Made by a program: the position numbers and the translations under genes. The notes below the pieces were generated by a model. The model ran no database searches. It was not told where the DNA came from and saw nothing but the letters and a program-made list of their open reading frames with translations. A stretch of DNA of 56,923 nt, the filler included, from Circinaria calcarea (lineage: Eukaryota), in NCBI GenBank assembly GCA_051942165.1. It is 6 parts of 6 records of this genome, joined end to end, with 100 filler letters (N's around TTAATTAATTAA, not from the genome) between each part and the next. Parts side by side here need not be neighbours in the genome. Positions count along the whole stretch, not along the records: positions 19,015 to 28,418 come from JAVECS010000941.1; 5 more parts are not named here. The stretch is one strand, 5' to 3'. Shown here one piece after another: positions 1-56,923 of this stretch (positions are counted from its first letter, which is position 1; the number at the start of each line of letters is the position of its first letter).

Positions 1-67
1 TTTAATTACATCTGCCCAATCTCTCGATGCATCACTTATTAGCACGATAACAGAAGTACTTTTATTT

Positions 68-1565
68 TTACCCTGCAAGTATCCTCTTTCCAAACATCCA
101 CTCACGGACCCGCCATTGGTATATTGAGATTTTTGTACGTACGGTAAGGAGAGACCGATAATCATTTCTATCATTGACATAGAGATCATTAGGCCGATAA
201 TTTCCTGTTTTGAAACAGCCCTTTATGCCTTCAAGATCATCTACGCACAGGAAAACGACGATCCAGTCGGAGTCAGGTCGTATATTGGGTAGCTCCAACT
301 GAATATTTAGCGGGGAGGAAAACCCATGGGCTCGGTCGTAGGAAATACGAGCTTGGATACACCGGCTCCATAGTAACGGGTTAAGGAATATGCTAAGTTC
401 TACCTCAATATACTCATCCAAAGATTGTTTAGTGCCATTTGGAGTCTCCTCTTCACTCAAATACGCATTGATAGCGATAGAGCCAAGAAAATTTCGGTAT
501 TTCTTGTTATAGATTCCCCGTTTCATTTTGCGGAACCTTTTCTTTGTGACACATGACTTGGCGGAGGAATTATGTCGTGGATACGTGTGCAGAGAAGCGT
601 CCGCGGAATCACTGGCAGCATCGGAGCCTCGGTTTCGTCGTTTAGGGGATACAATAGTCGGGCATTGGCATTGGACATCAGGAGAACACTGTTTTCCAGG
701 GCATGACCCTACAATTTGGCCGTCTCGAAAATGCGAAGATTGGCTCCCTTCGAGCACCTTCTGTATGGAAGTCGTAACTTCCAGCGGTAATACTCCTTGT
801 AGAGCAAATCCCCAGTCTTGGCTCTCTTTGAGTTCATGGATCTGTGTGTTTGACAAGAGAAGAGTAGACTGGAGCTGTCGCGTCATGTCGAGTAAACTAG
901 TACCGTAAGTATGATTTGAATCCTGAACAGCAGCTATGCTTGTTGCTAGGTCGATATTGTCCTTCCTGACTGCCATAATATCAGCTGCCAGTCGTTCCAT
1001 GGTCTGAGTTAGATTCTGCATCACATCATCATTCTTCGTCAGGGATGTGAAAACAGCATTGTGGTTCTGGCTAAGTAACTGTCTATACCAGCTATCGATT
1101 AGCAGATATTTGTAATGAATGAAGAAATCTATACCGGAGCATGCTCATGTAGCATAAGTTAAGAGTATCCTGTATCCTTCGAATATGTTCCACCTGTTGA
1201 GTTACATCTTTCGAGGCTAACACAGCTTTGAGTTTGCTGACATGGCGGGCAAATCCTTCGGCATGCTCGAGAGAAGTGAATCGGGCTTCGATGTACTTGG
1301 TCAGATGTTGTACAGCATTTAGGCAGTCTTCTAGACATGATCGTAGTGGACCTAAATCGATGGCTAACTCACAGGTAGGGACTTCCGGATAGAGCTGCTG
1401 AATATCGTTGAGCACTTGAGCAAGTTGCGTCAACCAGTGAAGGTGTCCCTGCAGGTTCCTAGATATTCCTTTGGTAGCTTTAACGATGCTGATGATCTTG
1501 GTAACGGACTGGGCTGATAGCGCAGCTAATCCCACCAGACCAGCAATGCCGGAAGCAACATCCAT
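68..1565 (-). CDS. Fungal HeLo-like/STAND N-terminal-domain protein, intron-containing, probably running off the contig start
   Basis: N-terminus MDVASGIAGLVGLAALSAQSV..LAQVL resembles HeLo-like N-terminal helices. A GTATAG..GCTAAT..TAG intron (1134-1092) joins ORF 1092-1604 in frame to ORF 68-1024. A further likely donor GTACGT lies at 142. Confidence 0.6.
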
Positions 1566-2622
1566 AGCACTTTGACTCAAGGATGATATGATTGTCGAAC
1601 TCAAAGTGAGGCTTCGAATAGGTGAAGTGCTTGGAGAACGGTTATTAGCCGGGTTCGTTTACCTTTAATCTTCGTTGTGGGGTTATATAAAGACCAACTT
1701 TTTCTTGTACTCAGGGTCATCACCTCCGACAGCGAAGAAGGTCTGGAGGCAACCAAGTCAAATATCAAGCAACCCAAAGGCAAAGTATTGAATGCTTTTG
1801 CCATCAGATGGAGTGGGCGCGTAGAAAAGGCATTCTGCCTGACACGCAAGGCTGAGTAGAGCCTTGCGAGAGCCCCATTTGAGCTGGCCTTGGCCTGCAG
1901 TAGGCTATTGTGTGACATGAGCGGAGCACCTTACTATAGGCTGACTTTGACTGCCGTTGTCCTGTTTGGTTCACCTCACCTTCAGCCAGCTTTGTCGAAG
2001 AAATATTGCCTGAAGAAAGTGAGGCAATCTTCAGTGGGAGTCAATCAAATCACTGGTACCGACAAGGGCTGTCAGTTAAGTCGACCAATCGGAGTGAAGG
2101 GTGAAGCTCTCCGCCCGTTGAAGTTCGGAAGCATGTTGGGGAGCCGATGCGGAGCATTGTCAAAAGTCAGACTTCGGATTAAAGAGAAGGCCAAACAGCT
2201 TGGGCTTTACTCGCACTGAAGAGAACCCTGTAATCATAACCAGTTTACATTTGGTTACTTTTCACCTCAAACGCACGTTATCCATCAAAAATCAAATGGA
2301 GTACACCGATATAGTCTCCAGGGGTTAAAGGGTTAGGGTAGAGGCCTCTACTCTCTACAACAAGATATCCAAAGACCTATCTTGATTCTCTATACCTTCG
2401 TGGCTGAACAATAGGAATTTTACTGTTCGATGACCGAAATTAGATCGTGGCGCCTGGGGTAAACTTATCCGGCATTTAGATCTTCCGAGACCCGGATAAG
2501 GGTTTAAATGGCGTGCTTTGTGTGCTGTCAGCATCTTATCCAGCAACCCATTAAATCAATTAGGTAGATCAAACTTCTCGAAATCTATTGTTTAGTAGGT
2601 ACTCTTTTGAAAGGTAATAGTC

Positions 2623-3597
2623 ATGTCTAAGCCTTTACGTATCGGTTTTGTGCCGGGTAAGACTCGCCGATAATAACCAAAAGCCCCTATTAACAAGGGC
2701 CAGAGCATTTCTCAACGCCCCTTCACTTCGCTCAAAAGTACTTCAATCTGAATGCTACCTTGACACCTTTTCCGTCCGGTACCGGACACATGATTACATC
2801 TCTTCAGGCCAATGAAATCGACATTGGTATTGGTCTGACCGAGGGCTGGGTTGCTGGTCTGGGGAAACAAGGTGGCAAGGCTGGCTTCAAAATCGTGGGT
2901 ACCTATGTCGAAAGTCCGCTGTGCTGGGCCATCAGCACCGGAGCAGAAAGAGAAATTAATAATGTCTCACACTTGAAAGATACCAAGATTGGCGTTAGCC
3001 GGATAGGAAGGTCGGCTGCGGAGTCCTTTGGCAGAGAAGTAGTGTCTGCTGACACTCGGCAGTGGCTCTTACGTGATGGGATTTGTCCTTGCCGACACCA
3101 ATAGATGGTTGAAATCCCCTGGAGAACCCCCCTTTGAGGTTGTTCCCTTGCAGACTTTCGCCAAGCTACGAGAGGCCGTCAACGACAAATCCGCCGACTT
3201 CTTCATGTGGGAGCATTTCACCTCGAAGAAATACTACGACAACGGTGAGATCAAACGGATCGGGGAGATTTATACTCCCTGGAGCTCTTGGAAGATTGTC
3301 TCACAAGACCCCCAGGATGAGAGGTTACCGGCCATGTTCGACAGTATCAACCAGGGGATCCGTTATTTTCGCGACCACCCAACCGAATCCGTCGATTATA
3401 TTAGTACAAATCTGGACTATTCGAAAGAAGATGCTCAGAAGTGGCTGAAGACGGTTGAATTCGCCGATGATGTTCAAGGCGTAAGCGAGGCTACCATAGA
3501 AAAAACCATTGAGATTCTGAGGAAAGCGGGCGTCATTCACGGAACCGATGTTCAAGCCAGTCATATGATCGCTATCTCTAGGACATCCTCAGCCTAA
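2623..3597 (+). CDS. Periplasmic-binding-protein-like (NMT1/THI5-like, Ca3427-type) protein
   Basis: The spliced protein reads MSKPLRIGFVPEHFSTPLHF..GTGHM..GLTEGWVAG..SRIGSGSYVM..DFFMWEHFTSK. Introns 2657-2703 and 3011-3062 keep the frame. Confidence 0.8.
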
Positions 3598-3987
3598 GGT
3601 TGTCGCCGACAACACTATCACCATGATTCATTTCTGCTCATCAACCATGGCGGCGCAGCAAAGGAGCTTGGACACTACCATGATTCACCTCGATACATAT
3701 GCCAATATTGCAACATCAGCCATGCTCTGTCATTCCTACACCCCCACCGAGTCACTTCGGCCTCAACGAGGATGGTTCTAGTAATTTAGCACAAAGCTAG
3801 GACGACCAAACTATATATGGCTTCTTCATAGGTCACATGTGGCATTTTCGTTGTCATACCGACTAATGTGTATACGGTTCCAATTATTTTTTGACACGGT
3901 AAGTATTGACTTTCAGAGAAGTCTATCGGTGTTGCACCCGACCTAGCCTCCTGGCTTTCTCGCTGATCAATATTGCCCTCATAGCAC

Positions 3988-4953
3988 TCATCTGATATAC
4001 AAATAACTACCAATGACAGCCACGACACCAAGAAGAGAAGGCAACAATCTCTTTGCAATCCGCCGCATGGCTAGTGTTCCCGATAATTTCTGTCTCTCTG
4101 CAAATTCGGCACTCTCATTTACATGTGGGAAGGGCTTCGGTGGAATATCCTTGTCGAGAAACTTGCAGAGCGGTTCCCAACCCTGCCCCAGTTTGTACTC
4201 GAGCAATCGGTCTTCCGGTACCATCTGGCGGACTTCCTCGTGCATGGCAACGTATATACTTTTGGCTTTCGCTTCATCCTGGAATTTGCTCTCCCCAAAG
4301 GTGCCTGTAAGCATCACATTTATAAAGGGATACAGTCGTCCGAACAAGAAAGGATCTAGGTATGCGAAAATATTGAGGAAAAAGGACCGTTCAAATTTCC
4401 CGACCGAGTTCATGCACGAGGTGTACCAAGCATCAGGGTTCCGCATAGACACGATAACTTTGGCTTTCGGGTAGGCGGCAATGAGCTCGGGCATAAAAGC
4501 TGCACTGGGATAATCGACACATGCCTGCGCTGAATCAGCTCTTGTGGACCATAAAGCGAGGTTCTTCCTTTTTGGGGTGGGTTCCAACCCCATAATCCCC
4601 AAGCAAAGCATCCCACTCCGCCTTTCCATACTTCTTTCCTCTGCCAAAGCATTTTGCTTCGAAGGCCTCCTTCCACATGACGGCGTCTGGCGGGTTCTGA
4701 ATGACCTCTAACATGTGGTACACGTTTCCGTATCCTAGTTCCTTAAGGGCATTTCGCATTGCTACCTCGGAGCATGATCAGCGCCGAAGCATTGGCGATT
4801 GGAGCCAACTGGCCACTCACACGATGTCCCTGTACGCATCATGCCTATTACCAACACCTGCATCTCCACGGTGCGTTTCCTGCCATGGCGGTCGATTTCA
4901 GTCTGATTGAAGAGTTCTGGAAAACGTTCTTCATTGCTTCCCTGGGTCGGCAT
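3988..4953 (-). CDS. P-loop sulfotransferase-family (Sulfotransfer_4-like) protein with C-terminal membrane anchor
   Basis: Motifs VLVIGMMRTGTSSMRNALKELGY..YHM, DYPSAAF..ELIAAYPKAKVI and GWEPLCKFL..PFPHVN. Introns 4820-4762 and 4588-4525 give one frame. Hydrophobic C-terminus. Confidence 0.8.
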
Positions 4954-6141
4954 TGCGATTGGAATCGACTGTGATCAATCAGGGGTAAGGTGGAGGGTGA
5001 GGTTTTGAGTAGGGCCTCGATGGTTTGAGTGGTCTCTCTTATCTAATATTGTTAAAGGAGCATGGAAAGTTTTATTGCCGAGGCGCCGATCCTAATTCAC
5101 TTGCCCAACAATAAGGTCAACGCAACGGAGTAGCCTAGCGGTTCGGTCGGTCGGCCCTTCGGCCTCTCGGCTTCACGATGATCCGTGCGATATCCATGAA
5201 GGTGGGCGTTTATTCTATCTAGCAGCTTTCATCGGTTCCTCAACTTTCGACCGAAGCCGACAATGTGATAATGGCGAAAAGTCATGGGTTCCCACACAGG
5301 GTCTTTTGACTCTTTTCTTACTCAGGAGACGCGCAATCATGCATTCAACCATGGGGCTGGAATGTCAAGGATTGATGTCTCTGGAGGTTGAAATCGTGAT
5401 TTCTTCCCTGCTTTACCGGACTGCAAACTTGTCCTGCATCGGTATCACTAATAAAGGCTTATTAATGCTTCTACCATTCAGGTCGAGCAACATAGGTGGA
5501 GTACATCACATGTTGCCGTTCTCACGCCGTGCCTACCTTACCTACCCCGAACTATGTTTCCACTTATGCGGGATTACATCGTTGGCTTCGTTGGAGCCAC
5601 TGTTGAAGGGTAGATCCTAATTAGGTATGTTAGGATACCCGCAAAAGTCTTGCTAGGATTGCGGCGTACAAACTAGCGACTTATTCAAGGGTTACCTAGA
5701 ATCCTTCCACAATTCTTCGGACTTCCCGCGAAAGGTAGTCAGCCGTACGCATTTCGACTCGGACCTGTATCCTGTCTTTACAGGAGGCGGAGTCGGTTTG
5801 AAGTTCAATTGAGCATGCCTTTGGTTTTCGGATTTTGAGTTGCTGTCAAATCAGCCAATCAGGAGGGTTTTGCTGTTCCGTGACTAATCGTAGGAACAGG
5901 CTAGATTGATAATCTAAATTTGACCCCGTGCGGATCTTCCCCGCTTGGAATACGTAGTACAAGATCGTCACAAACGGTCTGTGCCCTGGCTTCCGGAACG
6001 TCCCGGCCGGGTATGGTGGAAGCGACTAATCAGGAGTGTGATATCGAGCTTCGTAAAGATTCGTAATCGCCACGTGGGAATCTAAGAGCTGATTATTCAC
6101 TTTCATATCTGATCTCACAAAGCGCTTGGAATCGCTCTCTC

Positions 6142-7508
6142 ATGGCCTTCCCTCGGAACTCCCTCCGCGCTTTTTTATCACATGCTAAATCGTACCTCCA
6201 CTCCGCGATCCGGGAGAGCAAAAGCGTTACGCTGGTGATTGGGAATGAGTCGGCAGGTTTGATAATCCGGTCGTCAATAGATGTTTTCAAAGACCCCCGA
6301 TGCTAACGCGAGATGTAGATCTCGACTCGTTGACTTCTTCCCTTCTCTATGCCTACATACGCTCCCAAGCTCCTCCCCGGACTGCCTTCACCCCGCTCTA
6401 TATCCCCCTCCTGAACATACCAGCAAGTGACATTACTTTGAGACCGGAATTTAACGTCCTCTTCACTCATGCCAACATCTCCGCGTCCCACCTCATCACC
6501 TTAGATGACCTTTCTCCTCTATCCGACCTCGAGCAACGGCTGCAACCGGAATATACTCGCTGGATTCTCGTGGATCATAATAAACTTCAGGGGTTTCTGG
6601 GGAAGGTCTACTCATCACGTGTTTGCGGCGTGATCGATCATCACGATGAGGAGCACGCTGTGCCGACCGAGACGGAACCCGAGCCTCGTATCATAGAGAA
6701 GTGTGGCTCCTCTACCAGCCTAGTGACTCAATACGTCAAGTCCGCATGGGAGAGCCTCTCTAGTGCTGCTCTGTCTTCTGGCGCTGGTCATGCGCAAGGC
6801 GATTCTCTCATCAACGACGGCGCTTTTAGCCAGGGATGGGACGCGCAAGTTGCAAAGATGGCAATCGCCAGTATTCTTGTGGACAGTGCTAATCTAACAG
6901 CAGAAGACAAGGTGGAAAAACCTGACAAGGAAGCTGTAGCGTATCTGGAATCGAAGATTCGACTGTCTCCTAAAGATGGCAAAGCCTGGGATAGGGAGAA
7001 ATTCTATGAAGAAATCAATCAAGCCAAGGCAGATATCGGAAGTCTGTCGCTAAACGACATTCTAAGAAAAGACTACAAAGAATGGACCGAGGGAGGTAGG
7101 AAGCTAGGTATCAGCTCGATAGTCAAACCGTTAGATTTCCTGATTAAAAAGGCGCAGGATGAGCGATCAAGGAGCAACGACACTTCAGCTTTTACTAAAG
7201 CTACAAACATCTTCGCATCCGATAGAGGTCTCGCAATCTTTGCCATCATGACTACATCAACCTCCTCAGAAGGAAAGTTTCAAAGAGAGTTGTATGTACA
7301 AAGCGAGAAGAACGGACGAGAAGCATCGTCCCGTTTCGAGAATACGGCAATTGGGGAACTGGGGCTGGAGCCTTTGCCTAGCGATAATGTCAATCAGCTA
7401 TCAGAAAAGAGTGATGACATCTCTCGCAGAACGTGGCTCCAGAAGGATGTCAGCAAGAGTAGGAAACAAGTCGCACCTTTGTTGAGGAAAGCAATGCAAG
7501 ATGGTTAA
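6142..7508 (+). CDS. PPX1: Exopolyphosphatase (DHH/DHHA2 family)
   Basis: GNESADLDS across intron 6257-6318, plus LVDHN, IDHH, CGSSTSLV and LRKDYKEW motifs. Confidence 0.9.
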
Positions 7509-8871
7509 TGACGTTTTCCCACGCCTCATCTCCCTTCATACTGTTACATTATGCGGCTTTAAATCCCCTACTACGTACCTGGCAACCACTATTCTCTGAT
7601 TTCATCCATCCACAAGAACATCCTATCCCGTCCATCCCTCATCTGCTATCCTCATCCCTTCCTGATTTCTTCCGGGGCGAGAAAGCTATGCGAAATGACG
7701 GGAAGGAAAGGCGAAGGAAAGTCCCTGGTTTCTCATTCATTGGAGAGAGAGTATCCATCCAGAATTCCCCTGCCAAACCCATGGAGCTCCGAGCCTGCCT
7801 CCTCTTGACCAATCGAAGTCTCTAACACGATCATGCACGTCACTCAATGGTAGACTCGCTGGGGCAAAGGACGCCAAGGAGGTTCCCTGGGAAATTTTGG
7901 CGTTATTCCTTGTAGACTGACCGAGAATAGATGGGCCGGGACTCGCAAGGGAAAACGCCTTTTGTCACCTTGCCCCCCTCCTCTCCCACTCTCTCTTTCT
8001 CGAAAAACAAACAATGTTCTTCGTCCAACCCCATCTCCTCATCTTGTTGCCTTTTCAGCGTTTGGGATTGGAGAAGAGAAGTGGGGAAATTGGGGAAAGG
8101 GAATAGCGGTTTTGCGGAGATCGGCTGAGGATCCAGATCCATCGCTTTCCTCCCAGCCCTTCACCCGGAAAGACAAAGAAATCTCCCATATCGTCATTGG
8201 CGGCGCCTTTTCCTGTCTAGAATCCTAGATAGCCGAGCACAGCCTGGCGCCCCCGGCCGGGGGCGTAAAAAGTGTGGGGGATTCCAGCCAAACCGTTACA
8301 TGGAGTCTACTGGGGATGCGGATCTAACTTCTTTTCTCCCGCACTCCACCCCTCCCCCCCAGAAAAGAAGTCTTCATGCGATTCAGAATCTCAGACAGTC
8401 GAGCCCAGCCCAGGGACCCTGGCCGGGCGCTTAAAATCAATGGCGAATACGGGCCATCCCTCGGGGATTACCCTATTCTATGGCGTTTGACGTGGAAGGC
8501 CAGGGAGCGGGGCGGAAGAAAGAACTTGGAACTGAAACTGGACTGAGCGGAGCAGGGTAAAAATCCGGATTATTGGATGCGCAGTCGATGATCGTTACGC
8601 CAGGTACCAGAAAACAACGTTGTGCCCACCACACTTGGGTACACGTCCGTCGAGGTCCGATGTCGGCTTGAGTTATTTTCGAGACCGATGACTGCCTTTC
8701 GGTGGTAGTAGGCTTTTCTTCGCAAATATAAAAGACGGTGGTCGCCGTTAGTTCTTCTACTCTTAGGTCCACTGCAAACAAAACCGCCCACTGACGTCAT
8801 AAAGTCCAAACCCTTGCCAAATCTTCTATACTCCAAAACCTTAGAAAGCCTTTCTCCTTCACAAACTAAGA

Positions 8872-9295
8872 ATGCATTTCTCCAACATCGCCACCCTCCT
8901 CCTCGCCGGCGCTGCCAGTGTCGCCGCCGCGCCTGTACTGGACGAGCGCGCTACCGGCATCAAAGTCTTCCTCTCCAACTTGGGCTACGTTTACGGCTTC
9001 CCGGCTGGGTCCGATCCGTCCAAGCAATACATATGCTCGACCGCTGCTTTTGTAAGTCTCATTTCGTTCCCTTCCTGATTACCCGATGTAAACACAATGT
9101 TGCCTCTCCCAAACTCGCCCCCCTTTCTCTTTCTACCCCAAACACAAAACCTCTTCTCCCAAAACAGCAAAGCCAGGGGGAAGTTTTGATGCAGTGATTG
9201 ACTCATTCCTGTGTGAATCTTAGAATCTGCTAGACTGCCGCAACGTGGCTACGGGCTCGCAAGTCTTCGTTCCCACGAGCATTATCAAGAGTTGA
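8872..9295 (+). CDS. Small secreted protein, 83 aa, two Cys
   Basis: Signal peptide MHFSNIATLLLAGAASVAA and propeptide APVLDER. Phase-0 intron 9052-9223 (GTAAGT..TAG). Exon 2 reads NLLDCRNVATGSQVFVPTSIIKS*. Confidence 0.7.
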
Positions 9296-9408
9296 TTGGC
9301 ATCTCGTCAAACGGCAACGATCTCCAGGGGGACTGGGATGATTAGGCCGAGGGGGTTTGTTTGGGTTTGGGAATTGAAATGAAAAGCTTGGAGTGCATGG
9401 GTGGGGGA

Positions 9409-9508
9409 NNNNNNNNNNNNNNNNNNNNNNNNNNNNNNNNNNNNNNNNNNNNTTAATTAATTAANNNNNNNNNNNNNNNNNNNNNNNNNNNNNNNNNNNN
9501 NNNNNNNN
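9409..9508. other. Artificial contig spacer 1
   Basis: 44 N + TTAATTAATTAA + 44 N, with stop codons in all six frames. Confidence 0.98.
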
Positions 9509-9903
9509 GAGGTTACAAAGCTCAATGGTATGGACGGCCTTTGGTGATATACCAGCGGAAAACGCTTGCCCTGCGAATTTAGGTGCTAAGGCCATTGTGT
9601 ATACTAAGCTTTTTGGATTGATAAAGGCCTCAAGGAGCTTGATCTCAGCGTCGACTTTTAGAGAGTCGTTCAGCTAAGGTACAGTAGCCTTGTGTAATGA
9701 GATCAAAGTGCTTCCTGCCCCTCGGTGACCTGCCGCTGGGCTTAAGATGGGTACGCTAAGTTTAAATTACCAGACTCGGAAGGTCGCGCCTACAGATTCA
9801 CGCGATTATCAATTTCAACGTCTCCATTATCATGCATCTCAATCAGCAGACTCTTGGTTCTATGAAACCTTCGATAGCTAGGATCAAACCAGTAGCATAG
9901 CAG

Positions 9904-10758
9904 ATGGTTGAACGTCTACAGATCCCCACGGTGACTGAGGTAGGTCACTACGACGACAGAAAGCTTCATCCGACTATTCGTACTGAATCTACTCCTTGAC
10001 AGGAGGATCTTCTCGCATTTCATGCATGGAGATATGGTAGGCTATACAGTCCCAGACCACCAGCTCTCGACGATCACGGAAATCTCGCTCATCCAGAAGA
10101 TACTACGGAGGACGATGATGGCCTAGGATGGTATCCTGATGGTGTAAAGCGTACTCTGACTGATGAACAAATTGCTATGTTCAGACATAGTGAGATCCAA
10201 GCTGTACTCAGGGCTAAAAGACACCGAAGAGAGATGAAGAGTTCGGATTCAGAAGCAACATCTGACGGCGAGCCGGATATCAAAGTGTTTGATGGGGAGC
10301 CTAGTATGCTGGGGCCATTTATTATGGATAGTGCTCAGCATGAACCACTGGAAGATGTTGTTGAGGATGGTGAGATTGATGAGGAAGACGATGAAGAAGA
10401 GTACGCGCGATTCATAGAAAAAGAGCGCGAAGAGTTTGAGTCTGTAGCTTTGTCAATGAAGGCTAAAAAAGGCCGGGATACATTGAGAATCACGAGCAGG
10501 ACCACTTCAACAAGGAGACGTGTCAGGGAACTTGATGAGATTGCGGGCGGCAACGATGTTCTCGATTACGGCGATGGACCAACTGTATCACCAACCCCTG
10601 CCAAAGCTGGTGCAGCAGACCTCAACCCTAGCGGTGGGAGTGGGACTATGTCTACATTTCAAGGCCATCAAGTAGACGAACCTAACTACACCAACTCCCA
10701 TAGTCAAATTGGAGCTGCCGTAGGTAGGAAAATCTGGTGGCCAACTATCCGATCGTAA
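9904..10758 (+). CDS. DUF3807-like fungal protein
   Basis: Motif DDGLGWYPDGVKRTLTDEQIAMFRHSEIQ and C-terminal RKIWWPTI. ATG 9904 with intron 9940-10002 is in frame with ORF 10177-10758. Confidence 0.75.
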
Positions 10759-13700
10759 ACTGCATTGGAATTAGGCCAAGGGTCATGGCGCAAGGAACTG
10801 GTCGAAAGCTTCGCTAGTCCAGGCATTCAACAGCACAGGATGACGGTGAGTCTCTTACTCCTCCGATCTCATTCCATATAATTCCCAAAAATGATGAAAG
10901 AAATTATCGTCATCCTTAGACGTACAGTCCACAAACCCGTACAGCTTCTGATGCGTTTTGGCATATGCTCAAAGCAATCGAGTTGGGTCAAGTAGTCTCA
11001 TGGCGAATACATAATCTTCTCTCTGAATCCTGAAAATATTAGCCTCCGTTTTGACCTTATTTATACAGGACTATACTGACTTGTTGTAGCGGTTAAATCC
11101 TAGAAGCTGTTACGACGGATTAACTCTTACTAGTCGTACGTCCTTGTTGATATCAGTCTATTGACACTGCATGTACGTCCCCCATATCACTGACCTCAGT
11201 CGACATTATCGTTGAGCTTCTAGACAACAGTTTTACCGTCTTCAATGTCATTCTTGAGGTTATGATTTGCTTCGTCGTATGACTTCTGCCAAGAATCGAG
11301 GTATTGCTCCATCTTCTCCTGTCCACGATGTTCGCCGTGTCCGATGTTGTTCTGCGTTTCTTGGTTTCGGAGATAGACCTCAACTTTCCCATGCTGTATA
11401 GTGGAGAATGTGCGACTTTTAGACGTATTCGAGAGGCTGTCACCATGTTAATGTTCTACTCTGACTTCAATGAGAGGACAATATGCCAACAAATTTGCCG
11501 ATTTCACCACTTGCGTTGAGAGTATAGAGTTACCCGCCATGATGCTCGGACGATCTTACTTGACGAAGTCCTCTTTGACAAAAGGTTGGAGTTAGCTACC
11601 CTATCAACAATGAACATTGAACTAGTAGGAGGACCGCCTCGCCTTTAACCGACTCCTGGATTGCCAAGCCGTGCCCAACTAAGATGAGAACTACTAGAGG
11701 CCCTGTTCTCTCCTGGATGTCGGTTCTATGCATGGCGCATCCATCTCCCGCAGCCATACTAGCGAGCAAGGCTAACAACTTATGAAATTATCATCCTAAT
11801 ATAGTATATGCGGCTCTGCCATCTAAAGGTAGGGCTTCTCCACGGTGCAGTCTAGTTGAAGATAAGCCGGGCTTGTGACTACCATGCGATGCATGGCAAG
11901 AAGCAGCCTCGACTGAACCAACAGCTCGTCGCAATTGCACCTATTGTCTATCAAGGGAACTAGTCTTTCTGAAGAGTTAATAGCTCTGTTCCGGCTTCGC
12001 CTATCCTCTATCTAGATGCGGCAAGCTCAAGAGCTCAAAAGTCACACTGTCATCCCAGCAGGGTTCACTCTACCGTGCATATACTATGGTGTCGATACTT
12101 TAGGAAGACTTGGCCGTCTCGACGGGTATACGCAAAGATAAAATCCAATCAGCATTTCTTTTCGACAAGGTGACTGTTTGACTCTAGTGTCTTTGATGTC
12201 GAAGAACTTAGGGATGCATTTCTCGAGTATTCGAGGTATACTGGTGCATCAGTGAAAATAGTCGCGGATACTACGCACCGGCTGATTGGCTCTCGGTGTC
12301 TTTGGAGCCCTCTTACTTCCTTAATCTAACCACTGTGAGCCCAGGAAACCTCAAGTTGAATATATGCCTGCTGGCCAATCTCATATCTGACGTTACGCAG
12401 TCGGATAGCAATCAATGGGTGGAGCCTCTTTGGATTGAAGCCTACCAATGGTACTTCAGAAAAGATGGTCCTCTGTGGTATTCCTAGGTTACCACCGTCG
12501 CATAATACAACTACTCCTATTGATGAGCTGTTTTCTGTTCCGCAATCCTAGCGCTCATTTCCAAATTTATTTGCGGTTATGAGTAACATGTTAACCACCC
12601 GGCAACGCATCATAGGCTGCTTATATCCATGATAGGACTCAAAATGCTCTGAGTTTGCCTCCTTGTTCAATGATTCTGATAATAGAAGTTTCTAACTTAC
12701 GGCTTACGACTTGCTTGCGTCGCTTACCTATGTTCTCCTCACACCCACGCTTTATTTCTGTACACCATCCAAAAACACACCCATACATTATAAGCTTATT
12801 TCAACTATCTTAAGGTTCAAATATGTTTCAGAGTCTCGATGTGCAGCCCGTGAGACACTTTCCATTAGCGATGTTGTTTGTTAGTCCCGGATGGCACGAT
12901 GCCAAGGGCGCTCATAGCTCTGCATCCCAATATCCCCCTTGGGCTGGAACTACGATACAATAATCAGTACTGGTTTCGTCCCGAATTATTTGGGCACATC
13001 GTACGTATCCAGAAGCTTTCCGAATTGCAGAGTATAATCGAGATTGGAACAACTTTTATAGGCGTTCCCTTCCACCCTTCTAACTAGCTATAGCATCTAA
13101 TCTCTATTATATCTCGGAACTTGTCAGTAGTTTGCTTTGTGATCAGCCTACTCTAATTCAAGCAGAGCAGTCAACATGCACCACACTACGTCCATTTACT
13201 CTCGGGAATCGAGAATTGAAGCCTTCCTGTATTATGTATGAGGTTCTACTACAACACGATATGCAAGGCCTTTCGATCACGGACGGCTGCAGCGTCGGCT
13301 CTGGTGCAAACTAGCCGGTGGCACCGAAAAATATAACTTAATTGTTGCTCGCCAGCCTGCCATCTCATGCATCAGAGTTATTCGTCTACTCAAACATCCC
13401 TTTAGGCGGGGCCGAGGAGTCAATATAATAGCAAGCCAGCCGTGTTTGACGGCAATTAGCTACACGCGATAACAGCAGCTTGCTCGATAATTGCCGTGGT
13501 TACATAACTCGTCTTGGATCATCCAATATGATCTTTGGCCTAGAATAGTTGATTGGAATGTGACGAAGGGAGGTGGCAATTTCTGCGGACGAAGGCTACA
13601 ACAAGAGTGCACTTCACTTCCTAACCAGAATGACTTCAAAGTTCACGTTTGTTTCTCAATAAAAGTTATCATCCAATCCCGACGGTTCACGGGAGTTTGT

Positions 13701-16700
13701 CCATTGAAGATGAGGACCTCCCACGCCATATCCAGCTCACTCCAATATCCTCTTTCAACAATCTCTGGCTGACTTGCAACCATATCAGCTCATTGTGCCA
13801 GACTCAAAACGAAAGCTTCTGCTCACCCAAGCTTCAGTCGCCGTGCAGGCACTAGTTAACGCTCCTAGTGACCTCGGTACGTCGTCAACGTGACTTTGGC
13901 TCCCACTGTCAAAAGTTGTTTGCCAATTTTCGAGGTATTGTTTCATTTTGACCGCTCCCCGATTTTGGCCGTAAAATGTGTTATTCTGAAGAGCTTGGTC
14001 TGCAACATGGGCTTCGACCTTTGCTTGTCGATCTGACATGATCCAAGAACTTTCGGTACGTTCTATCTCACTGCACATGTGTAGATGCAACGTTGTAGAG
14101 CGGGCTTTCGTCTTCAAGCAAGATAGTATGACTTATATATGGTCTGATGGTGGTTCGAAACCGAGTTCGCTTGAGGTGTCCGATTTTTGTATCTATTCGG
14201 ATTTGCAAGAATGATGGAGGCAGCCTAATCAGCATACGCACGTTATTATGAGTGGGTGAGGGCAAAGAAAGACTAACTTGAGTTACCTAAGGGCACAAAG
14301 TTCGCGCAACCTTCAATCCTAGGTAGTATGCTTGTCAAACAGGCAGGACATTCTCACGCAATGAGGCAGAAACGTTCCACTTAAAGAGTAAAAGGATTTT
14401 GAATGCGAAAAGCGTTGATTCTACTCTACCCAGCTAAGTTCTTTCTCTCATACCAGTCCCCTATGCTTTATAGCCTGCGGTGCCCTCTCTCGCGTTCTGT
14501 CCTTCCCCACCGCCTCATTTCGGTCATCCGGAGCCGTGCATTTGTTCCGTTAGATGTTGGCGAATGGGAGTTTGACGTGATCCTAGCTGGTGTCACTGAG
14601 CAGCCGCAATATCTCCACACCATTCTGCCGCTGTCAGTCGGATCATGTAGCTTCTTCTGGAGATAGGAAACGGGAACAGCATATTCCATGCTTCCAGTTG
14701 GCCAGCTTCTGAGCTCTACAAAAGCGACGTGCATGAACCCCCAACATAACAACCAATCACATAAGTATGTGCCGCCTTTGCATTAAGTTTATGGAGTGGA
14801 TCCGCCATGATCATCAGTATCTCAACCAGTCTCCCTTTCCCAGTCTATCAGATCGAGTCGTATATCACAGTTGCTTGGGGCAGCAACTGTAGAACCTCTG
14901 GGCTTTGCTGGCGTCGTTCGCTCTGAGAGATATCGTTGTCTTCTATATATGGAATGTGCGGAGGAGTCACGAAGACCACGGTTTGCACTTGGCTTAGCTA
15001 ACTATTAAGAAAAAGTGAGCAGTCTCCAATGGCGGGATGACGGCTCTGCACGTCAGAAGTGAGGCATATTCTTTGACCATGCTGACCTAACTCTGCAAAG
15101 CGCAACCGTAGGCAGATATCCAAGGAATTTGTGTTGCGCCTTACCCAATGAGACTTCCCGTTCCCGGAATCTGCAGGTTACCGCAGCCTTGGGTCGGGTT
15201 GTTTCTGCGGGTATCCGCCGCCAAACAGCCATGCTACTGCAGGTAACCGAGCTCATGGGATATCTGGAGCCACTCAACATGTCTATCATATGGCCTCGGG
15301 CCCCCGAATTTCGCGCTCCACGGGGCATTGATTTGGCACGTCATTGTGGCGGCTGATTCTCTTGGGGATTTGGTCACCAGATGTGTGGTCCTTGAGCTAA
15401 TTATGCATCACAAATCACACCTCAGTCAACTCATGCAACCCGGGTCAGCTAGTACTTCGACAGACAAAGTGCTGAATACTTGGTTCTACGTACCTACTCG
15501 AAATGCCAACCACCACTATTGCGGCTATCGTCTCCAATAATTGAGTTATCCGGAGCAATGGGGCGTGATAGTGCATGTAAGAGATCGGTGCTGCACTGCT
15601 GGAGCAATGCCAGCTCAGTGCAGATATGCAGTACCTAAGCGGTAGCCTACGCGTCGTCTCAAATGGACCGTTCGAGAGGATCGCTTGCATACGGATATGC
15701 CACCTCCAAAGCTAATCGCGCACTGCTCAGCTGGGTTGCCCACCTTGCGGTAGGGTTGGCGGGAGCGGCAAAACTTTAGCGGCAATGCATGCTTACTAAT
15801 TTTCCGCACCAGTAGTTGACTATAGACCCGCCATTACCACGACGCTTTTCAAGAATGTCTCATCACGTTATCATGGGGGTGTGCGTCTGTCTAGTTGACA
15901 ACATACTAGACGGCAACGCGCATAGGAATATGAAGCCTTACTCCTCGTGCATACGTGAGAAGCGCCGAAATTGGAGTCCTCAAGCCAGCTACTAGCAGGC
16001 GATCCACAGAGACAAGCCAAGCTAAGGAAGGCAGCCAGATGCATTGCTCTATGAGGCTCATGTACCTATTTTTTAATATCCCGATTACACCGTCACGGAC
16101 TTAGGGCTGGTTGTTCTGAAATAAGGGACCCTCTTGATCTCCCATGGAGCAATATGGACTTAGCGATGGATATGTACTGGGTATGTCTTATTCAAAGCCC
16201 TTTTTGTGCTTTGAGCGGTATCGACATACCCACATCTTTCCGCGTTGTCATATGAGTTTCATGCCTATCGCTTCACCAATTTCAATATCAGCATAGAAGG
16301 TAAATAAAGTCGACTACACGCCAGAGCATTAAGACTTAACGCTAGGTTACTACCCTTTGATCGTTCTTGAGCCGTTTACATCTTCACCTTGCACAGGACC
16401 TAATTAAAACTTCGCCGGATAGCCAGGATATATATGGGAGGAGACCGAGTAGTTGGGGATGATATTGAAGTATTGTTCGGAAGTACAGTGAAAGAAGCTC
16501 ATTATAGAACTAGACACTATTTCAATCCACAAAGGGTAGAGTTCACCAAATGAACAAGGGCATGCTTGGCGGTCCAGTAGCTACCTTAATAGCAGCTTCA
16601 ACCTCTTCAGCGGCATTACTGAGAAGGGCTAGGGATCGTTCTTACGTGGAATGATATCATTGATATCGATACACTATGCCAGAGAAGATGCATACCACTG

Positions 16701-17502
16701 AATTCAACCTACCAATCCTCACGATACCCTAGAGATTTGGGCCGGCCTGGAGTACTAGACCCTTGGGTTACTGCTGGAAGCCACGACTCCATAGCTAGTT
16801 GCCGGTGTCCTAGCATCTATTTGGGTACCTCTGACGTATCTAAAAAGTTGTAGAAGTGCGGAAGTGTAGTCGACTGGCACTATGTTGGATAACTACTTTA
16901 GCAGCCCATTAGCTCTAGCATTTTATCGCGAGTTTGTCCGAGTACTTTTTCAGTAAACTAAGCATGATCAGTCTGTTTTGTAACTCAACACAGCTGACGC
17001 ACTTATTCTAGGCAAGGACGCCCAAGGCTCCTTATACCACGGTAAATACCAAATTGCTCAGTAATTCTGGAACGTGCAGTGGCGCTGGAAGAATACAACC
17101 CAGCCCACCACAACAGGTAATGAGGCACACCATTTGTGTATTAAAAGCTCTACCGTTTCATTGAAGCGTCATCTAGGCGCCGAATATAGTATTTACAGCA
17201 GTTCCTATATTGATTAATATAATAAGCACCTGGAGTCACTACCTGAGTCTCGCGGTTTGCCCCCCCCCGGCCCAAAAAATAGCTGCAATCGTAGGGGTTT
17301 CTCAGGCGAGATAGCCCTAGGTAACTACGTAGTACGGCCGGCGAGTTCTGGGTATCCATGTTTCTTTTGGCAAGCGCGAGCTATGGTATGGTAAACACGG
17401 CTAAATAAGCTTACCTTAATCTAAGCCAAAAACGGCTGAACCGGGTGTGGCTTTATATTCTTCGGGAAATACCTCTTTTGGTAGACTGGGACCATTGCGG
17501 TA

Positions 17503-18812
17503 ATGGCTGTCCCAAGTAGCCAAATCTCTTTCAAGTATTTCCCTCTGACCTTACTACCAGCTCAGTTTCTCATCATCGCCGTAGCTGGGTTGACACGACC
17601 TTCCTCAATAATTCGCTATACGGCTACAGTCCTAAATGGAATTTTGGCAGTCTATTTTCAGGCGATATGCCATGATTACATGTCGAATTCGGCCCATAAG
17701 CAAGTCGCAGGCACATTTCTGTTCATATATTTCTTCCTGTCAATCGAGAGGCTGCTCATAAGCAGCTGGAACTTTGACTCCGGGGGCCCAGAATTTTATA
17801 GAAAGAGCAGCGGGAGAGGGAATGGCAGCGCGATAGTTCGAAAAAAAGCCACTCGCGAAGAATCAGGACCAGTGCCGACTCCCTGGAATCAGTTTGTTTA
17901 CATTTCGGATTTGCTGTTTGGTTTGCGGGGTGTGGGAAAGCCGTGGGAAGTCAAGAATGTCCCTAGATATCAACATATACCCTCTCGGACAAAGTTTCTA
18001 TGGGACTACCTGGTGTGGACGCTATGCATCTATCTGCTTGTCGATTTTGGCGGAGCATTTCCACCCACAGATCTGGAACCGTTTGGTGTGAGGAAAGAGG
18101 CTTTGTTAAGCAGGATTACTGAGGTGACGGGCGAGGAGATTGGCCTAAGGATTGCTGCCTCCCTTGGTTTCTGGGTCTATTCGTACTGTACTATGGCCTC
18201 ATTTGCGGCCGTCGGTGGAGTGCTATCTGTTGGAATCGGTTTGAGTAGACCGTCGTCCTGGCGGCCTCTGTTTGGTTCTATCTCGGAAGCCTATACTGTC
18301 CGTCGTTTCTGGGGGTAGGTTAATACGACAGTAGTGGCCTAGTTTCATATGCTAACATCGGAACTAGGGTCTTCTGGCATCAAAATCTCCGCTCAACTTT
18401 CGAGGGTTTGTCTACCTTTACCACAGAAAAGGTTTTGCCCCTTCCGAAGTCAGCGGTAGTAGACCGTTACACGAATATTCTTATTGCTTTCTTCATCTCG
18501 GGACTGATCCACCTGGGCACGGAGTTTACCGCCGGAATCACTCTTAATGAATCAGGTGCAATGAGATTTTTCTGCATCCAAGCACTTGCGGTTATGTTCG
18601 AAGACACTGTTCAAGCAAGTTTTTTATATATTACAGGGGCTCGGAGGGGTCCTGGACGACCTTGGCTTCTCTGGCGAATACTGGGATATATCTGGACGGC
18701 GTCCTTCTTCACTTGGACCACAGCGTGGTGGGCGTATCCTCATGCTCGGCATCACAATGGGGATACGGATAACATGTTTTCTTTCAGCATTGCTAAACAA
18801 GTAATCACTTAG
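17503..18812 (+). CDS. Tri7-like membrane-bound O-acyltransferase (MBOAT_2/wax-synthase family)
   Basis: Multiple hydrophobic segments. WRPLFGSISEAYTVRRFWG|VFWHQ spans intron 18315-18367. Also AFFISGLIH (putative catalytic His) and FFCIQALAVMFED. Confidence 0.85.
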
Positions 18813-18914
18813 GATTAAAAAAAGAATATCATTTCAATGTTTATATATAGCCAATAGGATCTTGGGTCTTGTCTGCAGTTTATCAGTTTCCCTCTCGAGG
18901 GCTATGCTGGATAT

Positions 18915-19014
18915 NNNNNNNNNNNNNNNNNNNNNNNNNNNNNNNNNNNNNNNNNNNNTTAATTAATTAANNNNNNNNNNNNNNNNNNNNNNNNNNNNNN
19001 NNNNNNNNNNNNNN
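18915..19014. other. Artificial contig spacer 2
   Basis: 44 N + TTAATTAATTAA + 44 N. Confidence 0.98.
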
Positions 19015-22000
19015 TGTAAAACCTGCTTGCAGAGGCAGAGACAGAGAAAAAGAATCTTCTGTGTTAGATTTAATGTTTTCTAAGTTAACGGGCATCTCTG
19101 CTAAACTATTTTCAAATAGACTTATTAAAGGTACTATTATTAAAAAATATGCAAAATATAAAGCAGTTGATATTTGCCCAAATTCTATGAATGGAGACTC
19201 TACGTGTTTAGCTCCTAATTGCATTAAAATTAAAAAGTTACCAACAAAGATAAAAAATGCTATTTTACTTAAAGGTCTAAATTGTGTACCTCTAGATCTA
19301 GATAAATCTGTAAATGGCATGGCTAATAAAATTAAAATCGCAGAAAACATAGCAATAACTCCTAATAATTTATTAGGTATAGATCTTAATATAGCATAGA
19401 ATGGTAATAAGTATCATTCAGGTACTATAGCAGGTGGAGTTTGCATTGGGTTAGCCATTACATAATTTTCACTATCCCCTAAAAGATTCGGCATAAAAAA
19501 TACAATTACAGATAACACTAAGATAAATAAGAAGATAGTTATTAAATCTTTAAATATAAAATAAGGGGCAAATGGTAATCTATCATAATTATTTGATATA
19601 CCTAAAGGATTGTTTGAACCTGCACTATCATGTAATGCAATTAAGTGCATTAAAACCAAAGCTGCTAAAACAAAAGGTAAAACAAAATGTAAAGCAAAAA
19701 ATCTATTTAAAGTAGCATTGTTAACACTAAATCCTCCTCAAATAAATTCTACTATGTCTTGTCCTACTCATGGTATAGCACTCATTAAATTAGTAATAAC
19801 TGTTGCCAAATCTTTAATTTGCTAATTCTAGCTTAACGGTAGATTGGTTTAACCTCGCGTTTTACTTTATATGTTAAAAAAAAGCAAACCATGTGCAATA
19901 TACTCATTATATGGACCTTAGATCGAGATGATTGTAATTTAATACAGTATAAAGCCTTGTGTTACACACGAATAAAAAGAGTAACTTTTCTTCATTATGT
20001 AAAAAGATCCCGACTATACATTAAGCAGCATTTCAGCCACCCACCGATGGACTAGTCTGTAGCGATAGTTTACTCTACCGACGGTCTAAATGTAAAACAA
20101 ACATCTTTGACCGTTTTCATCAGTATTGCTATATGGTTAACAGTCAACCGAAGCAAGCGGTTGACCTCCCGCTTGGTCGAAGGAGAGTCTAAATTATCAG
20201 TAAAAATTACTTTAGAGATCACCATATAACTATGTAAAATTTTTATTTAGGTTAGACTATTTTGTATTTCATTTCAGGTATTATGTAAGGAGACACTATC
20301 GCTCTAAGATTGTTCATAGATTCTTTTCAAACGTAAATAACATATTGATCTTTACTCCCTGCTGACTGCACAGAAGCTTTAATGTTAAAATTATCATTTA
20401 ATACTACCACAAGTTTCATACAATCGTTATAAGTAAAAGAATGGGTGCAAAATTTAAAATCATTACCTCTTTTAGATCCATCGTGCATAATTCAAATAGC
20501 TAGAGCTAAAGGTGTTAAGTATTCACCAATACAGTCCGGTACATGCTTTATACCATCTTTATATCAGATATTATAGATTCAATTAAAACTAGTGTAAGTT
20601 CAAGATGTAAATCTTACGACTTTACGTAATTTACCTTTACTACCCAATCTTTGTAGAAGGACTGGTGTTTTTGGATTACAATAACCAGCTTCAGACATAA
20701 ATTTATGTAAATATAATAAATATTCCACATGAGAATCTTCTTGAGAAAAGGAAAATCTAGTCGCCACACCATTTAGTCTTTTTTCGCCATGAGCGTCCCC
20801 TAGAAGAGATCCGAATATAATAGATAGAATATTTTTATTATGCGGACCTATTCTATAAATACCTTTTAATCTACTTGCTTTATAACCAATCGTTTCTGAA
20901 GCAGAAACTGTGCTTATTATAAAAATAAAAATAAAAATAAAAAACCCACAATAAAAATTCCACATTTGAGGCTTTAAACTTAAACCTCATAGTGACATTT
21001 GTCCATATGGTAAAACATACAAACTTATTTTATATAACAATATAAAACTAGAATAACTTTTAATTCGTATATTCTATTGACCATTGTCAAATGTTTCGAC
21101 TGTACATTAAGCAGCATTTCAGCCACCCACCAGTGACCCAGTCTGTAGCGATCATTTATATAACCGACGGTCTCTATTATTATTTAATAATCTTTGACCG
21201 TTTTCACTAGCATTGCCAAATAAATAAATAAATAAATAAATAAATATATTTATTCAATAATCCTGTCGGATTATTCCACTTTATTTCCTGGACTTTAATC
21301 AAATAATTTGTCCAGGTCTATTAATAAAGATAAAGTTATATCTCGAACTAATAAACTATTTTTCTATAAAGATTACATAGAAATTTAAACTTGTGGGACT
21401 ATAACCTAAATAAAACTTCATATTTAAGCATTTTTAACTATTATACGTCTTTTTAACAACTTTTTTGTTAGCTTCAAAGGTTCTTCTTATGGTTTTCTCA
21501 TTACAATTTAAAGATTTAGCTCTTTCCATAATACTAGGATATTCACCATATACTGTATAATTTAAATTATATATTAGTAAGGATTTAGATTTTTTTTTCA
21601 TATTCAATAATGCTATTTCAGAATATAATGGCTTTTTATTAAAAAAAGGCACTTTTTCTCATTATTTGTAGAGTTTAGAGACTAAACTTTTTATCTTTAT
21701 TTAAATTCCCTATCCATATACGACGCTCGAGACTATAATCACACTTGATTTTAATTCTTGTTATTTCAGTATGTTTATAGCCAAAACTTGAACCGGCTTT
21801 TGTTAATATATTATAATTAGGTAATAAAGACTTTAAATCTAAATCTTCTAGATCTAATAATTTTTTTAGATTTTCTATATTTACTAGTTCGGGAATAATT
21901 ATAGTATAATAAATGCAAATACAGATATCTTATACTTTCTTACTGCTGTTTTAACAATCTTACTACCATTAAAATTAAACAAATGATTAGAAAATCTAGC

Positions 22001-22763
22001 ATAAAATTTATTTGTTGAAGCGGACCCTCTAGAGTAATATAAAGTAACTTTATTTAATGTTAAATAAATACCACTAAGGTTTAGAGTTTCTAATTTAATC
22101 TTTAGAGAGAGACAATCCAATTATAACTTTTCATAAACATAAACAGGGTTTAAGTTTTCTTTAAGTAAATCAGTCATTATTTGGCTTTTTTTCTAATTGT
22201 GTTACATGAAAACCTTCCATAATTAAAGGTGAGATTAAACTAGAATGATATCTTTTAGATATTAAATTTAATTTGTTAAGATTTATGCTTTTATACAATA
22301 ATTTATTATTATTACTATTGCTTGTCATATATGAATTATTTAATTTAGATCATTTTGGGCTATGTTTATAACCCAGAAAGGCTGTAGCTATCATTAATAT
22401 AAATATTACTGTACCTAGAGTTCAAACTAATGTTCTTGGAGCTTTATATGATCCATAGTATAATCCTCTACCTATATGTAAGTATACTAGGAAAAAGAAT
22501 GCAGATGCCGTGTTGGAATGTAAATAACGTAATAATCATCCATTATTTACATCACGCATTATATGTTCCACGGAATTAAATGCTTCTAATACACTAGGGT
22601 TGTAATGCATTGCTAGAGTTACACCTGTAATTATTTGTATAGCTAAACAAAACGCTAGTAAAGAACCGAAGTTTCAGAAATAACTTAGGTTGGATGGTTG
22701 TGGTGAGTCAATTAAATATGAATTAACCAATTTTAACAAGGGATGACTTTTAAATATTCTCAT
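19015..22763 (-). CDS. cob: Apocytochrome b; exons 22763-22371, 21019-20984 and 19806 to the contig end (3' end not seen)
   Basis: Reads [40 protein letters not shown] | [12 protein letters not shown] | [26 protein letters not shown]. The exons join in frame with TGA=Trp. Confidence 0.97.
19807..20983 (-). mobile_element. Group I intron (subgroup ID-like core) at cob position 429
   Basis: The upstream exon ends in U (GGT) and the intron ends in G. The core at about 20011-20130 reads GAAAACGGTCAAAG..GCTACAGACT..GGTGGGTGGCTGAAATGCTGCTTAATGTATAGTCG on the sense strand. Confidence 0.9.
20252..20983 (-). CDS. Intron-encoded double-motif LAGLIDADG homing endonuclease/maturase, in frame with cob exon 2, apparently intact (243 codons)
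   Basis: Motifs [11 protein letters not shown] and LALAIWIMHDG. The frame stays open through TGA=Trp codons to TAA at 20254-20252. Confidence 0.88.
21020..22370 (-). mobile_element. Group I intron (subgroup ID-like core) at cob position 393
   Basis: Exon 1 is exactly 393 nt and ends in U. The terminal G is at 21020. The core at about 21097-21217 closely matches the other intron core. Confidence 0.9.
21434..22370 (-). pseudogene. Degenerate GIY-YIG homing endonuclease with NUMOD-type repeats
   Basis: Remnants [44 protein letters not shown] and [20 protein letters not shown]. It begins in frame with exon 1 but has TAA stops and frameshifts. Confidence 0.85.
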
Positions 22764-22850
22764 TTTTTTTTTTTTATTTTTTGTTTTAATTTATTTTTTT
22801 TTTATTAATATTAATCTCGGGTAGTTTATTTCTCCGTTTACCCTTTCTTA
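22761..22850 (-). repeat. cob 5' leader plus start codon, copy 1 of an ~90-bp direct repeat
   Basis: On the + strand: cat(t)n attttttgttttaatttattt..tattaatattaatctcgggtagtttatttctccgtttacc. It matches 23651-23740. Confidence 0.9.
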
Positions 22851-23167
22851 AAATAGAAAATTATTATTTAGAATCTAGATATGTTTTATCTAAATAGAAA
22901 ATATATGCTTTTATTATAAAATATTACACACTAAGATTATACATCTGTGTTTTAATTAAAAAAAAAAGGATAACTTTTAAAGCTTCTTACCTCTTATTTA
23001 TCTCTCTCTCTCTCTAAAATTAACCTTTTTCGTTGTCACAACATTTTTTGTTGCTATTATACCACTAAAGAGTATATTAACGAAAAGTATTAATATGGTT
23101 TAGACTAAGGCTCTATTAATACCAAGCAAAAAAAAAAATGTAAAGTTGTTTAAAAATAGTTGAGCTA

Positions 23168-23653
23168 CTAGTCTGAATCAAATATATCAAAAGGTTGTTC
23201 ATCTAGTGAGGCGTAATCGTCTAATAAAGAACTTTCTTCTTTTTTTTCAGTTTCAACCTTTTCTAACTTTTCGAGATATTCCTTTGCTTCCTCTATTTCA
23301 TCTTTATATTCTTCTCTAATTTCTTCACTTTCACAATCTTCTTTAGCTTTTAGATTATTCTCTATAGTCTTCATATAAACTCATTTTTGGTCTTCACAAG
23401 ACATTTCATTATTAGGACTTGGCAAATCTTCTATATTTAGTTGTACATTAGGATCAGTGTTTTTTATTTCTTGCATATTAGTATAAAGTGCACTGTATTT
23501 TTCGGAATCTTCATATTCTTGACGATCTTTATCCTCTCTTTCTTTTATTTCTTGTATAAAAAGAGGCTCTTTAGATCTTCTTTCAAGTTCTTCAGTTATT
23601 GCTTCATTATCTTCGTTTAAATGGATATTAATTTCTTCTAGTTTTCTTTTCAT
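23168..23653 (-). CDS. Orphan acidic Glu/Asp/Lys-rich mitochondrial ORF, 161 aa
   Basis: Track ORFs 23381-23653 and 23168-23374 fuse in frame through TGA(Trp)-GTT-TAT. The protein ends SSLLDDYASLDEQPFDIFDSD-TAG. Confidence 0.75.
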
Positions 23654-23740
23654 TTTTTTTTTATTTTTTGTTTTAATTTATTTTTTTTATTAATATTGAT
23701 CTCGGGTAGTTTATTTCTCAGTTTACCGGCTTCTTGAAAG
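23651..23740 (-). repeat. Duplicated cob 5' leader plus ATG, copy 2, upstream of the acidic ORF
   Basis: On the + strand: cat(t)n attttttgttttaatttattt..tattaatattgatctcgggtagtttatttctcagtttacc. Confidence 0.9.
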
Positions 23741-25049
23741 AGAGAGTTATGCTGAATTTTAATATTTTAGATTTAAATATTACCTAAAAATATAATAGAA
23801 ATTATATCTAATGTGTCACACACACATTACTATTGTGATTTAGTGGTGACAAATAAGGAAAAGATTTTATTTTTTTTTTTTAAGTAAATAGCTCGCGATT
23901 TATCATTTTCAGATTAAGATGGTATTATATAATACCAGCTTAACATTTTATTTGTAGTTTATCTAGATTAATTTATAATACAGTATTTCTTATTATGTAT
24001 ATATAATATATAACTAGATTTAAAACTAATAGTTTTATATGGGAGACTCTCGATTCCTTATTTAAATTATTATATTTTTAGGTTAGCCTTAACCTTACAG
24101 TTATCGACACATGTGTGATGGGCAGGGCAAACAACATATACGTGGCGTACGGCAGCACAATTGTCACAATATTTCATTAATAACGAAAAAATTATTTATA
24201 CACATCTAGTAGAAAGAGAGTGTTTTATCCCAATCATAAACTTCGGTGGTATTAAACCAGTTTTCATGAACAGAATTAAGGTTAGAGGGGAGATCCCATT
24301 TACCAATTTGATCTAGAATTAAAAAAAAATAAATAACATGAAAATTATTTTTTTTTTATTTATTTTTTTTTACACTGCCTTTTAGAGGATTGTAAAGGTC
24401 TTTCTAAAATGAATTAATTAAACTAGTTAAATTAAACTAATTAAAATCTAAACAAATCTTAGATTTTTTATCTAAGTTACAATATTACTCTCTAGAGGTA
24501 AATTAACAGAGGGATTAACTTTAGCGAACATTAGATTAAATTTAACCAACTTTTTTTTTTTATCCAAGGATGATTTTTAAGATTATCATTATTATTTTAG
24601 AGAGAGAGAGAGAGAGAAAGGGTATTATGTTAAATAATGCTTTAGACAAGAGACTTATATCTAAAGCTCTAAAGGTAAATAAGTAAAACCTGTTGCAAAT
24701 TTAAAAAGAATTAAAAATATTTAATAAGCTATACTTTTATAGCATAGCTATAAGATATTAGTGATATCAAGCCGCATTCATGAATGTGGTGTTAAGCTGT
24801 ACACAGATTACGCTGTGTCGAATTACTTCTAGTATAATTAGGATTTAAGTTTGTTATCTGCAATTCGTTTTAACCCCATGCTTTTTTTTTACAACACAAA
24901 TGTTTGCCTCTCTATATGTTCCACGTGTATATTGAGTAAATTTATATCAACCGTGTGTAATGTTACCATATGCATATACATGATGCGTAACTTAGTACCA
25001 CGTTGATTCACTCGTTTCTGCAGTGTTGGACATAAATATTCTATTTTCC

Positions 25050-27950
25050 ATAAAAAAAAAATAAATTACTAAACTTGATATTATAATTGCAACTCTAAAA
25101 TTTAAAGTTTTACGAGTAGATAGTGAAGAATATTTAATTAGTGGGAGAAGAACTGAATCCCATATCGTAATTAAAGCTCTAAACCAAAAATTAGACTTCA
25201 AAGTAATAAACTGGGAGAGATATAACCTAGGCGAATACTGGGTAATGACACATAAATGAGCTTTGCATAGGTAAACTTACAAATGCTGGAGATTTAAGTA
25301 GATTGTTTAAGCAATCTTTAACTTAATTAACCAAACAATAATCTAAAAGAACTTTTATAGATATCTTTTTAGATTTCCAATCTTTGAATTCCCCTCTCTT
25401 CTATCGATTATAAATACTCTTATATTAAAGGTGAAAAAAAGATAATTTTAATATTAGGTATTGTTGAGTTGCGTAATTTTTATAATTAGAGTACTAGAGT
25501 TACTAATATATTACTTTATGATCATTATACTCTTTACATTAAAGTAAGGTATGATAAAGATAAGTTTCTAATGGTTGGAAATTAATTTGGTTTTATTTTT
25601 AGTTCAAGTAATGATCTATTGTACTTATATACTAGTATAAATGATAAATTAGAGATTATTTTGCGGAGTATTCCTTTAATGATGATAGTATAAACTATAT
25701 TATGATTACCTTTAGGAAAGTCGATATTGAATTACTTGCAGAATATAAACTTGATCTAAAAGATATAATTAGTACTGGTTTCACACAAAATACAGCAGGT
25801 GAACTTCATACACTTACTACTATTCCTATATCTTCTAATCTAGATAGTCTTATTAAACCGATTGATTGTACTATAAAAGATGGACTTATAACAAATATAC
25901 CTGTTGTCTACAAAGATAATACTTTAATTTATTAAATTAAATTGATAAACAAAATAAGTTTTTAGCTTTAAGAAAAAATAATGTTGATAAAATAAAAAGT
26001 TTTACTACGGATTATAAATTTTATCAAGTGGGAGGATCTAAACCTTATGTTTTATGTATAAAACAACAAGATTTTTTCATGGTAGAGAAAATATGCTATG
26101 CTATGAATGGAGTTCTCCTTACTATGGTTATTGATAAGATGTTACAAGATGGTAATATTGTTAGAAAATATAACAATTATGAATTACTTATTAGTGAAGG
26201 TAAAGTTATTAAGATTTAAAATATAATTTAAATCTTATACCTATTAAAAAAAAATAGAAGTTTTATCTGTCTAAAACCCTAATATAGGTGTTATTGATCT
26301 AGAAACTCTAGAAGATAATAATGGTAATTTTAAGATATATTGTTTAGGATTTAAAACAAATTTATATATTAAACCTGTAATATATTATGTTGATGAAAAA
26401 GCTAAGAATTATGATTAAATTGTATTAAAATTAGTTGATGAATTGTTAAGGAGTAGATACCAAGATATTAAGTTTTATTGTCATAACTTAGGAGGATTTG
26501 ATATTATTTTTATATTAAGTCTTTTACTAAGATATAATGAACATCATGATGATAAATATCATCTTAATTATATTTTAAGAGATAAGTAAATAATTAGAAT
26601 TACTATTTCTAAAAAGATTAATAACATTACACGTAAACTTTCTATTCAAGATAGTTATTGTATATTAAGCGAAAGTCAATTGTCTTTATCTAAAAAGTTT
26701 AAAGTGGATGCTATAAAAACTCCTTTTTCTTATCTTTTCTCAAAAGAGAATAATTTAAGTTCTAGAGGTACTACACCTGATATTTATTATTCTAAAAATA
26801 TGGATGTATTTAGCTATCAATTAATTTACGAAGATAATTGATCATTTAAAGAAGAGTCTATGAAATATCTTGAAAATGATCTGTTAGGTTTATATCAAAT
26901 TCTAACGAAAGCTAATAAATCATTTTTTATAGACTATGGTATTGATATTACAGATAGTTTAACAATATCATCTTTAGCTATGAAGGTTTTTCATAAAAAG
27001 TACTATAATAATATACCTTCTATTAGTAATACTAAAGTATATAGAGATATTAAAAGTGGATGTTACGGAGGTATTACTGAAGTATATAGACCTTATGGAG
27101 AAAATTTATATTATTATGATGTTAATAGTTTATATCCTTATGTAGCTTTAAATCCTATCCCTGGTATTCATTGTACAAGGGTAGAGTATATTAATCATAA
27201 TGTTTCTATTCATGATCTTTGCGGTTTTTATTTATGTGAAATAGAATGTGATAATAATTATCTAGGATTATTACCTTTTAGAGATAAAAGAGGACTTATA
27301 TTTCATATGGGAAAATGAAAAAGTTGATATTTTTCTGAAGAATTAAAATTTGCTTATGATAATGGTTATAAAATAAAAGTTCTAAAAGGATACTTAATAA
27401 AGAGTTAGATGTTTTCTAAATTATGTATTAGATATTTATAAAATTAAATCAAATGCTATCAATCCTCTCCAAAAATCTAGAGCTAAAAATTTACTTAATA
27501 ATTTGTCAGGTAGATTTGGTATATCTATATAAAAACCTATTACAGTGATTATGTATGAAAAGCAGTTTAATAAAATAAGTTATATGAACAAGGTGAATTC
27601 TTACATAGAATTACAGGATAATCAATATCTGGTTACTTACTATCCTAGTTTAGATTATGATATTATAAATAATTTAGGATTAGATCTAGTTAAAATTGCT
27701 AGTAAATATAGAGATAATGTAAGTAGTTACCATGATTATACTTCTGTTTGTATTTAAGCGGCTATTACAGCTTATGGTCTAATAAAGATCAGTAAATTGA
27801 AATTATTTATACTAAATAAAGGTGGAAGTATATATTATTCTGATACTAATAGTATAGTTACTGAGATAAAATTACCTGATTCTATGGTTAGTAGTAGTGA
27901 AATAGGTAAATTGAGATTGGAACATGTAATTGAGAGACTTAGAGTCTAAA
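25050..27950 (+). pseudogene. dpoB: Degenerate protein-primed family-B DNA polymerase of linear mitochondrial plasmid type; boundaries approximate
   Basis: Motifs occur in order: ExoI VIDLET (~26290), ExoII YCHNLGGFD (~26475), QDSY, KYLEND, YGGITEVY..YYYDVNSLYP, KNLLNNLSGRFG, AAITAYG, YYSDTNS and IGKLRLE. There are many TAA stops and frameshifts. Confidence 0.92.
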
Positions 27951-28418
27951 TTATATATAGAAAGGTATTTTACGGTGAGTTAGATAAACTAAAGGCAGAT
28001 GTTATTAAGCCTAATAGATCTAAAAATGAATGTAGTTTTATGGTCGGTTATCCCAATAGACCGAAACTTCTTTTTGATTAAGCAAAAAAAGCGCGATTAC
28101 AGAATCAAACTTTCGACTAGAAAATGCGTTCTCTCCCGTCGTCGAAAGGAAGAAAATTAGATGAGAATAAATGAGATTCTTTCATCCAAAGGTATCTTTC
28201 CTTCATAACGTCCCGACTAGGATTTTGGGATATGCCCTGTTCCCCCCCGTGCAATTTTCTTTAAGTTAAAAACAAAAAAGAAGATAACCTTAGCTTTAAA
28301 CAAAAACGTCTTTTGTTCTTCTCTACTAAACCTTAATTTTTATTAAGGTGGCCATCATTTTCGCTATATAAGCGGATTAGTCCAAAACTAGTTATCAACT
28401 GGTTGGCAGTCAGCCAGC

Positions 28419-28518
28419 NNNNNNNNNNNNNNNNNNNNNNNNNNNNNNNNNNNNNNNNNNNNTTAATTAATTAANNNNNNNNNNNNNNNNNNNNNNNNNN
28501 NNNNNNNNNNNNNNNNNN
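28419..28518. other. Artificial contig spacer 3
   Basis: 44 N + TTAATTAATTAA + 44 N. Confidence 0.98.
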
Positions 28519-31500
28519 TTCCCGTAACCGCCACTGTTGCCGTTACCGTTGAATGTAAGTTTGAGCTTTTGGCCATTGATCGCTCCCGAGGCCATGGGGG
28601 TGCCGGCGCTGGAGACGCCTGCGGTAGAACGTCCATCGCGGGGTGTGGTCTGCTGGTCGTCCCAATCTTGAAATTCAGGGCGAGATTCAGTCTCTGATTT
28701 CAGCTTAGCCATACACGCAGCCTAGATGATATCACGGATTAGACTAAAAGGTCAATCGTCTGAGTTGAAAGGGCTAACTCACCTCAATCTCATTGGCATC
28801 GTGAAACAGCACACTCCCGTCCTCATTATATGTTCTCGCATTGTTACACAGCAAACGGATGTCATCTCTAAATTCCCTTAGACTCTGGTAATCCTGTCGG
28901 TTGATTTTCTTCTGGATATTTTCCATCGCAATGGGATTCGTGATGATAATGTAATAGTCCGGATACTGTGTCTTGGGTACCAACTTGATGAACGGATCGA
29001 TGATTCCTCTCGTCGGTGGACCATCTTCATCATCCGACGACTCACCGGGAATCTCTTCCTCCAATCCCATCAGGTGATGATAGACATTGTTGAGGATTTT
29101 CTGCAACTTGGTGCGTTCCGAAGGACTAAGAGTCTCTGGGATTTTCGATGGCCATCTTCCACCCCCACGCTTCCGCTTCGCCGTCGGCACTTCCTCCACT
29201 TCCTCCTCGGCTTTTCGTTTTGACCCGTTGTTTTTGTTACGGTTACGTTTTTTCGGCATTAGCTCTTCGGAGCTTTGACGGGATGGTTCAGGTGAGCTTT
29301 CCGCGCCCTTGGTCCGCTTCTCCTTGTTGGTGTTTCGCTTTTCGATGCGTGCGTTCTTTCGAGCAATCGCAGCCTCAAGGGTGTCCTCGTCGTCGTCAAC
29401 AGCCATGAGCCATTGCTCCTCCGTAAGTCCGTCATCATATTTTACACGGGTCCTCTCCCGCACGCCTCGACCAGCAAGCTCCTCGATTTCCTCCGGAACT
29501 GGATTGTCCTCTTGCAGGTAGATGTCGGGCAGTTCACTTTCACCCATCAATCGAGGGAGCTTTCGGTTGGGACCATAGTCCGGATCTTTGGCACGTTCTT
29601 CATCCATCTTCTGGAACTGAATGAGTTCGTCGTCAGATCTAGCCATTATCGCGTTCAGATCGTCATCGTCCATCTCCTCCTGCTCGGCCAATTGTTCGGC
29701 GGCTTCTGCGGTATCCAGTAAAGTCCGAAGGAGGGCATCTCTGTCTTTTTCCGTGGATTTGTTGTCGAATTTTCCGGCCTGAATCACCTTGCCATCCATG
29801 TCAAGTTTGAATTTAGCACGCTCCAAGATTTTTTCCTCGACCGAATTAGAGCTGATCAGTCGTAAGATACGAACTTCATTCTTTTGGCCGATACGATGAG
29901 CACGATCTTGTGCTTGCAAGTCCTGATGGGGATTCCAATCAGAGTCGTAGATGATGACTGTGTCCGCAGTCTGTAAGTTCAGGCCAAGACCACCGGCGCG
30001 TGTGGACAGTAGGAAGCAAAAGTAAGGTGAATCAGGTGCATTGAAGAGCCTAAGTAACTCGGATCTATCATCTGATTTCGTAGACCCATCGAGCCGCAGG
30101 TATTGCATGCCACGTAACCGTAGAAAATCTTCCATGATATTCATGATCTGTGTCATCTGAAAGAACATCAAGACTCGATGGCCAGAATCTTTAAACTTGG
30201 GTAAGATACGGTCCAGTAGTTCGAACTTGCCTGCTGTACGCCATAGCAAGTCATTTGAACCCTTGTCTGGATTCATCTGCTCTTCCACTTGTTCGAAGAC
30301 GAAAGGATGGTTGCAGAGCTTACGCAATTGCATGAGCATATTACTCAAACCGCGCATGCCGGTCTTGCCACCTTTTCCGTCGCTAACAGACATTTTGTTA
30401 TATGTCATAAGCTGCTTGTAGAGCTTGGCTTGTAACGCCGAGAAACGGCATTTGATGACCCGTTCCTGCTTATCTGGCAGGTCTTTCTCCACGTCTTTCT
30501 TGAGACGACGGAGCAAGAAAGGTCGCAAAACCTTATGCAGACGGCGGATGACGAGCAGTTGCTCTTCTTCAGTAAGCTCCATCTTGTCCTGGCCACCTGT
30601 ATTTGCAAACGGGGTGTTGAACCATTCATCAAACGATTTGACGGATTTGAAGATTGTAGGTAGTACAAAGTTGAGTAACGCCCACAGTTCAGGAAGGTTG
30701 TTCTGCAGTGGAGTACCAGTAAGGATCAAGCGAAATCGCGTGTTGTAGTACGAAGTCAGAGTACTGCTAAGTTTTGATTGAGCGTTCTTCATGCGATGAC
30801 CTTCATCGATTATCATATGCACCCAGCGAATCTTGCTCAGAACAGGTCGATCCTTGATGATATACTCATAGGTGGTAAGAAGAACTTGGAACTGACCATA
30901 TCGAATCTGTGCTTGCTGTTGCTTGCGCGTATTTGGCGGTCCCTTGTACAAAATGCGGGAGACAGTAGGAGCCCATTTTTCGAATTCCAAGTTCCAATTT
31001 GTCAAAGTACTAAGTGGGACAATGACGAGGAATGGCCCATTCTGCCTCTTTTTTTCGATGAGGTATGTAATCAAACTGATAGTTTGTATGGTCTTGCCCA
31101 GCCCCATTTCGTCTGCGAGAATTCCATTGAGATTATTATTGTAAAGTGATATCATCCACTGCAGACCCTTGACTTGATATTCCTTTAGAGTACCTCCAAC
31201 CAACATGTTGGGTTGCACTGAAACTTCTTCCTTCACCCGATGGGCGACTTCGTAGTAATCGATCTTTGAACCACCTGCCTGACCATCTTCATCCTCACTA
31301 ACATCATCCTCGGGTACAATTTCGTCACCCTGGACTTCTGCAGCACTCCGCTGCTGCTGCTTTACAGATGCCGCAAGTTGTTTCAAGAATCCGTCCGTTT
31401 GTTTCAAGAGATGAGAAATGCGAGAATCCTTGGCCTGGTCGAGTAGTTTTAGATACGTCTCTTCATCATTGGCTTTCAGCGCTTGGAGACGCTGTTTCGC

Positions 31501-32948
31501 TGTTCTCTCCACGCGCTTCAGCTCCTCTTTCTCGATGTGCTGGTGGTGCTGCAACATCATACGCCCGAGCTTCTGCTTCCTGCCCCGCTGGGTTGCTGCG
31601 TTCTTCTGTATCTCTTGACCATGCTGGAGAATCGATTGGATATGATCAATTTGCTTCTTCTTCTCCTTTGACTCCCTGGCATCCCGCTGTTGCTTCTCAA
31701 GCTTCTCTGTTATTCGGGCTTCACGGAGAGATTGCTTTTTCATCCTCCGGTACATAGATCTATTCGCAGTCTGGGCCAAGTTGTCGTAATGGATCATGTC
31801 CCTGCTGACTTGTTGACGAAGAGCACGTTGTTTCGGCAACAGACAAAGCATTTTATACTCTATGAGAGCCTTCAGCTTAAGGGAATCGTCTGCCTTTGGT
31901 GTCTCGCTCTTGCTCGTATCCCATACTGCAACATTCGCCGGCAAGCTCTCCAACTCAGACTTCCGTGACATGATGCGGTTGAAGATGATCCTTTCCCGCT
32001 CTTCTCTGACGCGATCAACATCGACACCTGTTGGCATGATACTTGGTATCATAAGCCGCCTTGCCCGAGCAGAGTGATCAGCATAGCCGATTGTTGAGGC
32101 TAGGTAGCTGTAGGGTGATTTGAAAGTATCGTACATATGCCGAACCTTTGGAGACTTTGATGTATCTCCGTCGTTCTGGAGGGACCGTGTTGCAGTATCA
32201 AGAGTTTGACTTGCTGCAGCAATTACTTGTCCACTTGTGGATGGTGGCTTGGTCTGTTGAGAGGGGAATAGCTGCTGCTGCACTTGCGCAGGTATCGCTT
32301 GGTTTTTCGAAAGAAGCTTAAAAGCCATTATTTGGTTCTTTAGGGTGTTCATCTGTTCAGGGGTAAAGGTGCCGACACCATGCGGTTGCTGTTTAGATGG
32401 TGGCTGCCCAGCTTGGCTGGTAGCCAGAGGTATATCAGATGACGTGGTAGATGACACTGTTGCTGCTTTGCCGGATGCAGCTTCGGATATGATTTGGCCT
32501 AAAGTGAGATTGTTCAGTACTGTCCATTCCTATCATATGCTCACTCTTACCGTTAACGCCATTTGTCCCATTCGCGCCATTGGCGATATTTTGCGTGATG
32601 GCGGGATTTTGTTGTTGCTGTATCTGACGTTGCTGTCGAGCAATAGCTTCCTGTTGCTGGGCCTGCCGTTTCCGAAATTGCGCCTGTTGGGTAACCGCGG
32701 TAAGGAGGTTATATGCTTTGAGGTATTCCGGGTCATCTTCGCGGACTCCTGCTTCCTTCATCTTCGTGTATTTCTACGCTAACGTTAGCGACAGCCTGTT
32801 GATCATGTAGAGCTTCTTCGGTAAGGTGGGCATCAAACTCCATCATCTCACTTACCGCGTAGGTCTCTTGAACGTCCCGCTGAGTGAGGTTGGTGGGGAT
32901 GGACGTTGCAGCCTGGGGAATGCTGGGAGCACTTTGGACCGATGCCAT
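28519..32948 (-). CDS. STH1: SNF2-family chromatin-remodelling ATPase (RSC/SWI-SNF catalytic subunit: QLQ, HSA, ATPase, SnAC, bromodomain), 3' end cut by the gap
   Basis: Motifs GILADEMGLGKT, DEGH, LTGTPLQNN, QAQDRAHRIGQ and bromodomain YPDYY..NARTYN. Introns 32855-32774, 32550-32499 and 28782-28722 keep the frame. STH1/SNF21 versus SNF2 naming is not resolvable by eye. Confidence 0.9.
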
Positions 32949-34002
32949 CGTAGCTACCTGTGCGTGCCTGTGCCTGTGCCCGTGCTCGTTCTCCCTACGT
33001 GACTAAAGTGTCGAGGATGGCTCAGCGTTGATAGGGCTGAGAGTAGCGCAAGTCGATTTGTTCTCATTGGAATCCCGAGAGACAGGAGTGGGTTTACCGC
33101 CGAGGGCCCATCAGAAGGCCCGGCTCCTTGAGGATGCTGGAACGAGCCCCTAACGCGTCGCCAAGGTCGTGTTGAGGAGTCGGTAGGGTTATTTCGCAGA
33201 AGTAGCGATGGAGGGGTCGCCTTGAGCTGAACGCCTTTTGATCGATGCGTCGTTGCTTAAGGTGAACGAGGCACTTGCCTTCGCCAAGCGCTAAACTCGC
33301 TTCCGGTGACGCTAAGCCGGAAGAGTGCACTACGGTCACCGGTAAGGTACTATAACGCATTCAATACCAACCACACCCACCTCTGTACTATGTACTGTCT
33401 ACCTCTCATCTAAGTGTAGGAATAGGGGTTAATGGCCTACATGGGATTTACTATTCTACTCCCAGTCGCAAGATTCGAATGGTGACAGGGTACTATTCAC
33501 ATGGCTGTTACATATCACTGCAAGATGAAGAAATTGTACTGCTACTTCAGATAGGATCACTAGGCAGGGTATGCAGTGAAACTAGCAAGTAGCAGTTTCC
33601 ATGCAGGAACAACAAGACTGGCGTGCCATCATACAGAACCCCCACACTCATTTGAACGTACACTGTACCGTATAGAGCCTTTTCAAGTTACCTGAGGCAC
33701 TTTCACATCTGAGCGGGAAAAATATCCCAGTCAGCGTTTCGGGATACAAACTGCAACCCGTGGTTCCTGAATGGACTCGGAATAGTTCAGGGAGGTACCG
33801 ACGACACGCCAACAAAAATGCATACATAATGTGCTAGTATAGTGCCCTGCACTTCCAGCCGTCCAACGTTCGAAGCTGAATTAATAACTGTCAACCTTTT
33901 GGCAATGCGTAACAATATTCCGCCTCCCACCCCCTTTCCAGCCGTAATTCATACATGAGCCTAAACCCTAAGAGAACTTTCCTTTGAAGATAAGTCTATC
34001 CA

Positions 34003-35529
34003 TTAGGCATAGTGTACATCGGAAGTACTGAGAGCGCTTCTTTTCATGGGCGGAGGCGGAGGAGGCTTCTTAGCCCTGGAAGGGGGAGGTGGTGGCGGCG
34101 CCTTCTTGCCATTCGAGGCCATTGCATTCAACGTAGAGGAGCTGACGGTTCTTGATGGCGCGCTCCCATGTGATGTGGCAGGTGACGCTGCTCTCTCACC
34201 AAAATATCTGTCGGGGCTGCTAGTGCTGTTGCTGTAGAATGTCGAGGTGTCCGAGGGATCGTCGAAGACATCTCCGCCGGTGAGTACGCGGCTGACAGGA
34301 CGAAGTTGAGCTCGTTGTGTCCGCATTGTAAGGGTATCACTCGGAACTCTGGACATTCGGATGGGAGATGAGTCTCGATAGAGCTGAGTGGGCCCCTCAA
34401 AAGTCGTCGATCGGTTGACCGAAGGTCGATTTGATGCGCCATCATAGTTGTGACTATCTCTTCGAGGCGACTCCGGCAGGAAGTTGGACGACACTGCACG
34501 GTTTGAACGGATTGGGGGGCGGGTTTCTGGTGGTGGCATCTCGGGCTCCTCCTCTACTGTGTTATACCTATCGGCGTAGGAATGTGCCGTGTTAGAGCGC
34601 GATCGAGGGTTCTTACGATTGTTCAAGTCGTTCTGCCTATAAAAAGTTAGTAATATAAATTTCGAACATTCGATTGCACTGACGCTGCTGGCCATTCCCT
34701 CTTGAGTTGGACAAGGACCTCGCGACATCGGTCATAATAGCTTAGCTCGGCATCTAGAAAGGCACCCAGGTCCGCAACACTATCGGCCTCGGCCTCTTTG
34801 ATGTCTTGCATTCGGCGATAGACATCTTCGCTCGACTCCTCGTACTTGGCCTTCTGAGAGCGTAACTCTTCTTCCACTCGGAAATCCTCCTTCTTGGCTT
34901 TCTGCATCTTTGCGAGAGAAGCGTCATACGCTAGTCGCCGGTTCTCTAACTTCTTCCGCGCAGCCTAAAAGGAGTTAGGGGTGGGTATTGGAACTTAATG
35001 AGGACATTAGACGGACCTGGTATTCCTTCATTTGTGCGAGAGATCTCTCAAGTGACTCAAGCCAGCTTGTAGTTGAATTGGCAACGTACGTCTCTTGAAT
35101 GCGTGCAATACGCTCATTGGTCCTGCCCAAGCCTGCGAGCCAATCAGCTGAGTTTTTGAGTTGCACTCTCCCTACGTACCTATAAGGCATTGCCCAAATT
35201 CGGAGTCGTTTTCAAAGTCTTCGCCGTGATTGACCATTGTAGAGCCGAGATAAGCCACAGGCAGAGTCTTTTCCTTGTCGTCCCCCTCGTTGCGCTTCGA
35301 TAGAGTTTTGACGTATGCCGTCATTGATTTCTGAAGACGCTCCATACCTACTTAGTGTTAGGATATAGATCTTGCAATGATGACCGTGCAGGTACACGGT
35401 ACCTTCATGCCTCAAGGCCATTTCAACCTCAAGCGCTTTGAAATCATCCGAGACATTTGTCTTCACCTCGCCACCCATCCTCTCTCCCGCCCATTGCTTT
35501 AGCCGGTCAAGCTTCTTATTGACGTTCAT
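34003..35529 (-). CDS. BAR-domain protein with Pro-rich C-terminus, multi-exon
   Basis: Segments MNVNKKLDRLKQWAGERMGGEVKT..DDFKALE, RKKLENRRLAYDA, EEELRSQKAKYEESSEDVYRRMQDIKEAE and KKAPPPPPPSRAKKPPPPP lie across short GT-AG introns. Confidence 0.85.
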
Positions 35530-36699
35530 GGCGGTCGACGGCCTCTGGCAACCGTGACTCCTCTGGTCTTATTTGACGTGATCGATGCGCGATTTGTGTT
35601 CGCTCAGTGTGCTCTGATGTGTTGCGTTATTGCCAGTGTAATAACGATGCAGATGTTGGAGCGATTGTTGGACGCAAAAAGACCGACGAGAGAGATAGAG
35701 TATATGGAGATGGAAAGGAGGTGCAAAGGGTACTCTCTGTGATGGAATGGAGAGTGATCTTCGGGGTACGGGGACGCTATCTGAAATAGCCTGTATGAAG
35801 TACCCCCAAATATTGAATATGACGAATTGGGACTGCACGGGCCGCTGGATGTAAAAGTCACTGAAATTTGAGATCAGAAAGGTACAGATGAAGAAACAAT
35901 GGGATTCCCGATGATTTTATTGACTTTAGATTCTTTGCATCATTTCATTGACCTCAAACGGCCAAGACTTTCACTTCATGAGTGACTACTACTACAGCTT
36001 TGTCTGATAGGTATCTACTATGAGTTTCGGTCGGCGAATAAACGAACCACCATTCATCTGCTGCGAAACATTCACCCCTGAAACCCTTTCTGTGAAATGA
36101 GGTAGGCGCCGACGCCATCACAGCATCCCTGTAAGCCTTAGTACATTGACAGAAGCTCCCTCTTGATGCGCCTTCCATTTGTTGCTATTCATCCGTTTTC
36201 TGTTGATAACCTCTTTCGCAAACAGAGGTTTAGAAAAGCATGCTACGCGCCACTACTGCCATGGAGCGAGACAAAAGTCTTTTTGTACCACGATTGAAGC
36301 TAGACAATAGGGCTAGATGCTGGATTCCGTCGAGATGTCCAAAAGGCTGATTGCCGCTGTCAAAATCTAGCTTGGCTTCCTCCACTTAAGAACGCCTCGA
36401 GGATCCCTTCCCCGGATAAGGTTGAAGAACGACTAGTTTCAAGTCAGGGTCTCGGACATGGAATACATGCACGACATATCAGCATTAGCGGCTCCGCGTA
36501 CAAAGAGATTGTTGGAGTTCAGCATCGTGGGATTCTTTAACTTCCAACACTCTCTTTTCTGATGTTGATTTATCACATCTCCTACCTGCTCTTCTACATT
36601 TTCTCTCCCTTCCTGCTTCATTTTGACTCAAGCCGCCAGGGACAACCCTAACAACGACCTGGAAATAGCCAAAAAGCAACTGTCATGATCCACAGTCTC

Positions 36700-37050
36700 T
36701 AAGAAGACCACTCCAACTTCTCTATAATCGTCAAGCAGCTTCAGGGGTCAAGGGCCGCCCTGACCGCTCATCTCAGCAGATGTTGTGAACCTCTCTACCG
36801 AAACAATGGTCGACGGCACTGCCGCTGTTCATAAGATGATTTCCCACCTCGTTAGTCGAGGCCTGGAGGTTACATTCGTGATGCATTCTGCTGGGTATTC
36901 ATACGACCAGAAGGAATAGAAGGATTGCTAGCTGCAGATCGTGCTACGAGTGGTAAAACCCGCGGAGTGACAAATCTTTATTTTCATTACTGTTGGCTTT
37001 TCCCTCCCTGGGGGAGAAGTCAAAGGAGAAGACCCCCTTTGACTGGCCAT
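36700..37050 (+). pseudogene. Frameshifted alpha/beta-hydrolase (Abhydrolase_6-like) relic
   Basis: Fragments in shifting frames: TMVDGTAAVHKMISHLVSRGLEVTFVMHSAG (nucleophile elbow at ~36881), EGIEGLLAADRATSGKTRGVTNL and IFITVGFSLPGG. Confidence 0.55.
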
Positions 37051-37309
37051 GATAGCAGGTGATAATCCAGAAGTCGTATGACATACTTTACGGCTGTAGC
37101 CCTGCCCGGAGTTTTCCTACTTGAGAGGGCGAGGCTGTAGTGTTTATACTCGAGTACCGTGTACTATTATTCATAAGCTATGGATCACTCCTGGCAGATG
37201 TAACGTGCAATCCGTGAAGAAGATATTGCCCAAAGTTGTCATGCAGAATTTTATTACTACACGCAAGAGAGTAGGCTTTGAACAAACAAGCAAACCCGCT
37301 CTTTAATAC

Positions 37310-37921
37310 CTAATCCTTGGTCTTTTGTGTACCACGTAGCAACCCAGTCCTCCTGGCGGCGATAAGACCAGCCTTTTGACCTTGGGCGGCAAACCGTGAG
37401 ATGGTTGAAGCTTTTCCGATATGCTGGTGATTACCACCACCGTGAGGCTAGATTGCAACTTCAGCTATGTTCCTCTTCAGAGTGAGACTAAAGTGTTCTT
37501 ACATGGTCAACTGGATTCATCGCAACACCACGAGTCTTCGGCCATGAATTGCGCTTAACGGCGAACTTATGCTTTGCACGAGAGGCCTCTGTACGGACGA
37601 TTAGCTCAAGCTTTGCAAAGACTTCACGGGTTTTTCAGAAACATACTTAGGAGCGGCTTGTCAGTACGTCCACCTCCAGCAACAATACCAATCATCCCTC
37701 TTGCGCTGCTCTTGATAATTTTCTTTGCGCCACTGGGTAGCTTAACTCTCGTCTTGCCCTCATCGGGATTGTGGCCGATGACCGTAACATAGTTCCCAGA
37801 TGTTCTCCCGAGCGCACCACGATCCCCGGCCTTCTCTTCAACGTTGGTCATGACGGTACCTTCGGGTACAGAGCCAAGAGGTAGGACGTTCCCCACAGTT
37901 AGAGTTGCATTCTTCCCAGCG
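37310..37921 (-). CDS. RPL2: 60S ribosomal protein L2 (uL2), 3' part
   Basis: Segments [65 protein letters not shown] and [14 protein letters not shown], with two introns. Confidence 0.96.
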
Positions 37922-38021
37922 NNNNNNNNNNNNNNNNNNNNNNNNNNNNNNNNNNNNNNNNNNNNTTAATTAATTAANNNNNNNNNNNNNNNNNNNNNNN
38001 NNNNNNNNNNNNNNNNNNNNN
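37922..38021. other. Artificial contig spacer 4
   Basis: 44 N + TTAATTAATTAA + 44 N. Confidence 0.98.
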
Positions 38022-38052
38022 TCCCTTCCCCTCCTCTCCCACAACGATACCC

Positions 38053-38142
38053 GAAACCACCAAAACCACCAAAACCACCAAAAACATCCAGACCTGCCTC
38101 ATCTCTACCCCCATCCGCATCCGCATCCCCATCCCCATCCGC
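38053..38142 (+). repeat. Short tandem repeats (AAAACCACC)x3 and (CCNCAT)n
   Basis: Directly visible near the contig start. Confidence 0.7.
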
Positions 38143-38587
38143 AATCTTGGATTTTGATGAAGATAACGTCGTTTATTAAGGGTTTTTTTGCGACTAGCCT
38201 ATTTGCCAGGCGTATCAAGAAAAAAGAAAAAGCCCCAGGGGGGGGGGGTGGTTTTATCATGTTTAAGATTGGGGATACCCTACTATATGTACTCTGTCTG
38301 TACTTCTATTGGAAAAAGGTAAAAAGGTAAAAAATATATGTATGTAGAGATAAAGGGAGGGAGGGAGGGAATGGGTAATTACTACGGATTCGGAGGGTTT
38401 TCACTGATTGATATACGTAAGTTTGGCACATTGACGAGCGAACAAGGAAGGGTAAACCGGCCGGATGGTTGAATTGGCATGGCACTCCAAAGGTGGGTGA
38501 GTGGGTAGTAAAAGAAGCTTTTTTGATTTTCAAAAATTACATACACACAAAAATCCTCATAAGCGTGCCCAGTCAGTTATATACAAT

Positions 38588-41478
38588 CTACTTAAGCTTC
38601 ATCTCGAACCCCTTGCTCAGCGACGCATCCACCTTATACGTCAGCGTCTGCGTCGTCGCATTGTATGTTCCATGAGACTTCTCCGAACCCGTCGCGCCCA
38701 GCAAGATTGCATTCGTGATACGCACAGAACCTGCATTAAAGTCAAAAGTGCCCGTCATACTTAGGGTCGACCCATCATAGGCGAACTGGATCTCAGAGGT
38801 TGCAGGTTGAATAATAGATATTCCGTCGTCGAGATACAAACTTCCAGATGCTTTACCGTCCAAGCCAGGTGCGACAATGAGGTTGAAATCGAGCATACGC
38901 AGCGCTGTAGTGGTATTTGCGCCACTCACACGGATGGGGAGGATGGAACCACCCTTGATGTGAACTGGGATCTGCGTGTAATCGATGCCCGTTAGAGTAA
39001 CAGTAGTTCCCTTGCCGCGAACGGGTGTATAAGTGAAGAAATCGTAGAATTGGTCGTTGGGAAGGTAAATGGTAACATCGGTGACGTTTTCGTTGGTCAC
39101 GGGGCTGATAAGGAGACTCGATCCGTAAAAGTATTGGAGTGAGATCCCAAAGGTGTTCACGTCCTGCGGGTAAAGGAAGAACATGGGATTGAGCAGGGGC
39201 GTACCATCAACGGATTGCTGATGAAAAGCGGTATATATATAGTCCAAGAGTTGATACCTAGCCTTGATAGCGTTTCTTGCAGCCGCAGCGACAACTGGCC
39301 AGCGATAGAATTCGTGAGGAATGACGTCGATGGAGGCGTGGTTGCGATAAAACGGCATGAAGGCCCCTAATGTGGCCCAGCGGGCGCAGAGGGTTTCTGT
39401 TGTATTTCCCGCAAAACCACAAGCATCGGCCCCAACCATCGGAACTTGATATAGCGCGGCAAAGGAGATTGCTCCGGAAATGGAAATCCGATAATGGTCC
39501 CAGCTGGCTGTGTTATCACCCAGCCATTTACCCACCTTTGTCCCTGCCCCCGCAAAGGTGCTTCGTGTAATGACTAGAGGTCGTAAGCCAGGTCGTCTGT
39601 TAATCATGGCGTCCCGACTTGAGGAGCTCATCATGGTTCCGTAGAGGTTGTGGGCATCATACTCGCTCAACCCATTGGAATGTATGACATCAGTCGACAC
39701 AGTATGATTACTTATACTGCCAGCCGCGTTGTGAATTAGATATGGAGGATTGATTAGATCCCTGCCAGGTAAACCCTTCATATCACCGTTTGCTATCTGT
39801 CTTCTGATCTTCCTGCCAGTGCCTGACGGTTGGAAATCTGCAGGCCACCCAGGTAGAGATTGCGGATTAGAGGCACGAACTGGAGGTGGTGTCGGGGGGT
39901 TGTTGTTCGCAACAGCAAAACCAGCTGGATCTCTGCATGGATAAGGGCAGAAATTGCTCGGTTCATTCATATCCTAAATTTGTAATCAGCTTCTTTCAAG
40001 AAAAGACTTCTACTACATTTCGAGCTTACGATCCACAAGCCATCGATATCGATGCCGTTTTCGCGACTGAAGAAGGTCGAAAATTCGTTGTTCCAATATT
40101 CTTGGGTGACAGGAGCAAACCAGTCCGGGAAAGCTGTTATACCAGGCCAAACAACACCTTGGAAAATTGATCCATCGTTATTCTTGAGGAAAGCGCCAGC
40201 AGAGACTCCGTTGTTGAATGCAGAGTAGTTCTGATAGGCCACTGCTGGGTCTACCATCACAATGTATTGTTGATTGTTATTGTGCAAATGATCGACGAGC
40301 TCCCGGACCTTTGACAACGGGAAGCGTTCAGGGTCGAGAGTAAAGACCTTACGGCGGTCCATATAATCAATGTCCGTCCTTGGTGATCTGTGTTAGCGAG
40401 GAAAGTAAGGCCAGCTTTATTATACACTCACCACATCGTCTCAAGTGGAATGTTAGCCGCCGAATAATTAAAAACAACGTCAGCAACTTCGTAAACATCC
40501 CTCATCCCATAGCGGCAGTGATGGTATCCTAAACTCCAGTATGGCATCATTACAGGCAGCCCAACAACCTGACTATATTGTTGAGCAACCGCCACGGGGC
40601 TTGGGCCAGTTAGGAAATAGAAATCCAGGATTCCACCAATGACTATAAAATGTTTATTGTCAGTGGTGCCTTCTTGACTCCAGCGCAGGTTCCTGCATAC
40701 TGTTGTATTCAAGATACTGTCCAGTCTCGGGAGTATTGTTAATCTTGATATCCATCCCATTGCTATTCAGTAGAAATACACCGTGGGTTTCCTTTGTCGT
40801 CTCACGGTGTTCGAAATATACTGGGTGGTTCCCGTAAAGATTGGTTCCAGGCGGAATGAGATACGAATCGCGGGACCATAGAGTACGGATGTAATCGGTG
40901 GTATTCCGCCTAAAAGGATCAGTATCCTCCCCGAGTCCGTAGAGGTTGGGATTCGTTGGAAGGGACGTCCGCAGCCGCAGATATTGGGACTCGAAGATCA
41001 GGGCGGTCCCCGACGTATCGAACAAGACCTCGTTGGTTCCTTTTCGTTTGACGGCAAAGGAAAAGGGTTTGTTGATGACTACGAACTCTAAAGCGGCAGT
41101 AGCAGCGGTGCTTTGGGTGGTCGAGGCCGGACGATTGACCACGGAGATTGGGACTTGATAGATTTGATGCTTGACATCGGATATTTGGACATGAAGGCGA
41201 GTGTCTGAAAATATTGGTTAGCTCGCGTTACAGCAAGCAAGCTTGTGAAGCTAACCAGTTTGATACTCGACGAGAAGCTTCAAGTCTGTCAGGTCGGTAC
41301 CGAACACATTGCACGCAGGCCCGGCCAAACGTAGATCGGCTGTCAGTGTAGACCCAGTCGTTACCACATTGGATGCAAGGTAGCCTGGGCAATTATCATC
41401 GATATTCGGCGTTTGCCCGGCCACTATGGTAGCTGCGCATGCTAGCCAACTCCAGACTTTAGAGTAAGTCAGCATCAT
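38588..41478 (-). CDS. Secreted glycoside hydrolase family 31 alpha-glucosidase (AgdC-like), multi-exon
   Basis: Signal peptide, plus [49 protein letters not shown] (nucleophile), WLGDN (acid/base) and PFYRNH. Confidence 0.93.
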
Positions 41479-43240
41479 GTATTGTAAGAGGCTGAATTCG
41501 GTCAAGAGAGCGCATACAGAGACAGGAGCCCGCAGGTCCTTATACTATTGTCCCCCCCTTTGTGGATAAATGCTGTTGTCATTGCAGAGCACCTCCGCTC
41601 TGCCAATCGGCCCCGCATCTCGGACATGGCAACAAGCAGGATGCCTTAGGTACCTACCCAGGAAGGTGGGCAGGGTGCGAGGGGTATGTCATAAGTCATG
41701 TCGACGCAGTCAGAGTGCAGCGACCGTTTGACTGGTCGGCGGCTATCTAATACCTACACATATATTACAGTAGTCCCTCGTGGAGTCGTGAAATAACCCC
41801 TGCTACTCCCCTCGCTAGCTTACTGGTAGCTTTCCCCGCGTGAGGTCAGTGCACCACCATTCTAAAACCCTCCTAAATAGCAGAAGGATGTTTTCTGGTC
41901 TTCGGACACCGCAGATACTTAGCGGGGAAAAATTATCCGGAGACTGAAAACCGGACCCTCTGGTAGGCTTCCTCCAAACTTTCATCACTTTCCGGAAATA
42001 AGTTGATTGATGGGTTAAACGGCACCAAAACGTTTTCCTCCTCAATTCCAACGTGAGACATTCGGATTACTGCTTAGGGTCGCCCTTTTGCGGAGAATGG
42101 GCTAGGTCGGGAAGGGGAAGGCTCCGGCTAAACTACACTCAAGGGCCTTGAACCCTAAGAATGACCCAAGCATCATATTCAGCTCGCTTTCCATTTATTG
42201 TTAGGAGGCAAATCTCATACATTATATAGAGTTTACCTACTCCCGAGATGGACGAGCGGAGGCTTGAAAACGGATACTCCTGGGACCTTCTAGGGCAGTT
42301 TGACGGAATTTTTCCGCATGCTACTTTGTCTAACGAGGCTTTGGTCCGGGTTGCTTTTGAACAATTTTTGCCCTCTCTGCCTATTTGGGAAGGTCTTCTA
42401 TCTACTCTATGAGGGCCTTACGTGTACCTCGCAGCCTTTCCCCGCCCTCAAACTTCACTTGTACTGCGACATTTCTTTCTTTGCCACTTCCAGGCTAAAG
42501 TTAACGAAATTGGGAAGCAGAAGTTGTTATTGACCGGAAAATATGGACACAAGGACCACAGTCCATTTCTTATAAGGATGATCTTCATATTAAGGCTCGA
42601 GCGTTGGTCAAATGTAATCATATACAAGGACATGCAATCTATATAGAGAGGGCCATCAGGTCCATTTATGCTTCCTGCTCTGTGTTTGCCCGCCTCGATT
42701 CTAGAAAGACCTGCATTACCTTTCCTAACGAACGCCCTGAAGGATGGGCCTATCAGGAATGAACTCATACCTTCGTCAATCTCCTGTGAAGTGAAAAGTA
42801 TATGAATGGTTGTTAATCTTAGGACTTACCAGGTTGCTTGTTCCAAAGTACGAAGTTATTCGAGAAATCACACGAAGTAGCCACGATTGGCGCTAAATAC
42901 AATAGTATCCCCGTTAGCCTTAATCCATCCAGACCTCACCTAATCTTCTTCTTTCTCACCTCCTACAACCCGTCACCACACCCATTCCCATCACATCAAA
43001 ACATACCAATTGACTCGTACGTTCCCTTCCTACCCCCAATCTCTACCCAAATTCCCTACCCACTAGCCCCTTCCTTTCCCAACCAGCAGCCACATCCCAA
43101 AACCCTCAAACGCGTACCACCCTCTCCCCTCCGAACCCTTAAAAAATCATTCCCTAACTAACGCGCCCTCCCAGCTCCAACCCCCCAAAAACGACCCCTC
43201 CTCTCACCTAATCACCCAAATCACTCACCGAAAAGAAACC

Positions 43241-43411
43241 ATGCCTGCCGCAACCCAAGCCACCACCGACGCTGCCAAACTCGAGGCCAAACAAGCCCGC
43301 GCCGCTAATGCGCGTGCCGCCAAGGTGGAGAATAGCAAAATAAAAGCCGCGAAGAATGAGGCCGCGAAGTTGAGGATGGACAAGGCGAGGAAGGCGAGGG
43401 CCGGGTCTTGA
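43241..43411 (+). CDS. 56-aa Ala/Lys/Arg-rich microprotein, below the ORF-track cutoff
   Basis: MPAATQATTDAAKLEAKQARAANARAAKVENSKIKAAKNEAAKLRMDKARKARAGS*. Good start context (AAACCATG) and strong GC3 codon bias. Confidence 0.55.
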   Translation: MPAATQATTDAAKLEAKQARAANARAAKVENSKIKAAKNEAAKLRMDKARKARAGS

Positions 43412-44374
43412 TGGTGGATATGCATGTTGGAGGGATGAAGGGATGGATGTCGTTGGGGTATGGGAAGGTGGGTGAGAGGTTCACAAGTTGATGGGCCGGG
43501 GTTCTCGAACAGGAAATGAGCAACACATGGGCAAGAAGGGTGGGAAGCAGTGAGCCCAACCCAGGGCTATTTGTTTCTAGCTAGGAGAGGTATTTGACGG
43601 ATGGATAGCTGGCATGCTACCTGCTTAACTATTTACAAACCTTCTCGTTGTAAAAGGCTCATGCTTCACCACTCAACACGAATAATTCCCAGCTTTCGTG
43701 AACATAACTGATCCAGCTTCCCTCCACTTATCCACATCCAAAAGACCCCAACATACCTCTATTCCACCTGTGCTCGTCGGTGGTCTATCCTGTACTCAGC
43801 TCCGGCCCGCGTTGATGTGTTAACCTTCTAAATGTTCCAGAATGGGAATAAATGCCCGGGTTTGGCTTCTACCACCAACTAGGATAACCACCGCGAACGA
43901 ACCGCCAAAGTACCGAAGGGGCACACGCTACTATCTTCTTAGCTTTGATACTGGTACTGCTCTCCTTCACTCTCTCTCCCATCCCGCGGCTGTGGTAACT
44001 CCGCCTCTAGAAGGCGAGAGGCCGGACAAAACTCGACCGGCTAGGGTGATAATCTACACAGCTACCGCACGAGTCACGAATGCTAGAATCGAAATAACGA
44101 ATCACTTTTCTATTAGGGACGGTAGGTACATGGACGGAGCAGATGATGGTGGTTTAGTTCGGTGTCTTCGCATTGCTTCCAAGCCCTTATTATTCCTTTT
44201 TTAGGTAGAACCTCCTCTCGTGTGAATAATTAACCGAAAAAGCTTCCTCAAGCATGAAACCCTAATCAATCAGAAGTTTCTACTCAATTTGCTCCAACTA
44301 GGTTCGCTGCGGGAGGCTTGTGTAGATAGCCTAATGTGTGATAGGGTTCTTGGTGAAAGGATATTTTCTACATA

Positions 44375-45653
44375 TCAAAGGTCCTGTATCTTGATAACAA
44401 TCTTGCCTCTGGCCCTCCTACTCAAGAGCTTTTCATATGCCTATATGATTGAATTAATTCTGCTGCTGAATCCATCCGGTTATAAATATCATAGCTCAAG
44501 CTTACCTTCAAGACCTCCTCCATATCCCAAGTTGAATCTATTACCACCTTCAACTTTCCCTCCGCAACCATATTTCCCAATTTCTCCATCGTCTCTGGAG
44601 AAGTAAAGCCGCTCACGCCAACATAGTCCCTCAATCCGCCTCCTAGAAGACGCGGCCACCAAGTGTTCTTCAGCATCAAGGATGATGCATAAAGTAAGCT
44701 GGAAACTGTGTACTCTTGGAATGCCACGCCAACGGATACAAATGACTTTCCCCGCTTCAGGTAACCCCCGCAGTGGGTATACACATCTTGAACACCAAAA
44801 GCATCGATGATGATATCAAACGGGATTCTCCGATAGCTGGTGGTAAGGTATTCATGGATAGGTTCATGTGCTTGATAATCAATAACCTGTTCTCATAAAT
44901 AAGTTTCCCTTTCGAAAGTTGTCACAACCATGAGCATTGTAGGAATAAAATTGCCGAAAGGTAAATAGTCCCAAACAAAAGAGCTCAATGTGCTTTGGAT
45001 TCACGTATGTCGTCTACCCCCAAGCCTTTAACAACGTCGATATTCCTTCCTGAACAAACCGCCACAATCTCCCCCTCCTGTCCCACCGCGTCTCTAACCA
45101 TCTGCACCACCATCGTTCCAATACCGCCACTTGCGCCATAAACAAGTACCTGATCCCCTTTGCTGAGTCCCGCCTTTTCGACCAGTAGTAAAGCTGTGCA
45201 ACCTGCCACCCCTAGTCCCGCCGCTTCTTCAAAGTTGATGTTGGCAGGCTTCCGTACTACACTCGCATGGTTCACCACTACATACTCGGCTAGCGCACCA
45301 GCACCAGCTTTGAGGTGCCCTGCTACGCCTACGGAGCCGAAGACAGGCGTCCCAGGTAGGAGTCTGCGTGGCTTTGGGACCTCAGTACCAGCGGCAACAA
45401 TGACGCCAGAGAAATCAAGTTCCGGGATTGCTAATTTAGACCGGAAATAAAAAGGGCAGAGCTGCATCATGATAGAGCCCCCGGGATTAAGTGTGGCATG
45501 ACTGACGCGAACAAGAACGTCCGTAGATGAGTTGAGAGTGGGTATAACAATGTCCGAGGAAAGAGTGAGGACGGTCGAAGGCGGACCAGCGGCCAAATGG
45601 GTCCAGGCGCACATGGTAGCTGAGGGAGGGGGACCAGGTGCGTCTTTTTCCAT
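44375..45653 (-). CDS. Medium-chain dehydrogenase/quinone oxidoreductase-like protein (AST1/YIM1/RTN4IP1 type) with an anomalous first splice donor
   Basis: Motifs DVLVRVSHATLNP, PELDFSG, GALAEY, VLVYGASGGIGT, VIDY, FDIIIDAFG and AYEKLLSRRARGKIVI. Acceptor at 44887; the second intron starts GTAAGC at 44505. Confidence 0.85.
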
Positions 45654-46681
45654 GTCGGAGGAAAGCTAATATGGATCTGAATACAGCATAGAAACTAACA
45701 CAAAGGATAGAGAAACAGGTGATCAAGAGCGAAGTGTGCCTCAGGGCTAGGGAAAAGGATCGAAGAGGGACGGTCTAAATGTTCTGCAAGAATATAATGA
45801 CAGGTTCGCAAAAAGAAACTCATCAAGCATCTCACAGAATGGGATGGTTACTACCCCTTCTATATAGGCTATAACGTGAAATCTAATACGAACTCCTTCG
45901 TATTCGTAGCGAGGGTGTGCCCAAATGAAGGTAGGAGGCCAAAGCCAACAAACTAGCGAGGAGGCGGTTGCCCGGAGAAAAGATTCCTCCTAGCGCCCGA
46001 AGTCATTGAGGTGAAGGTCGGTGGTAAAGGACAGTCAGTGTAAAAAGGGTGCTATGTTTTCCCACCCATCTTTAGATTTATTCGGGAGTTGTATACAATC
46101 ATGGTATTATGTTATTCAATGAGCTATGATTCCCCGTATCAGTCGTCCTTCACGATATGTTATTTTCGGCAACAAGTTCTACTCTTCTCCGTCCTCGCCT
46201 ATGGTAATGGATCTAGGAAAAGTAAAAGCTGTAAAGCTACAGAGTATTTACGCCGTAGTATAACGTCAGCGTCGTCGGTTTGTTTACGGCGTTTTTCGGA
46301 TTTGGACAGACTTGCAATAACAGACCCTAGCATCTTCCAATCCCGAACTGCGGTGTTTCGTCTGCTCTTCCTTCTTGCCGCGTCTTTGAAACTCGTAAGA
46401 GAAGGGGTGCACGCTCGCACAAACAGGGTTTCGCTTTTACTCATACAGTGCGCTTTATACAGTTTCAAACGAGCTAAAGAAGCATTAGGTCTCGTTCGGA
46501 TGTTCGAGGTTACACCCCCTTGCTCTTCCCCTAGATTAACAATTCTGCATTGTGGAGAATGATTCCTGCTTACCATACCGGCTATAGCATATATAGTACA
46601 TCACTATAAGCTGCCCTTCTCATTTTACCCTTTCAGTCCCGAAGTTGGTGCTCGGATTTCTCGCGACCTCTGCCGGTGACG

Positions 46682-47423
46682 ATGCAACATTTAGACATCA
46701 TGTTCTCCATTCTTGTCATTGGTCTTTTTTTCTGTATCCCAAGTGTACATTCCTCTCCCGTAATTGTAGGCCCTGATCCGAGCCAAATGTGATCCCTTCC
46801 TGCGCACAATTCCTCCGTTCAATCGGCTAATCCTCTACACAGTCCTGACTTGACAGACGCCTCAACCGGAAACATCACCCTGATGCATTATCATCATACC
46901 ACCGCCCACTCCAAGCGTGACGTTGCCCGAGTAATAAGGGATTGCACGGGAGCGGAAGGAAGGGCCGTCCGATTTATACTCTCAGCTTGCATGAGAGAAT
47001 GGGCACATACGCCGACCCTCAATCCGAGGGCATACGAGATGATATGCCGCTCAAGCCCTTACTTGGCTCCTGGCGCGAGGATGGTCCATGCAGTAAACTC
47101 CTATCTCCACGGCTCCTGTTTACCTCATGAAATCTGCATCGACCGAATGACCGGCCCTCCCGAGAACACCCGCGTCGCCAATTGCGTCAGCACGGAAAAC
47201 TACCGCAATATCGCCGCGACGCTGAACCGAAAGAGGTTTGGCAGCATCCAGATCCCCACCGATCAGCCCAACGCGCAGCAGGCACTGCTGGTGGATGCGG
47301 TGTTGACGGGCCCGACGGTTGATACCTCGGTGCGAGCGCAGTCGATGAGGGTGACGGCCTTGAAGAAGCTGGCGACTATTAAAAACGTACCTCAGTATGG
47401 ACCACTGCCACGGGGGGAGTGGG
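46682..47423 (+). CDS. Secreted Cys-containing hypothetical protein, truncated by the gap
   Basis: Signal peptide MFSILVIGLFFCIPSVHS. Intron 46789-46842 joins in frame to ORF 46850. Kex2-like site HSKR|DV and several Cys. Confidence 0.65.
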
Positions 47424-47523
47424 NNNNNNNNNNNNNNNNNNNNNNNNNNNNNNNNNNNNNNNNNNNNTTAATTAATTAANNNNNNNNNNNNNNNNNNNNN
47501 NNNNNNNNNNNNNNNNNNNNNNN
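47424..47523. other. Artificial contig spacer 5
   Basis: 44 N + TTAATTAATTAA + 44 N. Confidence 0.98.
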
Positions 47524-48865
47524 GTTTATATGGGTGTACTTTGTGTGTTTTGGAACTTTGTTATGTACGCTGTACTTGTGGGAAGCTTTGGGTGGGGGAA
47601 TATTATATTTTTTACACTACTACCGGCGTTGATCGTATTTCATCCTATCCCCCCCGCAAAACAAGCAAGTGGCATGCTTCCTTCCTTTCTTCTTCCTCCA
47701 TTGATTGATTTCTTATAGGTAGGTAGATGGAGATTACCGTTATGCTTGCTATATCTGTGGAAATAAATTTTTAGGATAACGCTTCGATGTGGGGATGGAA
47801 GAGAGAGCGGGAAGGTTGGGGGGGGCGGGAAAGGGGGGTTATGGGTTTTGGGTTGGTGCCGGAGTCTAGTTGCTAGAATCTACTACCCTTGGGGGAGAAA
47901 TGGGTGTTTGGAGTCAACATTCTCGAGATACGAGATAAAAGGGAAAATGAGAGAAGGAGCAGATGGCGGCATGGCGCAAAGAGGAGGGTAGCCAAAAGAG
48001 GGGGGAGAGGGAGTTTTATTTCTACTTTGTTATTTAACTATCCTTTTGGGATATTGGGCATTTATCTAGTCGGGGAACACGTATATAGGAATGGGGTGGA
48101 CTGTTATTGGAATGAAAATGGGGGTGAGTTGGGGAAGTTTTGGAAACCGTACAGTTTTTGGATTATGGAGATTGTTACGTAGGTGCATGGTTTGAGATGT
48201 AAGAGACGTGGCCATAGTACTGGAGCGTTGGGACGGAGGGTTACTGTGGTAAGGTGGGTATATGACTTATCAGCTCGACCATTTAATAAACGAATGAATT
48301 CGGACAGCATAGTCCCAGGCTATACCCATGGACAGCGGTCTATTAATGAGTGATTACCGCGCGAGGGGGCCGTAACACAGATCAAATGAGATTCAACTCC
48401 AACCTTCATCTACATATTCCCATCAGACTTTCCCTAAACCCCCCAAACCCCCAACTTTCAACCCTCAAGCCGGAAATCCAAAACGCATGACCAAGCACCT
48501 AATCAAACACCACCATTCAATGACGTCCGGAACTCGCATACTCGCTTTTCTAACCACAAATCTCGAAGGCCCAACCCGGCTAGGGAAAGCGATAGCGACA
48601 GCAAAGACGACAAGAAGCGGATAATGGCAGAAAGGGGGTGCGACGAGGGGACTTCGGAAGGATGTTGGGAATTTCCTCTTCTCTTCTCTTTCTCTGCCTT
48701 TCTTCTCTCATCTCTCCTCCTTCCTTGCTCTTTTAACGAAGAACAACCATCGGCGAGGGTGGAGTGGAGGCAGGTAGCTGCGCCCGTTTGTTTCACGACC
48801 AGTGTTGGAAACGGCTTGCTGGTTCGACGGGTCAGACTCTCCGGACTGGGGTGGATAGGCTGGTT

Positions 48866-51800
48866 CTAGGCTTTGAGGGTTTCCGGAATTGAGCTGGTGT
48901 TCAACCGCGTTCTATGCTTTCGGGATTCTGAAATACGCTCCAGCTCCTTTTGTCTGATCTCGGTGATATCCAAGTCTTTTGTGGCACCTTTATCGAGTAA
49001 TAGCTGCACTACTTCATCACAGCCTTCCCTAGCAGCAGCGTACAAAGGTGTTTCACCATCGTTATTTCTTGCTTCAATATCGGCACCGTTATCTAACAGT
49101 ATCTGAACTACATCTTTGGCCCATTCAAGAGCAGCAGCAGCGAATAGAGTTGTTTGACCAGCGTTATTTCTTGCTTCGATATCAGCTCCGTTCTTTAGCA
49201 GTAGCTGCACTATACTATAATGGCCCCATTCAGCAGCGGCGAATAAAGGTGTTTCACCATATTTATCTCTTACTTCAACATTAGCACCGTTCTCTAACAG
49301 TACCCGCACTACATCGTCATTGTGCTCTGTAGCAACAGCACCAGCAGCACCAGCGTGCAAAGGCGTTTGACCAGCGTTATTTCTTGCTCCAATATCAGCT
49401 CCGTTCTTTAGCAGTAGCTGCACTATATTATAATGGCCCCTCTCAGCAGCAGCGTATAAAGGTGTTTCACCATCGTTATTTCTTGCTTCGATATCGGCAC
49501 CATTATCTAAGAATATCCGCACTACACCGTCACTGCGCCATCCAGAAGCAGCGAGGAATAGAGGTGTTTCTCCTCTTTCATTTCTTGCTGCAATATCAGC
49601 TCCGTTCTTTAGCAGTAGCCGCACTACAGCGTCTTCACCACTTTCAGCAGCAGCGTATAAAGGTGTTCCACCGTTTATAACTCTTGCTTCAATTTCAGCT
49701 CCGTTCTTGAGTAGTAGCTGCACTGCATCATCACGGCCCCACTTAGCAGCAACGCATAAAGGCGTTTCGCCATACTTATTTCTTGCTTCGATATCGGCAC
49801 CGTTCTTTAGCAGTAGCCGCACTACTTCATCACAGCCCTCCTTAGCAGCAACGTATAAAGGCGTTTCACCATCCTCATTTCTTGCTTCGACATCGACACC
49901 GTTATCTAACAGTATCTGAACTACACCCTTGCCCCATCTAACAGCAGCAGTGAATAGAGGTGTTCCACCCTTCTTATTTCTTGCTTCGACATCGGCACCG
50001 TTATCTAGTAGTAGCTGAACCAAAGCATCATCGTCTCGCCTAGCAGCAAAATGCAATACTGTCCATTCTTCCGCATCTTTGGCCTTGATATCAGCTCCCC
50101 TTTCTAATAACAACTTAACGATCTCCTTAGTACTAAACTGCACAGCGAAGTGTAGCGGATGTCGCTTGAATGCTTCCCAGTACGGATTGTCCATTTCCTT
50201 GGAGATACCATAGCCTAACCTGGCTTTTCTAGGTGAGATCGTTTCTGCCTCGATATTGGTTCCATCTTCAAGCAACAGCTCCAAAACAGAACCACATCCA
50301 TATACTGCTGCCCAGTGCAGTGCAGTCAATCCTTCACTATCATTTGCTCCTATATCAGCTCCCTCGTCGAGCAGTGTTTTGACCGTTTCTTTCAAGTCAA
50401 AGGAAGCAGCTATGCACAATCCTGGGGTAACGTAGTTGCATCTGCGCTGATATTTTAAATCACTAACAGGATTACTTTCTCGTGATTCTGATTCGAGCAA
50501 CTTCATTTGACTGGAGAAAGAGGCATTGGAAGATTGTACAAGAAACTTTATAATTTCAGGCAGAACCGTTGTTTCAGAGCTGGCATGTGCATGGTGCCCC
50601 CACTTAGCGGCAGCGTATTCCAGGAAAGGGTAAGTCTTGCATCGGTCTGTGAGCTCGTAGAGATCAGAGCAGGAGCCGTCGGCAAACGTCGTAAAAGATA
50701 GGTAAGTGAGACATGTCTTTGCTATATCTGCATGAGCTGTGGGGAAATATCTCGCGCGGGTACGCTCAAGCTCAAAGTACTCTTGAGTTGTGTAATGAAC
50801 CAAACGAATGATATCGCTCTGTTCGTCGATGGTGACGATTCCGGCGCATACAGAGACGAGGAGCTCCTCGTCTGATAAGCCCTCTTCATCCATGTATGTG
50901 TCCGTCGGCTGGACGGCAAGGGCGTGTTTAATCTCCTTGACAGTCAGCGGTCTAAAGGCAAAAGATATCCAAGAGAGAACTCGTTTGGCCAATTCAAAAT
51001 CCCCTGGATCCTGGCTCTCAATACGCTTCATGGTTTCATCATATGTGTGGTTTAACTCCTCGGGCAAGTCGTGCAGGGCCGTACGGACCTCCCGGCGATT
51101 ACGCTTCTTGGCTAGTGAATCAATATGTAGCTATGCGACGAGGAACCTGAAGATAATCAGTAACCTGACATAATCTGTACCAATGTCAATTTCGAGGATA
51201 CGAACATTCCTCGAGCCTTCTCGATGATTGTAGTTATGATTTGCTCTTCCAGGGCGGGATCCGCTTTGACGTGCTGTAACAACCTTGGCTCTTTTTGGAT
51301 TCTAGCCCTGACATATTTTTCAACATCCCCATTATTAGCACGAATTTCTAGCCGTGCATCATTTTCAAAAGAGCGTTCAATCGACACCAGGTATCGTGAG
51401 GTCACCAGTAGCCTGATATGTGGCAGCAAATTCCGAAGCTCAGCAAGGAAATCTACTCTAGTTTCGCCTTTATCGCATTCATCAAGAGCATCGACAATGA
51501 TAAAAACTGTCGAAAGTGCCATTACTTTCGATTGTAGTAACTCTGAGTATTCTGCGAGCAATGGACGTGTTCCCTTGTTAATGTGACTTCTATGCAGGTC
51601 AATGATATTATTGGGTATCTTGCTTTCTGGCTGGATCAGTTGACGCAAAAGACTGGAGATAAGATTGATGAATGTTTGTTCCTGTTCTTTGTAGTTGAAA
51701 TATATGTATGCAATACCAACATCAGTTTGTGTGAATTTCTGCTCCAGGTAGTCGACAACAGTCGAGGCAAGAATAGTCTTGCCGGCACCAGGATCTCCGG

Positions 51801-52449
51801 GGCACCACAAGACCCTTTCGGTCCCATGTAACCAACTTTGGAAGATATCGTCGTCTAACAGCCATGTTCCTGTCCCTTCTTGTCGCCTGCCAAAGATATC
51901 TTGCTGAACAGTCCAGAAATTCAGCGGACTAAGCCAAGACAATATCTTCGTGGTTTCAACGTCTTCATCGCGTTTCTCCTGGTAAGCTTTCAACTGATCA
52001 ATTTTGGTATGAATTGCTTCTGATAGTCCTGCATGATCATTCTGCACCGCAAGGTTGAAGAGACTCTTCTGTCGCTCGATGGTACTAAGTATATCCCTGA
52101 CCTCTTCTTCCTTAAAGGGCCAAACCAAAACCTTTGCATGCTTCCGCCATCCAACCTCGGGCTTGAGATGCCTCGCGAGCGTCTCCAACGCCAGTTTGAA
52201 CTGGGATAGAGGACCGTTGGGACCGTCCAATAATCTGATGGTTATCATCCATTGCCCTCCCGGCTCAGATTCTGCTCGATCCGCCGTGTCTTTCAAAAAT
52301 TGCAGGCAGCCACACAAACTCACCAGTTCGATCAGCAGTCGGTCACGGTATTTCAAAGCATCTTTGACGTCCCTAACGTATTGCACCACGGTTCCTGTCA
52401 ACTGAATGATTGCGATGATGCTACCAACAACCCCTACGGCTTCTGCCAT
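48866..52449 (-). pseudogene. Fungal NLR-like gene (HeLo-like N-terminus + NACHT/nSTAND NTPase + ~14 ankyrin repeats) with one in-frame TAG
   Basis: N-terminus MAEAVGVVGSIIAIIQL, Walker A GDPGAGKT and Walker B FIIVDALDEC. Intron 51205-51147 gives GMFLVA*LHIDSL with TAG at 51133-51131. The rest of the frame is open to 48866. Confidence 0.85.
48975..50065 (-). repeat. Array of ~11 highly similar ~99-bp ankyrin-repeat units
   Basis: The + strand motif tttcttgcttc..atc.gc.ccgtt..tta recurs at ~99-bp spacing. Protein consensus TPLxxAAxxGxxxVVQLLLxNGADIEARNxxG. Confidence 0.92.
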
Positions 52450-53296
52450 GCTGGACTTCGTTGCCCGTTGTTCGAGGGGATTATGATGTGAGGACTCCGG
52501 GGAGCGTAGAATCAGGCAACATTTGAGTAGCCCCGCACAGTGTTCATGCTGTGGAACGTTAAATCAAGGTATGGCGTCCAATCAGGACTTACGAGGTAGA
52601 ACACCTATGATTTATCAATCTCTTACCCAGCGACAAGTCACTAATACAACTCCTCCTATACGCCTCCCTACCATCGCAATACTAAAAAACTTCCCATCTA
52701 TTATCAATCTACCCCCTCCCCCGTAGTCTAATCCCAAGTACAGAACAAAACCCCCATCCCAGACCAAAACAGCCAAACAGCCGCCTACCAGCTTCACTTC
52801 TAACCCTCCAAGCCAGAGCACAAGGTACAAGAGTGACATCAGCACGTAAGTACCGAAAACCCTATACCCAAATACTCCCTACTTCGATCCCCTATTCTAT
52901 CCCTAGACTCCGTCTGTTCTCGCTCCACCTCAAGCTTCGCTATTATGCAGCAGCCAGCCGGAGAGAATTCACGTATTTGGGTGAGTATGAGGTCCAATTG
53001 TGCTGTGAATCTGCTCTATAAGAGATCAGTTGGGGGGGCTTGTCATTCTAAGTACTACTTGTACGCTGCCGCTGGTGAAAGGTTCTAGCTTCGAACGGGA
53101 AAGCCAGGCCCTAATCGCCTTTGTATTTTTTTAAAGCTATTGATTCGCTCTAGCTCGTGGTAGCACAAAGCTTACTCCCCCATTATGGCCGTCTAACGAT
53201 ATAGTAACCAATCCAACTTCCTTCTCCGTCGTCCCTCATGTTCTCCCCGTCATTCTCCATCACCGCAAGATCCTCCTCATTAACCCGCCAGAAGCC

Positions 53297-53819
53297 TCAG
53301 TCGCAAGTATACCCCGCACTCCTATGCACGCAGTAACTGCACAGTCCCCCATCATACACACCCGCATACGCACACACAGACCCGCTACCCTTGGGAATCG
53401 CCGTCGTTCCGATCACGCTATCGGCCGCGCAGCCGTAGCCGTTGTAGAGGGTAAAGGTGCAGTCGCGATCTATACACAAGCCAAGAATCAGCTGATGTTG
53501 GAGGATTCAGGTGGGAAGGACGGGGGAATGGGAGGGGGATTGAAGCACATACGTGGTTGCTGTCCGACTAAATAACTAGAAACGGAAAGCGGGACACAGC
53601 CTGCAGCCGTTGAAAGGGTCTGGTTGAAGGCGACGTACCCGTCGCAGGTGTTACTAGCAGGGACGCCGCCGAAGGTGGTGTTGTAGACCTTTTGGGATTT
53701 GAGGGGGCTGGCGTGGGTGAGAGCGAGGAGGGGAAGGAGGAAAAGCTGGACGAGGGAATTAGAAGGGTTAGGATTTGAAAGAAAGCAGAAGAGGACGGGC
53801 TTACCGCGTTGAAATACAT
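53297..53819 (-). CDS. Small secreted cysteine-rich protein, 126 aa, 8 Cys, three exons
   Basis: Exons 53819-53805, 53745-53553 and 53469-53297 (GTAAGC..CAG and GTATGT..TAG introns) give MYFNALFLLPLLALTHASPL..NTCDG..AGCVP..RDCTF..YGCAA..SVCAY..GLCSYCVHRSAGYTCD. Confidence 0.75.
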
Positions 53820-55340
53820 GGTGACTGAGTTGGGTGTGGATTTAGAGTTGTGGGGAGAAGATTGTTGGGTCGTTTGTGAAAGGCGGTTGGGGTAGTGGTG
53901 AAAGGAGAAAGAAAGGAGGTGGAGGAGTGTTATAGAGCGAGTAATAAGGGGAGCGGCCGGTACGATGGTGTGTCTGACTTTGGGCAATAGCCTCGTATTC
54001 CTCTCTTCAGCATTGACGGAAAGATGAACATGGAAACTCGTGCCTTCGTATATGATGCATCAAAACCCTCGGCTTTAAAATCCACTAGAGGGAAATCGGA
54101 AAAGCCATAGGAACGATTGAATTAAGACGTCACCGTACACAATGTTAATAGGTATCGGAAGTAATACCGTTGTAAGCAGTAAACAGACTCCATTAAGACG
54201 CCGTATACCACATTCGTACTTGGTGGCTACCGCCCGGTACCCACCAAGCTATGGCTGAGGATGTCGTACAGCGAGTAATAGGCTCCCAGCGAACGAGACA
54301 AATACACTTATGCAGTCTTCATTATTGAAGAACATCACAGCCTAGCCCCAATTGATTCGAGAGGCCACACCAATTGCGATCTGAAAGGGCTGAGGAGGCA
54401 AACCAATAAACGGGTTGATGCAGGGACAAAAGGGAAACACGAACCGAGAAAGGGGGAGGAGAAGATCAAAAGACCCGAGACATATTCTAATTCTTGCAGT
54501 ACTGGTAAGCAATCGTAGCCTGTGGTTCCGGTAAACACAGTAAGACTTGATAGCACATGGAAGTGCTATTATGAGGCATATAAAAGTCCTGCGGAAGCTC
54601 CAGGCGAGGCACGGTTAGAAGTCAGTAAGCCATGAGCACAAAAATAGCAACGCCACATGTACAGCTAAGCTTTATCTGATATCTTGGCGTCCAGTTTCGG
54701 GTAAGAAGCTTATTTTGAATAAGAGGGCTGTCACGATCGGCATCCAATTCCGACGTGCATTATCATCACAATGCATGTTGCAGGCTGATGAATCATAACT
54801 GGTGATGATGCGTACCTTAGCTACCTTACTTGTTCATGCTCCGTCCAGAAAGCTCACAATAATTTCAAAAGTCTTCAAGTCAAAAACGGAGAAAAGGTGG
54901 CCTATTCGATGGCCGTTCTAATATTTTCGCCTTACCATATGTTAGGAAAAGAGGTTGGAATAGATTTGCAGCTGGAGTTGTCGCTAGAAACTGTCTAACG
55001 CCGTTGCCAGGCTTACTCTACTATTTGGGGCCAAGACTGATACAACTTGATGTACTCAGTATTGTTACAAAGGTTTATGTTAGTAAAACATGAGTGTAGA
55101 ATTTATAAATGTGAATGTTTGCAAAAGTCAAACCTCGAGTAGTTAACAAAGGTCTCCCATATCAAGCGATTAGGGTTGACGATTGTGGCCGATAAGGGTA
55201 AGTAAGGTGTAGCTCCCCTGGTAGCCTTATGAGCCCGCAAGACGCGGGGCGAAACGGTTCTAAGAGGGTAAAGTAGACGAAGTAGCTACCAGATCTCCGA
55301 ACCAGTGATTAAGCCACCAGTCACTTTTTCGAACTTCACA

Positions 55341-55997
55341 ATGTTCAAGAAGGAGTCTGTAGGCATTGGCCAACCATCTGCGAGCTTGTATGACTGACCA
55401 AAGACACAGGATATCCGCAGGCGCCAAGTCAAAAGTCAAGTCTTCAGTCCAGCGGGCCATCCGAAGCAAAGTCGTCGAGACATACCCCCTACTCGCACCT
55501 CACATCGATGAAATAATACCCAAGAAATCGCAGCTGGACCTCTTGAAGCTGTGAGACCCTGCCAGCCAAGATTGAGCGGTCAATCGTCATGCGCTTACAA
55601 CTGTAGACCTGACCGAGTTTCCCTCTACGCCCTTGACAACCATCCCCTCTTCTGGCAGCATATGGATGATCCGCTAATCCCCCATCTCCGCGTCGTTCAT
55701 GCCTTTCCCAAGTGCTTCTCCAGAATAGGAATAGATAGGGGTGCCATACGATTCGTTCTGTCAGGTGCAACGTTGATGGCACCAGGTCTTACATCTACGG
55801 GCGGCTATCTACCAGACTCTGATGCAGAACTAAAAGAAGGTGATGTTGCTGTTGTTGAAGCGGAGGGAAAGGAGGAAGCGTGTTTGGTGGGTCAGTTAAG
55901 GATGGGAACGGAAGAGATTAAATCCAAGAAGAAGGGCGTCGCTATAGATTCAGGGCACTATCTAGGTGATGGGCTGTGGAACATGACCATTGACTGA
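55341..55997 (+). CDS. TMA20: Translation machinery-associated protein 20 (MCT-1 homologue, PUA domain)
   Basis: MFKKEISAGAKSKVKSSVQRAIR..IIPKK..IPHLRVVH..DRGAIRFVLSGATLMAPGLTS..HYLGDGLW. Introns 55355-55409 and 55551-55606. Confidence 0.92.
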
Positions 55998-56297
55998 TAC
56001 TTTCCCATAGTATGTGAAGTGACTGATCAGAAGTGGGCGTGCAGTATTCATTAATAGTCCGGGTCGAGTCTCCGGGAAGTCGCATCCCTGAGCCTTTCAA
56101 GTGTAGCTTCCAGCAACACGAGAGAACCGTCTATTGAAGCAATATGCTATACAACAAATCTTCCTTTCGCTTTCTTAGAATCATATGACAGTCGTTTCGA
56201 TGCCATTACTGATCATGCGTCATCACCTGTGTGACGATCCGGCCTGGCTGCCCGTGTAGATTCTGTACGCGAACTGAATCTGTCTGTCCCCCGAGTC

Positions 56298-56923
56298 ATG
56301 TATTGGCCATTAGGCGCACCCCGGGTATATGTTGTCAACAAATCTCCAAAGAAGTATACCCAGAGTCCGGAGGCGGAGGAGCCGCAGCAGGAAACAGCGT
56401 CTGAGAATGCCATCATACTTGACCTTCACCTCTCCCGCGCTGGTCATCTATTTGGAACCATAACTCACTCTACTTTGACCATCTGGCAAATCTCTGTACG
56501 TCATATCCTTTACCTTATCAACTAATTCTGACTGATGTATAGCCAGTGGTAGCTCTAGCCTCTGTCGTGCGCTCTCCCTCCTCTCTCCAGACGTACGGTG
56601 CCAATGTAAACGTCCTTCTCCGACCCGATTCCTCCATCGCAGTGGTCCAGACCTCACTCGGTTTCCTCGTGACCTATCACTTAAGCACCGATGCCAATAC
56701 TCGCGTCTATCAACAGGTACAACAAGATGCTTCATTCCGTCGGCGAAGTCTTGCTGCGGGTATTCCAACCGAGGAACGTATCGGCCAGCGCGAGGTTAAT
56801 ATTCGGTTTCGGATGATCATCAAAATAGATGCTGGGATCGATAAGGTGCTGGCACTAGAGGACGAGCTCGTAGTAGCCACGAAGAGGCCTGCAGCGGTAC
56901 AATGCATACGCTGGACGCCAGAT
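56298..56923 (+). CDS. RIC1: RIC1-family protein (Rab6/Ypt6 GEF subunit), N-terminal part
   Basis: MYWPLGAPRVY start. After an intron at ~56496-56542 it reads PVVALASVVRS..YGANV..LRPDS..VVQTSLGFLVTY..FRMIIKIDAGI..LVVATKRPAAVQCIRW. Confidence 0.8.

What the first reader, a model, noticed from the sequence alone, without database searches (positions are those of the whole stretch)
21840..27870. Recurrent TATATA->TCTAGA (A>C / T>G in TATA context) signature in decaying mitochondrial DNA
Seen: conserved residues in two unrelated pseudogenes show the same apparent double change. GIY-YIG YYIGS reads YSRGS (TCT AGA, 22028-22033). In dpoB a YIG-like motif reads SRG (26761) and xIAK before motif B reads SRAK (27476). 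TDI-like reads TEI (GAG ATA, ~27863). By eye TCTAGA occurs 13 times in this 9.4-kb contig (19291, 19297, 21847, 22028, 22874, 23962, 24312, 24491, 25839, 26298, 26307, 26761, 27476). A rough composition estimate gives only a few expected. The longest dinucleotide runs are (TC)n/(AG)n (23001-23015, ~24599-24617), not (TA)n. Inference: the ancestral codons were TAT ATA, and a strand-symmetric context-specific transversion process acts here. Candidates are lesion-driven (TA photoproduct, 8-oxo-dGTP misincorporation) or a polymerase/repair defect. It is unlike RIP or deamination.
Basis: partly seen in the sequence, partly recalled or inferred. Interest (0 to 1): 0.72.

Follow-up and report, generated by a model that had tools for sequence, protein, structure and literature searches.

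The report
TCTAGA excess in decaying fungal mtDNA
A fungal mitochondrial DNA piece carries more TCTAGA sites than its base composition predicts, but they arose in several different ways, so a special TATATA-to-TCTAGA mutation process is at most weakly hinted at.

Summary
The sequence facts hold. The AT-rich mitochondrial piece 19015-28418 has 13 TCTAGA at the stated coordinates, against 3-5.5 expected from low-order Markov models. Two encode the conserved cob S-R-S-R. One encodes the ExoI D-L-E. One arose from a TTTAGA-type word by a transition. At 27476 only AGA is derived. At 26761 a 95%-identical relative reads S-Y-R-G, so AGA is older and TAT>TCT came later: two steps, not one double event. 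A>C/T>G changes are a minority of polarised substitutions (9/59, 3/35, 4/36). The single-hit words TATAGA/TCTATA are not enriched (15 vs 18.2), and relatives show no TCTAGA excess (40 vs 34-39). One hint remains. In this lineage A>C-type changes favour the TAT/ATA context: 5/171 vs 5/1067 sites, p=0.007. In cob alone it is 3/80 vs 0/458, p=0.003, and there is a second Y>S at 26791. My verdict is ordinary pseudogene decay plus composition, with a possible modest T[A>C]T bias. A technical artefact is unlikely but could not be tested on raw reads.

The parts
19015..19806 (-). cob last exon, running off the end of the piece; a functional gene
   Evidence: ORF under table 4. 80-87% DNA identity to relatives' cob. 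Exon end at 19806/19785 taken from intron-less joints.
19291..19302 (.). TCTAGATCTAGA, two TCTAGA sites encoding the conserved cob S-R-S-R; not derived from TATATA
   Evidence: 4 of 12 relatives read SRSRG (AGT AGA AGT AGA). 4 others use TCT AGA for the first S-R.
20255..21040 (-). intact LAGLIDADG intron ORF
   Evidence: Pfam LAGLIDADG_2, E 1.1e-50.
21449..22177 (-). GIY-YIG/NUMOD1 homing-endonuclease relic in a cob intron, split over three reading frames
   Evidence: tblastn segments 22177-21890, 21893-21645 and 21637-21449. Pfam NUMOD1 E 6.2e-6; GIY-YIG E 0.061, below the cut-off. Homologues up to 86% identical. Terminal branch 0.27 against a median of 0.11.
21847..21852 (.). TCTAGA that arose from a TTTAGA-type word by a transition
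   Evidence: private change at 21851, T>C on the - strand, consensus TTT>TCT.
22028..22033 (.). TCTAGA encoding S-R where homologues have Y-[I/V]; the best candidate for a TATATA (or TATGTA) origin
   Evidence: The relative in run X3 carries 3 extra GACCCTC copies behind 22022, and that unit includes the C at 22029.
22385..22763 (-). cob exon 1 (start codon at 22763); holds two private T[A>C]T-type changes at 22418 (I>L) and 22677 (L>F)
   Evidence: Exon boundary inferred from the joints 21173>22385 and 19806>22369.
22874..22879 (.). non-coding TCTAGA inside the octamer ATCTAGAT; origin unknown
23001..23015 (+). (TC)7 run, one arm of a 36-nt inverted repeat with the (AG)9 run
   Evidence: (I5).
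23962..23967 (.). non-coding TCTAGA. Position 23966 is G here and T (TCTATA) in contigs of runs X3 and X1; polarity unknown
   Evidence: table 3: X3 12.1 of 12.1, X1 4.3 of 16.3.
24312..24317 (.). non-coding TCTAGA; origin unknown
24491..24496 (.). non-coding TCTAGA inside CTCTAGAG; origin unknown. Its likeness to the 22028 site is chance
   Evidence: 23 of 300 shuffles reach the alignment score.
24599..24617 (+). (AG)9 run
26275..27946 (+). dpoB relic (plasmid-type family B DNA polymerase) with in-frame stops and frameshifts; motif C reads DTN. The region from about 25650 may be its degenerate N-terminal part
   Evidence: Pfam DNA_pol_B_2, E 7.4e-52 and 5.4e-7. Homologues. Stops and frames. 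D>N at 27848, where 85 of 87 homologues have D.
25839..25844 (.). TCTAGA in the poorly conserved N-terminal dpoB part (aaT CTA GAt); origin unknown
26298..26303 (.). TCTAGA spanning the ExoI D-L-E codons (gaT CTA GAa); the residues are ancestral-like
   Evidence: D 70 of 72; L 28 and I 26 of 72; E 68 of 73.
26307..26312 (.). TCTAGA (acT CTA GAa) at a variable position where homologues have Y 36 and F 24 of 72; origin unclear
26761..26766 (.). TCT AGA = S-R where homologues have Y-[I/V/K]. A 95%-identical relative reads Y-R, so the site was built in two steps
26791..26793 (+). a second window-specific Y>S (TCT); the relative P0280 and 45 of the homologues have Y
27476..27481 (.). TCT AGA before motif B. 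Only the AGA (R) is derived; S occurs in homologues
27863..27868 (+). GAG ATA (E-I) after motif C, where homologues mostly have D
   Evidence: D 46, N 18, E 7 of 86.

Best explanation
Piece 19015-28418 is fungal mitochondrial DNA. It holds a functional cob gene with two intron ORFs: an intact LAGLIDADG ORF and a frameshifted GIY-YIG relic. It also holds a degenerate plasmid-derived dpoB.

The TCTAGA excess is real but modest, and the sites have several origins. Some come from codon usage in conserved peptides (TCT AGA for S-R in cob; xxT CTA GAx for L-E or L-D in dpoB). Some come by transition from the abundant TTTAGA/TCTAAA pool. A few come from independent, stepwise substitutions on long, unconstrained pseudogene branches. 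The two 'Y-I-G to S-R-G' cases are coincident products of separate single-base changes, not a concerted TATATA>TCTAGA event.

A small excess of A>C at TAT (equivalently T>G at ATA) may exist in this lineage. It is a minor part of the substitution spectrum and is not needed to explain most of the sites.

Shown: the counts, the origins of 7 of the 13 sites, the stepwise history at 26761, and the spectrum. Inferred: that the remaining non-coding sites follow the same ordinary routes.
For: Origins of the sites. The cob S-R-S-R is conserved in relatives. The ExoI D-L-E is conserved. Position 21851 changed by a transition from a TTT-type word. At 27476 the S column already holds S in homologues. P0280 (95% identical, 226 of 238 residues) reads S-Y-R-G at 26761, so AGA came before TCT.

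Branch length. The GIY-YIG terminal branch is 0.27 changes per column, the longest of the 21 rows (median 0.11). That gives about 1.6 expected changes per hexamer.

Spectrum. A>C/T>G makes up 9 of 59 private changes in the GIY-YIG relic, inside the relatives' range of 0-14. It makes up 3 of 35 in the cob exons and 4 of 36 single-step changes at conserved dpoB columns, where A>G/T>C gives 11, including six K>R by AAA>AGA.

Word counts. TATAGA+TCTATA occur 15 times vs 18.2 expected; TTTAGA+TCTAAA occur 43 times vs 20.9. At Markov order 3, 9.5 TCTAGA are expected.

Direction. Over runs X1, X2, X3 and X6, the window has A/T where contigs have C/G at 172 places, and the reverse at 171. Of the 8 well-supported recent differences that could be polarised as window-derived, 0 are A>C/T>G. 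The TCT/TAT trinucleotide ratio (1.75 relative to three other contexts) lies within the relatives' range of 0.89-1.82.
Against: Relatives do not share the excess: TCTAGA occurs 40 times vs 34-39 expected in 22 loci, and CTAG 309 vs 310. So composition common to the clade does not explain 13 vs 4.

The window's A>C-type changes are concentrated in the TAT/ATA context: 5/171 vs 5/1067, odds ratio 6.4, p 0.0067. The odds ratio is 2.6-7.9 over five parameter settings, and 0 of 22 relatives is as extreme in four of the five.

At TAT-context sites 5 of 9 changes are A>C-type, against 5 of 53 elsewhere, p 0.0036. Against P0280, 3 of 5 polarised window-derived residue changes need A>C or T>G, two of them TAT>TCT (p 0.022).

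Words derivable from (TA)3 by two non-adjacent hits occur 114 times vs 71.5 expected in the window, but 672 vs 673 in relatives.
Confidence: 0.55

Rival explanations
1. This mitochondrial lineage has a genuine context-biased A:T>C:G substitution process at TAT/ATA. A possible cause is 8-oxo-dGTP inserted opposite template A by the mitochondrial polymerase, or a repair bias. It acts one base at a time. Over time it turns TAT into TCT and ATA into AGA, contributes several of the TCTAGA sites, and seeds the (TC)n and (AG)n runs.
For: The context tests. I>R or I>L changes by ATA>AGA or ATA>CTA at 27480, 22029 and 22418. G/T polymorphism inside TCTAGA at 23966 among close relatives. (TA)3 words are depleted (30 vs 39.8) while 2-hit and 3-hit derivatives are enriched (114 vs 71.5; 55 vs 11.9), unlike in relatives. 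The cob changes are all tolerable (synonymous, L>F, I>L), whereas in the relics conserved Tyr residues are hit; that fits real substitutions filtered by selection. 8-oxo-dGTP opposite template A gives A-T to C-G transversions with pol gamma in vitro (PMC2367704; abstract and passages read).
Against: The numbers are small. A>C/T>G is only 11-15% of the private changes. Single-hit words are not enriched. There is no net direction in the transversion differences against close relatives (172 vs 171). 0 of the 8 polarised recent differences are of this type. The passages I searched in PMC2367704 report no sequence-context preference (0 occurrences of 'sequence context' or 'hot spot').
Confidence: 0.3
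2. Technical artefact: systematic miscalls at TATATA in the assembly that the window comes from.
For: It could not be excluded directly. No public run holds more than 0.19 of the sampled words, so the source reads were not seen. Several of the changes are private to the window when compared with a 95% relative.
Against: Independent metagenome contigs agree with parts of the sites. The tandem unit GACCCTC in run X3 includes the C at 22029. In X1 the majority of the depth at 23966 reads G, as the window does. P0280, from another assembly, already has the R (AGA) at 26764. 16 TATATA remain untouched. In cob no conserved residue is destroyed.
Confidence: 0.05
3. TCTAGA, or the longer palindrome ATCTAGAT, is a functional or mobile sequence element (a protein-binding, processing or recombination site, or a small palindromic insert) that spreads or is kept by selection.
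For: ATCTAGAT occurs 4 times vs 0.41-0.77 expected at orders 0-2. TCTAGAGG plus its complement occurs 4 times vs 0.1-0.3. GATCTAGA plus its complement occurs 5 times vs 0.3-0.6. Two ATCTAGAT copies lie upstream of ORFs on the - strand (22873, 23961).
Against: The flanks of the 13 sites share at most 12 of 24 positions, so there is no common element. At order 3 the ATCTAGAT expectation is 1.38 (p 0.05). Several copies lie inside coding sequence and have a codon explanation. The site at 23962 is not conserved among close relatives. Relatives show no excess.
Confidence: 0.05

Closest known systems
A:T>C:G transversions from 8-oxo-dGTP misincorporation opposite template A (MutT-type or oxidised-pool signature; pol gamma in vitro, PMC2367704)
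   Same: It has the same base change (A>C / T>G), is strand-symmetric in outcome, and is plausible in mitochondria. Source: abstract and passages read.
   Different: In that system A:T>C:G dominates the spectrum; here it is 11-15% of polarised changes. I found no TAT/ATA context preference in the passages I searched in that paper. The context preference of cancer signature SBS17b (CTT) is recalled from memory, not from a call, and it differs from ATA.
Degenerate homing-endonuclease ORFs and integrated linear-plasmid dpoB relics in fungal mitogenomes
   Same: The GIY-YIG/NUMOD1 ORF in a cob group I intron and the DNA_pol_B_2 gene, both with frameshifts, stops and lost catalytic residues, are the usual decay products. 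Papers on dpoB and plasmid insertions were seen only as search listings (PMC4019555, PMC11277600, PMC4779610).
   Different: Nothing unusual apart from the coincident S-R replacements.
RIP (repeat-induced point mutation) of filamentous fungi
   Same: It is a context-dependent mutation process acting on non-functional DNA in fungi (recalled from memory).
   Different: RIP makes C>T at CpA in duplicated nuclear DNA. Here C>T/G>A is 5 of 59 and the changes in question are transversions at A:T pairs in mtDNA.
Palindromic GC-rich mobile clusters of fungal mtDNA (yeast GC clusters, Neurospora PstI palindromes; recalled from memory)
   Same: A short palindrome containing a restriction site recurs in an AT-rich mitogenome. 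A GC-rich 7-mer (GACCCTC) next to the 22028 site varies in copy number in a relative.
   Different: The sites share no flanks and no longer element. The sites are AT-rich outside the hexamer, and many are explained by codons.

Membership tests
Oxidised-nucleotide (8-oxo-dGTP / MutT-like) A:T>C:G mutational signature | A:T>C:G is the predominant substitution class | tested here: not met
   9 of 59 (GIY-YIG relic), 3 of 35 (cob), 4 of 36 (dpoB), and 16 of 112 / 15 of 141 / 9 of 67 (pile-up). A>G/T>C is the largest class.
Oxidised-nucleotide (8-oxo-dGTP / MutT-like) A:T>C:G mutational signature | Net gain of G:C at A:T sites in the affected lineage compared with its relatives | tested here: not met
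   Window A/T vs contig C/G at 172 places, and the reverse at 171, summed over runs X1, X2, X3 and X6. The contigs may mix several relatives.
   Compatible at 22028, where 10 of 26 relatives read TAT ATA and the rest TAT GTA, TAC GTG, TAT ATT or TAC ATT, but the nearest protein has V. Half met at 26761 and 27476. Not met at 19291, 19297, 21847 and 26298. Six sites have no alignable relative.
5/171 vs 5/1067, p 0.0067. cob alone 3/80 vs 0/458, p 0.0032. GIY-YIG relic 3/52 vs 6/349, p 0.098. Relatives pooled show no effect.
   15 observed vs 18.2 expected. An intermediate-like state (Y-R) is inferred from the protein of relative P0280 at 26761.
   No run holds more than 0.19 of the words. Read laying showed only 40 of 780 differences.
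GIY-YIG homing endonuclease (PF01541) with NUMOD1 | Intact GIY...YIG motifs in a continuous ORF | tested here: not met
   YIG reads SRG. Pfam E 0.061 is below the cut-off. Three reading frames are needed. It is a relic of the family, not a working member.
DNA_pol_B_2 (PF03175), plasmid-type dpoB | Continuous ORF with ExoI-III and motifs A, B and C (DTD) intact | tested here: not met
   The Pfam match is strong (E 7.4e-52), but there are in-frame stops and frame changes, and motif C reads DTN where 85 of 87 homologues have D. It is a relic.
Mobile palindromic element | The copies share sequence beyond the core palindrome | tested here: not met
   The best pair shares 12 of 24 flank positions. 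The 22028/24491 likeness is reached by 23 of 300 shuffles.

The most novel reading that the evidence does not exclude
A clade of soil- and rock-dwelling fungi carries a mitochondrial mutational bias that specifically converts T[A]T to T[C]T (equivalently A[T]A to A[G]A). The bias is visible as repeated Tyr>Ser and Ile>Arg/Leu replacements in dead genes and as tolerated changes in cob. It would also explain the erosion of (TA)n into TCTAGA-type words and (TC)n/(AG)n runs. That would be a natural, context-specific A:T>C:G signature in organelle DNA, possibly from oxidised dGTP or UV-related damage.
Probability: 0.3. Interest if true: 0.55.

Novelty: already known. Interest (0 to 1): 0.3.

Why it matters
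If the TAT-context A>C bias were real, it would be a rare natural example of a context-specific transversion signature in mitochondrial DNA. It could point to an identifiable cause such as the oxidised nucleotide pool, the polymerase or repair. It would also matter for models of AT-rich organelle genome evolution and for dating pseudogenes. As the evidence stands, the window mainly shows ordinary decay of a homing-endonuclease gene and a plasmid-derived polymerase gene. It also shows how a striking motif coincidence can arise from codon usage, an abundant neighbouring word and long neutral branches.

Tried and rejected
- Whole genome: none is held, so there was no mitogenome-wide or nuclear-genome test beyond this window. 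The five GC-rich pieces show 7 TCTAGA vs 11-13 expected.
- Raw-read check: 18 runs were listed and none holds more than 0.19 of the words. I laid X1, X2, X3 and X6. They hold relatives, not the source, and only 40 of 780 letter differences were printed. The state at most TCTAGA sites in the relatives therefore stays unseen.
- Ectopic conversion or a second GIY-YIG copy at 24491: the local alignment score of 27 is reached by 23 of 300 shuffles, and tblastn with 6 homologues finds no further copy. Rejected.
- Shared mobile element: the flanks match at no more than 12 of 24 positions. Rejected.
- Strict context test that required conserved neighbours: no events were left, 0/29 vs 0/169. Uninformative.
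- Trinucleotide ratios: the window lies within the relatives' range. No unique signal.
- dpoB relatives in viral contigs: 1 weak locus. No use.
- Earlier findings of this scan: none. Cluster names: none.
- tRNA and Rfam scans of the piece: 0 hits.
I built only a tree.
- Literature: searches were seen as listings only. None concerns TCTAGA or a TAT-context A>C signature in fungal mtDNA, and these three searches do not show that nothing is in print. I read passages of PMC2367704.

Full report
WHAT THE WINDOW IS. N-runs split the 56,923-base window into six pieces of about 9.4 kb. Piece 3 (19015-28418) has GC 0.267. The other five have GC 0.469-0.490. Under table 4, piece 3 carries the following:
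- cob on the - strand, with its last exon at 19015-19806 and exon 1 ending at the start codon at 22763;
- an intact LAGLIDADG ORF (20255-21040; Pfam E 1.1e-50);
- a GIY-YIG/NUMOD1 relic at 21449-22177, which needs three reading frames (tblastn; NUMOD1 E 6.2e-6; GIY-YIG E 0.061, below the cut-off);
- a 161-residue acidic ORF with no family match;
- a dpoB relic at 26275-27946 (DNA_pol_B_2, E 7.4e-52) with in-frame stops and frame changes.
No tRNA gene and no Rfam family was found in the piece. No whole genome is held for this window.

CHECK OF THE OBSERVATION. All 13 TCTAGA coordinates are right. The five other pieces hold 7 sites in 47,019 b, against 11-13 expected. In piece 3 the expectation is 3.0, 4.0, 5.5, 9.5 and 10.3 for Markov orders 0-4. 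The Poisson p values are 1.7e-5, 2.7e-4, 4.7e-3, 0.16 and 0.24, and TCTAGA ranks 8, 7, 17, 350 and 333 among the 4096 hexamers. Corrected for the 64 palindromic hexamers, the order-1 p is 0.018. Corrected for all 2080 strand-symmetric hexamers it is 0.57.

The sub-words are also raised. CTAG occurs 47 times vs 31 expected, and TCTA 90 and TAGA 92 vs about 70. The longest dinucleotide runs are (TC)7 at 23001 and (AG)9 at 24599, while (TA) never exceeds 8 nt. In 22 non-duplicate loci of relatives (about 72% DNA identity in the intron ORF, 80-87% in the cob exons), TCTAGA occurs 40 times vs 34-39 expected and CTAG 309 vs 310. The excess is therefore specific to this sequence, but it is modest.

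THE CONSERVED-MOTIF SITES.
- GIY-YIG: the 120 listed homologues (of 233 found) read D-[Y/F]-Y-[I/V]-G-S. Y is present in 120 of 120, followed by I in 93 and V in 27. The window reads Y-Y-S-R-G-S. In the DNA of 26 relatives the two codons are TAT ATA (10 loci), TAT ATT, TAC ATT, TAC ATA, TAT GTA or TAC GTG. The closest protein, P0387 (86% identical), has D-Y-Y-V-G. TATATA is thus a possible ancestor but not a certain one.
- dpoB at 26761: of 113 aligned homologues (150 examined), 107 have Y. The next residue is I 37, V 28, K 19, E 7, L 5, T 4, S 3, R 3. A protein from another assembly, P0280 (226 of 238 residues identical), reads S-Y-R-G at this place. The Arg codon is therefore older than the split of the two lineages, and Tyr>Ser is recent and private to the window. 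The 'double change' is two events at different times.
- dpoB at 27476: the S column is variable in homologues (A 16, L 13, Q 11, S 10, T 10 ...). Only the R is derived, from I 52, L 15, V 10, M 8 of 97.
- 27863: the window has E where homologues have D 46, N 18, E 7 of 86.

ORIGINS OF THE OTHER SITES.
- 19291 and 19297 form TCTAGATCTAGA, which encodes the cob peptide S-R-S-R-G. Four of 12 aligned relatives have the same peptide, spelt AGT AGA AGT AGA. Four others spell the first S-R as TCT AGA.
- 26298 spans the ExoI D-L-E codons (D 70 of 72; L 28 and I 26 of 72; E 68 of 73).
- 21847 differs from the relatives' consensus by a transition at 21851 (TTT>TCT on the - strand).
- 23962 is polymorphic. 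Contigs of run X3 (12.1 of 12.1 depth) and part of run X1 (4.3 of 16.3) read T at 23966, which gives TCTATA. The polarity is unknown.
- 22874, 24312, 24491, 25839 and 26307 could not be polarised, because no relative aligns beyond 22810.

SUBSTITUTION SPECTRUM. I counted changes private to the window at columns where at least 80% of the relatives agree. In the GIY-YIG relic there are 59 such changes: A>C/T>G 9, A>G/T>C 20, A>T/T>A 19, C>A/G>T 5, C>G 1 and C>T/G>A 5. The same count on each relative gives 0-14 A>C/T>G changes. In the cob exons there are 35, of which 3 are A>C/T>G. In dpoB, at 147 columns conserved at 70% or more, 16 residues differ; 15 of these need one base change and 2 of those are A>C/T>G. 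At the 50% level there are 36 single-step changes: 4 are A>C/T>G and 11 are A>G/T>C, including six K>R by AAA>AGA. A>C/T>G is therefore a minor class.

The terminal branch of the window in the intron-ORF tree is 0.27 changes per column, the longest of the 21 rows (median 0.11). Two or more changes inside one hexamer are thus not rare.

TTTAGA/TCTAAA, which reaches TCTAGA by a transition, is enriched: 43 vs 20.9, p 1.5e-5.

Differences between the window and the metagenome contigs are balanced in direction. The window has A/T where contigs have C/G at 56+48+40+28 = 172 places, and the reverse at 54+39+45+33 = 171. Of the 40 best-supported differences printed, 8 could be polarised as window-derived, and none of those is A>C/T>G.

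THE RESIDUAL SIGNAL. I tested it on a pile-up of 22 relatives over 19107-22794 (2553 positions with at least 7 relatives). The window has 5 such changes at 171 TAT/ATA-context sites and 5 at 1067 other A/T sites (odds ratio 6.4, p 0.0067). Pooled relatives have 26/2528, about 1%, like the other contexts. Over five parameter settings the odds ratio is 2.6-7.9 (p 0.004-0.24), and no relative is as extreme in four of the five.

The GIY-YIG relic alone gives 3/52 vs 6/349, p 0.098.

Against P0280, five residue differences are window-derived by outgroup. Two are Y>S by TAT>TCT (26761 and, newly, 26791). One is F>C by T>G. One is G>S by G>A. One is I>M, which needs either A>G or T>G.

Words derivable from (TA)3 by two or three non-adjacent hits are enriched in the window (114 vs 71.5 and 55 vs 11.9, the latter mostly the two long runs). 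In relatives they are not, or are less so (672 vs 673 and 138 vs 92). (TA)3 itself is depleted in the window (30 vs 39.8) and enriched in relatives (803 vs 683). The TCT/TAT trinucleotide ratio, however, is within the relatives' range.

ARTEFACT? The source reads could not be seen. Independent assemblies support parts of the sites. The relative in run X3 has three extra copies of GACCCTC behind 22022, a unit that contains the C at 22029. Most of the X1 depth at 23966 reads G, as the window does. P0280 already has Arg at 26764. The cob changes are all tolerable, whereas conserved Tyr residues are hit only in the dead genes. That pattern is expected of real substitutions filtered by selection. 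This last point is an inference.

OTHER IDEAS TESTED. The flanks of the 13 sites share at most 12 of 24 positions. The likeness of the 22028 and 24491 sites is reached by 23 of 300 shuffles, and no further GIY-YIG copy exists in the piece. There is therefore no mobile element and no conversion donor. The longer palindromes are nominally enriched (ATCTAGAT 4 vs 0.41-1.38), but these tests are post hoc and the words partly lie in coding sequence.

MECHANISM AND VERDICT. The best-supported reading (0.55) is that the sites have mixed, ordinary origins: codon usage in conserved peptides, transitions from an abundant neighbouring word, and independent stepwise hits on long neutral branches. A genuine single-base T[A>C]T bias in this lineage (0.3) is suggested by several small, partly independent counts. 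It would fit 8-oxo-dGTP misinsertion opposite template A, which pol gamma performs in vitro (PMC2367704; abstract and passages read). That paper's searched passages report no context effect, and here the class is not predominant. A concerted TATATA>TCTAGA event is contradicted at 26761. A technical artefact (0.05) and a functional or mobile palindrome (0.05) are unlikely.

The relics themselves are ordinary members of known kinds. The signature claim remains unproven, and its interest is low to moderate.

Noticed in passing
window 22757-22842 and 23642-23727; ORF 23171-23653 (-): The 86-nt leader just upstream of the cob start codon is duplicated (81% identity) upstream of a 161-residue, very acidic Glu/Asp/Lys-rich ORF with no Pfam match. 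Contigs of four metagenome runs cover this region at roughly 94-97% identity, so relatives keep it.
   Followed up: partly
window 22988-23023 and 24589-24624: A 36-nt inverted repeat (75% complementary) carries the (TC)7 and (AG)9 runs. It brackets 1565 nt that contain the acidic ORF and the duplicated leader. This may be an inversion-prone or inserted segment.
   Followed up: no
window 20011-20087 and 21097-21173: A 77-nt, relatively GC-rich direct repeat (84% identity), with one copy near the downstream part of each cob intron. Similar copies occur at several places in relatives' loci (L005, L014, L016, L019). It is probably a conserved intron core segment, although Rfam gave no group I intron hit.
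   Followed up: partly
window 22022-22029: A relative in run X3 has three additional tandem copies of the 7-mer GACCCTC directly beside the TCTAGA at 22028. This is a small GC-rich microsatellite inside the dead GIY-YIG gene.
   Followed up: no
window 19785-22385: Intron presence and absence vary among relatives. Contigs join 19785>20984, 19806>22369 and 21173>22385, so they lack the LAGLIDADG intron, both introns, or the GIY-YIG ORF part.
   Followed up: no
window 26456, 26597, 27089, 27711, 27915, 27936: There are six Lys>Arg replacements by AAA>AGA at dpoB columns conserved in homologues. AGA is therefore gained more often by this transition than by ATA>AGA.
   Followed up: partly
window about 27392 and P0280: The dpoB relic of a 95%-identical relative runs into the same early stop after ...ELDVF, so the gene was already dead before the two lineages split. 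The window has a further small deletion and frame change just upstream.
   Followed up: partly

Follow-up and report, generated by a model that had tools for sequence, protein, structure and literature searches.

An acidic reading frame of 161 residues, ORF161, situated upstream of cob on a fungal mitochondrial contig, ends in a 22-residue tail that recurs at the C-terminus of two unrelated ORFs in the same assembly, and its start codon is preceded by a copy of the cob leader. The leader copy is a known and locally common kind of reshuffling; the conserved tail is the new point and the part worth following. In the best reading of these data ORF161 belongs to a loosely knit set of acidic mitochondrial ORFs whose sole defining feature is the common tail. 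We consider it probable that ORF161 is a genuine accessory gene, dispensable and evolving fast, with a leader captured by recombination, a charged, drifting body and a tail constrained as a peptide that would serve for docking. No description of ORF161 or of its tail was found in the literature covered, which included few subscription journals and, among supplements, only those of PMC8672057.

ORF161 and its surroundings

The window, i.e. the whole stretch of DNA analysed here (56,923 nucleotides, filler included, Circinaria calcarea assembly GCA_051942165.1), contains the ORF161/cob locus on an AT-rich mitochondrial contig of 9,404 bases (C941 of assembly G000, window 19015-28418, between N spacers). 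The contig was translated as fungal mitochondrial DNA with table 4; on it lie cob and its two intron ORFs, the remains of a dpoB gene and an intergenic region (Table 1). The sequence-only reading had described the neighbouring GIY-YIG and dpoB ORFs as full of stops; these are indeed in pieces, but the LAGLIDADG ORF of the second cob intron is intact. At window 19015-19100 the cob frame runs off the contig end without a stop, past a non-standard-looking C-terminal stretch, and as far as the sequence goes cob may carry a C-terminal extension.

Table 1. Positions of the features discussed (window coordinates unless a contig is named)
Feature	Position	Strand	Remarks
ORF161, intact acidic ORF	23168..23653	-	table 4; W91 = TGA; predicted soluble and largely helical
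Conserved 22-codon C-terminal tail of ORF161 plus stop	23168..23236	-	ESSLLDDYASLDEQPFDIFDSD and stop; common to two unrelated ORFs
Tail partners of ORF161	G000:C3603:1866-1934 and G000:C2266:2142-2210		same distance from stop
cob 5' leader and start codon	22761..22896	-	
Copy of the cob leader ahead of ORF161, ATG included	23651..23779	-	proximal 77 bases nearly identical, distal ~50 bases diverged
Third, partial cob leader copy	G000:C3104:2028-2120		
Spacer from ORF161 stop to cob leader	22897..23167	.	indel-rich among relatives
cob exon 1	22371..22763	-	3' boundary inferred from translation
GIY-YIG-type intron endonuclease ORF, broken, cob intron 1	21437..22120	-	TIGR01453 pieces, E 1.2e-7 and 6.6e-4, below cut-off
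LAGLIDADG_2 ORF, intact, cob intron 2	20252..21073	-	
Plasmid-type DNA polymerase B (dpoB) remnant, in pieces	26590..27949	+	PF03175, E 7e-52, for 26590-27405; later pieces assigned by position
Dispersed repeat	28100..28411	.	5 further assembly copies, 94-99% identity

At least two mitogenomes are present in the assembly, as seen from paired nad1 (82% alike), atp6 (72%) and nad3 (78%) genes. From 141-base overlaps and repeats of 96-100% identity with C941 we infer a set A of contigs tied to it (C671, C239, C3117, C2173, C3104, C1378, C1107 and others); C2266, C3603 and others would constitute a second mitogenome, set B. The two sets appear to be two different fungi, and C2016 may be a strain variant. 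In addition to this mixture of mitogenomes, G000 holds several variants of the cox1 5' region at 93-96% identity.

The uninterrupted acidic frame described from the sequence was borne out with TGA read as Trp, the only TGA being that of W91. Asp and Glu make up 32% of the residues, giving a net charge of -28, a pI of 4.3 and a GRAVY of -1.38 with no hydrophobic stretch. The frame stayed open in none of 20,000 shuffles of its own bases, and in third codon position composition it resembles cob. No known domain was detected (Pfam best E 0.071, NCBIfam without a match), and no endonuclease or transposase domain was found in either collection; the best match among PDB sequences was a chaperonin helix (E 0.005). 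As an open table-4 frame in mitochondrial DNA, outside the core genes and without a known domain, ORF161 counts as a fungal mitochondrial uORF. A single-sequence model predicts three long helices (residues 2-27, 30-66 and 86-150) and non-helical last 11 residues, at a pTM of 0.24, and Foldseek returned no fold match to it.

The sequence-only reading had also proposed a DNA-mimic or regulatory protein. A DNA mimic or cob-specific regulator, which would titrate a factor by virtue of its total negative charge, would suit the charge and pI given above as well as the position of the ORF beside cob behind the same leader. We found this idea unsupported and consider it very improbable: neither fold nor sequence searches returned a match, the body is poorly conserved, and the other ORFs with this tail have unrelated bodies and other neighbours.

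The search for sequencing runs matched the stretch in 20 runs from 11 studies, each with less than half of its words. Four runs from four studies, chosen for containing the stretch, were examined, and all four carry ORF161 in the same place at ~97% identity. Four of the pieces listed lie inside ORF161; over their combined 1,050 bases there are 32 substitutions but not a single gap, whereas gaps occur in seven of the eight listed pieces containing the spacer. The 12 indels listed (28 further exist) fall seven times in the spacer, five times in intron 1 and never in ORF161; this comparison of gaps rests on the pieces listed (41 further exist), and A-runs are longer in the spacer than in ORF161. 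One contig of run X2 covers 23900-24081 and 22820-23635, leading from the upstream DNA through ORF161 into the cob leader. None of the listed pieces bridges ORF161 and the cob exon, because the repeat is skipped. A misassembly of a single leader is thus unlikely, with ORF161 in place in four independent runs and gap-free in the four listed pieces.

Database proteins point in the same direction. P0002, P0003 and P0008 are N-terminal pieces of ORF161-like proteins, the first two ending exactly at the TGA, and P0004 is a C-terminal piece. Relative to ORF161 they show 7 changed residues in 90 (P0002), 9 in 90 (P0003) and 2 in 68 (P0004) without any indel, and the last 39 residues of P0004 are unchanged. 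The ORF is real, and its frame is retained both in the runs of relatives and in the protein matches. P0003 and P0004 together differ at 11 of 158 residues (~7%), compared with a nucleotide change of ~3%; as amino-acid change is high relative to nucleotide change, selection on the body is weak. Judged from these sequences, selection maintains the frame of ORF161 more than its body sequence.

Among the five RNA runs listed, the one examined contains an unstranded contig over 23170-23594, which may stem from DNA in the library and is a weak sign of transcription. In RNA run X4 ORF161 and cob exon 1 are covered, while 21991-22172 and 23720-24600 are uncovered; gaps in the cover of contig data carry no weight, and strain differences could explain the pattern. 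ORF161 is probably a genuine, dispensable gene.

A shared C-terminal tail

The C-terminus of ORF161 follows the pattern S[LI][LI]DD[YF]A...P.D.FD.D directly before the stop, which is present in three copies in the assembly, each time at the end of an unrelated body. The copy on C3603 closes an intact acidic frame of 519 codons (stop to stop; L051:25-1584, plus strand) rich in long Gly-Thr-Glu repeats and without a Pfam match, which ends in QSSLIDDFADTSCEPMDPFDPD and its stop 197 bases before nad3. The third copy, on C2266, belongs to a decayed acidic ORF full of stops between nad1 and a cox2 fragment and has the same ending, interrupted by one TAG. In a comparison with 13,054 stop-anchored 22-residue windows (20 stretches, 96 kb) these two partners scored 59 and 50 and the next best 14, while none of 2,000 shuffled ORF161 tails reached a score of 50. 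The likeness of the tail to other acidic mitochondrial ORFs, which the sequence-only reading had put forward, is thereby confirmed within this assembly.

Between ORF161 and C3603 the tails agree in 11 of 22 residues and in 37 of 69 bases. Six of these 11 common residues are written with different codons and the stop differs too, and therefore the constraint on the tail acts on the peptide. The bodies of the tail-bearing ORFs do not align with each other (best E 0.77). Tail patterns occurred neither in viral contigs nor in prokaryote genomes, and a profile of the tail found no PDB sequence below E 0.87. From its sequence, the tail points to a docking signal not characterised before; the weak point of the tail evidence is its three copies, one of them broken by the TAG.

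An acidic ORF in a nad5 intron (L012:7603-7893) looks tail-like by eye, lay outside the top scores and was rejected as a tail-bearer; it is part of a series of acidic ORF pieces within this intron (L012:7327-7893, plus strand) which have no Pfam match. On the minus strand of L053, the ORFs at 5171-6580 and 2756-3637 end alike, in NTKALRDSLRNAP and NTKPIRDQLRNLP respectively, each followed by the stop, and their sequences suggest a second group with a shared C-terminal tail.

Distant full-length relatives of ORF161 were not found: a phmmer search of 1.84 billion representatives gave three matches, all of them nameless fragments with 72-97% identity. A word-indexed protein search at near lengths gave two nameless matches among 214 candidates; one of 15 proteins of 30-36 residues aligned with ORF161, and none of 243 longer proteins matched the tail region. 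Pattern matches in JGI metagenome contigs (349) were not confirmed in any case. The degenerate pattern KWVYMKTI hit 19 loci in metagenome contigs, all 19 by chance, and no viral contig. No match to ORF161 was present in 72,556 mostly bacterial plasmid records.

Leader capture and turnover of ORF161-type copies

The start codons of cob (22763) and ORF161 (23653) are 890 bases apart, both on the minus strand. From GGTAAAC to the ATG the two leaders are equal in 75 of 77 aligned bases, apart from two length differences of 2 and 3 bases in A-runs. In the distal part (~50 bases) equality drops to 35 of 48, and the full match extends over 132 columns (83%, E 7e-32). The repeat of the leader including the ATG is thus real, and it is about 130 bases long, not about 90 as first estimated. 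As also noted then, the similarity ends at the ATG, beyond which there is AT-rich noise and no coding likeness. Folding of the two leaders gave no special structure (z -1.19 and -0.01). A scan with the Neurospora promoter consensus, as quoted in PMC8979003, found a one-mismatch box in the cob leader; such boxes occur at background rate (50 sites in 18.8 kb) and the candidate promoter was rejected. The box is altered in the copy belonging to ORF161.

Seven core gene starts of set A were tested for leader copies. Extra copies ahead of non-core or decayed ORFs were found for four of the seven, namely cob, nad1, atp6 and atp8; nad3 and nad5 abut the preceding gene, and the nad4L leader has no copy. 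A decayed ORF occurs twice, behind the nad1 leader on C2016 and behind a partial cob leader on C3104. Set A also contains a paralogue of ORF161, on C2173, which lies upstream of nad1 and faces away from it. It is 63% identical to ORF161 over residues 2-80, has a frameshift just past the ATG, is truncated, and lacks the cob leader except for an A-rich stretch. Because the leaders of four of seven core starts are copied, one ORF occurs with two leaders and the paralogue lacks that of cob, the copying looks like a general capture by repeat-driven recombination, which fits these sequences better than an element targeting the cob start.

Several other reshuffled loci were seen on these contigs. On C1378 (L053:5171-6544, minus strand) an intact chimera of 457 residues combines the atp8 start, a 99%-identical nad1 piece and a cox1-like C-terminal piece with unassigned parts, hydrophobic and rich in Asn, Pro and Gly; its resemblance to plant CMS-type genes is much closer than that of ORF161. 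C2173 has at L008:105-432 and 727-1455 a degenerate nad1 leader with first codons and a long GAAGAG microsatellite inside, followed by a broken membrane-type ORF. Past nad1 on C3104 (L009:440-2560), degenerate pieces of cob and cox1 form a patchwork with a tRNA-Arg, the partial cob leader and a decayed ORF. On C239 (L011:7006-10000 and L012:1-1661) nad3 is without its usual stop and continues into an open frame of ~1,500 codons.

Copies of the ORF161 type are born and lost often. Over codons 14-66 ORF161 and the C2173 paralogue differ with pN 0.096 and pS 0.051, values uninformative as dN/dS because the paralogue is broken. A more distant homologue, P0005/P0006, matches residues 60-127 at 72% identity and ends short of the tail; its database gene call reads through the W91 position, which suggests TGG there. 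The foreign N-terminus of P0006 is translated dispersed repeat and matches window 28250-28303 on the minus strand; this repeat seems to have interrupted an ORF161 homologue. The dpoB remnant is located ~2-3 kb from ORF161 on the opposite strand.

Possible origin and role in comparison with known systems

In the reading that we prefer, recombination among repeats places core-gene leaders ahead of non-core ORFs, and in this way ORF161 received that of cob. The near-unchanged proximal 77 bases are likely to provide ORF161 with cob-like signals for the mRNA 5'-end and the start of translation, and hence with expression in the matrix; ORF161 would perhaps be on a precursor transcript continuing into cob. 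That the two genes share expression signals, as had been proposed, is very probable through the leader copy. The body would act as a charged helical stalk free to drift, while the peptide sequence of the tail is constrained. We lean slightly towards the tail being a short linear motif that would dock ORF161 on a conserved nuclear-encoded matrix protein. By analogy with the acidic tails of SSB-type proteins we would name nucleic-acid machinery as the partner, be it the RNA polymerase, the replisome or the ribosome, a choice to which we give less than even odds; a matrix protease reading the tail as a degradation tag is our second choice and a doubtful one.

A different origin had been suggested by the sequence-only reading, namely an element that inserted at the cob start and duplicated the leader. 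As a mobile cassette, ORF161 would have arrived together with the spacer and a new leader, rebuilding the leader at the insertion site and being mobilised in trans by an intron endonuclease, as a 5' counterpart of the endonuclease-carrying mobile ORFs that duplicate the 3' ends of genes. The direct repeat of ~130 bases around a unit of 890 bases has the form expected of such an insertion, and all three tail-bearing ORFs lie just upstream, and on the same strand, of cob, nad3 and the cox2 fragment. A joint from 22874 to 23884 in run X1 could be taken for the empty site; it has a depth of 3.1 and only 26 bases on its short side, its loose end matches DNA upstream of the ORF161 leader and may be a more cob-like form of the copy, and the joint is readable either way. 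All four runs examined carry ORF161 and no empty cob site was seen in them, a weak test in runs selected for containing the stretch. Since leader copying is general and leaders are mixed, with many unrelated ORFs preceded by leader copies, and since the paralogue is without the cob leader and no nuclease or transposase domain was found in Pfam or NCBIfam, the insertion of an element remained unsupported and we regard it as unlikely.

Still less probable to us is a decaying, useless leftover, in which ORF161 would be what is left of the 3' portion of a formerly longer gene with the tail, or of a linear plasmid that had integrated, open for now because it is short and was recently re-headed. Decay is certainly seen around it: in the frameshifted and truncated C2173 paralogue, in P0005/P0006 with its replaced N-terminus and an end that precedes the tail, in the stop-ridden tail ORF of C2266 and in the nearby dpoB remnant, and substitutions in the body of ORF161 are mostly non-synonymous. 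Against this, the 1,050 bases of ORF161 listed from the runs are free of gaps when the spacer has many, the tail is intact in ORF161 and P0004 and differs from related tails mainly at silent positions, the proximal leader is kept while its distal part drifts, and the plasmid collection, mainly bacterial, gave no match. We thus retain the reading of an accessory gene with a captured leader and a peptide-held tail. It is possible, but on present evidence rather unlikely, that it represents a class of genes in Pezizomycotina mitogenomes, accessory or selfish and so far undescribed, built from three swappable modules: a leader captured from a core gene, a drifting acidic body and a fixed 22-residue C-terminal tag for docking on a conserved mitochondrial machine such as the RNA polymerase, the replisome or the ribosome. 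If true, any ORF that acquired the two ends would gain expression and might modulate how mtDNA is expressed or transmitted.

The chains of bacterial SSB and of the phage T7 protein gp2.5 end in an acidic peptide in which hydrophobic residues are spaced out, and the ORF161 tail may be compared with these in layout; unlike them ORF161 has no OB fold, and the tail profile is without a match among PDB sequences. Should the tail bind the machinery for expression or replication of mtDNA, fungal mitochondria would have small regulators, or selfish modulators, encoded in their own DNA. Chimeric CMS ORFs of plants gained expression by recombination with the 5' flank of a core gene; typically they encode membrane proteins and cause a sterility phenotype. 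The 5' flank copied from a core gene is common to these and ORF161, which in contrast is hydrophilic, has no transmembrane segment and contains no coding fragment of a core gene.

In fungal mitogenomes, fusions of core genes and truncated duplicates are reported for Sclerotinia borealis (PMC4162613) and Shiraia-like species (PMC11881002). In Phlebia radiata (PMC4019555), ORF319 is reported to lie where a duplicated region ends and to share its 5' end with nad6, 36 of 37 bases being equal. ORF319 and ORF161 are both ORFs of unknown function with the 5' end of a core gene; in ORF319 the copy belongs to an inverted duplication of 6.1 kb and takes in coding bases, whereas that of ORF161 is a direct copy of ~130 bases ending at the ATG. 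The mobile ORFs (mORFs) of Glomus (PMC3630166) code for a site-specific endonuclease, and what they duplicate is the 3' coding end of a gene; similar elements are mentioned in PMC4019555. As with ORF161, the ORF neighbours a core gene of which one piece is duplicated. ORF161 differs from mORFs and free-standing HEGs in having no LAGLIDADG or GIY-YIG domain and in that its copy is a 5' untranslated leader, not a 3' end.

The uORFs common in fungal mitogenomes (PMC8672057; PMC7202290) are numerous, and nearly all of them lack a known function; PMC8672057 gives a mean of 8.2 per genome, 35.5% of them without any known domain. Leader capture, which has precedent, would explain how uORFs are expressed. 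The tail offers a concrete handle on such ORFs, both as a 22-residue peptide for pull-down and as a profile for gathering the group from public mitogenomes. ORF161 is like the free-standing uORFs of PMC8672057 in being intergenic and domain-less; in the sections of this survey drawn on here neither a common C-terminal tail nor a captured leader is described for them, and ORF161 has both.
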